Below are positions 1-64,000 of a stretch of DNA of 64,000 nt, piece after piece. Source of the DNA: Clostridia bacterium (lineage in GTDB: Bacteria > Bacillota > Clostridia > Christensenellales > CAG-138); NCBI GenBank assembly GCA_036652795.1, contig JAVVVD010000001.1, forward strand, positions 230,156-294,155, given 5' to 3'. Position 1 is the first letter of the stretch. Each line of letters begins with the position of its first letter. The translations under genes were made by a program, and so were the position numbers. The notes under the pieces were generated by a model. That model made no database searches and was not told where the DNA came from. It was given only the letters and a program-made list of their open reading frames with translations.

Positions 1-1
1 A

Positions 2-2215
2 GAGATAATATCAATAGATACATCTGCGGCCGAGGCTATGGGCGCGGTGTGTCTTACCTACGATGACATCAACCCAATAATCTACAATGAACGAAGTGTA
101 AGCATTCCTGCGGCAACATATCGGGATAGAACTGTGCTGCCAAAGAAGGCACGCCATGTTGGCGAACCAATTGCTGCAGTTGCAGCGGACACAGAGGAGC
201 TTGCCTCAAAGGCGCTAAAGGCGCTTAAAGTAGAGTATAAGGTGCTTGATGCGGTCTATGACCCGAAAGAAGCCATGAAAGATGGCGCGCCACAGCTCTA
301 TGATAAGATATATCTTGGCGATGAGGTTGTGGAAGTACATAACAATATAGGCGTTGTTCGCAACATTGACGAAGGTGATTGCGACGCAGGGTTTGCACAA
401 GCGGACAGGATATTTGAAGAGGATTTTGCTCTTGAACGTATCTATCACGCGCAGATGGAAACCAAAGGTGCGGTATGCAAACCTGAGCCTGACGGAACGC
501 TAACAGTTTGGACTACCGCACAATCCATCCATGCTAACAGGCAGCTGCTAGGACGTATACTTGGTATGCCGCTCTCCAAGATTAATGTTAAAAAGCTTCC
601 ATTTGGAGGTGCGTTTGGCTCATCAATACAGGTAAACACAGTAACGCCGATATGCGCCTGTATTGCGCTTAAGGCGCGTCGTCCTGTTAAACTCATATCC
701 ACGCGCGAAGACGATTTCTATAGCCATCAAAAATACCCTTCCCAATTCCACGTAAAGATAGGCGTTACAAACGATGGCGTAATAACGGCTGCGCACGTAA
801 CCGCGCTTGTGGATTTTGGCGCACACCAGGTGCAGCCACTTCCGTATATGGGTTGTGTGGCGGGTTGGTTTGCTTCCCTATATAAATATCAGGGTAATAT
901 CCGTTTTAACGGTACGGCAGTATATACAAACAAAACGCCATGCTGCGCAATGCAGGGCTATGGTAATCCACAGATTAACTTTGCTATTGAAAGTATGATA
1001 GATATGATAAGTGAGGAGATGGGTTTTAGCCCAATTGACTTCCGCTTGAAAAACTATCGTGGTGTAGGTGATGAATTCTGGGGGCAGGGGCCTACGATAC
1101 GCTCAATAATAAAGAGCTGCGGCGTAGAGGAGAGCCTTGTAGAAGGCCGCAAGGTCACTGATTTCGATAATCGCATAAAGCCGGATCAGAAAACCGGTGT
1201 AAAACGGCGCGGCCTTGGTGTTGCCCGCGGATTTCATTGCTCCGGTACAGGCGGCCCCAAGGAGGGCGAGGTAATAGATTATTCAAGTGCTACCGTAAAG
1301 ATCAATGAAGATGGATCCATTGATCTTATAACGCCGGTTACGGATCACGGCGGTGGAACATGGGACGCGTTGCGTAAAATAGTGTCAGAGGTGCTTCAGG
1401 TGCCGCTGGATATGGTAGGACTTTCACCAGCAGAAACAATGAATACCGGCTACGATGTATGCACCCATGCTACACGTGGCGTATATTGTGGCGGTGCGGC
1501 AGCATACCATGTTGCGATGAAAGTCAAAGAGCAATTGCTTGAGATGGCGGGTAAGCTGATGGCTGAGCATGCGTACAATCTGGAGGTTGTGCGTAATGAG
1601 GAGCTAAATCAGGGCGTAGTGCAGGTTAAGGGCTATCCGCAAAAAAACATGACGATAGGCTATATAGCTAAGCAGATGCAGATTATGAGTTGGGGTACTA
1701 TGCAGTATTGCGACAGCTATCGACAGCGCAACTGCCCGCCGTGTTTCACGACCCACTTCGTTGAGGTAGAGGTGGATACGGAAACAGGCATCATCTCAGT
1801 GCCGAGCGTACTTATCTATGGCGATTGTGGTGTTGCTATCAATCCAATGCTGGTAAAGGGTCAGCTTATAGGTTCGTTCAACCGTGGTTTCGGGTATACG
1901 GTATATGAGAACCTAGCGCTCAATGAAGCTACTGGCGCACTGTGCAATAATGGCCTGATGATAGACTATAAAACTCCCACAGCCGCAGAGATGCCGCTGA
2001 TAGGCAATGTCAGGGTGGAAATATGCCATACGAATGAACCTACGGGTCCATTTGGCGCAAAAGGAATAGGCGAAGCGGCGCTTGCAAGCGTACAGGCCGC
2101 GATAGCAAATGCGATATACAATGCTGTTGGCATAAGATTCACAAAGCTGCCAATAACTCCTGAAGTGATGCTTGCAGCGCTCAAGGAGAAGGCTAAGAAG
2201 GAGGCGAAGGCATGA
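2..2215 (+). CDS. Xanthine dehydrogenase-family molybdopterin-binding (large) subunit, 5'-truncated by the window edge
   Basis: Frame is open from base 2 (EIISIDTSAAEAM...). Motifs GEPIAAVAA, HAQMET, FGGAFGS, MQGYGNPQ, GAKGIGEA. Confidence 0.92.
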   Translation, partial: EIISIDTSAAEAMGAVCLTYDDINPIIYNERSVSIPAATYRDRTVLPKKARHVGEPIAAVAADTEELASKALKALKVEYKVLDAVYDPKEAMKDGAPQLYDKIYLGDEVVEVHNNIGVVRNIDEGDCDAGFAQADRIFEEDFALERIYHAQMETKGAVCKPEPDGTLTVWTTAQSIHANRQLLGRILGMPLSKINVKKLPFGGAFGSSIQVNTVTPICACIALKARRPVKLISTREDDFYSHQKYPSQFHVKIGVTNDGVITAAHVTALVDFGAHQVQPLPYMGCVAGWFASLYKYQGNIRFNGTAVYTNKTPCCAMQGYGNPQINFAIESMIDMISEEMGFSPIDFRLKNYRGVGDEFWGQGPTIRSIIKSCGVEESLVEGRKVTDFDNRIKPDQKTGVKRRGLGVARGFHCSGTGGPKEGEVIDYSSATVKINEDGSIDLITPVTDHGGGTWDALRKIVSEVLQVPLDMVGLSPAETMNTGYDVCTHATRGVYCGGAAAYHVAMKVKEQLLEMAGKLMAEHAYNLEVVRNEELNQGVVQVKGYPQKNMTIGYIAKQMQIMSWGTMQYCDSYRQRNCPPCFTTHFVEVEVDTETGIISVPSVLIYGDCGVAINPMLVKGQLIGSFNRGFGYTVYENLALNEATGALCNNGLMIDYKTPTAAEMPLIGNVRVEICHTNEPTGPFGAKGIGEAALASVQAAIANAIYNAVGIRFTKLPITPEVMLAALKEKAKKEAKA

Positions 2216-3105
2216 ATACCAAAATACTTGAAAGAGAATTCGATTATCTTAAGCCTGCGTCGCTGGATGAGGCTAAGGCTATCCTCTCGCAAAAGAAAAA
2301 TGTAAAAATATTTGCAGGCGGTACAGATCTTATAGTGAAGCTAAAGGTTGGCGCATCCATCGACATGGACAATATGATGGATATAAATGCCATTGATGAG
2401 CTTAAAAAGATTACTGACTGTACCGAGTGCCGCGGAGTAAAAATTGGCGCGGCCGCAAAACTTACGGTTATTGAAAATGATACGCGCGTGACAGAGAGGT
2501 TTCAAGCGCTGGCGGAGGCAATACACAAGATGGCGTCGGTGTCAGTGCGCAACATGGGCACACTTGGCGGGAATTTTTGCAATGCTTCGCCGGTAGCGGA
2601 TGCGGTTGGACCATGCATGTGCTATAACGCTAAGGTTGTTCTTGACAGCGTGCGAGGCGAGCGCAAGGTTGACGCGGTAGATTTCTTCGTTGCCCCGGGA
2701 GTTACCGTTATGGAGCAGGACGAAATACTTACACAAATATGCTTGCCATCGCCCGAAAAAAATACTGGTGCGGCTTTTATCAAGCTGGGACGCGTTGCTT
2801 CTGATATTGCTAAAATCAGCATTACATGCGTGATAGAGCGCGATGGAAATAAAATAAAGGTATGCCGTATGGCGATGGGTTCAGTTGCGGCAAGGCCGCT
2901 CTTCCTGAAAAACATAGCTGATCTGCTTGCGGGCAAGCAGGTAACCAGCGCACTGATAGCGGATACGGCAGATAAAATATCAGAGTTTATAAAACCAATA
3001 GATGATAACCGTACCACCGCACAGTATCGCACGGATGTGGCAAAGGTAATTGCAAGGGATTGCATCGAGCTGGCGTGGAAACGCAGCGGAGGTGAAGTAA
3101 AATGA
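2212..3105 (+). CDS. XDH/CoxM-family FAD-binding (medium) subunit, set 1
   Basis: AGGTDL, RNMGTLGGN..NASPVAD, PIDDNR..A.YR motifs; ATGA overlap with the upstream gene. Confidence 0.92.
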   Translation: MNTKILEREFDYLKPASLDEAKAILSQKKNVKIFAGGTDLIVKLKVGASIDMDNMMDINAIDELKKITDCTECRGVKIGAAAKLTVIENDTRVTERFQALAEAIHKMASVSVRNMGTLGGNFCNASPVADAVGPCMCYNAKVVLDSVRGERKVDAVDFFVAPGVTVMEQDEILTQICLPSPEKNTGAAFIKLGRVASDIAKISITCVIERDGNKIKVCRMAMGSVAARPLFLKNIADLLAGKQVTSALIADTADKISEFIKPIDDNRTTAQYRTDVAKVIARDCIELAWKRSGGEVK

Positions 3106-3584
3106 GCATGCATGAAATCACATTGAAGGTAAATGGCAAACAGCACACATTGACGGTAAAGAGCAATGAGCTACTTCTAAATGTGCTGCGGGATAGGTTA
3201 TATCTTACAGGCGCAAAGTACGGTTGCGGAATAGCGGAATGCGGCGCTTGTACTATACTGCATGATAAACAGAGCGTGTTAAGCTGCCTAATACCTGCAA
3301 TAGTAGCGGATGGCTGGGAGATAACTACGGCGGAAGGATTGGCTGATGGTAATAAACTTTCGCACGTGCAGCAGGCGTTCTTGGATAATGGCGCCATTCA
3401 GTGCGGATTCTGTACGCCTGGCATGGTTGTGACATCCACTGCGCTGCTAAATGAAAACCCAAACCCGGATGAAGAGTATATCAAGGATTATCTGCGTGGT
3501 AATTACTGCCGCTGCACAGGGTATATATCAATAGTAAATGCAGTAAAAGACGCTGCAGACCGGATGAAGGAGGAAAAGGCATGA
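3102..3584 (+). CDS. XDH/CoxS-family 2Fe-2S (small) subunit, set 1
   Basis: GCGIAECGAC, QCGFCTPG, GNYCRCTGY. Confidence 0.95.
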   Translation: MSMHEITLKVNGKQHTLTVKSNELLLNVLRDRLYLTGAKYGCGIAECGACTILHDKQSVLSCLIPAIVADGWEITTAEGLADGNKLSHVQQAFLDNGAIQCGFCTPGMVVTSTALLNENPNPDEEYIKDYLRGNYCRCTGYISIVNAVKDAADRMKEEKA

Positions 3585-4441
3585 AGAACTTCGAGTATAT
3601 AAACGCATCCACATTAACAGATGCGCTAAAAGCGCTTGATGAGCTTGGCGAAAAGGCATTTCTTGTTGCCGGCGGCACCAATGTAATGGTGTATATACGT
3701 TCTGGCAAGCGAAATGATCGTACGCTTGTGAATATTCGGGGTATAGATGAGCTTAGAGGCATATCTGTGGATAACGGCGTGGTATGTATAGGTGCGCTTA
3801 CAACACTTACACAGATAAGCAAATCCGAAACACTCAAGGTTAACGCGCCAGGCCTGTATGCTGCCGGTAATGTGTTTGCAGACCCAACCACACGCAACAG
3901 TGCAACCATAGGCGGTAATGTTGCCAATGCCGGAGCAGGCGGTGACACGATACCATCGCTTATGGTGCTAAACGCGGTGGCGCATCTTAAATCGCTTAAT
4001 GGTGGGCGCGAGATACCGGTTTGTGATTTGTTCACAGGACCTGGTAGGACATGCATGGCTCCCAATGAGATACTTACACACTTTACATTTAAAGCAGAGC
4101 CTCATATTGGATTCATAAAGATGAGCATGCGAAACTCAATGTCAATCGCCATGGCTTCGGCGGCCGCATATGTGAAGCTGGAGGCAGATGGCACGATAGC
4201 GGATTGCCGATTGGCGCTCGGTGCTGTTGCGCCTACGCCGGTACGTGCGCGTAATGCTGAAAAGGCACTAATAGGCAACAAACTTGATGATGCGACTTTT
4301 GCACATATGGGTGAAGAGGTTCAGAAGGACATGAATCCGCGGGAGCCATCAGTACGCGCTACCGTAACTTATAGGCGCGAGGTGATGCCAGTGCTTGTGA
4401 AGCGTGCTCTTAAACTCGCCGCATATGGCGAGTGCATGTAA
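3581..4441 (+). CDS. XDH/CoxM-family FAD-binding subunit, set 2
   Basis: AGGTNV, RNSATIGGN, ALGAVAPTP motifs. Confidence 0.9.
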   Translation: MKNFEYINASTLTDALKALDELGEKAFLVAGGTNVMVYIRSGKRNDRTLVNIRGIDELRGISVDNGVVCIGALTTLTQISKSETLKVNAPGLYAAGNVFADPTTRNSATIGGNVANAGAGGDTIPSLMVLNAVAHLKSLNGGREIPVCDLFTGPGRTCMAPNEILTHFTFKAEPHIGFIKMSMRNSMSIAMASAAAYVKLEADGTIADCRLALGAVAPTPVRARNAEKALIGNKLDDATFAHMGEEVQKDMNPREPSVRATVTYRREVMPVLVKRALKLAAYGECM

Positions 4442-4455
4442 GGGAGGTAAGCAAA

Positions 4456-4944
4456 ATGAGCAACAAAATGAAGATAAACCTCAAGGTTAACGGTGAGAAT
4501 GTAACATACGAGATTGAGCCGCAGCAAAATCTCCTGCGGGTGCTTCGTGACAATTATATTTACGATGTCAAGTGCGGCTGTGAAGAAGGCGATTGCGGTA
4601 CCTGTACTGTGTTGCTGGATGGTGTTACCGTTAAAAGCTGCATAACGCTTGCCGCCGCCTGTGATGGGTGCGAAATATGGACAGATAAAGGCCTAGGATA
4701 CAACGATAGAGTAGCCGCAAGGTTGCAGGCGGCATTCGTTGAATGCGGTTCGGTACAGTGCGGATTCTGTACACCTGGTATGATTGTGGTTGGTGTAAGC
4801 TATTTAAAAAATGGCGGCAAGCCTGATAGGAATGCCATCAAGAAGGCGATCTCGGGCAATCTGTGCCGCTGCACAGGTTACGTAAAGATTGTTGACGCGA
4901 TATACAAGGTCGCAAAAGAGATTGAAGAGGGGGTGCTTGCATGA
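4456..4944 (+). CDS. XDH/CoxS-family 2Fe-2S subunit, set 2
   Basis: GCEEGDCGTC, QCGFCTPG, GNLCRCTGY; start moved to ATG 4456 downstream of the GGAGG RBS. Confidence 0.95.
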   Translation: MSNKMKINLKVNGENVTYEIEPQQNLLRVLRDNYIYDVKCGCEEGDCGTCTVLLDGVTVKSCITLAAACDGCEIWTDKGLGYNDRVAARLQAAFVECGSVQCGFCTPGMIVVGVSYLKNGGKPDRNAIKKAISGNLCRCTGYVKIVDAIYKVAKEIEEGVLA

Positions 4945-7244
4945 AGCGCAATCTGAAACTCGTAGGCAATGCAGTTCCGCGCCATGATGCGTGGGCAAAG
5001 GCAAAGGGCGAACAGCTTTACAGCGACGATTGGTCAATGCCCAATATGTTGTATGGCAAGGTGTTAAGGAGCAAATATCCAGCAGCCATAATCCATGGTA
5101 TAGATACAACCAAGGCTGAGGCTTTGCCCGGAGTACGCGCAGTTTTGACTGCCAAGGATGTGCCACATAACGAGGATATAACTAAGTTTGGCCAGATGCG
5201 TGATGTTGGCGGCGGATTTGAAGGACTTTACAAGGTGCTTGCCACAGGCAAGGTGCGCTCAAAGAGTGAAGCTATAGCGCTAGTTGCTGCGGAAACCGAG
5301 GAGATAGCGGCCGAGGCGTGTAAGCTGATTGAAGTGGATTATGAACCTACGGAGGGTGTATTTGACCCGCGTGAAGCTATAAAAGAGGGCGCATACCTTG
5401 TTTCGAGCGAGGATGAGAGTAACATTGTTATGCGGACGCAGGTACAAGATGGCGATGTGGAAAAAGCATGGGCAATGTGCGACGTTATTGTTGAAAACGA
5501 CTATGAAACAACCCCACACGAACATGCATATCTTGAAACCGAAGGCGGTATGGGATGGCTGGATGAAAACGGCGTTATAACGTTGCGCGTTGGCGTACAG
5601 GTGCTTGAGCATTTCCGTACGGTTGCCAAGATAATGGGTTTGCAGCATACAAAAGTAAGGAATATGAGCCTACCTATTGGCGGTGGCTTTGGCGGTAAAG
5701 AGGATATCACCGTCGAAACCTATCTGGCGCTGCTGATAAACAAAACGCGCAGACCAGTAAAGATGGTATGGAGCCGTGAAGAATCAATGGAGACACACGC
5801 TAAACGCCATCCGGAGTATCTGCATTATAAGACGGGTGCGACAAAAGACGGTAAGATAATCGCACAGGAAGTGTCAATAGTTATGGATAGCGGCAGCTAT
5901 ACATACCTTACTCCGTGGGTGCAGATGTATTCAACAAACGCTGCGGCAGGCCCATACAATATTCCCAATGTACACATAAAAAGCGTATCAGCGTTTACCA
6001 ACAATACGTTTTCAAGTGCGAACCGCGGATTTGGTGCCCCTCAGGTCAACTTCGCTTATGAACGGCAGATGGATCAGATAGCTCATAAGCTCGGTATCTG
6101 CCCTGTTGAGCTGCGCAAACGCAACATGATGCACAATGGCGACAAGCTGCCCACAGGCTTTATACCTCAGGGCCATATAGCGCTTGATGAGCTGATAGAT
6201 AAAGTTAACGCTTCGCTCAATAATACGCCTAAGCTAGATAGGCTGCCAGACGGACGAAAGGTTGGCAGGGCAATAGCTGTGGGCCATATGGTATATGGAC
6301 GCTTGACTTTTCTTCATGATTCATCCCGTCTATCTATCCGCCTTGAACTGGACGGAAGCGTAACGTTGCGTGCTGGAGTTCCAGATCTTGGTGGCGGCCA
6401 GGCCAGCGTACTTGTTCAAATAATCGCGGAAGAGCTTGGCTTGGAAATGGAGGATGTGCATCCATTCATAATGGATACCCACCTTACTCCGCTTTGCGGA
6501 ACAACAACGGCTACACGTCAGCTATACATGTCCGGTAATGCCGCGCTCAAGTGTGCAGGTATAATGAGGGATAGGATTCTTGAAAAGGCGTCCGAACTAC
6601 TCGGATATCCGGTTGAAAGTCTTGCGCTGGGCGATCGCAAGGTTTACCTTGTGAATAACCCAATGGTTAACATGCCATTCGTAAGCGTGGTCGGTAATTT
6701 GAGCAACGATGGCGGCGAGCTTGAGACTATAGCGCAGTTTAACGCGCCATTCACAGAGGTGCCTGACCTTTCAGATATCAAAGGGCAGCTTAACCCGGAT
6801 CTTACATATACGTGCCACGGCGTTGAGGTTGCGGTAGATGAGGAGACAGGCGAATTTGAGATACTTAGATTGATTGCCGGCATAGATGCAGGTAAGATGA
6901 TAAACAAAAATTCCTGCGAAGGCCAGGTTGAAGGCGGATGTGTATACAATGCGCTATGGGCGACTCATGAGGATCTTCAGTGGCGTGGTGGTATCACAAA
7001 GGCAAACAGCTTCTCAACTTACTTGATACCGACGTCAGTTGATGTGCCGGATGTTGAAACTGTAATACTTGAAAGTGGCGGCGGGCTTGGGCCTTACAAC
7101 GCGAAGGGCATTGGTGAACCTTCAGATAATTCGATAGCTCCCGCTGTGGTCAATGCGATCTGTGACGCTATTGGAAATGACAACGCACTTAACTTCATGC
7201 CAATAACGTTTGAAAAAATACTTAAAGCTGTAAAAACCAGATAA
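4941..7244 (+). CDS. XDH-family molybdopterin-binding (large) subunit, set 2
   Basis: HAYLET, IGGGFGGK, RGFGAPQ, GQVEGG, AKGIGEP motifs. Confidence 0.93.
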   Translation: MKRNLKLVGNAVPRHDAWAKAKGEQLYSDDWSMPNMLYGKVLRSKYPAAIIHGIDTTKAEALPGVRAVLTAKDVPHNEDITKFGQMRDVGGGFEGLYKVLATGKVRSKSEAIALVAAETEEIAAEACKLIEVDYEPTEGVFDPREAIKEGAYLVSSEDESNIVMRTQVQDGDVEKAWAMCDVIVENDYETTPHEHAYLETEGGMGWLDENGVITLRVGVQVLEHFRTVAKIMGLQHTKVRNMSLPIGGGFGGKEDITVETYLALLINKTRRPVKMVWSREESMETHAKRHPEYLHYKTGATKDGKIIAQEVSIVMDSGSYTYLTPWVQMYSTNAAAGPYNIPNVHIKSVSAFTNNTFSSANRGFGAPQVNFAYERQMDQIAHKLGICPVELRKRNMMHNGDKLPTGFIPQGHIALDELIDKVNASLNNTPKLDRLPDGRKVGRAIAVGHMVYGRLTFLHDSSRLSIRLELDGSVTLRAGVPDLGGGQASVLVQIIAEELGLEMEDVHPFIMDTHLTPLCGTTTATRQLYMSGNAALKCAGIMRDRILEKASELLGYPVESLALGDRKVYLVNNPMVNMPFVSVVGNLSNDGGELETIAQFNAPFTEVPDLSDIKGQLNPDLTYTCHGVEVAVDEETGEFEILRLIAGIDAGKMINKNSCEGQVEGGCVYNALWATHEDLQWRGGITKANSFSTYLIPTSVDVPDVETVILESGGGLGPYNAKGIGEPSDNSIAPAVVNAICDAIGNDNALNFMPITFEKILKAVKTR

Positions 7245-7512
7245 ATAACTCAAAAGAGCCGGGAGTGTGGATTATACCATTTCTTCCGGCTATGTTTGGT
7301 GCCGGAATATTTGTGTTGGCGCAATTTATTATTGATAACAATATTATAAAGAGTAACTATACATGGAGACTTTACATGCTTAACATGTGCTATGCATGGT
7401 ATATTATGCATAAAATAAAAGCTAAAATTCACACTAATTAAATTATAACTATACATAAAAACTCACGACATAGTAATGCAACTTTACATATACCTAAAAG
7501 AACAAATACGAC

Positions 7513-7556
7513 CAGCGCCTGTGAGATTGTGACCATAGGCGCTGCTTTAATTTTCA
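7513..7556 (+). terminator. Terminator-like hairpin in the intergenic region
   Basis: CAGCGCCTGTG...CATAGGCGCTG stem followed by a T-rich run. Confidence 0.5.
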
Positions 7557-7643
7557 CATTGCTCACTTTTACACGCGCTATTTGATTTGTTATGATTGGC
7601 AAATCATGCTATAATTACTCCATTACGAAAAGCGGAGCGTACG

Positions 7644-8948
7644 ATGAAACACCTTATTGTAAATGTGGACAAAGGATCAATTGCCCAGGAGCTTGGCATA
7701 GTTCCAGGTTGCTTTTTAGTTTCGATAAACTCCGAAGAAGTCCTGGATATAATAGATTACGAGCAGCTAAGCGCAAATGAAAAATTAACAGTATGCTTTG
7801 AAGCGCCAAATGGTGAGATAATAGAAGGCCAGATACATAAGGATGAATACGAATCGCTTGGTCTTGAGTTCCAATGTGGGCTGATGAGTCAGATAAGGAA
7901 CTGCAAAAATCGGTGCGTATTTTGCTTTATAGATCAAATGCCACGAGGAGTGCGCGACACGCTGCATGTAAAGGATGATGATTGGCGATTATCACTTATA
8001 ATGGGCAACTATATAACGCTAACAAACGTTGATGATAACGAGTTTGAACGCATAATACGGCGCAGGGTAAGTCCATTGTATATATCGGTTCATGCTACAG
8101 ACGGTGATGTACGCAGACGCATGATGGGAAATCCATCGGCAGAGCTGATATTGCAGCGGCTTAAGCGGCTAAAGCAGGAGAACCTTGCATTTCATTGCCA
8201 AATAGTGCTGTGCCCCGGAATAAATGACGGAGAGGTGCTAAAACGAACGCTTGCAGAGCTTTATGCGCTTAAACCGGCTGCAAAAAGTGTTGCCGTTGTT
8301 CCGGTTGGACTTACAAAGTACCGCGAAGGACTGCATTCATTGCGCTGCCTTACACGCGATGAGGCTGCTGCGGCAATAGCTGAGGTGGAGGGATATTCTT
8401 GCGATACCGATGCAGAAAGCGAAACTGCATTTGCCTATGCTTCGGATGAGCTGTACCTAACCGCCGGAGTAGAACTTCCATCATACGAGTACTATGGCGA
8501 TTTTGATCAACTTGAAAACGGAGTAGGTTTGCTGCGTAAATTTGAACATGAGTTCATATATGCGCTATCAGGACAGACTCCATTAAAAAAAGCAAGATGT
8601 TTTGCCTCCGCATGTGGAACAGCCGCTGCTCCGTTTATGCAAACGCTATTCAACAGGCTTAGAGAATATGGAATTACAATAACAGTAAATCCAGTAGTCA
8701 ATGATTATTTCGGTCATACCATCACGGTAAGTGGTCTGCTGTGCGGTATAGATCTGATAAAGCGGATTAGTAATGTGCCGGAAAGCACTGTGCTTATTCC
8801 GCGCAACATGATGAGAGAAGGAGAACATGTATTTTTGGACGGTATGCACCTGAACGAAGTTGAAAAACTGTCACAAAAACGCATAATACCAATGTGCGCT
8901 TTTGATGCAGAGGAATTCGTACAGCAGCTGTTTGAAATACATACTTGA
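7644..8948 (+). CDS. DUF512 family putative radical SAM Fe-S protein with N-terminal PDZ-like domain
   Basis: CKNRCVFCFIDQMP (CxxxCxxC), KDDDWRLS, GNYITLTN, QLENGVG; typical position upstream of der. Start set at ATG 7644 after GGAG. Confidence 0.85.
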   Translation: MKHLIVNVDKGSIAQELGIVPGCFLVSINSEEVLDIIDYEQLSANEKLTVCFEAPNGEIIEGQIHKDEYESLGLEFQCGLMSQIRNCKNRCVFCFIDQMPRGVRDTLHVKDDDWRLSLIMGNYITLTNVDDNEFERIIRRRVSPLYISVHATDGDVRRRMMGNPSAELILQRLKRLKQENLAFHCQIVLCPGINDGEVLKRTLAELYALKPAAKSVAVVPVGLTKYREGLHSLRCLTRDEAAAAIAEVEGYSCDTDAESETAFAYASDELYLTAGVELPSYEYYGDFDQLENGVGLLRKFEHEFIYALSGQTPLKKARCFASACGTAAAPFMQTLFNRLREYGITITVNPVVNDYFGHTITVSGLLCGIDLIKRISNVPESTVLIPRNMMREGEHVFLDGMHLNEVEKLSQKRIIPMCAFDAEEFVQQLFEIHT

Positions 8949-8956
8949 GGTGATTT

Positions 8957-10285
8957 ATGCCAAAACCATTAGTTGCGGTCGTTGGACGACCCAATGTCGG
9001 GAAATCGACATTTTTTAACAGAATAATAGGTAAACGTATAGCAATTGTAGAGGATACACCGGGAGTCACACGGGATCGTATTTATGGTGACGCTACATGG
9101 CTTACACATTCATTTATGCTTATAGATACGGGCGGAATCGAGCCGGTTAAGGATGATATCATAAGCACACAGATGCGCAGACAAGCTGAACTGGCGATTG
9201 AAACTGCGGACGTTATAATTTTTCTTGTTGACGGTCGGGAAGGTATAACTGCGGCTGATGAGGATGTGGCAAACATGCTACGGCGCTCAAAAAAACCGAT
9301 AGTACTGGCGGTAAACAAGGTTGACCATCCTAAATTTGAGGATACAATATATGATTTTTATTCGCTTGGTATAGGCACGCCAATATCTATATCCGGCGAA
9401 CAGGGACTTGGCCTGGGCGATTTGCTTGATGAAGTTGTTTCCTATTTTCCACAGAGCGAGGAGGAGCAATCCGACGCTCCTGTAAGTATAGCAGTTGTAG
9501 GAAAACCAAATGTAGGTAAATCAAGCCTGGTAAACATGCTGTTAGGCCACGAACGAACGATAGTAAGCAGTATCCCTGGCACAACACGCGATGCGATAGA
9601 CTCGCCATTTGAGTACGCAGGCGAACAGTATGTGCTTGTGGATACCGCCGGCATCCGCCGCAAACGTGCAATAGATGATGTATCAATCGAACGTTACAGC
9701 GTGATACGCTCACTGGATGCTATAAGGCGCGCAGATGTTGTTTTAATAGTGGTTGATGCCGAACAGGGACTTAGCGAACAGGATGTGCGCATAGCGGGAT
9801 ATGTACATGAGGAGGGCAAGGCCTCGGTACTTATAGTGAATAAGTGGGATCTTATCGAAAAGGATACCCACACAATGGATGCGTTTAAAAAAAAGCTGTA
9901 TTCAGATATAGCATTTATGGACTACGTGCCTATGTTGTTTATATCCGCACTTAGCGGCCAACGTGTTAACAAGGTAATGGAGATTGCGAAATATGCCTAT
10001 GCACAAAATTGCACGCGTATTTCAACAGGAATGCTAAACGATATAGTTTCTGAAGCCATTACTGTAACCGAGCCGCCTTCAGACAAGGGACGCAGACTTA
10101 AAATATACTATTCAACGCAGGTAGCCACAAAGCCGCCAACGTTTGTGATATTCGTAAATGAGCCGGAGCTTATGCATTTTTCATATAAAAGATATCTTGA
10201 AAACTATATCAGGAAATCTTTCAAGCTTGATGCAACGCCGATACGGCTGATAATACGGAAACGCACAAAGAATGATGAAGCATAA
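8957..10285 (+). CDS. der: Ribosome biogenesis GTPase Der (EngA)
   Basis: Two GTPase domains ([16 protein letters not shown]; DTGG/DTAG; NKVD/NKWD) plus KH-like C-terminus. Confidence 0.98.
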
Positions 10286-10305
10286 AGTTATAAAGAGGTA
10301 GGGCA

Positions 10306-10914
10306 GTGGAATTTAATTATCTGTGGATTGTATGCGCGGTTTTAGGTTATTTGCTTGGCAACGTAGAAACAGCTGTGCTGCTGAGCAAATCAATGTACCA
10401 CGACGATGTGCGTAAGCATGGCAGTGGTAATGCTGGTACTACGAATATGCTGCGCGTGTTTGGTATGAAGTCAGGCATAATTACCTTTGTTGGTGATTTC
10501 TCGAAGGGAATTATCGCTGTACTGATAGGTAGACTGATCTGTGGCGAAGTATGCGGTTACATATGCGGCGCATTTGCCGTATTAGGACATGATTTCCCGG
10601 TGCTATTCAAATTTAAGGGTGGTAAAGGGGTTGCTACTTCGCTTGGCGTTGCGTGGATGGTGGCGCCGACTATAGCTGCGGTGGCTACGCTTGTTGGCTT
10701 TACGATAATTTATATCAGCCAGATGGTATCGCTTGGCTCTATGATAGGCTTTGTAGGTTTTACTATTGCCACTGTATTGTTTAATCTTGATAATATACCA
10801 CTAATAATCATGTGTATAGTATTGCTTGTGTTGCTGCTGTTGCGCCATACAGACAATATAAGGCGTATAATACGGGGTGAAGAGAGCAAGCTGTTTAAAC
10901 GCAAGACAAAATAA
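10306..10914 (+). CDS. plsY: Glycerol-3-phosphate acyltransferase PlsY
   Basis: GSGNAGTTN, GHDFPV..FKGGKGVAT, RHTDNIRR motifs. Confidence 0.95.
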   Translation: MEFNYLWIVCAVLGYLLGNVETAVLLSKSMYHDDVRKHGSGNAGTTNMLRVFGMKSGIITFVGDFSKGIIAVLIGRLICGEVCGYICGAFAVLGHDFPVLFKFKGGKGVATSLGVAWMVAPTIAAVATLVGFTIIYISQMVSLGSMIGFVGFTIATVLFNLDNIPLIIMCIVLLVLLLLRHTDNIRRIIRGEESKLFKRKTK

Positions 10915-10933
10915 AGACGGTTATATTATATGC

Positions 10934-10961
10934 AATGCACTGCTATGCGGTGCATTTTTTT
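10934..10961 (+). terminator. Intrinsic terminator after plsY
   Basis: AATGCACTGC-TAT-GCGGTGCATT stem-loop followed by a T tract. Confidence 0.65.
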
Positions 10962-10980
10962 ATTTTTTGGCACATATATA
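10952..10980 (+). promoter_or_regulatory. Candidate sigma-E promoter of spoIVA
   Basis: GCAT...CATATAT arrangement resembles the sigma-E consensus; spoIVA is a known sigma-E gene. Confidence 0.4.
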
Positions 10981-11015
10981 TCTAATGCTTATCGTGATTA
11001 TAGGGAGGTACCTCA

Positions 11016-12494
11016 ATGGATAGATCGGCTTTATACAAGGACATTGCTGAGCGGACTGACGGGGATATATATATCGGTGTGGTGGGTCCGGTGCGGACGG
11101 GTAAATCCACCTTCATAAAGAGGTTTATGGATCTGCTCGTCATCCCCAATATGCATAATGAGTTTGCGAAAGGTCGAGCAATAGACGAGCTGCCACAAAG
11201 CGCAGCAGGAAAAACCATCATGACCACGCAGCCCAAATTTGTTCCAAATGAGGCCGCAGAGGTATATCTTGACGGGGCTGCCAATGTGCGGCTGCGGATG
11301 GTGGACTGTGTGGGCTATATGGTTCCGGGGGCAGTTGGGCATATCGAAAACGAGGTTCCGCGCATGGTGCGCACACCGTGGTTCGATTATGATATTCCGT
11401 TTGAGGAAGCGGCAGAGATAGGCACTAGAAAGGTTATAACGGAGCATTCAACAATTGGCGTTGTTATAACTACGGATGGCAGCATAACCCAGATACCGCG
11501 TGATGACTACGTAAAGGCAGAGGAAAGGGTGATATGCGAGCTTAACGAACAGAGCAAGCCGTTTGCCATAGTACTCAACAGCACACATCCGCAATCAGAG
11601 GAAACGGTTGGGATGGCTGAAAAGCTAAGCGAAAAATACGGCACAGTCGTAAAACCGATGGATGTAATGAATATGAGCGCGACCCAGATAAACGAGCTGC
11701 TCGAGGACATACTTATGGAATTTCCTGTGCGGATGATCCATATAAATGTACCAAGTTGGATGTGTGCGCTGCCATATGAACACTGGTTGATGCAGCGTGT
11801 ACTTGTGCCGGTTACAAAGTGCACTGAGAATGTTATGAGGATGCGTGACTGTGCTGCTATGGAGCCTGTGCTGGGCAGCATAGAAGATTTTGAGCCGGCA
11901 TCGACGAGAAGTATGCTTCCGGGGAGCGGCATGGTAGAGATGGAGCTAAGGCCGCTCAGCGAAGTATTCTACAAAGTGCTGGGTGAGGAATGCGGCTGTG
12001 AAATAGAGGACGATGCGCACCTTATCTCGATAATAAAGGAGTTTGTAGGCGCAAAACGCGAATATGACCGCGTATCATCGGCATTGGATTCTGCCTATAA
12101 GACGGGATACGGTATGGTGAGTCCACCTATGGAGGAAATGGTTTTGGATAAGCCGGAAGTGGTGCAGCGTGGTAACAGGTTTGGCGTCAGGCTTAACGCA
12201 CATGCATCGGGATTGCATCTTATCAGGGTAGATATAGATTCAGAGGTATCACCGCTGGTTGGCAGCGAGGAGCAATCCGAAGAATTTTTATCATATTTGA
12301 TGGAAAGCTTTGAAAAAGAACCGGATAAGGTCTGGCAGACTAAGATATTTGGTAAGCCACTCTACGACCTTATAAAGGATGATATGTCAGGCAAAGTTGC
12401 ACGTATGCCGCCGCAGGTTCAGCAACGGCTTCAAAGCACGCTTCAGCGTATGGTAAATGATGGATGTAATGGGTTGATATGCATATTGCTGTGA
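11016..12494 (+). CDS. spoIVA: Stage IV sporulation protein A
   Basis: DIAERTDGDIYIGVVGPVRTGKSTFIKRFM, DELPQS..GKTIMTT, C-terminal GLICILL; 492 aa. Confidence 0.98.
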   Translation: MDRSALYKDIAERTDGDIYIGVVGPVRTGKSTFIKRFMDLLVIPNMHNEFAKGRAIDELPQSAAGKTIMTTQPKFVPNEAAEVYLDGAANVRLRMVDCVGYMVPGAVGHIENEVPRMVRTPWFDYDIPFEEAAEIGTRKVITEHSTIGVVITTDGSITQIPRDDYVKAEERVICELNEQSKPFAIVLNSTHPQSEETVGMAEKLSEKYGTVVKPMDVMNMSATQINELLEDILMEFPVRMIHINVPSWMCALPYEHWLMQRVLVPVTKCTENVMRMRDCAAMEPVLGSIEDFEPASTRSMLPGSGMVEMELRPLSEVFYKVLGEECGCEIEDDAHLISIIKEFVGAKREYDRVSSALDSAYKTGYGMVSPPMEEMVLDKPEVVQRGNRFGVRLNAHASGLHLIRVDIDSEVSPLVGSEEQSEEFLSYLMESFEKEPDKVWQTKIFGKPLYDLIKDDMSGKVARMPPQVQQRLQSTLQRMVNDGCNGLICILL

Positions 12495-12507
12495 TAGAGT
12501 GAGTATA

Positions 12508-12544
12508 TAAGGCGGCCGTTGGCTATAAACCTCCGGCCGCCTTA
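12508..12544. terminator. Hairpin terminator between convergent spoIVA and tyrS
   Basis: 11-bp inverted repeat TAAGGCGGCCG...CGGCCGCCTTA. Confidence 0.65.
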
Positions 12545-12561
12545 GTATATAATAAAATTTA

Positions 12562-13782
12562 TTATTGTTGCTGCATAATAAATCTTACAAAACGTTTTTT
12601 GCCAAGCTTCATCACTTCACCACCTTTAATCGGCATGTTCATATCATCGCTTGCAATTTTGTTTCCCTGTAATTGAATACCGCCCTGATTGACAAGCCTT
12701 ATGAATTCGCTTTTGCTGTGCACAAGTCCGGCTTCAATGAGCCTTACTACAATCGTAGATATCGTTTCGTTTGGATTTAATATATATAACTCAGGCACAT
12801 CGTCAGGAATGGCTTTTTTGCCAAAGGCTGTATCAAAGTATGTTGCTGCCCGCTGCATTTCATTTTCGCCATGATACAATTTTGTGATGATCTGCGCCAA
12901 ATGATATTTACAGTTACGGGGATTTTCGCCATCAGCCAACGCAATTTTAATTCTGTCGATATCATCTGGATGTTCGTCGGTGGCAAGCTCGAAGTATTTG
13001 ATGATAAGCTCATCTGGCACTTCCATTATTTTTTTGAACATCACCTCGGCAGGCTCGCTTACTCCGATATAATTGCCAAGGCTCTTGCTCATTTTTTCGA
13101 TGCCGTCAAGTCCCTCTAAAATAGGCATAAACATGGCGATCTGCTGTTCCTGACCAAGTGTTTTTTGCAGCGTGCGCCCCATCAATACGTTAAAGGTCTG
13201 ATCTGTTCCACCAAGCTCAATATCTGCGGCAAGCTCTACTGAATCATAGGCCTGCATGAGAGGATAGAAAAACTCATGAACCCCTATTGAAACTTGATTT
13301 TTATACCGTGTCTGGAAATCGTCACGCTCCAATATCCTTGCCACAGTAGTAGTTGCAGCAAGCTTAATTATGTCCTCAAAGTTAAGCTTTGCAAGCCATT
13401 CACTGTTAAATCGTACAGTGGTTTTTTCTTTATCGAGCACCTTGAATATTTGTTCACAATAGGTTTGTGCATTAATGTGTACCTGTTCATTGCTCAGGGC
13501 AACTCTGCCCTTTGCTTTGCCGCTAGGATCACCGATTTTACCTGTAAAATCGCCTATTACAATTACCGCGCTATGACCGAGATCCTGCATTTGCTTTATT
13601 TTTCTTAGCACTACTGCGTGCCCAAGATGGATGTCAGGGGCGGAGGGGTCAAGTCCAAGCTTGATTATTAATGGCTTGTTTTGTGCACAGGACTTTTCAA
13701 GCTTTATCAGAAGCTCTTCTTCGTTAACAAGTGTATGGACGCCTTTACTTATGATGCGCAGTTGCTCCTTTGGTGAAATCAT
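12562..13782 (-). CDS. tyrS: Tyrosine--tRNA ligase
   Basis: GLDPSAPDIHLGH (HIGH), YPLMQAYD, GGTDQ, KMSKS, C-terminal S4 domain. Confidence 0.97.
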   Translation of the reverse strand: MISPKEQLRIISKGVHTLVNEEELLIKLEKSCAQNKPLIIKLGLDPSAPDIHLGHAVVLRKIKQMQDLGHSAVIVIGDFTGKIGDPSGKAKGRVALSNEQVHINAQTYCEQIFKVLDKEKTTVRFNSEWLAKLNFEDIIKLAATTTVARILERDDFQTRYKNQVSIGVHEFFYPLMQAYDSVELAADIELGGTDQTFNVLMGRTLQKTLGQEQQIAMFMPILEGLDGIEKMSKSLGNYIGVSEPAEVMFKKIMEVPDELIIKYFELATDEHPDDIDRIKIALADGENPRNCKYHLAQIITKLYHGENEMQRAATYFDTAFGKKAIPDDVPELYILNPNETISTIVVRLIEAGLVHSKSEFIRLVNQGGIQLQGNKIASDDMNMPIKGGEVMKLGKKRFVRFIMQQQ

Positions 13783-13848
13783 GGTTGTTATCTCCTTGAA
13801 ATATTATTTTTCAACATTGCAAGGTCTATAAGAGGGAAAAACGGCAAT

Positions 13849-14130
13849 AAAAAACCCGTCCTAATGTTTCCAAAAGGACGAGTATTATCTCGTGTTACCA
13901 CCTTAAGTTTATAAACAACTCACGTTGCTTATCTCAATGAGTACAGCCATAATGCGGCGATACTTCTGCACACGGTTACGGGGTGCTTTTCCGTCGTAGC
14001 CTACTGGGGCAAAATCCCGTTCGGTACGCAGCTCCAAGATGTATTCACAATCATTATCCATGAGCCTCTCATCAACCGGCATCTTTCTGTTTGGCATCGT
14101 GACTGCTACTATTTCTTATCACAGCTTTTA
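13849..14130 (-). promoter_or_regulatory. T-box riboswitch (Tyr)
   Basis: Minus strand: stem I with specifier GAA-TAC (Tyr codon at 14041-14043), T-box AAGGTGGTAACACG (13891-13904), terminator CGTCCT...AGGACG followed by a T tract. Confidence 0.92.
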
Positions 14131-14348
14131 CTCTTATACTCCGAAATGCGCAAAGCAAATCTTCGTTATGCACATATTAAATTACAGTGTATTTTATTTC
14201 ATTATGCATAAAAAGTCAATATAGCGAGACAAAGATAATATATTTTATTTTGATCTAAAATAAGTATTTATTGTCAATGGTCACCTAAACCTATTGCCGC
14301 GGCACTCAAAATGTAATATATTAGAAACCATGAAAAGTGAGGTAGCCT

Positions 14349-15320
14349 ATGGATTGGTTTGAAATAACAATATACACAAGTGATGCGGGATTAGATGCAG
14401 TATGTGGGCGGCTGGATATGTTGGGCATAACCGATGTTATGATAGGGCAGGGGCGCGCAAGCATAGAGGCATATTTAAATACTACCGCAAAATATTGGGA
14501 CTTTGCAGATATGGATAAGCTTGCAATTGGTGATACGCCATGTGTAAAGGCATACATACACGCCGATGACACCGATATGGTTGATACGATACGCAGTTCC
14601 TTTGAACAGCTTAAAGGTCTAGATACAGGGCTGGATTTGGGCAGCCTTGACGTGTCTGTACATCGAGCGGCTGACGAGGATTGGGCAAATAATTGGAAGG
14701 CGTATTATAAACCAATAAAAACGGGCGAGCGGCTGATTGTTTGTCCTTCATGGGAGAAGGTGCAACCAGATGGACGCGCAGTGCTACTAATAGATCCGGG
14801 CATGGCGTTCGGCACGGGTTCCCATCATACCACTCGCATGTGCCTTGAGCTACTTGAGCAATATGCGCCTGATTGTGATGAATTGCTGGATATTGGCTGT
14901 GGAAGCGGTATACTTTCGATTGCAGGGTTGCTGCTGGGCGCAAAACGCGCCACAGGCGTGGATATTGATCCAGCTGTGCAAAAAATAGCCGCAGAGAATG
15001 CAGCCATAAACGGAATATATGATAAACAATACTGCATTATGACGGGCGATGTGCTTGCGGATACAAAGCTTGAACAGACATTGGGCGAGCGCCACTACGG
15101 CGTTATTTGCGCAAATATAGTTGCGTCAGTAATAATACAGCTTATGGGGCTGTTTTCAAAGCTGCTCAAAAAAGATGGGGTAGTAATAGCCTCAGGCATA
15201 ATAGACGATAGGCTTGATGAGGTTAAAGCGGCGTTTGTGGCATCCGGCTTTGAAATCATACAGGTGCGCCGCAGCGAGGACTGGGCGGCAATACTGGTAA
15301 AGATGGCGGACGTAGGATAA
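14349..15320 (+). CDS. prmA: Ribosomal protein L11 methyltransferase
   Basis: EDWANNWK, IDPGMAFGTG.H.TT, LDIGCGSGILSI, ANI. Confidence 0.96.
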   Translation: MDWFEITIYTSDAGLDAVCGRLDMLGITDVMIGQGRASIEAYLNTTAKYWDFADMDKLAIGDTPCVKAYIHADDTDMVDTIRSSFEQLKGLDTGLDLGSLDVSVHRAADEDWANNWKAYYKPIKTGERLIVCPSWEKVQPDGRAVLLIDPGMAFGTGSHHTTRMCLELLEQYAPDCDELLDIGCGSGILSIAGLLLGAKRATGVDIDPAVQKIAAENAAINGIYDKQYCIMTGDVLADTKLEQTLGERHYGVICANIVASVIIQLMGLFSKLLKKDGVVIASGIIDDRLDEVKAAFVASGFEIIQVRRSEDWAAILVKMADVG

Positions 15321-15324
15321 TATA

Positions 15325-16614
15325 ATGAATGTTGCTTTTTGCACCCTTGGCTGCAAGGTGAATCAATATGATACGCAGGCTATGCGCGAATTGTTTGAAT
15401 GTGCCGGCTATGATATAGTTGAGTTCGAAGATGTGGCGGATATTTATTTGATAAATACCTGCACTGTTACGGCTACTAGTGATAAAAAGTCGCGCCAAAT
15501 GATATCACGCGCTCATTCGCTAAATCCTGATGCGAAAATAATCGTAACGGGATGCTACTCTCAGCGTGCGCCTGAGGAGATAAGCAACTTACCAGGAGTG
15601 GCACTGGTGTTAGGCACAAAGGATCGCTTGCGGGTGATTGAACTCCTAAAGTCGGTATATAATGGCAGCAAGCAAAATGCAGTAGGCGAGCTTGTGACAG
15701 AGCGGAATTTTGAACTGCTCACCGCTTCGCACGAAGGCAGGACGCGCGCACACCTAAAAATACAGGAGGGATGCGACAGATATTGCACCTATTGCATAAT
15801 ACCCTATACTCGCGGGCCGCTGCGCTCAAGACCGATAGCGAGTGTGAAAGATGAGCTGGTTAAGCTTTCAAATGAGGGGTACTGTGAAGTTGTGCTTACG
15901 GGCATACACCTGATGTCATATGGAAAAGATATGAAGGATACTGTTTCGCTAGCGGATGCTATCCAACAGGCTAATGATATAGATGGGATAAAACGCATAC
16001 GACTCGGATCACTGGAGCCGCAGATGCTTTCCGTTGAAACGGTGGATATGCTTACATCAAACCCCAAGATATGCAGGCATTTTCATCTGTCACTGCAAAG
16101 TGGAAGCGACACAGTACTAAAACGCATGAATCGCAGATATGATACTGCTGGATACTCTGACTGTGTAAACAGGCTTAGGGCAGCTATGCCGGGATGCGCA
16201 ATAACTACGGATATTATTACTGGCTTTCCGGGCGAGAGCGAGGAAGAATTTGATGAAACCATGCGTTTTGTGGAAAAAATTGGCTTTGCGCGCATACATG
16301 CTTTCCCGTATTCTAGAAGGGCCGGAACAAAGGCGGCTGATATGCCAAGCCAAGTACCGCGTGGAATAAAGGCGGAACGTACAAGTAAACTTATTGAGCT
16401 TGGCGAACGATGTGAACGCAGATATATAAAAGGTTTTGTCGGATCAGATGTAGATGTGCTTTTCGAGGAATGCAATGGCGAATGGATACAAGGGTATACA
16501 GATACATATATACGAGTGCGGGTTATATGCGCTAAAAACACACTGCAGGGTACAATAGCGAAAGTACATATAACGCAAGCAGAACAGGAACATCTTACAG
16601 GTGAACTGATATAA
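15325..16614 (+). CDS. mtaB: tRNA t6A37 methylthiotransferase MtaB
   Basis: TLGCKVNQY, INTCTVT, KIQEGCDRYCTYC, FPYS.R.GT.AA. Confidence 0.93.
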   Translation: MNVAFCTLGCKVNQYDTQAMRELFECAGYDIVEFEDVADIYLINTCTVTATSDKKSRQMISRAHSLNPDAKIIVTGCYSQRAPEEISNLPGVALVLGTKDRLRVIELLKSVYNGSKQNAVGELVTERNFELLTASHEGRTRAHLKIQEGCDRYCTYCIIPYTRGPLRSRPIASVKDELVKLSNEGYCEVVLTGIHLMSYGKDMKDTVSLADAIQQANDIDGIKRIRLGSLEPQMLSVETVDMLTSNPKICRHFHLSLQSGSDTVLKRMNRRYDTAGYSDCVNRLRAAMPGCAITTDIITGFPGESEEEFDETMRFVEKIGFARIHAFPYSRRAGTKAADMPSQVPRGIKAERTSKLIELGERCERRYIKGFVGSDVDVLFEECNGEWIQGYTDTYIRVRVICAKNTLQGTIAKVHITQAEQEHLTGELI

Positions 16615-16637
16615 CAAAAAAAGAAAGGAGCATACCT

Positions 16638-16982
16638 ATGTGTGAGTGCATTTTTTGCAGGATAGCAAACGGTGCAATACCATCCAACAAGGCCTATGAA
16701 GACGAAACACTGTTCGCATTCCATGATATAGAACCACAGGCGCCACTGCATATCCTTATAGTACCAAAGCTTCATTATGATAACATACAGGATGCGTCAA
16801 GTGCAGACAGCGCATTAATATCGCATATGATCGATGTAGCGGGCAAGCTTGCAAAGCAGCTTGGCGTATCTGATAGCGGGTTTCGTATAGTTATAAATAC
16901 CGGAAGGGACGGTGGGCAGTCTGTGCAGCATCTGCATCTGCATCTGCTTGCCGGCAGGACTTTTGGATGGCCACCAGGCTGA
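16638..16982 (+). CDS. HIT family nucleotide-binding protein
   Basis: CIFC, HLHLH triad, C-terminal WPPG. Confidence 0.95.
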   Translation: MCECIFCRIANGAIPSNKAYEDETLFAFHDIEPQAPLHILIVPKLHYDNIQDASSADSALISHMIDVAGKLAKQLGVSDSGFRIVINTGRDGGQSVQHLHLHLLAGRTFGWPPG

Positions 16983-17041
16983 TATCAATAAAAACCAGCC
17001 CTGTAATCTACAAGATGATATAAAACAACTATTAATAGTTG

Positions 17042-17070
17042 TTGACTTGGGGTTGGGTTTTAAGTATAAT
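17042..17070 (+). promoter_or_regulatory. sigma-A promoter of rpsU
   Basis: TTGACT-17 bp-TATAAT. Confidence 0.75.
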
Positions 17071-17147
17071 ACCTTTGTGCTTCAGCATGCCCATGCTCAT
17101 AGCAATAGCACGATCGCTATGTCGCATCAGAGGGGAGGGAAAATGTA

Positions 17148-17318
17148 ATGGAAATTCGTGTAGGTGAAAATGAGTCCCTGGAAAGTGCTCTTAAACGATT
17201 CAAGCGTAAGTGCGCTCGCTCTGGCGTACTCGCAGAGGTTCGCAGGCGTGAACACTATGAAAAGCCAAGTGTCAAGCGCAAGAAGAAAGCCGAAGCTGCC
17301 AGAAAGCGTAAGTATTAA
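17148..17318 (+). CDS. rpsU: 30S ribosomal protein S21 (absent from the ORF track, 56 aa)
   Basis: Hand translation [56 protein letters not shown]; GGAGG RBS. Confidence 0.97.
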
Positions 17319-17426
17319 TAAATAGTTAGTCTGTTCGGGAATTCGATTAGTTCCATCCCGACGTGTTGAACCAGGCATCGTGCGCATAAGCATCAGGAGC
17401 ATTGCTGACACAGAATATATGCATCC

Positions 17427-17458
17427 AAGACCCGATATAATCTATCGGGTCTTTTTTT
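17427..17458 (+). terminator. Intrinsic terminator downstream of rpsU
   Basis: AAGACCCGATA...TATCGGGTCTT followed by a T tract. Confidence 0.8.
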
Positions 17459-17625
17459 GTTCATACGCATTGAGGGGCGGCCTTGCAGGTGATATAATGA
17501 CTTAGTGCGGTGATTATACGCCTAGTGCGCATTTCAACCGCTATTTTATCGTCATAGCACTGCAAATGGTAAATTTAACGTGGAATTATGGTATAATAAC
17601 CTAGATAGACAAAGGTGGTGGATAT

Positions 17626-19839
17626 ATGGAACTGTCAAAATTAAATAAAGAACAGCGCGAGGCTGTGGAATATATCGATGGGCCGCTTCTGGTGCTTGCA
17701 GGTGCTGGCAGCGGAAAGACGCGAGTGCTGGTGTATCGCATTGCAAATCTTATTGAGCATGGCGTGGCACCGCGCAACATACTTGCGCTGACGTTTACAA
17801 ATAAGGCGGCGAGTGCGATGCGCGAACGCGCAGAAACGCTTATAGGCGGCCGTACAGATGGAATGTGGGTGACGACATTCCATTCCTGCTGTGCCCGCAT
17901 ATTGCGTATGGATATAGATAAAATAGGCTTTGACAGGAATTTTGTTATATATGACGATTCGGATCAGATGAGCCTTATAACGGAAATAATAAAGACAATG
18001 GGATTGAACGACAAGGAAATATCAAAACGCGAGATAAAAGAGCGCATAAGCGATGCTAAAAACCGTTCATCCGACCCCAAGCAATATCTCATCGAGCTGG
18101 CTTATGCGGATGATACGGTAATAAAGGTATATGATAAATACGAAAAACGTCTCAAAGAATCAAATGCTTTGGATTTTGACGATCTGCTAATTAAAACCAC
18201 GGTGCTATTTGATCAGTGCCCAGCTGTGCTGGAAAAATATCGCGCAAGGTTTCGTTATGTGTTGGTAGATGAATATCAGGATACAAATATGACACAGTAT
18301 CGCCTGGTTGAACTGCTATGTCATGAACATCGAAATATATGTGTGGTTGGCGATGATGATCAGAGTATATATGGCTGGCGCGGTGCGGATATACGCAACA
18401 TACTGGGCTTTGAAAAGGATTTTGAAAATACAAAGGTGATACGCTTAGAGCAAAACTACCGCTCTACCAGCGTAATATTGGATGCGGCAAATGCAGTGAT
18501 ACAGAACAATATAGGCCGTAAACAAAAAAAACTTTGGACACAAAAAGATGGTGGCGAAAAGATTACTCTGTATTGTGCGGAGAGCGAACGTGATGAAGCC
18601 GCTTATATGTGTAAACGCATACTAGAGGGAGTAAGAAGTGGCAGGAGCTACGATGAGTTTGGCGTACTCTACCGCATGAACGCACAAAGCCGTGTGTTGG
18701 AAGGTATGCTGAGCAATTACGGAATTCCGTATAAGGTATATGGAGGACAACGCTTCTATGACAGACGTGAGATAAAGGATATTATGGCGTATTTGCGCCT
18801 TATATATAACCCGAATGACGATGTGGCATTTATGCGAATAGTAAATGTGCCTCGAAGGGGTATAGGCGATGTCACGATAGGTGAAATAAGCAAAGCTGCC
18901 CAAGAAAATGGCATATCAATGCTTATGACGGTGATAACTGGTACGGGTATGACAGATAAGCTTAAAAGCAAGCTAAAGCCATTTGCCGACAGTATGACTG
19001 AATTTATCGCAATGGCAAACACAATGCTGCTATCTGAGTTTGTGAATAAGCTTATGGCAGCGTTGGAATATGAAAAATATCTTGCACTTGACGACAAAAA
19101 AAATGAATTGGAATCAAGACTTGATAATATACGCGAGCTTGCAGGAAATATAAAGGAAATAGAAAGCGGCCTTGCGGATGATGTGAGTGCGTTACAGCTT
19201 TTTTTAGAAAATGTTGCGCTTGTGTCCGATATTGATTCTATGCAGGATGAGAATGGTACTGTTTCGTTGATGACACTGCACAGTGCAAAGGGACTGGAAT
19301 TTGATACTGTGTTCCTTGCTGGCATGGAAGAAAACATATTCCCTACATCGCGCGCACGCAACGATCTTTCATCAAATGCCATTGAAGAAGAACGTAGATT
19401 GTGCTATGTTGGTATAACGCGCGCACGGGAACGATTGCACATTATCCACGCCAAGCAGCGCATGCTGTTTGGAGATTATTCCTATAATAGGCGCTCACGC
19501 TTTATTGATGAGATACCGCCTGAACTGATGGATGAACAGATACAGCAATTATCTGCAACGGCTCAGAGCAGCGCACGCAGGGCGGCAGCATTTGATGCGA
19601 TGATGCATCCTGGCTTTGGTTCAAAGCAGCCAAAGGCGGTACAAGCTGCAACAGCTGTGGATAAACAGCTTTCACTATTCCAAAAGGTTGAACATGAAAA
19701 ATTTGGCGTAGGCACAGTGATGGAAGTAAGCGGGACGGGCAGCGCTATGATGGTTACAATAGATTTTCAGGGTACGGGCGTAAAACGCTTTGCGGCGGCT
19801 TACGCGCCAATAACTGTGATAAATGATACGGAGGGATAA
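17626..19839 (+). CDS. pcrA: ATP-dependent DNA helicase PcrA/UvrD
   Basis: AGAGSGKT, TFTNKAA, VDEYQD, GDDDQSIY, EEERRLCYVGITRA, Tudor-like C-terminus. Confidence 0.96.
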   Translation: MELSKLNKEQREAVEYIDGPLLVLAGAGSGKTRVLVYRIANLIEHGVAPRNILALTFTNKAASAMRERAETLIGGRTDGMWVTTFHSCCARILRMDIDKIGFDRNFVIYDDSDQMSLITEIIKTMGLNDKEISKREIKERISDAKNRSSDPKQYLIELAYADDTVIKVYDKYEKRLKESNALDFDDLLIKTTVLFDQCPAVLEKYRARFRYVLVDEYQDTNMTQYRLVELLCHEHRNICVVGDDDQSIYGWRGADIRNILGFEKDFENTKVIRLEQNYRSTSVILDAANAVIQNNIGRKQKKLWTQKDGGEKITLYCAESERDEAAYMCKRILEGVRSGRSYDEFGVLYRMNAQSRVLEGMLSNYGIPYKVYGGQRFYDRREIKDIMAYLRLIYNPNDDVAFMRIVNVPRRGIGDVTIGEISKAAQENGISMLMTVITGTGMTDKLKSKLKPFADSMTEFIAMANTMLLSEFVNKLMAALEYEKYLALDDKKNELESRLDNIRELAGNIKEIESGLADDVSALQLFLENVALVSDIDSMQDENGTVSLMTLHSAKGLEFDTVFLAGMEENIFPTSRARNDLSSNAIEEERRLCYVGITRARERLHIIHAKQRMLFGDYSYNRRSRFIDEIPPELMDEQIQQLSATAQSSARRAAAFDAMMHPGFGSKQPKAVQAATAVDKQLSLFQKVEHEKFGVGTVMEVSGTGSAMMVTIDFQGTGVKRFAAAYAPITVINDTEG

Positions 19840-19843
19840 TTGT

Positions 19844-21832
19844 ATGCCGGAACGTATGCGAGAGCTTGTTGACAGGCTCAACGAATATGCCAAGGCATAC
19901 TATGTAATGGATGCTCCCATGATAAGCGATGAGGAGTACGATGCATTATTTGACGAATTGCTTACCATGGAAAAACAGTGCGGTATAGTCCTTCAGGATT
20001 CTCCGACGGTGCGCGTGGGCGGAGAGGCTTTGAGCGCATTTGTGCAGCATAAGCATATCGCGCGCTTATGGAGCATGGACAAGGTTAAAACATGTCAAGA
20101 ACTGCTGGATTGGGCTGTACGGGCAGATAAGCTGCGGATGGAATATAACCGTATAAACACGACTGAACTGCCGATACTTAGTTATGCGCTTGAATATAAG
20201 TTTGATGGACTTACAATAAACCTGACATATAATGACGGTAATTTGGTTGCTGGCGCTACGCGTGGCAACGGAATAGTAGGCGAGGATATACTGCCACAGA
20301 TAAAGACTATACAGTCAATACCGCTGACAATACCATTTAAAGGAATGATGGAGGTGCAGGGCGAATGCCTGATGCACCTGTCTGTGCTAGAAAAAATAAA
20401 CAAGAGCACGGACGATACACTTAAAAATGCGCGTAACGCAGCGGCAGGCGCGCTGCGCAACCTTGATCCGCAGATAACCGCAAAGCGAAAATTGGATTGC
20501 TTTTGCTATAACATTGGGTATATCGAAGGGATGAAGCTTGATGAACAAACGACTATGCTGGAATTTTTAAGGCAAAACGGTCTGCCTACGAGCTCTTTTA
20601 TTAAAACAGAAACGGATATAACCGCGATATTCAATCACATATTGCAGGCAGAGGCTGATCGAGACAGCTTAGATTTTTTGATAGACGGAATGGTAATCAA
20701 ACTGCGTGATTTCGCAACACGTGAAGCACTGGGTACAACAGACCGTTTTCCACGATGGGCAACAGCATATAAATTTGCAGCGGAGGAAACCACCACCGTA
20801 ATACGTGATGTAACATGGGAGGTGGGGCGCACAGGCAAGCTTACGCCACGCGCACATCTGGATGCCGTTGAGCTTTCAGGCGCTACAATATCCCATGCAA
20901 CGCTAAACAATTGGGATGATATTCAGCGTAAGCATGTAGGCATAGGGTCGCGTGTTTTTATACGGCGCAGCAATGATGTGATACCAGAGATACTTTCGGC
21001 TGTGACGGGGGACGTGCCTAAATGTGCCGTAAAAAAACCGCAGCATTGCCCTGCGTGTGGATCACATGTGGAGCAGCGTGGTGCAAATATATTCTGCACG
21101 AACTCGCTTTCATGTAAGCCACAGATAGCCGGCAGGCTTACACATTACGCTTCACGTGACGCTATGGATATAGAGATGTTTTCAGAAAAAACAGCGGCTC
21201 TATTTGTTGATAAGCTTAACATAAACAGCATTCCTGATCTGTATGATCTGAAAGCAAATGATTGTCTTACGTTGTATGGGTTTGCTAGCAAAAAGGCGGA
21301 TAAACTGATTGATGAGATAGATCGCTCAAAGGATTGCAGCCTAGGCGCATTTTTGTTTGCTATCGGCATACCGAACGTTGGAATAAAGACGGCGCGCGAT
21401 CTTGCAAGACGGTTTAAAACATTTGATGCGGTGCGCAGAGCCGGATATGATGAACTTACAGATGTTACAGATGTTGGCGATGTTGTAGCAACTAGTATAA
21501 TGAGCTTTTTTGCAGATGATTTAATAACCGAACAGCTGGATAGGCTGCTTGCACACGGAGTAAAGCCGCATGATGAAGAAGAAAAACTTACAATATCACC
21601 TATTAATGGTAAAACTATAGTTGTTACAGGTAGTATGTCGCGCATGGACAGAGCGACAATAAAAAAACTTATAGAGGATCTTGGCGGCAAGGCTACAGGT
21701 AGTGTGAGCAAAAAAACAGACTATGTGGTTGCCGGAGAAAACGCCGGTAGCAAGCTGGCAAATGCAGTTGCGCTCGGTGTATGCGTTCTTACCGAGGATG
21801 AATTTTTTGAATTGACAGGAGAGGCCGAATGA
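19844..21832 (+). CDS. ligA: NAD-dependent DNA ligase
   Basis: EYKFDG, RNAAAG, WEVGRTG, Zn finger, C-terminal BRCT (SVSKKTDYVVAGENAGSKL). Confidence 0.97.
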   Translation: MPERMRELVDRLNEYAKAYYVMDAPMISDEEYDALFDELLTMEKQCGIVLQDSPTVRVGGEALSAFVQHKHIARLWSMDKVKTCQELLDWAVRADKLRMEYNRINTTELPILSYALEYKFDGLTINLTYNDGNLVAGATRGNGIVGEDILPQIKTIQSIPLTIPFKGMMEVQGECLMHLSVLEKINKSTDDTLKNARNAAAGALRNLDPQITAKRKLDCFCYNIGYIEGMKLDEQTTMLEFLRQNGLPTSSFIKTETDITAIFNHILQAEADRDSLDFLIDGMVIKLRDFATREALGTTDRFPRWATAYKFAAEETTTVIRDVTWEVGRTGKLTPRAHLDAVELSGATISHATLNNWDDIQRKHVGIGSRVFIRRSNDVIPEILSAVTGDVPKCAVKKPQHCPACGSHVEQRGANIFCTNSLSCKPQIAGRLTHYASRDAMDIEMFSEKTAALFVDKLNINSIPDLYDLKANDCLTLYGFASKKADKLIDEIDRSKDCSLGAFLFAIGIPNVGIKTARDLARRFKTFDAVRRAGYDELTDVTDVGDVVATSIMSFFADDLITEQLDRLLAHGVKPHDEEEKLTISPINGKTIVVTGSMSRMDRATIKKLIEDLGGKATGSVSKKTDYVVAGENAGSKLANAVALGVCVLTEDEFFELTGEAE

Positions 21833-22794
21833 GATTGGGGAAATTGGATAATGAGCAGCTTGAAAGATTGATATTAAGCAAGTTCAGCCATACGCGCGAA
21901 GAAGTTGTTCTTTCGCCGCGTATAGGTGTGGATTGTACGGCACTGGACCTTGGCGGAAAGCTCGCAGTGCTGTCCACCGATCCAATAACATCGGCGGATA
22001 ATAACATTGGAAGGCTTACAGTGCATGTTTGCTGCAACGATGCCGCCGCTGCCGGTGCAGAGCCGGTCGGCTTGCTGGTAACACTGCTTGTGCCGCCCAC
22101 GAGTACACAGGAGGATATTGGCAGGGTGGCGGATGAGCTTGCGGAAGCGTCGCAGCTTGCGGGAATAGATATAATAGGAGGTCATACCGAGGTTACGGAT
22201 TCAGTAACACGTATGGTCACCTGCGCAACAGTGATAGCCAAGGCGACTGCGGATAGAATCATTACATCAGGGGGGATGAAACCAGGGGATGATATAGTGC
22301 TAACGAAACATGCCGGACTGGAAGGCGCCGCGGTGATAGCCGAGGATTTTGCAGACAGGCTTACACAAATAGCTCCTTTGGAGTTGGCAGAGGCGAGAAG
22401 CTTTGCAAACAGCCTTAGTGTAGTTAAGGAAGGATTGTTTGCTGCCGCTCACTCTGCAAGCGCAATGCACGATGTAACCGAGGGCGGCGTGATGGGAGCT
22501 TTGTGGGAGATGGCGCACGCCTCAGGATGCGGTGTACGGGTCAAGTCTGCAAATATACCGGTGCACCCGGCCACATCGCATATATGCGCCGCGTTAGGAC
22601 TTGATCCTCTGCGTCTGCTCTCAAGCGGATGTATGCTGATTTCCTGCCCTGACGGCAAATATCTGGTGCAAGAACTTCTTACGATTGGTATAGCTGCTAA
22701 GCTGATTGGTGTAGCAACCGAGGATAGTGCAGTGATATGTGACGAAGCTGTTGTTATGCCTCCGCAAGCTGATGAGCTGTATAAACTATTTTGA
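21829..22794 (+). CDS. AIR synthase (PurM-like/HypE-like) family protein
   Basis: STDPIT, ND..A.GAEP, GGHTEVT, MHDVTEGG, LSSGCML. Confidence 0.8.
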   Translation: MRLGKLDNEQLERLILSKFSHTREEVVLSPRIGVDCTALDLGGKLAVLSTDPITSADNNIGRLTVHVCCNDAAAAGAEPVGLLVTLLVPPTSTQEDIGRVADELAEASQLAGIDIIGGHTEVTDSVTRMVTCATVIAKATADRIITSGGMKPGDDIVLTKHAGLEGAAVIAEDFADRLTQIAPLELAEARSFANSLSVVKEGLFAAAHSASAMHDVTEGGVMGALWEMAHASGCGVRVKSANIPVHPATSHICAALGLDPLRLLSSGCMLISCPDGKYLVQELLTIGIAAKLIGVATEDSAVICDEAVVMPPQADELYKLF

Positions 22795-22881
22795 GCTAGT
22801 TTTAATGCAGATGTTTATTAAATCTTAGGGATGTGTTATTATTTGTATAGTAGCGGATTCACATTAGATGGGGGTATATGC

Positions 22882-23760
22882 TTGGTTAATAGTATGACTG
22901 GATTTGGCCGTGCTACCGCTTGTATAGACGGTAGAGAGATAACGTTTGAGCTTAAGAGCGTGAATCATCGCTATCTGGATATAAGCTACCGTATGCCTAA
23001 GCATATTGGTTTTATTGAAGATGCGGTTCGTGCAGAGCTTAGTGACAAGCTTTCGCGTGGGCATGTGGATGTATACGTGAATTATCGCAATATGCGTGAG
23101 GATGCGCGCAAGGTGGAGATAGACACAACGTTGCTGGATGAATATATCAGCGCTGCGAGAGACGCTAACATCACCTTGAAATTGCAGGATGATATGACGC
23201 TTGCAAATGCGTTGCGTATGCCTGATGTAACAAATGTAATCGAAAATGAAGAAGACCGTGGTGCTGTGTGCGCTCTTGCCAGGACAGCTGTAAGCAATGC
23301 AATAGCTGAGCTTAAAGGTATGCGCGCGCAGGAGGGCAAGCACTTGCATGACGATCTGTATGAGCGGGCGAATATGGTAAAGGCGCTCGCTGAAAAAATA
23401 GCGCTGCGCGCCCCTGTGGTTGTTGATGAATATAAACTAAAGTTAAACGAGCGAATAGAGAAGCTGATCGGTTCAGTTGAAGTGGATAAGGCGAGATTGG
23501 CTACCGAGGTAGCTATATTTGCTGATAAGGCCAGCATAGATGAGGAGATAGTACGTCTGCGCAGTCACGTGGCGCAGATGCGCAAAGAATTGGACAGCGT
23601 AGAGCCGGCGGGACGAAAGCTTGATTTTATAGTTCAGGAAATGAACCGCGAATTCAACACAATAGGCTCAAAAGCGAATGATTCCGCCATAGTAGAGTTG
23701 GTAATATCCGGCAAGGCTGAAATTGAGAAGATTCGAGAGCAGGTACAGAACATAGAATAA
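22882..23760 (+). CDS. yicC: YicC/YloC family endoribonuclease
   Basis: SMTGFGR, SVNHRYLD, GRKLDFIVQEMNREFNTIGSK, REQVQNIE; likely TTG start at 22882. Confidence 0.93.
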   Translation: MVNSMTGFGRATACIDGREITFELKSVNHRYLDISYRMPKHIGFIEDAVRAELSDKLSRGHVDVYVNYRNMREDARKVEIDTTLLDEYISAARDANITLKLQDDMTLANALRMPDVTNVIENEEDRGAVCALARTAVSNAIAELKGMRAQEGKHLHDDLYERANMVKALAEKIALRAPVVVDEYKLKLNERIEKLIGSVEVDKARLATEVAIFADKASIDEEIVRLRSHVAQMRKELDSVEPAGRKLDFIVQEMNREFNTIGSKANDSAIVELVISGKAEIEKIREQVQNIE

Positions 23761-23796
23761 GCAATGACGGATGATATGCGAAATTGGGAGGGGCGT

Positions 23797-24417
23797 ATGC
23801 ACACACAAAAAGAAGGTTTATTGGTAGTCATATCTGGACCTTCCGGAGTAGGCAAAGGAGCTATATTCAAAGGACTGATGCAGCGGAATCCAGGCATTAA
23901 ATTTTCTGTATCCGCAACTACCAGAGCACCGCGTCCTGGTGAGGTAGATGGGAGAGACTATCGCTTCATGCCTGTTGAAAAGTTCGAAAACATGATAACG
24001 AATGATGAGTTTTTAGAGTATACAAACGTATTTGGCACTCACTATTATGGCACGCCTAAGGAAACTGTGCGCAGGGAAATGGATGCAGGCAACGATATAG
24101 TGCTTGAGATAGATGTACGCGGCGCAATGAACATAAAACGTGTATGCAGTAAAGCAGTGGCGATATTTATAGCACCACCATCTATGCAGATCCTAAAATC
24201 TCGCCTTGTGGGGCGCCATACAGAAACGCAGGAAGCAATAGAACGCAGATTTAAACGGGCTTATGAAGAAATGAAGTGCATTGAACAGTATGATTATATT
24301 GTGATAAACGATGTTTTGGATACAGCGGTGTCACAGGTGGAGAGCATAATAATTGCGGAACATGCGAGTGTATGCCGCAATGCCGCATTGGTAAAGGAAT
24401 TGCAAGGAGGAAATTAA
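23797..24417 (+). CDS. gmk: Guanylate kinase
   Basis: SGPSGVGK, SVSATTR.PRPGEVDG.DY. Confidence 0.96.
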   Translation: MHTQKEGLLVVISGPSGVGKGAIFKGLMQRNPGIKFSVSATTRAPRPGEVDGRDYRFMPVEKFENMITNDEFLEYTNVFGTHYYGTPKETVRREMDAGNDIVLEIDVRGAMNIKRVCSKAVAIFIAPPSMQILKSRLVGRHTETQEAIERRFKRAYEEMKCIEQYDYIVINDVLDTAVSQVESIIIAEHASVCRNAALVKELQGGN

Positions 24418-24419
24418 TT

Positions 24420-24620
24420 ATGATGAACAATCCGCCGCTCAATGAGTTGCAGGACAAAGTTGGTTGCCGCTATATGCTGGTAACAGTTGTGGCTAAGCGA
24501 GCACGCCAGCTACTGGTAGATCCAGAAAGAACAGGTGATCAAAAACCTGTGCCGATGGCAGTGAACGAGTTATATAAAGACGAGCTTGATATACGCTATC
24601 CTGAGGAATATACGAAATGA
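24420..24620 (+). CDS. rpoZ: RNA polymerase omega subunit
   Basis: RYMLVTVVAKRARQL, KPV..AVNE; lies between gmk and coaBC. Confidence 0.92.
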   Translation: MMNNPPLNELQDKVGCRYMLVTVVAKRARQLLVDPERTGDQKPVPMAVNELYKDELDIRYPEEYTK

Positions 24621-25804
24621 AAAAAACAGTCGTGATGGGCGTTACTGGCTCTATTGCGGCTTATAAGGCATGCGATATAGTAAGCCGATTAAAAAAGCAC
24701 GACATTGATGTGCACATAATATTGACGCGCGCAGGTGCGGAGTTCATAACTCCACTAGCGCTAGAAACAATAAGCGGCAACCCCGTGATAACGGATATGT
24801 TCAATCGCACGACTCCATGGGAAGTGGAGCATGTTGCGCTTGCAAAACAGGCTGATGTGTTCCTAGTGGCTCCTGCAAGCGCAAATTTTTTGGCCAAAGC
24901 GTCAGTTGGCATAGCAGACGATATGCTCTTAACTACGCTGCTGGCTACGCATGCTGCATTGCTCATAGCTCCGGCGATGAATTCAAACATGTATCAAAAT
25001 GCTATTGTGCAACAGAACATGGCTGTGCTGCGTTCGCGTGGCGCAATATTTATACAGCCCGGTAATGGTATGCTTGCCTGTGGAGATACAGGAATAGGCC
25101 GATTGGCTGAAACTGATACAATAGTTGAAACCGTACTAGCTGCGATGAATAAAAAATCCGATCTTCTGGGTATGCGCATTATTGTAAGTGCAGGCCCAAC
25201 GCAGGAAAACATTGACCCTGTCAGATATATTACTAACCGTTCATCAGGCAAAATGGGTTATGCAATAGCGGAAGCGGCACAGGAGCGTGGCGCGCTTGTG
25301 ACGCTGATAAGCGGCCCAAGTGCACTCATCACACCGCATGGAGTGAAGCGTATAGACGTTGTGTCATCACATGATATGTTTGATGCCGTAAATGCAGAAT
25401 TTAAATCGTGTGACGTGCTTATTATGGCAGCAGCTCCTGCGGACTTTACGCCGGAATATAGCAATCAGAAGATAAAGAAAAACGGCCGCGATGGTCTCTC
25501 CATTGAACTTGCCGCCACGCAGGATATATTAGCATCGGTGGGAAAAAACAAAGGTAATAGAATACTTGTTGGATTTGCGGCAGAAACGCAGGATATAGCG
25601 GCAAATGCCATGAAAAAGCTTGCAAGTAAAAATCTGGATATGATCGCCGCGAACGACGTATCCGGTATGGAACTAGGATTTAAATCCGATTACAACCATG
25701 TTATGCTGTACATACGGGACGGTAGCTGTGCCGACAGCGGGATAGTTAGTAAACGTGAACTGGCAGATTGGCTGCTAGATAGGATTTTGAAATTGAATAA
25801 CTGA
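24617..25804 (+). CDS. coaBC: Bifunctional PPC decarboxylase/synthetase CoaBC
   Basis: GSIAAYK, APAMN, LACGD.G.GR, DPVRYITNRSSGKMG, VGFAAET. Confidence 0.96.
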   Translation: MKKTVVMGVTGSIAAYKACDIVSRLKKHDIDVHIILTRAGAEFITPLALETISGNPVITDMFNRTTPWEVEHVALAKQADVFLVAPASANFLAKASVGIADDMLLTTLLATHAALLIAPAMNSNMYQNAIVQQNMAVLRSRGAIFIQPGNGMLACGDTGIGRLAETDTIVETVLAAMNKKSDLLGMRIIVSAGPTQENIDPVRYITNRSSGKMGYAIAEAAQERGALVTLISGPSALITPHGVKRIDVVSSHDMFDAVNAEFKSCDVLIMAAAPADFTPEYSNQKIKKNGRDGLSIELAATQDILASVGKNKGNRILVGFAAETQDIAANAMKKLASKNLDMIAANDVSGMELGFKSDYNHVMLYIRDGSCADSGIVSKRELADWLLDRILKLNN

Positions 25805-25831
25805 TGGGGATTGCCCCTATAACATAGATAC

Positions 25832-25855
25832 AAAGAGGGCGTGGCCCTCTTTTTT
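25832..25855 (+). terminator. Intrinsic terminator after coaBC
   Basis: AAAGAGGGC-GTG-GCCCTCTTT followed by T residues. Confidence 0.7.
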
Positions 25856-25880
25856 ATAAAATATAGATTGAGGTGGTAGT

Positions 25881-28148
25881 ATGTATGCGCAGGTGATAGT
25901 GGATATAGCGAATGCTAACGTGGACAAGCTGTTCACCTATTCTGTACCGGAAGACATGCAGCTTGTTCAAGGTCAGCGCGTACTGGTACCGTTTGGCGCA
26001 GGTAATAAGCGCATAGAAGGTTTTGTGCTTGGGCTAATAGAAAATGCCCCAAACAATGATTATCATATAAAACCGGTGCTGCGTACTTTAGAGCCATACA
26101 GTGTACTGATGCCGGATCAGATTGAGCTTGCGAACTGGATAAAAGAGAGTTATCATTGTTTGCTTGTGGATGCGCTGAGACTTATGATACCGGCGCAACT
26201 GCGAGGCGGAAGAATAAAGGAAAAACTGACGCGCACGGTGTGTATAGCCGATGGACTAGATATAGTTGCAGCGCAGAGCACCTTGCTAAAAAAAGACGGC
26301 ACGCCAAAAGCGCCTGTGCAATACGAGGTGTTAAGACTGATTGGTGAAAGCAAGATGCCAATCAGCATAAATGATATAAATGCATTCATTCCAGGTGCGT
26401 CCACAGCTATAAGGGCACTTCTAACAAAAGGACTTATACAGGAACAAGGGCATACGACATTCCGCGACCCACTTGCTGGAATAAAGATGCATTCAACACA
26501 ACCACTGCAGCTTAATGCGGCACAACAGCACGCATACGAGACTATTGTGACGGCAATGCGCAAAGGTGAGGGTACACTGTTGCTGCACGGCGTAACAGGC
26601 AGTGGTAAAACAGAGGTATACATGCAGGCAATTGCTAACGCTATAAACGAAGGCGGCACAGCAATGGTACTCGTGCCAGAGATAGCACTTACGCCGCAGA
26701 CAATGGAACATTTTCGAAGTCGCTTTGGTGATAGTGTTGCGTTGCTGCACAGCCGCCTTTCTGCCGGCGAGCGATACGATGAGTGGCGCAGGATAAGGCT
26801 TAACAGGATAAAGGTTGTGGTTGGTGCAAGAAGCGCGGTATTTGCACCTCTTATAAACATAAAGCTGATAATCATTGATGAAGAGCATGAGCCTTCATAT
26901 CAATCTGAAATCACGCCACGCTACAATACGATAGAAACCGCGGCAAAGCGGTGCAGACTAAGCGGGGCTGCATTGGTATTGGGGAGCGCTACGCCGTCAA
27001 TAACAAGCTACCTAAGAGCAAAAAACGGCCAGTATGTATATATAGAACTACCAGAACGCGTGAATGATCTACCTATGCCAAGCGTTGAAATAGTGGACAT
27101 GCGGCAAGAGTTTATGTCCGGGAATACTACAATATTCAGCTCCGCGTTATACGAACGACTAAAGGTGTGCATAGCGGCTGGAGAACAAGCGATACTGTTC
27201 ATAAACCGTAGAGGTTATTCAACATTTGTATCATGCCGCGGTTGCGGCTATGTGATAAAATGTGCAGATTGTGATGTGTCTATGACGTACCACAAGCTGG
27301 ATGATAGGCTTAAGTGCCATTATTGCGGTAGATATATGCGTGTGCCGGATGTGTGTCCGGAGTGTGGGAAACCGTATCTTAAATACTTCGGCATAGGTAC
27401 GCAACAGGTTCAGGAGCAGCTTGAGCATGTGTTTCCGGGCACTACATCGCTTAGAATGGATATGGATACAACGCGCACAAAAAATTCCCATTATAATCTG
27501 CTGAGCAGCTTTTCAAAAGGGGATGCGCAGGTGCTAATTGGTACGCAGATGGTGGCGAAGGGGCTTGACATACCAAGTGTTACGCTTGTCGGCATAATAG
27601 CGGCAGACGCTACGTTGCATATACCGGATTATCGCAACAGTGAGCGCACATTCCAGCTAATAACACAAGTTGCGGGCCGTGCGGGAAGGGCTGAGTGGCC
27701 GGGGTATGTTGTGATACAAACCTATTCGCCTGAGCATCCGGCTATAACGTTGGCCGCGAAACATGATTATAAGGGGTTTTACGAGCATGAAATAATTGCC
27801 AGACGTATGGCGATGTTTCCACCGTTTTCGCTGTTTGTGAGGGCAATGTTTGTTGGCGAGGACGAAGCACAGATCAGCGATGAGGCGCACAGCTTTATGT
27901 GCGGGTTAAAGGCATGTATTGAGGAAGCGCTAATAGCAGCAGGCGGAGATATACGGGAACTGCTAATGTTAGTAGATATGCCTTCGCCGGTGAAGCGCAA
28001 ACAAAAGCTTTTCCGCTATCAGGTGTTGTTAAAGCTCGCACGCACAAAGCATACATCCGGGATAATAAGGCGGACGTATGCGTTTTCGGATACATATAGA
28101 ACCGAGCATTTTGCTGGACTTGAGATAAATCCGGCAAGCATGTTCTGA
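25881..28148 (+). CDS. priA: Primosomal protein N' (PriA)
   Basis: GVTGSGKTEVY, LVPEIALTPQ, DEEH, Cys-rich Zn region, QVAGRAGR. Confidence 0.97.
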   Translation: MYAQVIVDIANANVDKLFTYSVPEDMQLVQGQRVLVPFGAGNKRIEGFVLGLIENAPNNDYHIKPVLRTLEPYSVLMPDQIELANWIKESYHCLLVDALRLMIPAQLRGGRIKEKLTRTVCIADGLDIVAAQSTLLKKDGTPKAPVQYEVLRLIGESKMPISINDINAFIPGASTAIRALLTKGLIQEQGHTTFRDPLAGIKMHSTQPLQLNAAQQHAYETIVTAMRKGEGTLLLHGVTGSGKTEVYMQAIANAINEGGTAMVLVPEIALTPQTMEHFRSRFGDSVALLHSRLSAGERYDEWRRIRLNRIKVVVGARSAVFAPLINIKLIIIDEEHEPSYQSEITPRYNTIETAAKRCRLSGAALVLGSATPSITSYLRAKNGQYVYIELPERVNDLPMPSVEIVDMRQEFMSGNTTIFSSALYERLKVCIAAGEQAILFINRRGYSTFVSCRGCGYVIKCADCDVSMTYHKLDDRLKCHYCGRYMRVPDVCPECGKPYLKYFGIGTQQVQEQLEHVFPGTTSLRMDMDTTRTKNSHYNLLSSFSKGDAQVLIGTQMVAKGLDIPSVTLVGIIAADATLHIPDYRNSERTFQLITQVAGRAGRAEWPGYVVIQTYSPEHPAITLAAKHDYKGFYEHEIIARRMAMFPPFSLFVRAMFVGEDEAQISDEAHSFMCGLKACIEEALIAAGGDIRELLMLVDMPSPVKRKQKLFRYQVLLKLARTKHTSGIIRRTYAFSDTYRTEHFAGLEINPASMF

Positions 28149-28210
28149 CTTGTGTTGTATAATGCAGATAAGATATAATCATACGATTGGTATATTATGG
28201 AGGAAACGGT

Positions 28211-28699
28211 ATGGCAAAGAGAACGATATTTACACAGGATGCACCATGCTTGCACAAGAAATGCAGGCCGGTAGATAACTTCGACAGCAAGCTCAATGAA
28301 CTGTTGGATGATATGGCCGAAACGCTTTATGACGCAGAGGGCGTTGGCCTTGCCGCGCCGCAAATAGGTATACTCAGGCGAATAACAGTTATTGACGCGG
28401 GTGGCGGGCTTGTAGAAATGATAAACCCAGAAATAATAGAGACGTCAGGTGAGCAGGGCTGCATGGAAGGTTGCCTTTCAGTGCCTGGTAAAAGCGGATA
28501 TGTCCTGCGCCCCAACAATGTAAAAGCACGGGCGTATAACCGAAACGGCGAACTTGTGGAATACGAAGCCGAAGGCCTTTTTGCTCGTGCCATAATGCAC
28601 GAGACGGACCATTTGGATGGGCTTATATATACGAGACTTGTAACTGAACCGCCTGAAGGCTATGGCGAGGATGACGATGATGATGCGGAGGACATTTGA
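28211..28699 (+). CDS. def: Peptide deformylase
   Basis: GVGLAAPQIG, EGCLS, HETDHL. Confidence 0.97.
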   Translation: MAKRTIFTQDAPCLHKKCRPVDNFDSKLNELLDDMAETLYDAEGVGLAAPQIGILRRITVIDAGGGLVEMINPEIIETSGEQGCMEGCLSVPGKSGYVLRPNNVKARAYNRNGELVEYEAEGLFARAIMHETDHLDGLIYTRLVTEPPEGYGEDDDDDAEDI

Positions 28700-29625
28700 T
28701 GAGGATAGCGTTTTTAGGCACTCCGGATTTTGCACTACCATCATTGCGCATGTTGATACAGCGTGGCGATGAACTGTGCGTGTTCACGCAGCCAGATAGG
28801 CCAAAGGGCAGGCATGGAACGCTTACACCGCCACCTGTTAAAGTGCTTGCGGAGCAGCATGGCATACCAGTATATCAATTTGATAAGATACGCTTGCCAG
28901 AGGGGGTTGAGGCGCTTACAGCGTTTGCGCCGGATCTTATGGTAACGGCGGCATTTGGCCAGATACTTTCACAGGAGAATTTGGATATACCCAAGCACGG
29001 CTGCATCAACGTACATGGCAGTCTACTTCCTCAATACCGTGGTGCAGCACCTATACAATGGGCCGTAATCAATGGGGAAAGGGTGACTGGGATTACCACA
29101 ATGCTTACGGATGCGGGGCTGGATACTGGTGATATACTGCTTCAGAGAGAGGTAGAGATATACGAGAATGAAACATCAGGCGAGCTATTTGACAGGATGG
29201 CAGATATAGGAGCACGGGTGTTGCTTGATACAATTGCAGCGCTCGAAGGTGGAACGCTAAAGCGTATGCCGCAGGATAGCGCACGTGCCACAAAGTGCCG
29301 GATGATAAAAAAAGATATGGCGAAGATTGATTTTTCACTTCCGCACAAGCAAATACACAACTTTGTGCGTGGAATGAATCCGTGGCCGGTAGCATTTTTC
29401 GAGCTTGATGGTGAACAGGTAAAGCTGTATTCAACCAGACTCACTCAGTATGCCGGCAATGGACGAATAGGCGAATGTGTTAGCACAGACCCAAAAGAAG
29501 GCGTGTTCGTAAATACTGGTGACGGCTTACTAGAACTGCTTGAGCTGCAATTTCCAGGCGCAAAGCGTATGGATGCGAGAACATGTGCGCACGGCCGCTC
29601 GCTTGCGGGCAGGCTGTTAAAATGA
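28696..29625 (+). CDS. fmt: Methionyl-tRNA formyltransferase
   Basis: GTPDFA, TQPDRP.GR, NVHGSLLP.YRGAAPI. Confidence 0.97.
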   Translation: MMRIAFLGTPDFALPSLRMLIQRGDELCVFTQPDRPKGRHGTLTPPPVKVLAEQHGIPVYQFDKIRLPEGVEALTAFAPDLMVTAAFGQILSQENLDIPKHGCINVHGSLLPQYRGAAPIQWAVINGERVTGITTMLTDAGLDTGDILLQREVEIYENETSGELFDRMADIGARVLLDTIAALEGGTLKRMPQDSARATKCRMIKKDMAKIDFSLPHKQIHNFVRGMNPWPVAFFELDGEQVKLYSTRLTQYAGNGRIGECVSTDPKEGVFVNTGDGLLELLELQFPGAKRMDARTCAHGRSLAGRLLK

Positions 29626-30929
29626 GTATACGCAGGAGGGCGCTGGACGCGCTTATAGATATTACGGATAACGGGGCGTATGCAAACCTTCGTCTTAAAG
29701 CGTTGCCGCGCGATATGCAGGAGCGGGATATTGCGTGGATAAACGCGGCGGTATATACGACGCTGGAACATTTGCTGTATATTGACCATGTGTTAAAGCA
29801 CTTTACCAACGGTAAGATTAATCGTGTTATACGTGGCATATTGCGGCTTGGCATATGCCAGCTACTATATATGGATGTGCCACAGAGCGCCGTATGCAAC
29901 GAGAGCGTAAAGCTTGCAAAAGAAACCGGCAAGGGTGCGCTCAGCAGCTTTGTGAATGGGGTAATGCGCAGTATATGCCGTAGCTTTGATGATTTGCCAC
30001 CGCTGCCAACAGAAATACGCGATCGTCTAAGTATACAATACAGCTATCCACATTATATTGTGGATGAATATCTACATTTCTATGGGGCAGAGTTCACAGA
30101 GACAATGCTTTCATCATGCAACCTGCGCGGTATGACAATACGCGCACAATACCCATACAGTACGCATGAGCTTGCGCAGAATCTTGACCAACGGAAAATT
30201 AAATATGCACGCGGCAGTGTCGTGCCGGATGCATTCAAGTTGGAAAATGGAATTGATGTAACTGCTGAGACATTGTTTATTGAAGGTAAAATAACGGTAC
30301 AGAGTGAAGGAGCTATGCTAGCAAGTATGGCGCTTGGAATACAACCTGGTATGCATGTATTGGATGCGTGTGCTGCACCCGGTGGAAAGAGCGCATATAT
30401 ATCACATCTTATGTGTGGAGATGGAAGCATTGTTGCATGGGAACTGCATGAACACCGTGCAGAGTTGATGGACAAAACGCTGCATAGGCTTAATGTATTG
30501 AACGTGCAAACACAGGTACGCGATGCATCGGTATTTGATCCGGAATACGAACGCTGCTTTGATGCGGTTCTGGTGGATGCGCCGTGCTCAGGCCTTGGCA
30601 TTACGGGTAAGCCAGATGCTAGATATTCTAAAAGTGCAGCAATAATAATTAACCTTGCACAGATACAATCAGCAATATTGGATACGTGCGCACGCTATGT
30701 TAGACCTGGTGGTGTACTGGTCTATTCGACATGTACAGTATCCAACCAAGAAAACGAAGCGCAAGCAGAGGCCTTTTTACATGGTCATACTCAATTTAAA
30801 CCTGGAAGCATGGCAGATATTGTACATGAATCTCAAAGAAAACGTGCGGAAAGCGGCACCATGCAACTTTTTCCGCATCTGGACGGCACTGAAGGATTTT
30901 TCATAGCAAAATTCAGAAGGGAAGTATAA
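29622..30929 (+). CDS. rsmB: 16S rRNA m5C967 methyltransferase RsmB (Sun)
   Basis: NusB-like N-terminus, DACAAPGGKS, DAPCSGLG, YSTCT, GFFIA. Confidence 0.94.
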   Translation: MSIRRRALDALIDITDNGAYANLRLKALPRDMQERDIAWINAAVYTTLEHLLYIDHVLKHFTNGKINRVIRGILRLGICQLLYMDVPQSAVCNESVKLAKETGKGALSSFVNGVMRSICRSFDDLPPLPTEIRDRLSIQYSYPHYIVDEYLHFYGAEFTETMLSSCNLRGMTIRAQYPYSTHELAQNLDQRKIKYARGSVVPDAFKLENGIDVTAETLFIEGKITVQSEGAMLASMALGIQPGMHVLDACAAPGGKSAYISHLMCGDGSIVAWELHEHRAELMDKTLHRLNVLNVQTQVRDASVFDPEYERCFDAVLVDAPCSGLGITGKPDARYSKSAAIIINLAQIQSAILDTCARYVRPGGVLVYSTCTVSNQENEAQAEAFLHGHTQFKPGSMADIVHESQRKRAESGTMQLFPHLDGTEGFFIAKFRREV

Positions 30930-31978
30930 TGCAGGATATCTGTTCGATGAATATATCGGAACTGACCGTTCTTATGAAAGAACTAAATGAGCCTGCATAT
31001 AGGGCAAAGCAGGTTTTTTCATGGCTCTCACGTGGGGCGTCGGTTGACGATATGACAAATCTCTCGAAATCGCTGCGTGAGAAGCTAAAGGAATATCCAT
31101 GCTTACGCGTGGCAATTGACCAAAAACGTATATCTGCAAAGGATGGAACGATAAAGTATCTATTCAGGTTGCACGACGACAATCTGGTGGAAGGCGTGCT
31201 TATGAGTTATAATTATGGTAACACGCTTTGCATATCAACCCAAGTGGGTTGCAAAATGGGCTGCGAGTTCTGTGCGTCAACGCTTGATGGATGCGTGCGC
31301 AACCTTACTGCCGGCGAGATGATGGGCTTTATATGCTGTGTGGAGGCGGATGTGCCGCATACACCGGAAAAACTGCGCTCTGTTACAAATATAGTACTTA
31401 TGGGCAGCGGTGAACCGTTGGATAATTATGATAATGTAGTGAGGTTTTTACAACTTGTATCCTCGCCTGACGGCATGAACATAAGCGTACGCAACATTTC
31501 GTTATCCACATGCGGATTGGTACCGGAACTGCTGAGATTTACGGATGAAGCTCCTCATGTTACGCTTTCAGTATCGCTGCATGCGCCAAATGATGAAATA
31601 CGCGGCAAACTGATGCCGATAAATATGCGCTATGGAATAGATGAGGTGCTTTCGGCGGCAAAGCGATACGCAGATCTTACAGGGCGCCGTGTCGTATTTG
31701 AATACGCACTGATAAAGGAGCTTAATTCGCACTATGAGCATGCGCTGGAGCTTGCGAAACGGTTACGCGGAATAAACTGCCATGTAAACCTTATCCCGCT
31801 TAACGATGTAAAGGAGCGCGAACTTCATGGGGTTGCGCGCGCAGAAGCTGAGCAGTTTATGAAATGGCTGGATAAGCTAAATATATCGGCAACTGTCAGG
31901 CGAGAAATGGGTTCGGATATTGACGGGGCGTGCGGTCAGCTGCGCCGCCGCATATTAAAAGAGACACAGGCTGAATAA
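30929..31978 (+). CDS. rlmN: 23S rRNA m2A2503 methyltransferase RlmN
   Basis: STQVGCKMGCEFCAS, MGSGEPL, DIDGACGQL. Confidence 0.95.
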   Translation: MQDICSMNISELTVLMKELNEPAYRAKQVFSWLSRGASVDDMTNLSKSLREKLKEYPCLRVAIDQKRISAKDGTIKYLFRLHDDNLVEGVLMSYNYGNTLCISTQVGCKMGCEFCASTLDGCVRNLTAGEMMGFICCVEADVPHTPEKLRSVTNIVLMGSGEPLDNYDNVVRFLQLVSSPDGMNISVRNISLSTCGLVPELLRFTDEAPHVTLSVSLHAPNDEIRGKLMPINMRYGIDEVLSAAKRYADLTGRRVVFEYALIKELNSHYEHALELAKRLRGINCHVNLIPLNDVKERELHGVARAEAEQFMKWLDKLNISATVRREMGSDIDGACGQLRRRILKETQAE

Positions 31979-31991
31979 TATACCAAAGGAG

Positions 31992-32717
31992 TTGCAGATG
32001 ATCTATGCAAGCAGATCTGAGCAGGGGCTTCGAAACCGTAATGAGGATAATATAGCCATTCCCGGAGAAGGGGACATACCGCTCGTAATAGTTGCAGATG
32101 GTATGGGCGGGCATAATGCCGGCCAAATGGCAAGCAGGATCGCCGTGCAAACGGCACTCAGCGAAATAAAGCTTAACAGCGAAGGCGATACTGAAGCGGC
32201 ACTTAAAAACGCCGTAATCACCGCCAACAGAGCTGTGCTTGAGTATGCGCACAACAAGCCGGAGTGCAGTGGAATGGGCACAACAATGGTTATGGCATTG
32301 CTGTCTAGCGCACACTTCGTCGCAGCAAATGTTGGTGATAGCAGACTATATCATTTTGATGGAATAAATCTTGTGCAGATCACTATTGATCATTCCTATG
32401 TGCAAGAGCTTGTTGCAGCCGGATATATAACGGCTCAGCAGGCAAAGCATCATCCACAGCGCAATATAATCACAAGGGCACTAGGAACGCATGAGATCGA
32501 AAAGGTGGACTTGTTCCGATGCAAATGGAATGAAGGCGATATACTTATGCTGTGCACAGATGGGCTGTACGAAGCATTGGAGGTTTATGATATAATACGG
32601 GTGCTTAAAGAAGAGACCTCCCTGAGTGATGCTTGTGATGCGCTTGTTCAGGATGCAATATATGGTGGATCTACAGATAATATCAGCATAGTGCTGGTGA
32701 AAAACAGCGGGGGATGA
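31992..32717 (+). CDS. PP2C-family Ser/Thr phosphatase (Stp1/PrpC)
   Basis: NED, VADGMGGH.AG, NVGDSR, LCTDGL, DNISIV. Confidence 0.94.
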   Translation: MQMIYASRSEQGLRNRNEDNIAIPGEGDIPLVIVADGMGGHNAGQMASRIAVQTALSEIKLNSEGDTEAALKNAVITANRAVLEYAHNKPECSGMGTTMVMALLSSAHFVAANVGDSRLYHFDGINLVQITIDHSYVQELVAAGYITAQQAKHHPQRNIITRALGTHEIEKVDLFRCKWNEGDILMLCTDGLYEALEVYDIIRVLKEETSLSDACDALVQDAIYGGSTDNISIVLVKNSGG

Positions 32718-34570
32718 TGCTAATGACGGATAGGTTGATTGCAGATAGATATCAAGTAGAAGGCCTTATTGGTTCCGGCGGAATGGCCAATGTATATAAG
32801 GCTTACGATATTAAAGAAAACCGTACAATTGCGCTCAAGGTGTTAAAGGACGAACATCGTGAGGACGCGGATTTTGTGCGCCGTTTTGAACGCGAGGCTG
32901 CTGCTGTGCTTACGTTGTCACACCCAAACATAGTAAAGTCATTTGATGTTGGTGAGGATGGCGATGTAAATTTTATCGTATTAGAATTTGTAGAGGGAAG
33001 CACTCTTAAAGAAAAAATTACCAACGGCGGCGCTCTTAGCCCCAAGACCGCTGTGAATATTGCCGTACAGGTACTCAATGCACTATCACATGCGCATGAG
33101 CGCGGTATAATACACAGGGATGTAAAACCGCAAAATGTGATAATAATGCCGGATGGCACTGCAAAACTTACGGATTTTGGCATAGCAAGAGATGCAGGTG
33201 CGACCACTCGCACATTTGCAGGAACAAACGTGATAGGCTCTGTGCATTATCTGTCGCCGGAACAGGCGCGAGGTGAGCAGGTAACTGTTGAAAGTGATAT
33301 ATATTCATGCGGAATAATGCTATATGAAATGCTTACGGGGCGCGTACCATTTGGAGGGGATAATTCAGTCGCCATTGCACTAAAACACCTTCAAGAGGAG
33401 ATGGTGCCTCCAATCAAAGTAAATCCGTGGATACCTCACTCACTTTCCGATGTAACAATGAAAGCTACCGCAAAAAATCCTGCTATGCGCTACAGCTCGG
33501 CACAGGCGATGTGTGATGATTTGCAGCGTGCTTTGCATGATCCGCATGGCAGATTTGCAAGACAAAAAGCGGATGCCGAAAATCATGCGCCCACTAAGCG
33601 CGGCAATAAACTGGTTAACATAACCATTTCGTTGATAGTTGCCCTTGGCCTGTTTACAACAATGTTTCTCATTGCAAAGACGTGGAAGGATACCGATAAT
33701 TCCGGTAAACCGGAATATATTGTGCCCACGCTTACGGGTAAAGCAACGGATGAGGCTGGTGAGCTTGCATCGCTGCGCGGATTTGTTATGAATATTACCG
33801 GCAAGGAGATAAACGACGAATATGAGGAGGGTTACGTTATCAATCAAAGTCCTGCCAGTGGCGCAAAGGGCAGTGAGGGTGATATGATAAACGTGATAGT
33901 AAGCAGCGGAAGTGATTATGCAGTTGTGCCTGAAGTAACAGGAATAATGCTCTCTGATGGGATAATGATACTGGATCAAGAAGGGCTTAATTACAGCATA
34001 GTAGAATATATCCCCAGCGATTTACCGGATGGGCAGATAATTAAACAGGAGCCGGCTGCGAACACACAGGTTTTTGAGAACGATTATGTAGATATATGGG
34101 TGAGTGGTATGCCGGATCAGAGTGTGGATGTGCCCGCCGTTTCAGGTCAAAATGTGGATACGGCTGTAAGCACGCTAATGGGCAACGGCTTTAACCATAT
34201 TTGGATACGCACGACAGCACCTGAAAATACCACACAGGAGGAAAATGTTATACGGCAAAGCCCTGCATCTGGCGTATCGACGCCAAAGACAACGATACTG
34301 GAGTTGCTAATAGGGCGCACATATTTGGGCAGCTATTGTGCGGATATCGCATTTAACCTTGACATTGAAGATACTGAAAAAAATGTGGTAGTTACTATGA
34401 AGCTGGAGAGCGGTGCGGAAATCATTATGTATGAAAGCGCCATGGCCGCAGGAAAGCAACAGCCGGTTTCTTTTACGGGCTATTCGCTGCATTTTGGAGA
34501 ATACACATGTATAGCTTACGTTAATGGTGAAGAAGTGCGTAGATCCACGCAAAAATTTACACTACGATGA
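32714..34570 (+). CDS. pknB: PASTA-domain Ser/Thr kinase (PknB/PrkC)
   Basis: GSGGMA, HRDVKPQN, DFGIA, one TM segment, three PASTA repeats. Confidence 0.94.
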   Translation: MMLMTDRLIADRYQVEGLIGSGGMANVYKAYDIKENRTIALKVLKDEHREDADFVRRFEREAAAVLTLSHPNIVKSFDVGEDGDVNFIVLEFVEGSTLKEKITNGGALSPKTAVNIAVQVLNALSHAHERGIIHRDVKPQNVIIMPDGTAKLTDFGIARDAGATTRTFAGTNVIGSVHYLSPEQARGEQVTVESDIYSCGIMLYEMLTGRVPFGGDNSVAIALKHLQEEMVPPIKVNPWIPHSLSDVTMKATAKNPAMRYSSAQAMCDDLQRALHDPHGRFARQKADAENHAPTKRGNKLVNITISLIVALGLFTTMFLIAKTWKDTDNSGKPEYIVPTLTGKATDEAGELASLRGFVMNITGKEINDEYEEGYVINQSPASGAKGSEGDMINVIVSSGSDYAVVPEVTGIMLSDGIMILDQEGLNYSIVEYIPSDLPDGQIIKQEPAANTQVFENDYVDIWVSGMPDQSVDVPAVSGQNVDTAVSTLMGNGFNHIWIRTTAPENTTQEENVIRQSPASGVSTPKTTILELLIGRTYLGSYCADIAFNLDIEDTEKNVVVTMKLESGAEIIMYESAMAAGKQQPVSFTGYSLHFGEYTCIAYVNGEEVRRSTQKFTLR

Positions 34571-34583
34571 CGAGGAAGCTATT

Positions 34584-35459
34584 TTGACGGGACTTATACT
34601 TAAAGGAATAGGAAGCTTCTATACGCTGTTGGGTAAGGATGGTGCTCAGTGGGTATGCAAGGCGTGCGGAAGATTCCGTAAGGATGGAGTAGTGCCGATG
34701 CCAGGAGATACGGCCAAGTTTGATGTTGATGGCGATGGCAAAGGCTATATAACGGATATATTGCAGCGCAAGAATTCACTTGTACGGCCGATGGTAGCGA
34801 ATGTAGATAAGTTGTTAATCGTATTCTCAGCATCAGCGCCAGAGCCGGATTTTATATTGATAGATAAGCTACTGCTGCAATGTGAACTGCTGAACGTAAT
34901 TCCGCTGTTGATTCAAAATAAACAGGATGAACTTGCAATGGATGCAAAAGATGAAATGGAACAATACCAACGTGCCGGGTATATCTGCATACATGCCTCG
35001 GCGGCTACGCATCAGGGCATAGATGAACTTAAAATGCATATCGCTGGAAATGTATGCTGCTTTGCCGGTCAGTCAGCAGTAGGGAAATCATCTTTGCTCA
35101 ATGCTATGCTGCCTGAATTAGGGCTTCCTGTAGGTGGACTTTCAAAAAAAACAGAGCATGGCAAGCATACTACTAGGCATGCAGAACTATGGCCTGCATA
35201 TGGAGGATGGGTGTTGGATACCCCGGGCTTTAGTTTGCTCGATATGACAGAGCTACAGCCACATGAGCTTTCTGCCAGCTATCCTGAAATGCGTGAATTG
35301 CGTTGTGCATGCCGTTTTCCAGAATGTATGCATATATCTGAGCCTGATTGCGCTGTAAAACTGGCGTTGCAAAATGGTGAGATTTCGCAGGATAGGTATG
35401 ATAGGTATTTGTTGTTGGTTAATGAGCTTAAAGAAATGAGGAAACATAAATATGATTAA
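34584..35459 (+). CDS. rsgA: Ribosome small-subunit-dependent GTPase RsgA
   Basis: GQSAVGKSS, GKHTTR, DTPGFS, C-x-F-x-x-C-x-H-x-x-EP-x-C; likely TTG start at 34584. Confidence 0.94.
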   Translation: MTGLILKGIGSFYTLLGKDGAQWVCKACGRFRKDGVVPMPGDTAKFDVDGDGKGYITDILQRKNSLVRPMVANVDKLLIVFSASAPEPDFILIDKLLLQCELLNVIPLLIQNKQDELAMDAKDEMEQYQRAGYICIHASAATHQGIDELKMHIAGNVCCFAGQSAVGKSSLLNAMLPELGLPVGGLSKKTEHGKHTTRHAELWPAYGGWVLDTPGFSLLDMTELQPHELSASYPEMRELRCACRFPECMHISEPDCAVKLALQNGEISQDRYDRYLLLVNELKEMRKHKYD

Positions 35460-36099
35460 AGTTGCACCGTCAATATTGTCTGCAGATTTTTCCAATATGG
35501 AAATAGCCGTTAAAAATGTAACGGACTGGGGCGCTGATTATGTGCATTTTGATGTTATGGATGGCAGCTTTGTGCCTGCCATAACATTTGGAGCCGCAAT
35601 GTGCGCGGCCGTGAAAAAGCATACGATTCTGCCGGTGGATGTGCATCTTATGGTGATGCACCCAGAAAGCTTTATCGATCAATTTGCCAAAGCCGGCGCA
35701 GATATATTGACGATCCATGCGGAGACTGATGTGCATTTACACCGTACATTACAGCGTATTAAAGCAGCCGGAATGAAGGCGGGAGTGGCGATCAACCCTG
35801 CAACGCCCGTATGTATGACTGAAAATGTGCTTATGTGCTGTGATATGGTGCTGATAATGTCAGTTAACCCTGGTGCTGGTGGTCAACGCTTTATACCGAC
35901 GACGTTAGAAAAGCTAAAGCGTATCAGAACTATGGCAGACCAATGTGGAGCACAACTGGATATAGAGGTGGATGGCGGGATCAATATCGAAAATGCGCGC
36001 CTGTGCCGTGAGGCAGGTGCTAATGTGTTGGTTGCCGGAAGCAGCGTATTTACAGCGGCGGATCCAATTCAAACGATAAAGCTGCTGCGCGAGGGCTGA
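35452..36099 (+). CDS. rpe: Ribulose-phosphate 3-epimerase
   Basis: APSILSADF, HFDVMDG, MSVNPG.GGQ, EVDGG. Confidence 0.96.
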   Translation: MIKVAPSILSADFSNMEIAVKNVTDWGADYVHFDVMDGSFVPAITFGAAMCAAVKKHTILPVDVHLMVMHPESFIDQFAKAGADILTIHAETDVHLHRTLQRIKAAGMKAGVAINPATPVCMTENVLMCCDMVLIMSVNPGAGGQRFIPTTLEKLKRIRTMADQCGAQLDIEVDGGINIENARLCREAGANVLVAGSSVFTAADPIQTIKLLREG

Positions 36100-36149
36100 T
36101 AAAAATATTGCGCCTGTATGTAGGGAGGTATGTTCTTTATGGGGGGAAT

Positions 36150-37748
36150 ATGTCACAAGAACAGAAAACGGTAAAAAAAGCATCATTTAAAAGCGAAATA
36201 GCATCATGGAATGGTTGGGCACATTATTTAACATGGTTATATATCATGCTGTATGTACTGATATTTCCAATAATTCTTGATCAAAGCAAATATTTGAAGC
36301 TGACAGGCGGCAAATTCAACTTCTTCTTTTATAGTACCGTAATATATTTGGTGCTGATGGGCTTTAGACGGCTTACGGCGCTGATAACTGGTGAGCAGGG
36401 GCTGGTGTCGCCAAAGTACATTTGGCAAAATTCCTCATTAACGCAAAAGGCGATGGTAGCATATATATTTATTGCAATAATATCTGCGATCCTTTCCGAA
36501 TACTCCAACTTTGTTTGGATGGGGGCCAGCCGGTTTGATGGCTTACTTACCCTTATATTATATTTTTTTGTGTTCATGTGTATTTCAATGTTTGGCAGGA
36601 TAGATCGGTGGCATGTGCTAGGGATGGGTCTTAGCATGCTAATCTTTAGTGTGATAGGACTTTTGCAGTGTTGGAACATAGATATAATGAATCTCTATCC
36701 GTCAGGCAAAAATTTCTACAACTCCAACTTTGTTGCCATGGCAGGTAACATAGATATGGCAAGTGGGATACTTTGCATATGCATTTCGCTTATGAGTGCG
36801 GCATTTGTTGTTATTAAGGATAAATGGCGTTGGTTGCTGTTGCCATCCGTAGTTGCAAGTGTGATGCTGATAAGTTTGATAAATGTGGACAGCGGCATAG
36901 TTGGGCTTGCAATAAGCATGATAATTATGATGCCATTGCTGTTTAGAAGCAGAGAGCGCATATTAAATGGACTTATACTGCTTATAACGATATGCATAAC
37001 GCTGGCCGTTGCAAAGAGTATTGTGTTCAGCCAAACGACCGATACGCTTGGAAAGCTGGTTGTTAACTCAAGCTTTGCATTATCAGGCCTTGCAAAAATG
37101 CTGATTTGCGGCGCAGTGACGCTTATTCTGATTTGGTTAACCCTGTTCCTATTCAAGGAGAAATTTAGGCCAAACCCGAAGTTTATGACAATAGGTTTAG
37201 CAACCGTTCTATTTGTGGCTGTAGCAGTTGGAGGAATATGCGTATATCACTTTGCCGATGACCCTTCCAAAGGTTTTATCTATGAGGTTGGACAGATTAT
37301 GCATGGCAATTTCAATGATGAATTTGGTTCGGGCCGCATAATGGTATGGAAGCGCGCGTTGCTTATGGCTACGCAACATCCAATAATAGGAACTGGACCT
37401 GGATCTTTCTATGCAGCATTTACATTGCAATTTCAAGACGAAATAGAGGCGCTTGGTGCCAATGTAACATTTGACTTTGCCCATAATGATTATATACAGA
37501 TACTTTGCAACATGGGCATACTGGGATTGCTCGCCTATGTTACTGGCTTAATCGGGCAGGGAGTTGCATTTTTCAAAAATGTATTCAGGGATGAGTGGGT
37601 GGCGATACTAGGCGCGCCCGTCCTGTGCTACTGTGTCCATATATTTTTCAGCTTCTCAATTGTTATCGTGGCACCGTTGTTCTTTGTATTGTTTGGACTG
37701 CTCGATAAAAGAAACGGTGATTTGCGCAAGTGTATTGGAAAAAAATAA
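36150..37748 (+). CDS. Polytopic membrane protein, O-antigen ligase (Wzy_C)-like
   Basis: Many hydrophobic segments; SGR..VW..A, HPIIGTGPGSF and AHNDYIQIL..MGILG motifs. Confidence 0.75.
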   Translation: MSQEQKTVKKASFKSEIASWNGWAHYLTWLYIMLYVLIFPIILDQSKYLKLTGGKFNFFFYSTVIYLVLMGFRRLTALITGEQGLVSPKYIWQNSSLTQKAMVAYIFIAIISAILSEYSNFVWMGASRFDGLLTLILYFFVFMCISMFGRIDRWHVLGMGLSMLIFSVIGLLQCWNIDIMNLYPSGKNFYNSNFVAMAGNIDMASGILCICISLMSAAFVVIKDKWRWLLLPSVVASVMLISLINVDSGIVGLAISMIIMMPLLFRSRERILNGLILLITICITLAVAKSIVFSQTTDTLGKLVVNSSFALSGLAKMLICGAVTLILIWLTLFLFKEKFRPNPKFMTIGLATVLFVAVAVGGICVYHFADDPSKGFIYEVGQIMHGNFNDEFGSGRIMVWKRALLMATQHPIIGTGPGSFYAAFTLQFQDEIEALGANVTFDFAHNDYIQILCNMGILGLLAYVTGLIGQGVAFFKNVFRDEWVAILGAPVLCYCVHIFFSFSIVIVAPLFFVLFGLLDKRNGDLRKCIGKK

Positions 37749-37762
37749 TATGATATAATGGC

Positions 37763-37799
37763 AAATAAAAGAGCTAGATAACATCTAGCTCTTTTATTT
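37763..37799. terminator. Bidirectional intrinsic terminator
   Basis: AAATAAAAGAGCTAGAT-AAC-ATCTAGCTCTTTTATTT perfect inverted repeat between convergent units. Confidence 0.85.
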
Positions 37800-37872
37800 G
37801 GCTGCGGAACTAGGATTCGAACCTAGACAATACGAGTCAGAGTCGTAGGTGCTACCATTACACAATTCCGCA
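37799..37872 (-). tRNA. tRNA-Gln(CTG)
   Basis: Anticodon arm TACGA-CT CTG AC-TCGTA, TTCGAAT T-loop, CCA end. Confidence 0.95.
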
Positions 37873-37884
37873 ATAAACAAATCA

Positions 37885-38053
37885 AATCCCGCTTTGCCGT
37901 CTGTCCCGATTATAATACCCGCCTCTTGGCAGGTGGGTGTATTGTGGCGGCTTCTGCTTACCAAACAAAAGAAGGTGGCATCATCCAGCCAACGCATACT
38001 CCCGTAATCACTTTGTGGGTTTATAACCGAAACCTAACGCACATCACAGGATT
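37885..38053 (-). ncRNA. ssrS: 6S RNA (ssrS)
   Basis: About 170 nt; 5' AATCCTGTGATGTGCGTT can pair with 3' GACGGCAAAGCGGGATT; contains the CCCACCTG...GCGGGT hairpin recognised from Firmicute 6S RNAs. Confidence 0.75.
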
Positions 38054-38057
38054 GTGA

Positions 38058-38134
38058 TGGTGGGATTAGTTGGGATCGAACCAACGACCTCTACGATGTC
38101 AACGTAGCGCTCTGACCAGCTGAGCTATAACCCC
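38058..38134 (-). tRNA. tRNA-Val(GAC)
   Basis: Anticodon arm CTACG-TT GAC AT-CGTAG, CCA end. Confidence 0.95.
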
Positions 38135-38154
38135 GTTTTTCGTGCGCAAATACT

Positions 38155-38182
38155 ATTATACATATTATCCCGAAGTTTGCAA
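38155..38182 (-). promoter_or_regulatory. sigma-A promoter of the tRNA-Val/6S/tRNA-Gln unit
   Basis: Minus strand TTGCAA-16 bp-TATAAT, about 20 nt upstream of tRNA-Val. Confidence 0.65.
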
Positions 38183-38244
38183 GTACATTTTTTTTGCAGT
38201 ATGGCTGTGTTATAATAAATTAAAGATGATCGTGAGGTGCGTAT

Positions 38245-38772
38245 ATGTCATATTTTATGGACGGATTTTCAAAGGACAAGTTGACGATATTGTTTTTTTT
38301 GGATACCCTCGGTACGGAACTTACGCGTGAGCAAATAACTACAGCGGCGGCAGAGCGCGAGATTGTACCTTTTTTTGAACTGCAAAGCGCTGTATACGAG
38401 ATGGAAGAAGCGGGCTTCCTAGCAGCCGTCCCGCGTACGTGGGGACAGGTTTATGCTGTTACTGAAAAGGGCCGTGAGACGCTTATGATGTTCCTTGAGC
38501 AACTGCCGATTTCGTTGCGAGAGGATCTTGCAAATTACGCCGATGAATGCCGTGAAAAGCTGCTCCGTGAAACGCAATTTTCATCATGCTATGAAAAAAG
38601 CTCAAACGGCGGATACCTGGCTACGCTCAAGATACTTGAACGCAACGACATTCTGCTGCAAGTGTCCATATTGCTGCCAGACGCGGATAACGTCAGGGCA
38701 ATCTGCCGCAAATGGCCGGATCGGGCAGAAAGTGTGTATAAGAGCATCATAAGCGAACTTCACAACGGCTGA
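38245..38772 (+). CDS. DUF4364 family protein (winged-helix-like)
   Basis: KLTILFFL...LTREQIT...FFELQ...TEKGRETL..F pattern and C-terminal C.KW...AE.VY..II. Confidence 0.7.
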   Translation: MSYFMDGFSKDKLTILFFLDTLGTELTREQITTAAAEREIVPFFELQSAVYEMEEAGFLAAVPRTWGQVYAVTEKGRETLMMFLEQLPISLREDLANYADECREKLLRETQFSSCYEKSSNGGYLATLKILERNDILLQVSILLPDADNVRAICRKWPDRAESVYKSIISELHNG

Positions 38773-38774
38773 TA

Positions 38775-39197
38775 TCACACATAGTTGTACATTTGCCGGA
38801 TGTTGTTTTCTTCGATCAAAAGCAACTTTTCACCAAGTGAAATCACAGCTGTATCGGCACCGGACAACTCCCTAAGTTGCCTTCTCATGTCGATGATACC
38901 CATTGTGCTGCCTTGTATCACCATCTCGGCCATGTGCGAAGAAGTTGCATCCAGCGCAGTGTTGAGATACAGCGATGCAAAAATAGGTGTGCGCGGTATG
39001 TGTGCAACACTGGATGTCTCAAAAATATTGCGTAGATTTTCGGCTTCACAAAGAAGCTTCTGATACTCGGCAAACTGCTCTGCCATTACATTGCGGAAAG
39101 TTGCATCCTTGCTCTTTTTGATTAGCCGGCCAAGTGTTTGCTTGCCTATAGCTGCATTCTCATAAATTGTATGCAGCAATTCCTTGTTTGTTTCCAT
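38775..39197 (-). CDS. Conserved hypothetical helical (ferritin-like) protein
   Basis: Strong AAGGAGG RBS; helical pattern with SHMAEMVIQGSTMG and EENNI. Confidence 0.65.
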   Translation of the reverse strand: METNKELLHTIYENAAIGKQTLGRLIKKSKDATFRNVMAEQFAEYQKLLCEAENLRNIFETSSVAHIPRTPIFASLYLNTALDATSSHMAEMVIQGSTMGIIDMRRQLRELSGADTAVISLGEKLLLIEENNIRQMYNYV

Positions 39198-39351
39198 AGC
39201 TATCGCCTCCTTGGTGTAGTGTGATATGCAAGCTAGAAAATTATACCGAAATACAGCAGAATTATTGCCCCAAAATGAAAGGTGTATTATAATATGCTGT
39301 GGTCAAAATATGAATCTACACATTATATGGTAGTTTCCATTGGAGGAATAT

Positions 39352-41325
39352 ATGGCAAAAGATTACAGCGTAAGCGATATAAAAATAATGGAAGGTCTTG
39401 AAGCGGTACGTATGCGGCCAGGTATGTACATTGGCAGCACAGGTCTGCGCGGTCTGCACCATATACTGTGGGAGATAGTAGACAACGCCGTGGATGAAGC
39501 GGCAAACGGATATGCCGATGAAATAAATGTTACGCTGCATCGTGATTTTTCAGTGACTGTGGAGGATAATGGTCGTGGAATACCTGTGGGGATACATGAA
39601 AAGCTTGGCGTTAGTGGTGTTGAGGTGGTTTTTACTCAGCTGCATGCAGGTGGTAAATTTGACAATGATTCATACGGCTATTCCGGCGGCTTGCACGGAG
39701 TGGGCGCATCTGTGGTAAACGCTCTATCGGAATATGTTGATGTAACAGTATTCACTGAAGGCCGGATATACCAACAACGGTTCCGCAGTTATGTGGATTC
39801 ACAGGGAAAGATGCAGTGCGGCAAACCTATGGCACCACTTACGGAAACAGGGCGCACGCGCAGGCAAGGCTCAATCGTAACATTTTTGCCTGATAAGTGC
39901 GTGTTCGAAACATTGGATATGAATTTTGAAACAATTGCCAAGCGGCTGCGCGAGTTGGCATACCTAAATAAGGGTATATGCTTTAAGCTTGAGGATCAAC
40001 GTGAGCGCGGCAACAAGCGCACAAAGGAATATAAATTTGACGGTGGCTTGTCGGATTTTGTGTCCTACATGAACGAAGATAAAACTCCGTTGTATTCTGA
40101 GCCCATCTACTTTATTGGTAAGAAGGACGATATAGTTGTTGAGATTGCCATGCAGCATAACGACAGCTATTCAGAGAGCATATTTTCATACGTAAACAAT
40201 ATACCAACAACTGAAGGCGGAACGCATGAAACAGGCTTTAAGGCTGCGCTTACAAAAACGCTTAATGATTATTGCCGCAAAAATGATATTCTTAAAGACA
40301 AAGATCCTTCGCTCTCTGGGGAGGATTTTCGTGAGGGCCTTACTGCGATAATTTCATTGAAGATGCACAATATACAATTTGAAGGGCAGACAAAAACGCG
40401 CCTTGGAAACACTGAAGCACGTCCGGCGGTGGAATCGGTTATAATGGATAAGCTCACACCTTTTTTAGAGGATCTAAAAAATGCTGAAATTGCAAACAGC
40501 ATAGCTGATAAAGCACTAAAGGCGGCTAAGGTAAGGGAGAGCGCCCGCAAGGCAAAAAATATGGCGCGCGAAAAAAGCAAACTGGAAAATGCACCGTTGG
40601 TGGGCAAGCTCTCAAGCTGCACAGGCAGGGACCCTACGCAAAACGAGCTTTTCATTGTTGAAGGTGATTCTGCCGGTGGTAGTGCCAAGCAGGGCAGGGA
40701 CAGACGTTTTCAGGCGATACTGCCACTTAGAGGTAAACCGCTTAACGTGGAAAAAAAACGTATAGATCAGGTTCTTGCTAATGAGGAGTTCCGATCCATA
40801 ATAACGGCAATGGGTACGGGTATTGGAGAGGATTTTGATCTTGCCGGCTTGAAGTATAACAGGATAATAATATTGTCGGATGCGGATCAGGACGGCGCCC
40901 ATATCAGGGCTATACTGCTCACTTTTTTCTATCGATATATGAAAGAATTAATTATGGATGGGCATGTATTTATAGGTTTGCCTCCGCTGTACAAGGTGCA
41001 AAAGGGCAAGGATGAAAAGTATGCTTATTCAGATGTTGAGCTTGCCGATGCAATAACATTCATTGGCAAAGGATATTCGCTGCAACGCTATAAAGGTCTT
41101 GGCGAAATGAATCCTGAGCAGCTTTGGTCTACAACTATGAATCCGGAAAATCGTTCACTCATACGTGTTGGCATCGAGGATGCGGCCGATGTAGAGCATA
41201 TGGTTACGGTGCTTATGGGAGACAAGGTTGCGCCACGCAAGGAGTATATAAGCGAATTCGCAAACTTCAATAAAACTGATACATTTGAGGGTAAGGTTAC
41301 GACTGCGCCCTCGGTTACGGGGTAA
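39352..41325 (+). CDS. Type IIA topoisomerase B subunit (GyrB/ParE family, probably Topo IV-like)
   Basis: GLEAVR.RPGMYIG, EIVDNAVDE, EGDSAGGS, PLRGK, DADQDG, QRYKGLGEM. Confidence 0.93.
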   Translation: MAKDYSVSDIKIMEGLEAVRMRPGMYIGSTGLRGLHHILWEIVDNAVDEAANGYADEINVTLHRDFSVTVEDNGRGIPVGIHEKLGVSGVEVVFTQLHAGGKFDNDSYGYSGGLHGVGASVVNALSEYVDVTVFTEGRIYQQRFRSYVDSQGKMQCGKPMAPLTETGRTRRQGSIVTFLPDKCVFETLDMNFETIAKRLRELAYLNKGICFKLEDQRERGNKRTKEYKFDGGLSDFVSYMNEDKTPLYSEPIYFIGKKDDIVVEIAMQHNDSYSESIFSYVNNIPTTEGGTHETGFKAALTKTLNDYCRKNDILKDKDPSLSGEDFREGLTAIISLKMHNIQFEGQTKTRLGNTEARPAVESVIMDKLTPFLEDLKNAEIANSIADKALKAAKVRESARKAKNMAREKSKLENAPLVGKLSSCTGRDPTQNELFIVEGDSAGGSAKQGRDRRFQAILPLRGKPLNVEKKRIDQVLANEEFRSIITAMGTGIGEDFDLAGLKYNRIIILSDADQDGAHIRAILLTFFYRYMKELIMDGHVFIGLPPLYKVQKGKDEKYAYSDVELADAITFIGKGYSLQRYKGLGEMNPEQLWSTTMNPENRSLIRVGIEDAADVEHMVTVLMGDKVAPRKEYISEFANFNKTDTFEGKVTTAPSVTG

Positions 41326-41331
41326 GAGAAT

Positions 41332-43749
41332 ATGACAAAAAAAACAGAAGCCACACCTGATCTAACTGGTGGCAATATAATAAATAGGACGATGGATGAG
41401 GTTATGCACTCATCCATGTTGCCGTATGCGGAGTATGTAATACTCGAGCGTGCACTGCCGCGGGTTGAGGATGGCCTAAAGCCAGTTCAGCGTCGTATAC
41501 TCTATACAATGTTGGAGCTTTCACTATCGCCTGATAAACCGCATAGAAAAAGTGCGCGTATAGTAGGTGACTGCCTTGGTAAATACCATCCACATGGCGA
41601 TAGCTCTGTTTATGATGCAATGGTGCGCATGGCACAGGATTTCAACATGCAGATGCCGCTTGTGGATGGCCACGGCAACTATGGCAGCGTTGATGGCGAT
41701 ACCGCAGCAGCAATGCGATATACAGAAGCGCGCATGACACCGCTGGCGATGGAGCTTCTTCGCGATATAGAAAAGGATACTGTAAAATTCAGTCTCAACT
41801 TTGACGATACGTTAAAGGAACCTGATTTGCTGCCTGGAAGGTATCCAAACCTGCTTGTAAACGGCGCTAGCGGCATAGCCGTGGGTCTTGCGACAAACAT
41901 ACCGCCGCACAACCTAAACGAGGCTATAGACGCTGTGGTAATGCAGATGAACGACCCTGATGTGAGCCTTGATGCTCTTATGAACGTGTTACCTTGCCCG
42001 GACTTCCCAACAGGTGGTTATCTGCTGGATTCAAGTGAGATAAAGACGGCGTATGAGACAGGCCGTGGCAAAATAATCATGCGCGCTAAGACCGAGATAG
42101 AACCGCTCAAAAACGGCAAAAAGCTTATCGTCATACACGAGCTGCCATATCAGGTTAATAAGGCCAAGGCACTTGAAAATATACTTAAGCTAAGCCAGGA
42201 GAAGAAGCTGTTGTTTTCCGGTATAGGCGACATACGTGATGAATCGGACCGTACGGGCATGCGCGCGGTAATAGAGGTCAAAAAGGACGCGGACGCGGAA
42301 AAAATACTTCAATACCTATTCAAGTACTCAGATCTGCAAATGACATTTGGAGTGAATATGGTTGCCATAGCCAATGGTAAACCACAGCAGATGGGTTTAA
42401 AACAGATACTTAGCCACTATATAGCGCACCAAGAGGATGTTGTAAGGCGCAGAACAAAATTCGAATTAGATGCCGCCAAGCGTAGAGAGCACATTTTAGA
42501 AGGCCTAGCCATCGCTATACTAAACATCGATGAAGTGATAGCACTTATCAGGGCCTCAAAAACGCCAAAGGATGCACGCGAGGGGCTGATGGCACGCTTT
42601 GCTTTGAGCGAAGTTCAAGCTCAAGCAATACTTGATCTTCGATTGCAGAGACTCACAAACCTTGAACTTGTGGCTATACAAAACGAATATAAAGAAATAA
42701 GAAAATTAATAAAAAATCTTGAAGCGATACTAAGCTCCGAAGAAAAACTTAAAGATGTGATAAAGGGCGAATTGGCAGAGATAAGGCGAAAATATGGCAT
42801 AGAACGACGTACAAAGCTGATATGCGCACAACAGGAGATCATTGTGGATGATAGTGACCTCAAGGTAGTTGAGGACGTTGCAATAGTGATATTCACAGAT
42901 GGAAGGCTGCGCAGAATTTCCGAACGGCAGTATAATGTGGAACAGATTGAGGATGAGAAACGCCTGTGTACACTACATACAACAACCGATGCGCGATTGC
43001 GGCTGTTTACCAACTACGGTGCCTGTCTTGTGCTGGATGTTGAGGAAATACCAGAATCAAAGGCGGCTTTGCGTGCCATAAATATAAACACGCTGTTGGC
43101 GCTGGAGAGCGGAGAACGCATAGTTACATGCTTAGATAAGCTTCCTGATGGTAAACTGATGTTCTACACAAAGTATGGATATGTCAAGTGTACTGATACT
43201 AAGGAATATGAATCACGTGTAAAGCGGATTACAGCTGCTACCGTAAAGGAAGGCGATGAAATCATAAAGGTAAAACTACGCTGTGAAGAAAGTGTGGTGC
43301 TAATTACACGTGCTGGCATGAGTATACGCTTCGATATAAATACGGTTCCAGAAATGGGTAGAGTCAGTGCGGGAGTGCGCTGCATTAAACTGGACGAGGG
43401 TGACGAAGTGGTTTTTGTTGAACAGATTGGATCTGAGGGCGAGATACTTACAATAACAGACAGCGGGTATGCCAAACGCAGTTTTGTGTTTGACTATGAG
43501 ATGCAAGGCCGCAACGGAAAGGGCATGAAAACATTCGACTTTAAAAAGAACGGGTCAAATGGAAAACAGATAGCGGCAGCTTTGTATGTACGTGAGCCAT
43601 TTGATTTTGTTATAGTGCAGGTGCATGGCTTGCGCACATTGGTAAATACAGAGCAGGTATTTATTGATAATCGTGCAGGTAAGGGAGCATTGCTGGTTAT
43701 GGCATTGCTTGACGACCTTGTTACTGATGCATACAGAAAACTGACATAA
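41332..43749 (+). CDS. Type IIA topoisomerase A subunit (GyrA/ParC family, probably Topo IV-like)
   Basis: [24 protein letters not shown] (catalytic Tyr), beta-pinwheel CTD without a canonical GyrA-box in the first blade. Confidence 0.93.
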
Positions 43750-43805
43750 TAACTTTTGCCCACGAATACTATTAAACACCAACGATAAGTAGGAGCGATA
43801 GTAGC

Positions 43806-44414
43806 GTGGGAGCATATGATACGAATTTAGTCCGCATATGCGGCACAGTTATTGAAGGCGCCGAATTTGACCACAGGTTATTCGGCGAAACATTTTATGT
43901 GATAAAGGTAATGGTGCCACGCCTTAGCGGCACTACGGACGTGTTGCCTGTTACACTCCCGGGACGCGCATGCACTGAGCTTCCTGAAGAAGGTGACAAA
44001 ATACACATTATGGGGCAGCTACGCTCCTATAACAAGCATACTGATAATGGCAGCAGGCTGATAATAAGCGTGTTTGCAAGGACGATAGAGCCGGCTGATG
44101 ACGAGTGCGAAGCATATAACGAGATAACCCTTAGCGGATATCTCTGCAAGCCAGTGATGTTGCGTACAACCCCGTTTTTGCGCGAGATAGGCGATATACT
44201 ACTTGCCGTTAACCGCTCATATAATAAGTCGGATTACCTGCCATGCATAGCATGGGGGCGCAACGCCCGCTTTGCGGCGGACTTGATGGTTGGCAGCCAT
44301 ATGCAGCTGTGTGGTAGATTACAAAGCAGGGAATACCAGAAATGCCTTGAAGATGGCACAATGGTATTGCGCACGGCCTATGAAGTATCATGTTCATCGC
44401 TTGAGCTGCTTTGA
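43806..44414 (+). CDS. SSB-like protein with two tandem OB folds
   Basis: Two repeats: N.V...G / RLSG..D..P / GQLRSYN and NEI...G / R...KSDYLPC..WG / GRLQSREY / TAYEVS. Confidence 0.8.
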   Translation: MGAYDTNLVRICGTVIEGAEFDHRLFGETFYVIKVMVPRLSGTTDVLPVTLPGRACTELPEEGDKIHIMGQLRSYNKHTDNGSRLIISVFARTIEPADDECEAYNEITLSGYLCKPVMLRTTPFLREIGDILLAVNRSYNKSDYLPCIAWGRNARFAADLMVGSHMQLCGRLQSREYQKCLEDGTMVLRTAYEVSCSSLELL

Positions 44415-44436
44415 GTAAAATTGTGAGGTGTTTTTT

Positions 44437-45183
44437 ATGCGTATTGTTAGAGTGATGGTTGATAATGAACGCTTTTATGCTGTGATGGCGGACAAGCTTA
44501 TGCGCCTGTCTGCTGCGCCATATGAGGGATTTATATATGATGGCAGACAATATGATATAGCTGAGGCAACGCTGCTTGCGCCGGCGGAGCCAAGCAAGCT
44601 TGTTTGCATAGGTAAAAACTATTGGGCGCACGCGCAGGAAATGAATGAGGGCAGTCCGGATGAACCGCTACTTTTTATCAAACCTAATACCTGCGTTATT
44701 GGGCATAATGGTGTAATATGCTATCCTGAAATAAGCCGCCGTGTGGATTATGAGGGCGAATTGGCAGTAGTGATAGGATCGCAGGCGTCAAATGTACAAG
44801 CGGGTCATGCCGCACAATACATATTTGGGTATACATGCGCCAATGATGTTACTGCACGCGATATTCAAAAAGGGGATAAGCAATGGACGCGTGGAAAGGG
44901 CTTTGACACATTTTGCCCAATAGGCCCATGGATAGAAACAGAGCTTGACGCGCAGCATGCGCATATAATCACACGCCTAAACGGCGAAATACGGCAGGAC
45001 TCAAATACCTTGCTCATGACGCATAGCATAGATAAGCTTGTATGCTATATAACCCAGTGTATGACACTGCTGCCTGGAGACATTGTGCTAACAGGTACGC
45101 CGGAGGGAATAGGTCCAATGCAACGCGGAGATACGGTTGAGGTTGAAATAGAAGGTATAGGGGTACTACAAAACACAATATGA
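44437..45183 (+). CDS. Fumarylacetoacetate hydrolase family protein
   Basis: IGKNY..H, VDYEGEL, NDVTARD, GKGFDTFCPIGP, LTGTPEG. Confidence 0.92.
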   Translation: MRIVRVMVDNERFYAVMADKLMRLSAAPYEGFIYDGRQYDIAEATLLAPAEPSKLVCIGKNYWAHAQEMNEGSPDEPLLFIKPNTCVIGHNGVICYPEISRRVDYEGELAVVIGSQASNVQAGHAAQYIFGYTCANDVTARDIQKGDKQWTRGKGFDTFCPIGPWIETELDAQHAHIITRLNGEIRQDSNTLLMTHSIDKLVCYITQCMTLLPGDIVLTGTPEGIGPMQRGDTVEVEIEGIGVLQNTI

Positions 45184-45189
45184 TATCGA

Positions 45190-46932
45190 ATGGAGATAAG
45201 TGCAGTGGCAATGGACGGATTAAGCCTGTATGCTTCGACTATCGAAATAGCCGCGCTTGCAGGTGGAAAAATAGATAAAATACAGCAGCCCGAACGGGAT
45301 GAGCTGATATTAAACATACGTAAAGACGGTGTAAATCACAGGCTGCTGCTTTCGGCATCAGCCTCACATTGCAGGGCGCAGCTTACAGATATAAAGCGTG
45401 ATAACCCTGCGGAACCGCCGATGTTCTGCATGTTGCTGCGCAAAAAGCTTACAGGTGGGCGAATGATTTCGGCAGTACAGCCTAATTTTGATCGGGTGCT
45501 AAATATCACTATAGAAGCACAGAACGATCTGGGCGATACGGTTAATTATACTCTTGTAGCGGAAATAATGGGAAAGTATTCGAACATAATTCTTGTAAAT
45601 GAAAAGGGCATAGTCCTAGACGCAATACGCCATGTTGGCATTGGCGTATCCAACAAGCGCCTTGTGATGCCAGGCCTTACATATGAATTGCCGCCGCAGC
45701 AGGATAAACGCGATCCGCGACAAGCACAGGAAGCAGATTTTGTTGCAGTACTCACGGAAGCCGGAGGCAGGGTGGATAAGATGCTATCCAGTGCGTTCTT
45801 TGGACTTTCACCGGTTATGGCAGGAGAGCTGTGTGCGAGCGTATGTACAGTAAACGACTGTTCTGCCCTTACAGATGAAGAAGCCGAGGAACTTGCAAAG
45901 CATCTGCGTATATTTTATTTTGATCTTACGCAGGGGCGCTTTAATCCATATCTTGTGCTAAATGAATATAATGAGCCGATGGGAGTGTTCCCATTTAAAC
46001 CTAATTCTGAACATATAAAACAAATGCCTACATTAGCATCGGCACTGGACTCATATTATGAACAATATGACATAGCTTCACGTATGCAACGGCACGGCGC
46101 ATCAATACGACGCATTTTGCAAAACAACATCGATCGCTGCGAAAAAAAGCTTGCCCTCTACAATGAAGCAATAGATTCCGAAAAGGATACGGAAAAGCTA
46201 AAGCTTTTTGGCGAGCTGATAACCGCAAATCTGCATATGCTTAAACAAGGCGCCGAAGAAGCGGCGCTGATTAACTACTATCTTGATCCGCCTGAGCCTA
46301 TTGTAATACCACTTGAAAGGCAGCTATCACCAAATGATAATGCGCAGCGGTATTATAAACGTTACCAAAAGGCCAAGGCAGCCAAGGAGATGGCCTTTAA
46401 ATACCGTGAGGAGACCTTGCGCGAGTTAGAATATCTTGACGGACAAATGGATAACCTTTCAAAATGCACCGCCATAGCTGAACTCAGCGAGCTGGGCGAT
46501 GAGCTTTGCGAGCAAGGCTACATAAAACGCGATAAAAAGCGTAAGGCACAGAAGGTTCCGGCAACAAAACCGATGCACTTCATATCGTCCGATGGAACAG
46601 AGATATTTGTTGGCAAAAATAACCGCCAAAATGATTACCTTACGCTAAGGCTGGCCGACGGGGATGATTATTGGCTCCACACTAAAAATATACCGGGATC
46701 GCATGTTATAATTAAAAATTCAGCCCCTTCCAAGCAGACACTCTATGAGGCGGCTATGCTAGCAGTATACTACAGCAAGGCACGAGGCAGTGAAAATGTG
46801 CCTGTGGATTTTACGCCGCGTAGATACGTTAAAAAGCCTGCTGGTGCAAAGCCAGGTATGGTTATATATACCACTAACCGCACGGCGTATGTAACGCCTG
46901 ATGAGGTGCTCATAAAGTCGCTGAATACATAG
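45190..46932 (+). CDS. rqcH: RqcH / NFACT (FbpA) ribosome quality-control protein
   Basis: MDG, PPMFCMLLRK.L, EIMGKYSN, VGKNN.QND, WLH...PGSHV, KKP.GAKPGMV; start may be a few codons downstream. Confidence 0.92.
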   Translation: MEISAVAMDGLSLYASTIEIAALAGGKIDKIQQPERDELILNIRKDGVNHRLLLSASASHCRAQLTDIKRDNPAEPPMFCMLLRKKLTGGRMISAVQPNFDRVLNITIEAQNDLGDTVNYTLVAEIMGKYSNIILVNEKGIVLDAIRHVGIGVSNKRLVMPGLTYELPPQQDKRDPRQAQEADFVAVLTEAGGRVDKMLSSAFFGLSPVMAGELCASVCTVNDCSALTDEEAEELAKHLRIFYFDLTQGRFNPYLVLNEYNEPMGVFPFKPNSEHIKQMPTLASALDSYYEQYDIASRMQRHGASIRRILQNNIDRCEKKLALYNEAIDSEKDTEKLKLFGELITANLHMLKQGAEEAALINYYLDPPEPIVIPLERQLSPNDNAQRYYKRYQKAKAAKEMAFKYREETLRELEYLDGQMDNLSKCTAIAELSELGDELCEQGYIKRDKKRKAQKVPATKPMHFISSDGTEIFVGKNNRQNDYLTLRLADGDDYWLHTKNIPGSHVIIKNSAPSKQTLYEAAMLAVYYSKARGSENVPVDFTPRRYVKKPAGAKPGMVIYTTNRTAYVTPDEVLIKSLNT

Positions 46933-46999
46933 GCACACCGGCATTTTTCACATTTGCGGCGAATATCCATATACAAAAACCGCGAATGGGGGATATTAT

Positions 47000-47947
47000 A
47001 TGTTAAAAAAGCTGGCTTGTGTGCTGTTATGTGCATTAATGCTATGTGTGACGCTATCCGGATGTTCAAAGCCTGAGATGGTAATGGACGAATATGATTC
47101 CTTATCAGGTGAAGCAGGTTACCGTAGAACAGTGTTGTACTATCCCTCTGACGACGGCTTTATAGTTCCAATAATGAAGCTGATACCATGGGAGGAGGGG
47201 ATAGGTAAAGCAGCTCTGAGCTATCTTACAGATACAACGGACAATAAGATTAGCGCCTCTATGATGGGATTAAAAACAATAATACCTGAAGGTACTCAGG
47301 TGTCGCTGCAAATACGCGATAAGAACGCCATAGTTAACCTTGCTAAGCTTCCAGAGCTTGCAGATGCGTCCACAGAGCAGCAGCTTGTTACGGCTATAGT
47401 TAATACATTAAGCGAATTTCCCACAATAGATACCGTAAGTTTTACGCTGGATGGCAAGTGCGTAAAGGCTCTGCCGCATGGTACGCGAATATCAGGCAGT
47501 ATGAGTGCGTTTTCGCTTAATATAGAGAAGAGCGAACTTGCTGTAAGTACTGATGACGCATATGCAATGACATTGTATTTCCCCAATAAAACTGGCAGTC
47601 TCAATGTTCCTGTAACGCGCTATACCGAAATTGAGCCTACGCTGAGTAGCCGTATAACTGCCCTTATAGAAGGACCACGTACAGACAGATTGATGAACTG
47701 CTTCCCGGAAGGTACAAAGCTCATCAGTGCCGAAATAGTGAATAATATAGCAAAGATCGATCTAAGCGCTGATTTTATAGCCGCAACAGAGCAAGATGGT
47801 ATGTTGCTTGCCGCATATGACGCGCTGTATCTGACAGCTGCACAGGCCGGGGAAGTGTATGCACTTGAGATATTTGCTCAGGGCAAGCCAGTGGATATGT
47901 CTGCAATGGAGGTCAGCGCCCCGATGTATGTCAATGAGTTTAAATAA
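47000..47947 (+). CDS. gerM: GerM-like spore lipoprotein (two GerMN domains)
   Basis: Lipobox LSGC, GIGKAAL..L, AIVNTLSEFPTI, ALIEGP. Confidence 0.8.
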   Translation: MLKKLACVLLCALMLCVTLSGCSKPEMVMDEYDSLSGEAGYRRTVLYYPSDDGFIVPIMKLIPWEEGIGKAALSYLTDTTDNKISASMMGLKTIIPEGTQVSLQIRDKNAIVNLAKLPELADASTEQQLVTAIVNTLSEFPTIDTVSFTLDGKCVKALPHGTRISGSMSAFSLNIEKSELAVSTDDAYAMTLYFPNKTGSLNVPVTRYTEIEPTLSSRITALIEGPRTDRLMNCFPEGTKLISAEIVNNIAKIDLSADFIAATEQDGMLLAAYDALYLTAAQAGEVYALEIFAQGKPVDMSAMEVSAPMYVNEFK

Positions 47948-47981
47948 ATTACTATTAAACATATGATAAGGAGAAGTTTGA

Positions 47982-48587
47982 GTGAAGCTGATAATTGCAT
48001 CAAACAACGCACATAAAGTGATGGAGATCAAAGCCATCCTCGCACCCTATTTTAGCAGTATACTTTCCCTCGCGGATGCTGGGTTAAAAATAGACGTTGT
48101 AGAGGATGGCAACACATTTGAAGCGAACGCAATTAAAAAAGCCGTTGAGGTGCTTGCACTAGTACAGAATCAGGACATTGCCGTGCTATCTGACGACAGC
48201 GGACTTATGGTGGACGCAATTAACGGTGCTCCTGGCGTGTACAGCGCACGATTTGCCGGAGAAGGTCACGATGATGAAGGCAACAATCGAAAGCTGTTGC
48301 AGCTTATGAATGATATTCCCGATGCACAGCGTACGTGTAGATTTGTAAGCGTTGTGGCTTTGGCCAGAAATAATAATATGCCAACGCTTATCGCCAGGGG
48401 CAGTGTTGAGGGGCGTCTACTGTGGCAGTATCGTGGGAATAACGGCTTTGGCTATGACCCGCTGTTTTTGTATGAACCACTTCAAAAGTCATTTGCTGAA
48501 CTTAACGCAGAGGAAAAAAATACGATAAGCCACAGAAAACAGGCTCTTGAAGCGCTGCGCAAACAATTGGAAAACGAAATACAATGA
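47982..48587 (+). CDS. rdgB: Non-canonical purine NTP pyrophosphatase RdgB/HAM1
   Basis: ASNN.HK..E, DDSGL, PGVYSAR, FGYDP, SHR. Confidence 0.95.
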   Translation: MKLIIASNNAHKVMEIKAILAPYFSSILSLADAGLKIDVVEDGNTFEANAIKKAVEVLALVQNQDIAVLSDDSGLMVDAINGAPGVYSARFAGEGHDDEGNNRKLLQLMNDIPDAQRTCRFVSVVALARNNNMPTLIARGSVEGRLLWQYRGNNGFGYDPLFLYEPLQKSFAELNAEEKNTISHRKQALEALRKQLENEIQ

Positions 48588-49057
48588 AGATAGGTGTTAT
48601 TGCAGATACTCATGGCGATACTCTTGCGTTACGGCGCGCGTTAGGCAGCCTTAAGGATGCGGAAGCCTGGATACATCTGGGGGATGTCGTTTCAGATGCA
48701 GCATTGCTTAGAAAACAATCTGGTGTTGCTGTATATAGCGTACGCGGAAATTGCGATTTTAGCGCATCAGCGGAGCTTGAACGGATTATAGAGCTTTGCG
48801 GTGTGCGTTTGTTTGCAGTTCATGGGCACAGCTATCATGTTGACTATGACCGTTCGGAGCTTTCCTATAGGGCGCAGGAGCTTGGCTGCATTGCGGCGCT
48901 CTATGGTCATACCCATATTTCACTAATTGAAAATGATGGTCGCACGCTAATGATAAATCCAGGCAGTCCATCAAAACCGCGGCATGGGCGAATGCCATCC
49001 ATAGCTGTACTGGAAATCAGTAATGGAGATATAAGTGCCAGAATAATGACAATATAA
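48584..49057 (+). CDS. YfcE/YsnB-type metallophosphoesterase
   Basis: DTHG, HLGD, GNCD, HGH, GHTH, NPGS. Confidence 0.92.
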   Translation: MKIGVIADTHGDTLALRRALGSLKDAEAWIHLGDVVSDAALLRKQSGVAVYSVRGNCDFSASAELERIIELCGVRLFAVHGHSYHVDYDRSELSYRAQELGCIAALYGHTHISLIENDGRTLMINPGSPSKPRHGRMPSIAVLEISNGDISARIMTI

Positions 49058-49086
49058 AAATGCCGTATAGCGACCTCTTTACAGGC

Positions 49087-49908
49087 CTAACCATGTGTGC
49101 GCCATAATATAAGACGTTTTTCTGCGTATGCTACGCCATAGTACATCAGCGCAGCAAGTGCGCATAACACAACTATACTTGCCATAACAAGATCCAATTG
49201 AAATACCTGTCCACCATATACGATAAGATAACCCAATCCGGCTTTTGATACCAGATATTCGCCAACTATAACACCTACCCAACTCATGCCAACGCTTATT
49301 TTTAGTGCACTCATTATTGTTGGTATGGAGGCAGGCAATACAACCATACCCAGTATTTGCAGTTTGCTTGCGCCTAGAGTACGCATCAACATCTGCTTTT
49401 CACCTGTAATTTCATTAAAACCAGATAAAACGCTCATTATTGTGACTATTAGTGATATCAATAGCGCCATAACGATTATGCTCTTAATTCCTGCGCCACA
49501 CCACACGATTAGTATAGGCCCTAAAGCAATCTTAGGCAGCGCATTTAACACCACAAGATATGGATCAAGTATGCGTGAAAGCGTGCTGCTCCACCATAGC
49601 AATATAGCCATAAGTGTACCAAATGCTGTTCCAAGTAAAAAACCAACTATGGTTTCAAATAGTGTTACACCAATGTGCATGAACAGATCTCCGCTCTGGT
49701 ATAATCTGATTATCGTTTGTATGAACCTTGATGGCGAGCTTGCAATAAACGAATCTATCACACCGATGCGCGCGAAAAGCTCCCAAAGTCCTATTATAAC
49801 TATGAGCAGTATATATTGCATCGCCACAACAAACCGATCTCTTTGCTTTATACCCATAAGATACCTGGTATGTTCAGGCGAATATGCGGACCGATTATGC
49901 TTCACCAT
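49087..49908 (-). CDS. NitT/TauT-family ABC transporter permease
   Basis: NALPKIALGP, EAA-like MRTLGASK.Q, WVGVIVGE...GLGY; start at 49908 after AAGGAG. Confidence 0.88.
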   Translation of the reverse strand: MVKHNRSAYSPEHTRYLMGIKQRDRFVVAMQYILLIVIIGLWELFARIGVIDSFIASSPSRFIQTIIRLYQSGDLFMHIGVTLFETIVGFLLGTAFGTLMAILLWWSSTLSRILDPYLVVLNALPKIALGPILIVWCGAGIKSIIVMALLISLIVTIMSVLSGFNEITGEKQMLMRTLGASKLQILGMVVLPASIPTIMSALKISVGMSWVGVIVGEYLVSKAGLGYLIVYGGQVFQLDLVMASIVVLCALAALMYYGVAYAEKRLILWRTHG

Positions 49909-50644
49909 CATCAAGCTCCTTCCATATAGTGTCGAAATAATCCTTGAATTCTGGAGCGTTGCGCCGCGCAATAGGCGAGGGCGGAGCGCTTAACTTGATA
50001 ATATGTTGATTTTTGAGGGATGCCGGTCGCTTTGAAAATACCAATATGCGATCGCTCATTGATATGGCCTCGGATATGTCATGCGTTACTAATATGGCCG
50101 TTTTATGCTGTGATTTAATTATAGAGTATATATCATCAGATATTTTAAGCCGCGTTTGAAAGTCCAATGCTGAGAATGGCTCATCCAAAAGTAATATTTG
50201 TGGAGAAACCGCAAGTGTGCGTATGAGCGCAACCTTTTGTCTCATGCCACCGGATAGTTGCCTAGGATAATGATTGCGAAACTCGCTTAACCCTGCGCTA
50301 TCGAGTAGCCTGAGTGCATAGGACCTGGTATCATCACTTAACATGTGCTTTACCTGAAGCCCAAGTATTATATTGCCCTCTATAGTGCGCCAATCCAGTA
50401 AATGATCGTGCTGAAGCATATATCCAGGTGAGTTGTCCTGAATATATACGCTGCCTTTTGTGGGCTTTATTAGCCCAGACAGCAGTGAGAGTATACTGGT
50501 TTTGCCGCATCCAGACGGACCGACTATCGCCACAAATTCACCATTACATACATCGAAACTAAGATTTTCTATGGCAAGCGTTTCTGCTGTTTTTTCATGA
50601 TAAATTAAGCTGACGTTTTTAACCTCAACTGTATTTTCTGCCAT
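49895..50644 (-). CDS. NitT/TauT-family ABC transporter ATPase
   Basis: GPSGCGKT, LSGGMRQ, LLDEPFSALD, VTHD. Confidence 0.92.
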   Translation of the reverse strand: MAENTVEVKNVSLIYHEKTAETLAIENLSFDVCNGEFVAIVGPSGCGKTSILSLLSGLIKPTKGSVYIQDNSPGYMLQHDHLLDWRTIEGNIILGLQVKHMLSDDTRSYALRLLDSAGLSEFRNHYPRQLSGGMRQKVALIRTLAVSPQILLLDEPFSALDFQTRLKISDDIYSIIKSQHKTAILVTHDISEAISMSDRILVFSKRPASLKNQHIIKLSAPPSPIARRNAPEFKDYFDTIWKELDDGEA

Positions 50645-50744
50645 GAGAGCCTCCAAATAAGCTTATATCATACAGTGTATTCCGTAACTTAACATAGGGT
50701 GAACAAGATAAAATTGATTTGCGTATATATGTGAGTGAGGGGGG

Positions 50745-50936
50745 ATGCATATGCAAACTCGTCCATCTACGGTATATATAAAGCGAAAATGCGTAAAAAG
50801 AAGAAGTCTACGCTCAACACTGGTGTTCATAGGAGTGCTGCTTTTACTGTTGTCAATTGAGGTGGATACATTATTGGCATTGATAATTGCAGGCGCTGTG
50901 ATGCTGTCGGCGCGGTACTGGCTAGCTAGAAACTAA
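50745..50936 (+). CDS. Small hypothetical membrane protein
   Basis: G-rich RBS; basic N-terminus followed by two short hydrophobic segments; ends at the terminator shared with rpmB. Confidence 0.5.
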   Translation: MHMQTRPSTVYIKRKCVKRRSLRSTLVFIGVLLLLLSIEVDTLLALIIAGAVMLSARYWLARN

Positions 50937-50940
50937 AAAA

Positions 50941-50963
50941 ACTACCCCCCATTAGGGGGTAGT
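50941..50963. terminator. Terminator hairpin downstream of rpmB
   Basis: ACTACCCCC...GGGGGTAGT with a T tract on the minus strand. Confidence 0.75.
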
Positions 50964-50985
50964 AAATGTGATGACGTGTCTATAC

Positions 50986-51174
50986 TCAGTTGCGCTCGAC
51001 CTTGCCGGAACGAAGGCAGCGAGTGCAAACGTCCATCTTACGCGGCGTACCGTTTACGACCACGTTGACGCGCTGGATGTTGGGAGCCCAAGCGCGCTTG
51101 GTCTTCCGGTTGGAGTGACTGACCAGATTCCCGCTCATGACACCCTTGTTGCATACTTCACAAAACTTACCCAT
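50986..51174 (-). CDS. rpmB: 50S ribosomal protein L28
   Basis: CEVC.KG..SGN.VSHS..KT.R.W.PN.Q...VCTRCLRS. Confidence 0.97.
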   Translation of the reverse strand: MGKFCEVCNKGVMSGNLVSHSNRKTKRAWAPNIQRVNVVVNGTPRKMDVCTRCLRSGKVERN

Positions 51175-51288
51175 GCTTTAACACCTCCTTACCGACTGTA
51201 AGCGTAGCTTAAAATCAAACATTGTTATTATAATACCTACGGCATGGTTTGGCAAGCATAATTATCTATTGAGCTGTTTATGTGCAGA

Positions 51289-51855
51289 CTATGCAGTTAA
51301 ATGCTCGATAAGTATCTTTAATCCTATGCCTATCAATATCACACCACCAATAAGTTCGGCATGCTTTTTAAACAGCTTGCCCATCTTTTTGCCAATATAC
51401 ACGCCCAGAGCTGAAAGGAAAAAAGTAACTACACCTATAAGAATACCGCAAAACCAGATATTGATGTCGGCAAATCCAAGACTTGCACCAACCGCAAGTG
51501 CATCAATGCTGGTTGCTATTGCCATAAGTAAGAGTGTTTTTGTTAAAAACGGATTTGCAGAAGCTTTTTCGATGTCATTTTTGCTATTTAATGCGCCGAT
51601 TATCATACGGATACCGATGAATGAGAGAAGGGCAAAAGCAATCCAATGATCCACAGATTCAACATAGCCACTTACAGTTTTTACAAGCATCCAGCCGATA
51701 ACAGGCATTATAAATTGAAATACACCAAAAAAAGCGGCAAGCTTTATCACATCGCGCTTACGTGGATTGTTAACGAGGATTCCGCTTGTTACGGCTACCG
51801 CCATGGCGTCCATGGATAAGGCGATGGCGATCAGCAGCAGCGAGATAATATCCAT
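51289..51855 (-). CDS. mntP: Manganese efflux pump MntP family
   Basis: ALSMDA.AV, FG.FQ..MP, DHWIAF.LL, ATSIDALAVG. Confidence 0.88.
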   Translation of the reverse strand: MDIISLLLIAIALSMDAMAVAVTSGILVNNPRKRDVIKLAAFFGVFQFIMPVIGWMLVKTVSGYVESVDHWIAFALLSFIGIRMIIGALNSKNDIEKASANPFLTKTLLLMAIATSIDALAVGASLGFADINIWFCGILIGVVTFFLSALGVYIGKKMGKLFKKHAELIGGVILIGIGLKILIEHLTA

Positions 51856-51905
51856 TATTGCCTCTTTTTTCTACATAATGGGGGAAAGGGGGAGCTTATT
51901 TAGTT

Positions 51906-51935
51906 AAAAAAGAGACCCCCTGAAAGAAGCCTCTT
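51906..51935 (-). terminator. Terminator of the tRNA operon
   Basis: Minus strand AGAGGCTTCT...GGGGGTCTCT followed by a T tract, directly after tRNA-Leu. Confidence 0.65.
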
Positions 51936-52022
51936 TGGTGCGGGAAACAGGACTTGAACCTGCATGCTGTTACCAGCACACGGACCTGAACCGTGCGCGT
52001 CTGCCAATTCCGCCATTCCCGC
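51936..52022 (-). tRNA. tRNA-Leu(CAG)
   Basis: Anticodon arm CACGG-TT CAG GT-CCGTG, long variable arm, CCA. Confidence 0.95.
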
Positions 52023-52032
52023 AGAAAAAAAT

Positions 52033-52117
<85 letters not shown>

Positions 52118-52137
52118 ACGGCAAAATTTTGTATCAA

Positions 52138-52213
52138 TGGAGCTGGTGATGGGACTCGAACCCGCAACCTGCTGATTACAAATCAGCTGCTCTGCCAATT
52201 GAGCTACACCAGC
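52138..52213 (-). tRNA. tRNA-Thr(TGT)
   Basis: GCTGA-TT TGT AA-TCAGC, CCA. Confidence 0.95.
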
Positions 52214-52227
52214 ACACACTGTCAGGT

Positions 52228-52303
52228 TGGTGCCTCAGAGTGGGCTTGAACCACCGACACAGGGATTTTCAGTCCCTTGCTCTACCAACTGAGCTACCGA
52301 GGC
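52228..52303 (-). tRNA. tRNA-Phe(GAA)
   Basis: AGGGA-CT GAA AA-TCCCT, CCA. Confidence 0.95.
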
Positions 52304-52307
52304 TAAT

Positions 52308-52384
52308 TGGCGATCCGGAGGGGGCTCGAACCCCTGACCTCCAGCGTGACAGGCTGGCATTCTAACCAACTGAACTACCGGACC
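52308..52384 (-). tRNA. tRNA-Asp(GTC)
   Basis: CCAGC-CT GTC AC-GCTGG, CCA. Confidence 0.95.
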
Positions 52385-52407
52385 GCGTTGACGCGCTAAA
52401 TTTAAAA

Positions 52408-52484
52408 TGGTGGGCCTTCAGGGACTCGAACCCCGGACCAATCGGTTATGAGCCGACCGCTCTGACCAACTGAGCTAAAGGCCC
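52408..52484 (-). tRNA. tRNA with CAT anticodon, most likely tRNA-Ile2 (lysidine)
   Basis: GTCGG-CT CAT AA-CCGAT; GGGCCTTTAGCTCAG body resembles Firmicute Ile2; lacks initiator features (no C1 mismatch, no three G-C anticodon-stem pairs). Confidence 0.85.
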
Positions 52485-52506
52485 ATTTTAAACTTAAACA
52501 AAAACT

Positions 52507-52581
52507 TGGTGACCCCTAGGAGACTTGAACTCCTGTTACCGCCGTGAAAGGGCGGTGTCTTAACCACTTGACCAAGGGGCC
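52507..52581 (-). tRNA. tRNA-Glu(TTC)
   Basis: CCGCC-CT TTC AC-GGCGG, CCA. Confidence 0.95.
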
Positions 52582-52587
52582 AAATTT

Positions 52588-52664
52588 TGGTCGGGGTGAA
52601 GGGATTTGAACCCCCGGCCCCATGCTCCCAAAGCACGTGCGCTACCGAACTGCGCTACACCCCG
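52588..52664 (-). tRNA. tRNA-Pro(TGG)
   Basis: CGTGC-TT TGG GA-GCATG, CCA. Confidence 0.95.
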
Positions 52665-52681
52665 CTTACGCGACGCTAATA

Positions 52682-52710
52682 AATATAACGTATTTTGTAA
52701 TGATTGTCAA
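52682..52710 (-). promoter_or_regulatory. sigma-A promoter of the 8-tRNA operon
   Basis: Minus strand TTGACA-17 bp-TATATT. Confidence 0.75.
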
Positions 52711-52833
52711 CTGATTTTATTAATTAGTGTATATTCGGTTATATTGACGTTTATCTTGGCGTTCAACTTGCACTCAATACCTATAGAAGATATAATAAAC
52801 TAATTATGATTTTATTTGCGGTAGAGGTATAAA

Positions 52834-54231
52834 ATGACTGTTGCTAAATACGTGCCTGAGGCTGAGATTATACAAAACGATAAGATATATTCACGCTTAT
52901 ATGATGAAATAAATGAGCTGGCGCTAAAGTATCATATTGAATCCTATGGCTGTCAGATGAACGATCATGATTCTGAAAAGTTAGCTGGCATGCTTGAAAA
53001 GCTTGGTTATACGAAGGCGCCATCAAAAAACGATGCAGATATAATAATATTTAATACATGCTGTGTTCGTGAACATGCTGAATTGCGTGTTTTTGGGAAT
53101 ATCGGGGCGCTAAAGCAACAAAAAGATGAAAAACCAGGCTTGATGATAGGCGTTTGCGGATGCATGATGCAGCAAAAGGATGTTGCTCAAAAGCTATATA
53201 AACGGTTTCCATTTGTTGACTTCGTATTTGGTACACATGAACTTCATAGATTTCCAGCGTTGTTTGAGACAGCATATTCTGGTGAACGTGTGTTTGCCGT
53301 GCGCGATATAGAGGGGGAAATAGCGGAGGGATTGCCAATAATAAGGGCAGGTACATTTTCAACAAGTATAACTATAATGTACGGCTGTGATAATTTCTGT
53401 ACCTATTGTGTGGTTCCGTATGTACGCGGGCGTGAGCGTTCACGCAGACCGTTGGATGTGCTGAATGAGGCACAGGGGCTCGCTATGGCAGGCTATAAAG
53501 AAATAACGCTTCTTGGGCAAAATGTTAACTCATTTAAGGGTGATGGATTGGCAAGGGACTTTCCTGCTCTGCTAAAGCTGCTTAATGATGAATCCGGTAT
53601 AAAACGTATACGCTTTATGACTTCGCATCCCAAGGACCTATCGCAAAGCCTTGTAGAGGCGCTTGGTACTCTGGAGAGGGTATGTAACCATATCCATCTG
53701 CCTGTGCAATCAGGAAGCAGTAGAGTGCTTGCCGCGATGAACCGTAAATACGATAGAGAGCAATACCTGTCGTTGGTTGAATCCCTGCGCCAGGGTGTGC
53801 CTGGAATAGAAATAACTACTGATGTAATAGTGGGCTTTCCAGGTGAGACGGATGCAGATTATGATGATACGTTATCGTTAATGTGCGAAGCGGGATTTTC
53901 GGCCGCATATACCTTCATGTATTCAAAGCGAGAAGGCACAAAGGCATCTCTCATGCCGCAGCAGGTACCGCAGGACGTGAAAAAGCAGCGCCTTGCAGGA
54001 CTAAACAGTCTTCAAGCAAAGTTGTTGCACGAGGGAAACCATAAATATATGGGAACAACAGGCGAAGTTCTTATTGAGGGATGTGATCAGCGGAATGTGC
54101 CAATGGCATTCGGCAAGCTTCCGAACTTTAAAATGGTGTATTTCCCTGGCGAAGATGCTATGATTGGCAGCATTAAGGCCGTTAAAATAACTGATGTGCA
54201 GCATAATTCGCTTATAGGCGAATTGATATAA
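52834..54231 (+). CDS. miaB: tRNA i6A37 methylthiotransferase MiaB
   Basis: GCQMN.HDSE, NTC.VRE.AE, GCDNFCTYCVVPY.RGRE.SR, HLPVQSGS, TRAM domain. Confidence 0.95.
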   Translation: MTVAKYVPEAEIIQNDKIYSRLYDEINELALKYHIESYGCQMNDHDSEKLAGMLEKLGYTKAPSKNDADIIIFNTCCVREHAELRVFGNIGALKQQKDEKPGLMIGVCGCMMQQKDVAQKLYKRFPFVDFVFGTHELHRFPALFETAYSGERVFAVRDIEGEIAEGLPIIRAGTFSTSITIMYGCDNFCTYCVVPYVRGRERSRRPLDVLNEAQGLAMAGYKEITLLGQNVNSFKGDGLARDFPALLKLLNDESGIKRIRFMTSHPKDLSQSLVEALGTLERVCNHIHLPVQSGSSRVLAAMNRKYDREQYLSLVESLRQGVPGIEITTDVIVGFPGETDADYDDTLSLMCEAGFSAAYTFMYSKREGTKASLMPQQVPQDVKKQRLAGLNSLQAKLLHEGNHKYMGTTGEVLIEGCDQRNVPMAFGKLPNFKMVYFPGEDAMIGSIKAVKITDVQHNSLIGELI

Positions 54232-54264
54232 TATGTGAGTACTAGCATGAAAGAGGTATATGGT

Positions 54265-54654
54265 ATGGTAATTCAAAAAGCACGTGAGTTGGGATTGGAA
54301 CTGAGCGAATCTGCCGAGTTTCAGGATATGCTGCGCGCAAGGACTGCTATGGAATCAGATGCTGCATTGATGGCAATGGTAAATGAGTTCAGTTCTATTC
54401 AGCATTCGATAATGGATATGATGAGCGATGAAAATGCAAACGCAGAGGCTATACGTGCACGCTCAGACGATCTGGAACGGATGCAGGATGAACTTGTGTC
54501 GCATCCACTGTTTGCATCAATGCTGAGTACGCAGAACGTTTTCCAACAGCTTATGGGAGAGGTTAACAGTACAATAGGTGCATGTATAGGTATGGAGCCT
54601 CAGGAGCACTCCTGCGGACATGAGTGTGGCTCATGTGATAGCTGTAAGCACTAA
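54265..54654 (+). CDS. YlbF/YmcA (Com_YlbF) family protein with Cys-rich tail
   Basis: KARELG..L.ES.EF helical pattern; between miaB and mutS like ymcA; C-terminus HSCGHECGSCDSCKH. Confidence 0.75.
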   Translation: MVIQKARELGLELSESAEFQDMLRARTAMESDAALMAMVNEFSSIQHSIMDMMSDENANAEAIRARSDDLERMQDELVSHPLFASMLSTQNVFQQLMGEVNSTIGACIGMEPQEHSCGHECGSCDSCKH

Positions 54655-54684
54655 TGCACGCGATAACTTGAGGAAGGACATCCA

Positions 54685-57294
54685 ATGACCGCAAATCTGA
54701 CGCCGATGATGCAGCAATATATCACTTTAAAAGAAAAATACAGCGACTGCTTGTTATTTTTCCGCCTGGGTGATTTTTATGAAATGTTCTTTGATGACGC
54801 AATAACAGCATCAAAAGAGCTTGAAATAGTGCTCACAGGGCGTGATTGTGGGCTTAGTGATCGTGCGCCAATGTGCGGGGTGCCGCATCACTCGGTAAAT
54901 TCATACATAAATAAGCTTATCAGCAAAGGTTATAAGGTTGCAATATGTGAGCAGCTTACCGATCCAAAGGAGTCTAACGGCCTTGTAGAACGGGATGTTA
55001 TACGCGTTATAACGCCAGGAACAGTAATAGAAGAATCAATGCTGGATGAACGAAGCAATAACTATATTGCTTCTGTATTCCTGTATGAATCAGGTATTGG
55101 CATTGCATATTGCGATGTGTCTACAGGGAGCTTCAGAATAAGTGAATTCAGCGGCGGAGAGTGGGAAAATCACCTGTTCGATGAACTTGCTCGCATACAG
55201 CCCACAGAGATAATACTCAATGACGCCATGTTCCTTCAAGAACATACAATAAGAAGACTGCAATCAATGTATTATATTCAGTGTCTTGGCGGATGGATGT
55301 ATGATTATGCAGGAGCATTGGAACGGCTGCTATCACAATTTAAGGTTGCATCGCTTTCAGGCTTTGGCTGCGATAATTGTAAAGATGCCATATGCGCCGC
55401 GGGCGCGCTGCTTGCATATCTTTCTGATACGCAGAAAAATACACTGACCCATATAAATAAGTTAGTAAAGGAAAACGGAAGCTGCTTTATGCAATTGGAT
55501 GCAGCCACACGTAGAAATCTTGAACTGACAAAACCGATACATTTTGAAGGTAGCAAAAAAAACACGTTGCTGTATGTAATCGATAAAACCAATACCGCAA
55601 TGGGCGGACGGCTGTTGCGCAGTTGGGTAGAACAGCCACTTCAAAGTATTAATGATATAAATAGCAGGCTGGACGCTGTAGAGGAACTTGCTAAAAAGCA
55701 TCCACAGCGCGAAGAACTTTGCACAGCGCTTTCCTCAATGTACGATATAGAGCGTTTATGCAGCCGTATAGCATACGGTACGGCAAGTGCCAGGGATTGT
55801 GAGTCGCTGCGTGTATCCTTAGGACGCCTGCCGGATATAATTTTTGCGATAAGTGCTCTGGAAGCGGAGGAGTTTAAGCGTATACGGCTAAGCCTTGAGC
55901 CAATGGACGATATATATGGCTTGCTTTGTGCCGCAATAGTTGACGAACCGCCGCTTAGTGTAAAGGATGGCGGCATAATCAAAACCGGGTATAATGCCGA
56001 TGTGGATGCGTACCGCTTGGCATCTGCAAACGGCAAGGATTGGATAGCAAAGCTTGAGAGCGACACGCGGGAAAGTACAGGCATAAAAAATCTTAAAATA
56101 GGCTATAACAGAGTGTTTGGTTATTATATAGAGGTGACAAAGGCATATCAGCATTTGGTTCCATATACGTTTGAGCGCAAACAAACATTGGCCAATTGTG
56201 AACGCTATATAACACCGGAGCTTAAAGAGCTTGAAGAAAGCATACTTGGTGCTGAAGAAAAGTGTGTTGATCTAGAATATAAGTTATTTATTCAGATACG
56301 TGGCATGTTGTTAAGCTGTATAAATAGATTGCAACTTAATGCGCAGCTAATAGCGCAGCTTGACGTATATCGCGCACTTGCCGATGTGGCATTTACATTT
56401 GACTATTGCCGACCTACTATGCGTGATGACGGCGTGCTATCCATATGCGATGGACGCCATCCAGTGGTAGAACGGGCGATGAAGGACAGCTTCGTACCGA
56501 ACAATACGCAGCTTGATAAAGATGAAAATCGACTGTTAATACTTACAGGCCCAAACATGGCGGGTAAGAGCACATATATGCGGCAGGTAGCCTTGATAAC
56601 GCTTATGGCGCACATAGGCAGCTTTGTGCCGGCATCATCGGCGGAAATATCAATTACGGATAGGATATTTACACGCGTGGGCGCGGCAGATAACCTTGCA
56701 TCCGGTCAAAGCACATTTATGGTTGAGATGACTGAGATGGCCGGGATACTCAACAATGCTACAGCAGATAGTTTGTTGATAGTTGATGAGATAGGTCGCG
56801 GAACAAGTACATTTGATGGGCTTAGTATAGCATGGGCAGTGCTTGAGTATATACACGATAAGGGGAAGTGTGGCGCAAAAACGCTGTTTGCTACACACTA
56901 TCATGAACTAACAGAGCTTGAGGGCAGGCTAGATGGCGTGAAGAACTACCGCATATCCGTTAAGGAGATAGGCGAAGATATTATATTTTTGAGGAAGATA
57001 ATGCGAGGTGGAGCGGATAAGAGCTTCGGCATACAGGTGTCAAGGCTTGCGGGACTGCCTGAAAATGTAATAAAACGCGCGAAGGAGATATTGAAGCAGC
57101 TTGAAACGGCAGATATAAACCACAGTCTAATGCGCGGCTTCAATGCGCCAGATACAGTTCCAACGCAGTTGTCGTTGTTCGCAAGCGGACCGGATGATAT
57201 AATAAAGGATCTTCGTGAGATGGATATAAATGAGTTGTCGCCGATGGAGGCGCTCTCAAAATTGTATGACCTGCATATGCGGGCAAAATCGTGA
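54685..57294 (+). CDS. mutS: DNA mismatch repair protein MutS
   Basis: TPMMQQY, GDFYEMF, TGPNMAGKST, STFMVEM, DEIGRGTST. Confidence 0.98.
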   Translation: MTANLTPMMQQYITLKEKYSDCLLFFRLGDFYEMFFDDAITASKELEIVLTGRDCGLSDRAPMCGVPHHSVNSYINKLISKGYKVAICEQLTDPKESNGLVERDVIRVITPGTVIEESMLDERSNNYIASVFLYESGIGIAYCDVSTGSFRISEFSGGEWENHLFDELARIQPTEIILNDAMFLQEHTIRRLQSMYYIQCLGGWMYDYAGALERLLSQFKVASLSGFGCDNCKDAICAAGALLAYLSDTQKNTLTHINKLVKENGSCFMQLDAATRRNLELTKPIHFEGSKKNTLLYVIDKTNTAMGGRLLRSWVEQPLQSINDINSRLDAVEELAKKHPQREELCTALSSMYDIERLCSRIAYGTASARDCESLRVSLGRLPDIIFAISALEAEEFKRIRLSLEPMDDIYGLLCAAIVDEPPLSVKDGGIIKTGYNADVDAYRLASANGKDWIAKLESDTRESTGIKNLKIGYNRVFGYYIEVTKAYQHLVPYTFERKQTLANCERYITPELKELEESILGAEEKCVDLEYKLFIQIRGMLLSCINRLQLNAQLIAQLDVYRALADVAFTFDYCRPTMRDDGVLSICDGRHPVVERAMKDSFVPNNTQLDKDENRLLILTGPNMAGKSTYMRQVALITLMAHIGSFVPASSAEISITDRIFTRVGAADNLASGQSTFMVEMTEMAGILNNATADSLLIVDEIGRGTSTFDGLSIAWAVLEYIHDKGKCGAKTLFATHYHELTELEGRLDGVKNYRISVKEIGEDIIFLRKIMRGGADKSFGIQVSRLAGLPENVIKRAKEILKQLETADINHSLMRGFNAPDTVPTQLSLFASGPDDIIKDLREMDINELSPMEALSKLYDLHMRAKS

Positions 57295-57299
57295 GGAAT

Positions 57300-59192
57300 A
57301 TGAGTAGAATTAATCTTTTAAGCCAGCATACTAGCAATCAGATAGCCGCAGGAGAAGTCGTTGAACGCCCAATGTCTGTGGTAAAGGAGTTACTTGAAAA
57401 TGCTATTGATGCAGGCAGCACTGCAATCACAATTGAAACACGCGGTGGAGGGTGCGATTATATCAGAGTTAGCGATAACGGCTCTGGTATACATGCTGAT
57501 GATGTAAAATGCGCGTTTTTACGCCATGCTACGAGCAAGATGGCCGTTGCTGAGGATCTTGAACATATATGTACTCTTGGCTTTCGTGGTGAGGCACTGG
57601 CATCCATTGCTGCAGTTGCAAGGGTAAGGCTTAAGAGCAAAACTCCAGATTCGGATTTCGGGAAAACAATTGTATACGAGGGCGGCGAGCTTAGAGAAGA
57701 ACGTGAAACTGGATGTCCTGACGGCACAAGCATTGAGGTATCCAATCTGTTTTTCAATATACCAGCACGATTGAAATTCCTTAAGAGCCCTCAAGCAGAA
57801 TCTGCCCTTACAAGCGACTATGTTTCAAGGATGATACTTGCAGAGCCGGGAATTGCGATAAAACTTATACAAAATGATAAGCAAATCTATAAGAGCGCCG
57901 GTGATGGAAGCAGATACAACGCGCTATACTGTGTATATGGTAGCGACATACTTGATTATCTATACGAATTAAGCTATGACGATGGCTATGTTAAACTTAC
58001 AGGCTACGTTGGAAGTGAACAGCTTGCACGCGTAAATCGGAATCAGCAATCGTTTTTTGTTAATTCGCGCTATATTAAATCGCAAAAACTCTCATTTGCG
58101 CTTCAACGCGCATTTGGTACTCGACTTATGAATGGCAGATTTCCATTTGTAGTTATGGATATCACAATAGCGAGCGAAGATATAGACGTAAATGTACACC
58201 CTAACAAGCTGGATATCCGCTTTAAGGATGAAAACAGGGTAATGCATGCGGTGGTAAGCACAATTAAGACTGCGCTTGGCGATTATGCGCCGCGCCATAT
58301 AGAACATATAGAATTAAACCATATCGGTACTGTGACCGATGGCATTGATAGCGATGTGCTCAAAGATGAAAGCACTGTCAGCCATTCGGCTGAATACATA
58401 CCGGATGAGCAAAAACAATTAATTGATCAAAGTATGTTCTATCCGAAGGATCATAAAGAAGTAATTAAACTTGGCGAATCGGCGCACGCATTTGACATAG
58501 GCGGCTTGCTTGATGCAAGGCAGAAAGATGTCGTTATGCCCACAACATATGTTCAGGCAAGACAGCAACAGATAATGAATAATATAGCATATGCCAAACC
58601 TGAGCAGATCGGTTTTGAGGCTTTACCATATATGTTGGTTGGCCAACTTTTTGACTGTTATTGGATAGTGCAACAGGGTGAAAATGTATTTTTTATTGAT
58701 CAACATGCAGCCCATGAGCGAAAACTATACGATAATATTATGGAAAAAGGACTTAATGCAGATTCACAGCAGCTGTTAACGCCATTGATAGTTAAGCTTA
58801 CTCCGATAGAATTTGATACGCTTATGAGCAACATAAAGGTTTTCAATGAGCTTGGTTTTGATATAGACGAATTTGGAAGCCTCACCATAAGCATAAGGGC
58901 AATACCGCATGTACTTGGACAGCCTCAAACAGTTCAATTTTTGCATGATGCAATAGATACTTTGCTTCACAATGGAAAAGTGTCAGCGGCAGATGTGAAG
59001 CGCAGGACGATAATACAAACGGCATGTAAGCATGCCGTTAAAGCCGGAGCAATGTTGTCAAATGATGAAATAGCCGAGTTGCTAGATATGTATGCTAAGA
59101 GCGGTATCCCTATGACATGTCCACATGGCCGCCCCGTTATGATATGTATGAACAAATCGGAGCTTGAAAAGCTGTTTAAGAGGATAGTATGA
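57300..59192 (+). CDS. mutL: DNA mismatch repair endonuclease MutL
   Basis: IAAGEVVERP, GFRGEAL, DQHAAHER, ACK, CPHGRP. Confidence 0.98.
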   Translation: MSRINLLSQHTSNQIAAGEVVERPMSVVKELLENAIDAGSTAITIETRGGGCDYIRVSDNGSGIHADDVKCAFLRHATSKMAVAEDLEHICTLGFRGEALASIAAVARVRLKSKTPDSDFGKTIVYEGGELREERETGCPDGTSIEVSNLFFNIPARLKFLKSPQAESALTSDYVSRMILAEPGIAIKLIQNDKQIYKSAGDGSRYNALYCVYGSDILDYLYELSYDDGYVKLTGYVGSEQLARVNRNQQSFFVNSRYIKSQKLSFALQRAFGTRLMNGRFPFVVMDITIASEDIDVNVHPNKLDIRFKDENRVMHAVVSTIKTALGDYAPRHIEHIELNHIGTVTDGIDSDVLKDESTVSHSAEYIPDEQKQLIDQSMFYPKDHKEVIKLGESAHAFDIGGLLDARQKDVVMPTTYVQARQQQIMNNIAYAKPEQIGFEALPYMLVGQLFDCYWIVQQGENVFFIDQHAAHERKLYDNIMEKGLNADSQQLLTPLIVKLTPIEFDTLMSNIKVFNELGFDIDEFGSLTISIRAIPHVLGQPQTVQFLHDAIDTLLHNGKVSAADVKRRTIIQTACKHAVKAGAMLSNDEIAELLDMYAKSGIPMTCPHGRPVMICMNKSELEKLFKRIV

Positions 59193-60133
59193 ATAAACCT
59201 GTGTTAGGTGTTATAATTGGACCTACGGCGGTAGGAAAAACAACAATTTCAATCGAAGTTGCGAAACGCATGGATGCGGAAATAATCTCTGCGGATTCAA
59301 TACAGATCTATCGCGGGATGGATATTGGCTCAGCTAAGCCAACTATTTACGAACGAAAGGATATTCCGCATCATCTTATAGATATAGTGGATATTGACGC
59401 CAGCTTTAGTGTGGCGGAATATCAAGGACTTGCTCAGGCCTGCATAGCTGACACATATTCCCGCGGAATTTTCCCTATTGTTTCAGGTGGCACAGGACTG
59501 TATGTTAATTCATTAATATTCCCGCTTGACTTTGCCACAATACCCGCCGATGAAGCACTAAGATCAAGCCTAAACGAACTTGAGAATACAACTCCTGGTG
59601 CGCTACATGATATGCTAAGAATGTTGGATGAAAAAGCGGCGGTACGATTACATAGAAATGACCGTAAACGTTTGGTAAGGGCAATAGAGATATGTAAGCT
59701 TACGGGCAGTACTATGGATTCAATCGGCGGTGATTTTGCAAATAAAGCAAAAAAGGAAATACCTTACGAACCTGTGATATTTGGGCTAACGATGCAACGC
59801 GAGGCACTATATGAGCGCATAAATACGCGCGTAGATGTAATGATGAGCGCCGGACTACTTTGCGAGGTACGCCGTATCTTAGAAAACGGATACGACCCGC
59901 AGCTCACTGCATTGCAGGGGCTTGGATACAAGCAGCTTATACTATATCTGCATGGCAAATATACAATTGAAGAAGCGGTAAATGCAATTAAAATGGAAAC
60001 ACGCCGTTTTGCAAAAAGACAGCTAACATGGTTTAAGCGTGATCAGCGGATACAATGGATAGATATGGGACTTATATCGCAGCGAGAAGCGGTGGATATC
60101 ATAACGGATGCATTTACAATAGCAGGGAGGTAG
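59189..60133 (+). CDS. miaA: tRNA dimethylallyltransferase
   Basis: GPTAVGKT, DS.QIY.GMDIGSAKP, GGTGLY, AKRQLTWF. Confidence 0.97.
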   Translation: MNKPVLGVIIGPTAVGKTTISIEVAKRMDAEIISADSIQIYRGMDIGSAKPTIYERKDIPHHLIDIVDIDASFSVAEYQGLAQACIADTYSRGIFPIVSGGTGLYVNSLIFPLDFATIPADEALRSSLNELENTTPGALHDMLRMLDEKAAVRLHRNDRKRLVRAIEICKLTGSTMDSIGGDFANKAKKEIPYEPVIFGLTMQREALYERINTRVDVMMSAGLLCEVRRILENGYDPQLTALQGLGYKQLILYLHGKYTIEEAVNAIKMETRRFAKRQLTWFKRDQRIQWIDMGLISQREAVDIITDAFTIAGR

Positions 60134-60138
60134 TCGTT

Positions 60139-60384
60139 TTGGTTGCGCAGAATATTCAGGATGTATTCCTTAATAAGGCACGTAAAGGAAAGATACCTGT
60201 GACGATACATATAGTAAACGGTTTCCAGATAAATGATGCAACAGTAATAAGCTACGACAGTTTTGTATTGCTTGTAGAAAAGGACGCAAAACAGATGCTG
60301 CTGTATAAACATGCAATATCATCGATAACACCGTCAAAAAATATAGATTTAGTTGCCGACATAAACAGACAGGGAGACAGTTAA
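60139..60384 (+). CDS. hfq: RNA chaperone Hfq
   Basis: NIQDVFLN..RK..IPVTI...NGFQ, YKHAISSI; TTG start after GGGAGG. Confidence 0.93.
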   Translation: MVAQNIQDVFLNKARKGKIPVTIHIVNGFQINDATVISYDSFVLLVEKDAKQMLLYKHAISSITPSKNIDLVADINRQGDS

Positions 60385-60385
60385 C

Positions 60386-61678
60386 ATGGCTGATAATAAT
60401 ATTTTAAAACTTGGAATAGCAGGGGATATTGTTGATTTTATCATATGCGCTGAAGCTGAGCTTACATCCGTGTTTGCTCGATTGGATGCGATAGAGATAA
60501 GTAATCAGGCAAAGGTGCTTACGGCATTTCAGCGCAAAAATATAGGTGCGCGGCATTTTGCTCCTACAACCGGCTACGGTTATGACGATATAGGCAGAGA
60601 TGCACTGGATAGCGTATTCGCATATGCGTTGGATAGTGAGGATGCGTTGGTGCGCCCGCAACTGATAAGCGGTACCCACGCCATATTTACGGCACTATCT
60701 GGTCTGCTTGAGCCTGGAGATGCCATGCTGGCCATAACAGGTGTTCCATATGATACACTGCGCGGTGCTATAGGCATAACAGGCAATGAATCAAGTTCAT
60801 TAAAGCGCTGTGGTATAGATTATATGCAAACAGAACTGTGCGGTGACGAATGCGATGAGATAGACATTGCGGCTGTAACACAGATGCTTGATTTAAAACC
60901 AAATATAAAGGTCGTATACGTCCAGCGTTCACGTGGGTATTCTTGGCGAAATGCATTGGATGCAAATAAGCTTAAGAATGCTTTTGCAGTTGTAAAAGCG
61001 CATAGACCAGATGTAATAATAATGGTTGATAACTGCTATGGTGAATTTACACAGACAGAGGAGCCAAGTGCATATGGCGCAGATGTTATTGTAGGCTCAC
61101 TGATCAAAAACCCAGGAGGTGGAATAGCGCCTACGGGCGGATATATAGCAGGAAAAGCCGATTATATCGAACGCATATCTAACCGGCTTACAGTGCCTGG
61201 TATAGGGCGCGAGGCAGGCTCTTATGCTGGCAGCTATATACCGTTTTTTCAAGGACTTTTTCTTGCGCCGCATGTTACTATGCAAAGTCTAAAAAGTGCC
61301 GTGCTGTTTGCTAAGGTGTTTGAAAAGCTTGGTATGGTGAGTATGCCGAAAAGTGATGCCATGCGCTCGGATATAGTGCAATCAATCCGCTTCGATTCCG
61401 CGGATGCATTAATTGCGTTCTGCCAAAGCATACAAAAAGCGGCTCCTATTGACAGCTATGCTGTGCCTGAGCCGTGGGCAATGCCGGGCTATGATGACAA
61501 AGTCATAATGGCCGCCGGAGCTTTTATACAGGGTGCATCTATTGAGCTTAGTGCTGATGCGCCAATAAAAAAGCCGTACACAGCCTACATACAGGGAGGG
61601 CTTACATATTCACATGGCAGGTTGGGCGCTATGTTTGCACTGAGTGAGCTTGTGCGAATTGGACTGGTGCACCTGTGA
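60386..61678 (+). CDS. YnbB / methionine gamma-lyase family PLP protein (aluminium-resistance family)
   Basis: TTGYGYDDIGR, QRSRGY, VDNCYGEF, GSLIKNPGGG, MAAGAF.QGASIELSAD. Confidence 0.88.
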   Translation: MADNNILKLGIAGDIVDFIICAEAELTSVFARLDAIEISNQAKVLTAFQRKNIGARHFAPTTGYGYDDIGRDALDSVFAYALDSEDALVRPQLISGTHAIFTALSGLLEPGDAMLAITGVPYDTLRGAIGITGNESSSLKRCGIDYMQTELCGDECDEIDIAAVTQMLDLKPNIKVVYVQRSRGYSWRNALDANKLKNAFAVVKAHRPDVIIMVDNCYGEFTQTEEPSAYGADVIVGSLIKNPGGGIAPTGGYIAGKADYIERISNRLTVPGIGREAGSYAGSYIPFFQGLFLAPHVTMQSLKSAVLFAKVFEKLGMVSMPKSDAMRSDIVQSIRFDSADALIAFCQSIQKAAPIDSYAVPEPWAMPGYDDKVIMAAGAFIQGASIELSADAPIKKPYTAYIQGGLTYSHGRLGAMFALSELVRIGLVHL

Positions 61679-61684
61679 AAACGG

Positions 61685-62302
61685 CTAAAATCGCCGTATA
61701 AGTCCGATTACCTTACCAACGATTTCAACATTCGATGGTGCAATGAATATAGGCTCCATGCTTGAATTTTCAGGCTGGAGTTTTATTATATTTTTTTCGA
61801 AGAATATGCGCTTTACAGTAGCCGTGTCATCGTTTACGCGCACAACAGCAATATCACCATTACCAACGGTTATACCGGAATGGATCAATATCATATCTCC
61901 GTTAAGTATTCCAGCCTCAATCATACTTTCACCTTCAACACTTAGCAAAAATACTTCTCCAGCCTCTGCTCCGTGCAACAATGACGCAGGCAGCGGAAAA
62001 GTATCCTGTATATTATCATAGGCCAGTATAGGTTCGCCGGCAGCAACAGAGCCAACAAGAGGCACAGGCTTAACGACAGATGTATCCGTAGCATATGGAA
62101 GTGTTATTGAACGTTGTTTTGATGGGTTAAGTCTTATTAGCCCCGATTCCGCAAGGGCTTTTAGGTGTGCATGAACAGTAGAGGTAGACTTTAGCCCAAC
62201 TGCCGCACCAATTTCGCGCACTGTAGGTGGGAATGCTCTTTGGTTTATATAGGATTGTATAAATTCATATATTGAATTTTGCATTTTACCGAGGTTTGGC
62301 AT
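61685..62302 (-). CDS. lexA: SOS repressor LexA
   Basis: PPTVREIG.AVGL.STSTVH.HL, VAAGEP cleavage site, GESM, ATVKR. Confidence 0.96.
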   Translation of the reverse strand: MPNLGKMQNSIYEFIQSYINQRAFPPTVREIGAAVGLKSTSTVHAHLKALAESGLIRLNPSKQRSITLPYATDTSVVKPVPLVGSVAAGEPILAYDNIQDTFPLPASLLHGAEAGEVFLLSVEGESMIEAGILNGDMILIHSGITVGNGDIAVVRVNDDTATVKRIFFEKNIIKLQPENSSMEPIFIAPSNVEIVGKVIGLIRRF

Positions 62303-62356
62303 GTCAATTCCTCCGTGAAGATGATATAATCATAAAAAGATTTCCGATGTTGTGTA

Positions 62357-62385
62357 AGTATAACACATTGAAATCCGAAATACAA
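62357..62385 (-). promoter_or_regulatory. Predicted lexA promoter
   Basis: Minus strand TTGTAT-17 bp-TATACT; the -35 element overlaps the SOS box. Confidence 0.6.
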
Positions 62386-62396
62386 ACATTTGTTCG
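62383..62396. promoter_or_regulatory. LexA (SOS/Cheo) box
   Basis: CAAACATTTGTTCG equals CGAACAAATGTTTG on the minus strand, matching the Firmicute consensus CGAAC-N4-GTTYG. Confidence 0.85.
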
Positions 62397-62408
62397 CAGA
62401 GGTGTGTT

Positions 62409-62648
62409 GTGGAAAAAGATGATTTTGAATCTGATATTTGTGACCTTGACCCAAATAAAATATGTGACAACTGCTGTCGTTGCCTTGATCTTGATGAGCG
62501 CGACTATAATACAGTGCTTGCGGATTTCTTATATGAGGATACCTTAATCGAATGCGTCGAGCAGGATCATTTTGCAGCACATCGTTGTATGGAGATTAAT
62601 ACCATTTATGGCGTGGCGGGGAAGCGAGGAAAGCAGAAAAATGAGTAG
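62409..62648 (+). CDS. Small acidic Cys-rich hypothetical protein
   Basis: GTG start after AGAGGTG; CDLDPNKICDNCCRC motif; fills the lexA-recombinase gap. Confidence 0.7.
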   Translation: MEKDDFESDICDLDPNKICDNCCRCLDLDERDYNTVLADFLYEDTLIECVEQDHFAAHRCMEINTIYGVAGKRGKQKNE

Positions 62649-62654
62649 GCAACC

Positions 62655-63710
62655 TTATTCATCACGTAGTTTGATTACCTTTGCCGCCAACCTACGCCGG
62701 TCCTCTGAAACGGCGGCGTAGTGCTTGCGTGTGGTATTAACATCCTTATGTCCAAGCACATCTGCTACTAGATATATATCTCCGGTTTCGCGATAAAGTG
62801 CAGTTCCATATGTGCTGCGCAGCTTGTGCGGTGATATACATTTAAGCGGTGTGGCAATACTGGCATACTTTTTTACAAGGTTTTCTACTGCGCGTACGCT
62901 TATGCGCTTGTTTTGCAGTGATAGGAACATTGCATCCTCATAGCCAGGGACTGCGCTTATCCGTTCACGATCCAGCATGTAATCTAATAGCGCAGCGCGC
63001 GCCTCATCGCCAAATACTAGTATATCTTGATTACCACCCTTGCGTATTATCGAAAATTCATTTGCTGAAAAATTTATGTCATCCATATCTATCCCAACAA
63101 GCTCGCTGATACGTATACCAGTGCCAAGAAACAGCGTGAGGATTGCTAGGTCGCGCGATTGTGTTCTGGCATGGTACTCCTTTTGTTTATCGGTAAGTCC
63201 ATTTCCATTTTGTACAACATCAAGTAGGTTTGCCACCTCTTCGGGTTCAAGTCGGATTATGGATTTTTCATGTATTGTTGGCAGATCCACAAGGGCAGGG
63301 GAGTTAGTTGTAAGTTTTTCTTTTTTAAGAAAGTATTTATAAAATGATCGCAGTGTAGCTAATTTTCGCGCCTTGGCGCGTTCTTGATTTATTACTTCAT
63401 TATCGTATTTATCAATATATAAAGAGAGATAGGTTAGATACATTTCAATATGCGTGGTTGTTACATGATCCAATTCGGAAAGTGTGATGGAAGCTATATT
63501 ATCATGTTTAAAATCAGCCTGCTCACTTATAAGGTATTTAAAAAATGTACGTAAATCAACAGCATACGCATAACGCGTACGTACAAGAGTGTTGTTTTCT
63601 ATTCCCATAAAAAATTCTGTGCAAAACGGCGGCAGCTCATGAAGCAGCTCACGTATTTTTAACAGATATGTCTTATATTCAGCACCAGCGAAGTTATCCG
63701 GCATAAGCAT
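62655..63710 (-). CDS. Tyrosine recombinase, XerS-like
   Basis: Catalytic set intact: TGIRISE (R), RKGG (K), PHKLRST (HxxR), LGH, KHY. 351 aa with an N-terminus resembling streptococcal XerS (from memory of that sequence). Confidence 0.9.
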   Translation of the reverse strand: MLMPDNFAGAEYKTYLLKIRELLHELPPFCTEFFMGIENNTLVRTRYAYAVDLRTFFKYLISEQADFKHDNIASITLSELDHVTTTHIEMYLTYLSLYIDKYDNEVINQERAKARKLATLRSFYKYFLKKEKLTTNSPALVDLPTIHEKSIIRLEPEEVANLLDVVQNGNGLTDKQKEYHARTQSRDLAILTLFLGTGIRISELVGIDMDDINFSANEFSIIRKGGNQDILVFGDEARAALLDYMLDRERISAVPGYEDAMFLSLQNKRISVRAVENLVKKYASIATPLKCISPHKLRSTYGTALYRETGDIYLVADVLGHKDVNTTRKHYAAVSEDRRRLAAKVIKLRDE

Positions 63711-63746
63711 TTAATCTCCAATTTATTATACTTAACATCATATCAC

Positions 63747-63780
63747 AACTATTCGTTAAAGACAAGTTTAACGAATAGTT
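63747..63780. repeat. Perfect 14-6-14 inverted repeat, candidate recombinase (dif-like) site
   Basis: AACTATTCGTTAAA-GACAAG-TTTAACGAATAGTT, 36 bp upstream of the recombinase start codon. Confidence 0.7.
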
Positions 63781-64000
63781 ATACCAACCAAACCCGGCGC
63801 GTCTTCTTTTGATTGTTTCAGCATTCCAACCGGCATTAGCAAAAACTCAATATTCCTCAGTGCCATGCAATGTTTCTGAAGAAGATCGAGATCTGGCGTT
63901 TCAGAAAGCAATGGCTGAGATTATACCAAGATGATTAAAAAGAAAACCGTTTCCATAAATGATGCGGTTGATTTTTATGTTGCATATATCAGCCCTTTTT

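Follow-up and report, generated by a model that had tools for sequence, protein, structure and literature searches.

A predicted single-recombinase Xer/dif module with a symmetric 34-bp site at the replication terminus of a Clostridia bacterium

A tyrosine recombinase gene and a 34-bp inverted repeat just upstream of it, located at the strand-composition switch of a Christensenellales chromosome, are proposed here to form a single-recombinase Xer/dif module for chromosome dimer resolution, a reading to which we assign a probability of about 0.8. The module is predicted to be a variant of XerS/difSL, one that has no previous description in this Clostridia lineage. A preliminary description of the same DNA had already suggested a role in chromosome dimer resolution, and that suggestion is supported by the conservation of the site with the gene, its position relative to the skew, its single copy and the absence of any detected partner recombinase. 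All coordinates refer to the window, that is, the whole stretch of 64,000 nucleotides that was analysed, unless contig C1 is named. The features on which the argument turns are the following.

63747..63780, no strand: 34-bp candidate dif site of 14-6-14 layout, a perfect repeat with a single genome copy
63747-63760: left arm of the candidate dif site, 14 bp, AACTATTCGTTAAA
63761-63766: central region of the candidate dif site, GACAAG on the plus strand and CTTGTC in the sense of the recombinase gene
63767-63780: right arm of the candidate dif site, 14 bp, TTTAACGAATAGTT
62655..63710, minus strand: XerS-like tyrosine recombinase of 351 aa, or possibly of 349 aa if the ATG at 63704 is the start
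63737..63765, minus strand: promoter-like hexamers of the recombinase gene, TTGTCT, 17 nt, TG-TATGAT, by consensus match only
61685..62302, minus strand: lexA, downstream of the recombinase gene and conserved as its neighbour, with Pfam domains LexA_DNA_bind and Peptidase_S24, given for context only
63493 (C1:293,648), no strand: peak of cumulative G minus C along contig C1, where the replication arms switch

The candidate site reads AACTATTCGTTAAA-gacaag-TTTAACGAATAGTT, with arms of 14 bp in perfect inverted repeat around a 6-bp spacer, and thus bears out the perfect 14-6-14 palindrome initially reported 36 bp upstream of the recombinase gene; that distance counts from the first ATG (63710) and becomes 42 bp if translation starts at residue 3, as it does in public copies of the protein. 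Like dif-type sites, it is intergenic, with no open reading frame of at least 50 aa covering it, and poor in G+C relative to its genome (26% against 45%, where the window serves as the comparison). It also shares their single-copy character: within the 64-kb window the arm sequence recurs at these two places only, even when up to 2 mismatches are allowed, and across all 51 contigs (1,818,431 bp) the exact arm is confined to 63747-63780, which settles in the affirmative the question of whether the site is unique. With the arms identical, the direction of the site must be set by the asymmetric central region alone, as in Cre/loxP, and the same symmetry fits one protein acting on both sides.

The position of the site in the chromosome is likewise that of a dif-type sequence, namely at the terminus, where strand composition switches sign. 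On contig C1 (430 kb), for which cumulative G minus C was computed, the site occupies C1:293,902-293,935 and lies 254 bp from the maximum, the comparison with the skew inversion that the preliminary description had proposed; the plateau within 60 of this maximum (C1:291,307-295,203) contains it, and gene orientation flips at the site from the plus to the minus coding strand. In all five complete relatives (G012, G033, G028, G041 and G219) the orthologue is found at 49-53% of the chromosome from dnaA, fractions for which the genome sizes were rounded except that of G041.

The protein encoded at 62655-63710 carries the Pfam domains Phage_integrase and Phage_int_SAM_1, and the best solved-structure matches of its model are XerA, XerD and XerH, so that by fold search it is an Xer-type recombinase of two domains. 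Across 19 aligned orthologues R200, K224, H295, R298, H321 and Y331 are invariant, and these we take to be the catalytic R-K-H-R-H-Y set, as assigned from the known motif of the family. The likeness to XerS claimed at the outset holds in kind and falls short in degree: XerS (NF003462, an equivalog model) is the best NCBIfam match for the window protein and for 19 of 19 orthologues (best E 9.5e-63), but the window protein scores 192.7 bits, below the curated cut-off of 267. It falls still further below the cut-offs of the two classical partners, with 146.2 bits against 329.6 for XerD and 145.9 against 335.15 for XerC. The same holds across the family, as none of the 110 full-length representatives scanned, drawn from the best 150 of 34,809 library matches and thus from the range of 39-54% identity to the window protein that these 150 span, reaches the XerS cut-off, which places true XerS below about 39% identity.

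Site and gene travel together well beyond this genome. Among the relatives, 36 of 40 possess an orthologue (51-79% identity), and a whole-genome search for the site with a 28-bp pattern was positive in 33 of the 41 related genomes, compared with 4 of 41 for the same pattern run backwards as a control. The best match lies on the same contig and at most 4 kb upstream of the orthologue in 32 of the 33 site-bearing genomes, the exception being G032, whose sole match is on a different contig; the four relatives that lack the orthologue also lack the site; and a second match occurs in just five of the 41, each time with 1-2 mismatches. In one relative (G031) the orthologue is present and the 28-bp pattern found no site. 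Named Clostridia genomes repeat the association: 57 of 80 loci have a site within 3 kb of the orthologue, a linkage that exceeds chance, as 20 shuffles gave 0-4 such loci and the reversed control gave 3; at the other 23 loci no site was found within the flanking DNA examined. The palindrome is therefore present upstream of orthologues in other Clostridia, as had been put forward for checking, both at these 57 loci and in 32 of the 41 related genomes. The site is located within 150 bp of the recombinase start in 46 of 84 cases (median 89 bp), and the 36 bp seen here correspond to the arrangement of XerS and difSL, in which the site immediately precedes the gene as one module; at some loci the distance is 0.8-3.8 kb, other genes intervene, and the linkage is still kept.

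Conservation over 82 distinct sites covers the 34 bp of the 14-6-14 layout exactly and ends there, and the AAC and GTT that lie beyond the search pattern are conserved likewise. Information amounts to 1.0-2.0 bits per position in the arms, 0.6-0.8 in the centre and near 0 in the flanks, the profile of dif-type sites with their conserved inverted repeats around a variable centre of 6-8 bp. The description of the site as fully palindromic applies to the window, where the repeat is perfect, and does not extend to the family, in which the 11-bp arm cores are mismatched at 1-4 positions in 46 of the 82 distinct sites. Across the class, orthologues were found in 29 of 201 evenly sampled genomes, and orthologue-bearing names include Christensenella, Roseburia, Enterocloster and Hungatella; the predicted system occurs in Christensenellales, Lachnospiraceae and other Clostridia.

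The neighbourhood is one of core genes. To the left of the recombinase lie mutS, mutL, miaA, hfq, a methionine gamma-lyase-like gene and lexA, and to the right RNase H, a dipeptidase, rny, recA, cinA, pgsA, rimO and ftsK (lexA, the lyase-like gene, RNase H and FtsK named by Pfam, the others read from translations), and lexA recurs in the examined flanks of 66 of 110 orthologue loci. One LexA box is seen in the lexA promoter region, whereas the DNA upstream of the recombinase gene has none within 3 mismatches of the consensus. In line with what was first noticed, phage and ICE genes are absent from the vicinity of the recombinase, and the core genes carry on past the end of the window, so the gene does not mark the border of a mobile element that continues beyond it.

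With respect to a partner, the gene at 62655-63710 is the sole intact PF00589 gene in the 93% complete, 51-contig assembly, in which no other XerD-like match was seen at E<=1; the search for canonical xerCD thus returned neither xerC nor xerD, nor any other intact tyrosine recombinase. A second PF00589 match was considered as a decayed xerD and rejected, as it is a short remnant of a phage-type integrase, and it adjoins an IS fragment and an apparent tRNA gene.

It is important to weigh these observations against other explanations of the locus. An improbable one is that the palindrome is purely regulatory, serving as an operator, a promoter element or a 5' leader hairpin, while the recombinase acts elsewhere. 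The site does lie 36 bp from the start codon and overlaps the promoter-like hexamers, of which TTGTCT spans the central region and the first base of the proximal arm; the central region keeps one orientation near the gene, with CTTGTC on the sense strand in 37 of the 45 sites that lie no more than 150 bp from the start codon; and two loci (L009 and L036) carry a lone copy of an arm at the promoter and the full site 250-320 bp further upstream. However, a regulator needs neither the skew-switch position, nor uniqueness in the genome, nor a linkage maintained over 0.8-3.8 kb; what is kept is primary sequence and not pairing, given the arm mismatches in 46 of 82 sites; the site also occurs on plasmids and phage contigs without an adjoining recombinase gene; and no other candidate target is seen for the only tyrosine recombinase of this genome. 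Regulation and recombination by the same site are in any case not mutually exclusive. Likewise, a site for a replication terminator or another terminus-specific protein, linked to the recombinase by position only, would account for the location at the skew switch, yet it is extremely unlikely in view of the linkage to an XerS-type gene that holds on a Bacillus plasmid too, and of a 14-6-14 layout whose 6-bp centre varies, as in tyrosine-recombinase core sites. Replication-terminator systems moreover use several oriented sites, compared with the single copy present here.

The number of recombinases involved deserves equal attention. At 93% completeness and in 51 contigs, the assembly could lack a second recombinase, and the XerS-like family is not always alone, as 10 of the 29 orthologue-bearing genomes of the class sample also encode an XerD-like protein, in several cases 2-35 kb away, and XerD exceeds the NCBI cut-off in two relatives. 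That the window genome itself has a two-recombinase system with its XerD-like partner unassembled is nevertheless decidedly unlikely: both arms are identical here, in keeping with one protein; 34 of 41 relatives, including the genome of the same genus, have no XerD-like match at E<=1e-50, nor do any of the eight class-sample genomes of the window's order at E<=1e-55; the orthologue is the only tyrosine recombinase found in three relatives that are 93-99% complete (G018, G021 and G032); and in G029, where XerD is present, the 11-bp arm cores are still perfectly symmetric. Finally, the gene could encode a mobile-element integrase with the palindrome as its attachment site, as the name of the Phage_integrase domain, the presence of the same site on phage contigs and plasmids, and the resemblance of a site-beside-gene layout to integration modules, which Le Bourgeois et al. 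remark upon for xerS (PMC1914069), might suggest. We consider this very improbable: mobile genes, paired attachment sites and a patchy spread, the marks of a phage or ICE integrase, are not what this locus displays, as core genes lie on both sides, each genome holds one site and no flanking pair, the orthologue is present in 36 of 40 relatives and sits opposite dnaA in all five complete chromosomes, lexA is its neighbour at 66 of 110 loci, and its best matches by both profile and fold are Xer recombinases.

Under the proposed dimer-resolution mechanism, four XerS-like subunits would bind the 14-bp arms of two sister 34-bp sites at the terminus and catalyse strand exchange at the borders of the central 6 bp, thereby converting the chromosome dimer to monomers. 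FtsK, encoded 8 kb from the site (C1:301,768-304,236) and featuring 4TM, alpha, motor and gamma domains, would be the probable activator at the division septum. Its guidance by oriented motifs is not supported by the skewed leading-strand 7- and 8-mers, which are G-rich (GAGGTGGA, 98 to 8; GAGGCGG, 285 to 38) and are raw counts that include coding and GC-skew bias. The site would also overlap or abut the recombinase promoter, such that the enzyme probably limits its own synthesis; the overlapping promoter is itself putative, deduced from hexamers in a region where a promoter scan gave 6 matches against 5.2 expected from shuffles, no better than chance.

Phage contigs, at least 117 of them, and several plasmids also carry the same site unaccompanied by a recombinase, and in the phage contigs it lies just upstream of packaging genes. 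A tentative reading, which we hold to be possible and rather doubtful, is that the 34-bp sequence is a recombination address shared by many replicons, and that many tailed phages that infect gut and rumen Clostridia, together with some plasmids, borrow the XerS-like enzyme of the host in trans. By analogy, two copies in terminally redundant phage ends could then be recombined to close the circle after injection, in a manner that could mirror Cre acting on loxP in P1, the enzyme here being supplied by the host, while phages whose spacer equals that of the host dif could integrate there instead. The phage and plasmid copies suggest a pool of elements that depend on the module.

In the published accounts considered here, chromosome dimer resolution is treated as near-universal and few single-recombinase systems are described, namely XerS, XerH, XerL and the archaeal XerA. 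If true, the present proposal adds one that serves large and medically studied groups of gut anaerobes. Its symmetric arms further pose a question that is closed to difSL and difH: how the order of strand exchange and control by FtsK could be derived from six asymmetric central bases. The module, comprising one gene and 34 bp, may also serve as a clostridial tool for site-specific recombination, and it marks the terminus in draft genomes.

The sites of the known systems, difSL and difH, are defined in print by the same features as were applied here (PMC1914069, PMC2731167), and the supplementary tables of Kono et al. 2011 (PMC3025954), which list predicted dif sites for Firmicutes including Clostridia, may already contain this site for some genomes. 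The closest parallel is XerS/difSL of the Streptococcaceae, as described for a single recombinase of about 350 aa, with FtsK present and a single-copy site directly upstream of the gene at the GC-skew switch (PMC1914069, PMC2965235); the left half of L. lactis difSL as printed, ATCTTTCCGAAAA, also resembles the left arm of the window site, AACTATTCGTTAAA. On the other hand, difSL is reported as a minimal site of 31 bp, its arms unequal and imperfect and its binding by XerS asymmetric (PMC1914069, PMC2965235), whereas the window site departs from it in length and arms, with 34 bp, equal and identical 14-bp arms and a 6-bp centre, and its host belongs to another class of bacteria and encodes a protein below the XerS cut-off.

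An XerS encoded on the Bacillus cereus plasmid pBCM301 is bona fide by its 468.8 bits on the NCBIfam XerS model and is preceded at 187 bp by a 14-6-14 site whose arms match those of the window at 27 of 28 positions. The initial view of the site as a clostridial peculiarity must be abandoned, with nearly the same arms found beside a bona fide xerS on that plasmid. The plasmid system differs in that its protein shares 31% identity with the window protein, over the catalytic domain only, and in that the plasmid bears two site copies with different spacers; it presumably serves plasmid multimer resolution and not the chromosome. We found no study of this XerS site of the B. cereus group plasmids, where the gene is annotated xerS.

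Cre is distant in sequence, and solved Cre structures fall far below Xer proteins in the fold search. Cre/loxP of phage P1 nonetheless combines perfectly symmetric arms, a direction given by the spacer alone and one recombinase, with a spacer of 8 bp compared with 6 bp in the window site, and Cre is phage-encoded; loxP is located near pac in P1, which the place of the site beside packaging genes in phage contigs recalls.

XerH/difH of the Campylobacterota, as described, is also a single recombinase of similar length with its site near the gene and the skew peak, and difH consists of inverted repeats around a variable hexanucleotide with A-rich inner arm ends (PMC2731167, PMC5357621). XerH is, however, a weaker sequence match to the window protein than XerD and XerA among solved structures, and the arm sequences are unlike. 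XerL/dif of the Legionellales again pairs a single recombinase with a dif of long uninterrupted inverted repeats (PMC9765430). According to the same account, a distance of more than 400 kb separates xerL from dif in L. pneumophila, and XerL is undetectable as an Xer homologue by sequence (PMC9765430), whereas the gene and the site in the window are adjacent and the protein is plainly Xer-like.

The window carries an inverted repeat, AACTATTCGTTAAA-GACAAG-TTTAACGAATAGTT, with perfect 14-bp arms around six asymmetric central bases, and the start of a 351-aa recombinase ORF lies 36 bases downstream of it, just as the preliminary description had reported for a tyrosine recombinase beside a perfect 14-6-14 repeat. 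We read the two as a predicted single-recombinase Xer/dif module for chromosome dimer resolution, set in the following surroundings:

Left of the recombinase gene, plus strand: mutS, mutL, miaA and hfq (names read from translations)
Left, between hfq and lexA: methionine gamma-lyase-like gene (Pfam)
Left, minus strand: lexA (Pfam)
62655-63710, minus strand: XerS-like recombinase ORF, 351 aa (Pfam Phage_integrase and Phage_int_SAM_1)
63747-63780: candidate dif site, 34 bp
Right, beyond the window, minus strand: RNase H (Pfam)
Right, beyond the window, minus strand: dipeptidase, rny, recA, cinA, pgsA and rimO (names read from translations)
Right, beyond the window, minus strand: ftsK (Pfam membrane, alpha, motor and gamma domains)

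The arm has no further copy in the window with up to two mismatches allowed, and the exact arm recurs nowhere in the 1,818,431-bp genome (51 contigs searched), so the site is single-copy; the nearest approach to it elsewhere, on contig C2, is a single arm that differs at one base. The site has a G+C content of 26% versus 45% for the window, and no ORF of at least 50 aa covers it. Since public copies of the recombinase begin at the third residue of the ORF, translation may in fact begin with the ATG at 63704. The possibility that the gene marks the edge of a mobile element continuing past the window is rejected, because its surroundings hold no phage, transposon or conjugation genes and the sequence beyond the window runs instead from RNase H to ftsK. 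On its other side, a 79-aa Cys-rich ORF without Pfam match (62409-62648, plus strand) diverges from lexA, the two being separated by a LexA-box-like CAAACATTTGTTCG at 62383-62396, called with a LexA-box consensus; 37 of 110 loci retain this ORF at the same place, between lexA and the recombinase gene, and its product may be a small protein under SOS control.

Along the 430-kb home contig (C1), of which the window spans 230156-294155, cumulative G minus C rises steadily to a maximum at 293,648 and then declines, with a plateau within 60 of that maximum at 291,307-295,203, and gene orientation turns from plus to minus at the peak. The site, at C1:293,902-293,935, lies 254 bp from the maximum, which on this contig bears out the suspected proximity to the skew inversion. 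We further placed dnaA and the orthologue, the relatives' counterpart of the recombinase, in all complete chromosomes reachable (n=5), and in five of five the two are about half a chromosome (49-53%) apart.

Positions of dnaA and the orthologue in complete chromosomes (sizes rounded except for G041)
G012, ~2.4 Mb: dnaA 285,483; orthologue 1,559,462; separation ~52-53%
G033, ~2.4 Mb: dnaA 1,254,057; orthologue 24,210; separation ~51%
G028, ~2.6 Mb: dnaA 910,801; orthologue 2,269,470; separation ~52%
G041 (Christensenellaceae), 3,703,795 bp: dnaA 3,240,346; orthologue ~1,419,000; separation 49%
G219, ~3.1 Mb: dnaA 1,015,606; orthologue 2,528,283; separation ~49%

The likeness to XerS noted earlier holds insofar as XerS is the best NCBIfam model for the recombinase (192.7 bits; XerD 146.2, XerC 145.9, archaeal XerA 144.4), but that score falls under the 267-bit cut-off. 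XerS likewise gives the best E-value among all models across the orthologues, 19 of 19 of which match it, and the family comprises 803 library representatives at E ≤ 1e-30; among 110 full-length representatives scanned, taken from the best 150, none reaches the cut-off and the top scores are 232-233 bits. R200, K224, H295, R298, H321 and Y331 are invariant in the orthologue alignment. An AlphaFold2 model (mean pLDDT 85.6) finds its best solved matches in XerA, XerD and XerH, while by sequence E. coli XerD is the best solved relative (E 1e-16) and XerH a weaker one (4.5e-8). The family is not curated, given that orthologues are named "tyrosine-type recombinase/integrase" by the NCBI pipeline, "XerD" in one case by JGI and "XerS" by one depositor.

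Whether a canonical xerCD pair accompanies this gene bears directly on the single-recombinase reading. A PF00589 search of the window's own genome returns two places, the recombinase gene and a stretch of 83 residues interrupted by two stop codons, the latter being the tail of a phage-type integrase (C1:332850-333098; locus L120:1387-1578) that lies ~39 kb from the terminus and adjoins an IS-type transposase fragment and a putative tRNA gene; the XerD model matches nothing in this genome at E ≤ 1 besides the XerS-like recombinase. Across the 40 relatives and the own genome, 34 of 41 have no XerD-like match at E ≤ 1e-50, two relatives (G025 and G029) have XerD above cut-off, and three (G018, G021 and G032, 93-99% complete) have no PF00589 gene other than the orthologue. 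An evenly drawn class sample of 201 genomes, whose kinship makes the contrast descriptive only, contains the orthologue in 29 and a XerD-like gene (E ≤ 1e-55) in 166: 19 of the 29 orthologue-bearers are without a XerD-like gene and 10 have both, whereas 156 of the 172 genomes without orthologue carry one, and none of the eight sampled from the window's order does at that threshold. In these kin genomes, descriptively, the XerS-like family mostly replaces XerC/XerD and sometimes coexists with XerD. Coexisting XerD-like genes at G219:C1:2,508,682, G167:C1:152,409, G233:C17:11,076 and G029:C1:970,080 lie only 2-35 kb from the orthologue and are thus also near the terminus. Neither a tyrosine recombinase of any kind nor the site was found in G036 and G039 (95-96% complete, 1.4-1.6 Mb), which either do without Xer recombination or have an unassembled terminus region.

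Among 40 relatives drawn from the window's genus, family and order, 36 carry an orthologue of 51-79% identity, with a weak match only in G003 and none found in G015, G036 and G039. Of 30 loci scanned for inverted repeats over the 400 bp upstream, 20 have the palindrome, and a relaxed half-site search finds a plausible site in ~26 of 30, with arms that turn partly asymmetric in more distant relatives. A 28-bp pattern derived from the upstream scans, TATKCGYWAAA-N6-TTTWRCGMATA, matches 33 of 41 whole genomes with at most two mismatches (4 of 41 for the pattern read backwards), and in 32 of these 33 the best match lies upstream of the orthologue on its contig, 38 bp to 3.8 kb off; the sole match in G032 is on another contig, and a second match, always with 1-2 mismatches, occurs in 5 of 41. 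The eight genomes without match are the four lacking the orthologue (G003, G015, G036, G039); G006, where the half-site search reveals a variant site with altered outer arm bases; G019 and G040, where the contig begins <450 bp upstream of the orthologue; and G031, where no site was found although the orthologue is present. With each species represented by a single genome, the search returns at least 597 relatives, titled Christensenella, Christensenellaceae, many Lachnospiraceae (Roseburia, Enterocloster, Hungatella, Acetatifactor), Oscillospiraceae, Caldicoprobacterales, Vallitaleaceae and others. Among 80 named loci examined the site is present within 3 kb in 57, downstream of the gene in one (L076) and upstream in 56, versus 0-4 in 20 shuffles and 3 with the reversed pattern. 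The predicted recurrence of the palindrome upstream of orthologues is therefore upheld, in 32 of 41 genomes and 56 of 80 named loci.

Two loci, L009 and L036, carry a full site 250-320 bp upstream of the orthologue together with a lone left-arm copy (ACTATTCGTTAAA) just before a promoter-like TGGTATACT box adjoining the gene, which could be what a small insertion at the site left behind, or else a half-site kept for regulation. In six Lachnospiraceae loci (L057, L063, L064, L074, L075, L079) a conserved ORF of ~240 aa (MxLQKLLSYxRxAVDDY...) intervenes between site and recombinase gene, so that the site precedes a two-gene unit.

Alignment of 82 distinct sites, each extended by 12 bp either way, delimits the footprint: AAC and GTT, three bases per side beyond the search pattern, hold 1.2-1.6 bits, past which information drops to about 0-0.4 bits, and the conserved unit is therefore 14-6-14. 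That extent agrees with the preliminary description, but full palindromy does not generalize, as the two 11-bp arm cores mirror each other exactly in 36 of the 82 sites, whereas 46 show 1-4 differences between them; what is conserved is the sequence, not the pairing. The six central bases hold 0.6-0.8 bits, with a CTTGTC-type centre in 75 of 84 sites and wide variation among Lachnospiraceae.

The same arms recur on plasmids. Blastn of the site returns 39 plasmid records: 33 Bacillus cereus group megaplasmids, three Cytobacillus, one Roseburia, one uncultured 3.1-kb plasmid and one Shinella (partial match). On one megaplasmid the site stands beside a true XerS:

B. cereus pBCM301 (locus L121)
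1728-2813, minus strand: xerS, 468.8 bits on the XerS model
3001-3034: site AACTGTTCGTTAAA-tacatt-TTTAACGAATAGTT, 187 bp upstream of xerS
3579-3612: second site copy with a different spacer, 578 bp from the first

Between its arms and the window's, 27 of 28 positions agree, whereas identity between the window's recombinase and pBCM301 XerS is only 31%, in the catalytic domain alone; the arms thus go with XerS-type recombinases across very distant proteins and across replicon types, and we regard this pairing as the best individual piece of evidence that the recombinase would read the arms. Tblastn with pBCM301 XerS gives hits in 912 plasmid records (E ≤ 1e-40), most of them from Bacillus and Enterococcus, with the matches listed bearing the annotation xerS. 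Linkage on plasmids is not universal: the gene tables of pBMB293 and one Cytobacillus plasmid, themselves incomplete, show no recombinase within 2.5 kb of the site. The uncultured 3.1-kb plasmid pRGI00704 (L122) has a site at 507-540, one arm of which carries two mismatches, and lacks any recombinase gene, as would be expected of a plasmid borrowing the host Xer enzyme for multimer resolution.

Phages carry it as well. At least 117 IMG/VR contigs match a stricter form of the pattern exactly, and in the 80 loci examined (L127-L206; for example L143:784-811, L145:1056-1083 and L200:2873-2900) AAC and GTT flank the pattern in 70 and 54, respectively, so these are full sites. The sampled contigs belong to tailed phages and carry genes for terminase and portal; of the 40 loci with a TerL-like match, 39 have the site upstream of terL, at a median distance of 841 bp, and none of the 80 encodes the orthologue in the flanking DNA examined. 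They hold 51 different spacers; strand-collapsed, 7 of 43 are identical to one of 28 chromosomal spacers, against a crude expectation of ~0.6 for random hexamers. Phages and the 3.1-kb plasmid may draw on the host's recombinase in trans.

We infer the whole mechanism by analogy to XerS/difSL and XerCD/dif: each sister site would be occupied by two recombinase monomers, one per arm, and the two sites would synapse; swapping one pair of strands at an edge of the six-base centre would create a Holliday junction, which exchange of the second pair would resolve, with FtsK joining the sites at the septum and triggering the reaction. A promoter-like pair, TTGTCT (the centre in gene sense) with TG-TATGAT 17 nt on, is not above chance; the centre is in gene-sense orientation in 37 of the 45 sites that lie no more than 150 bp from the start codon versus 9 of the 30 farther off, counts drawn from kin that are not independent. 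Bound recombinase would then cover its own promoter, as Le Bourgeois et al. speculate for difSL.

Single-recombinase systems listed in a review (PMC5357621) and a Legionella paper (PMC9765430) are XerS, XerH, XerA and XerL, and Kono et al. (PMC3025954) give dif predictions for 97 of 100 Firmicutes, with a B. subtilis seed and in XerCD-orthologue genomes only. Since our full-text search of literature outside subscription journals found no paper that describes, for Clostridia, Lachnospiraceae or Christensenellaceae, either a single-recombinase Xer system or a site like difSL, we take the system to be a predicted variation on the known single-recombinase kind, apparently undescribed for Clostridia. 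Streptococcal difSL, as printed (ATCTTTCCGAAAAACTGTAATTTTCTTGACA), is like the window's left arm but shorter and asymmetric. XerS, XerH and XerCD take their asymmetry from their arms, whereas here, because the arms are identical, it must come from the centre alone or from FtsK's side of arrival.
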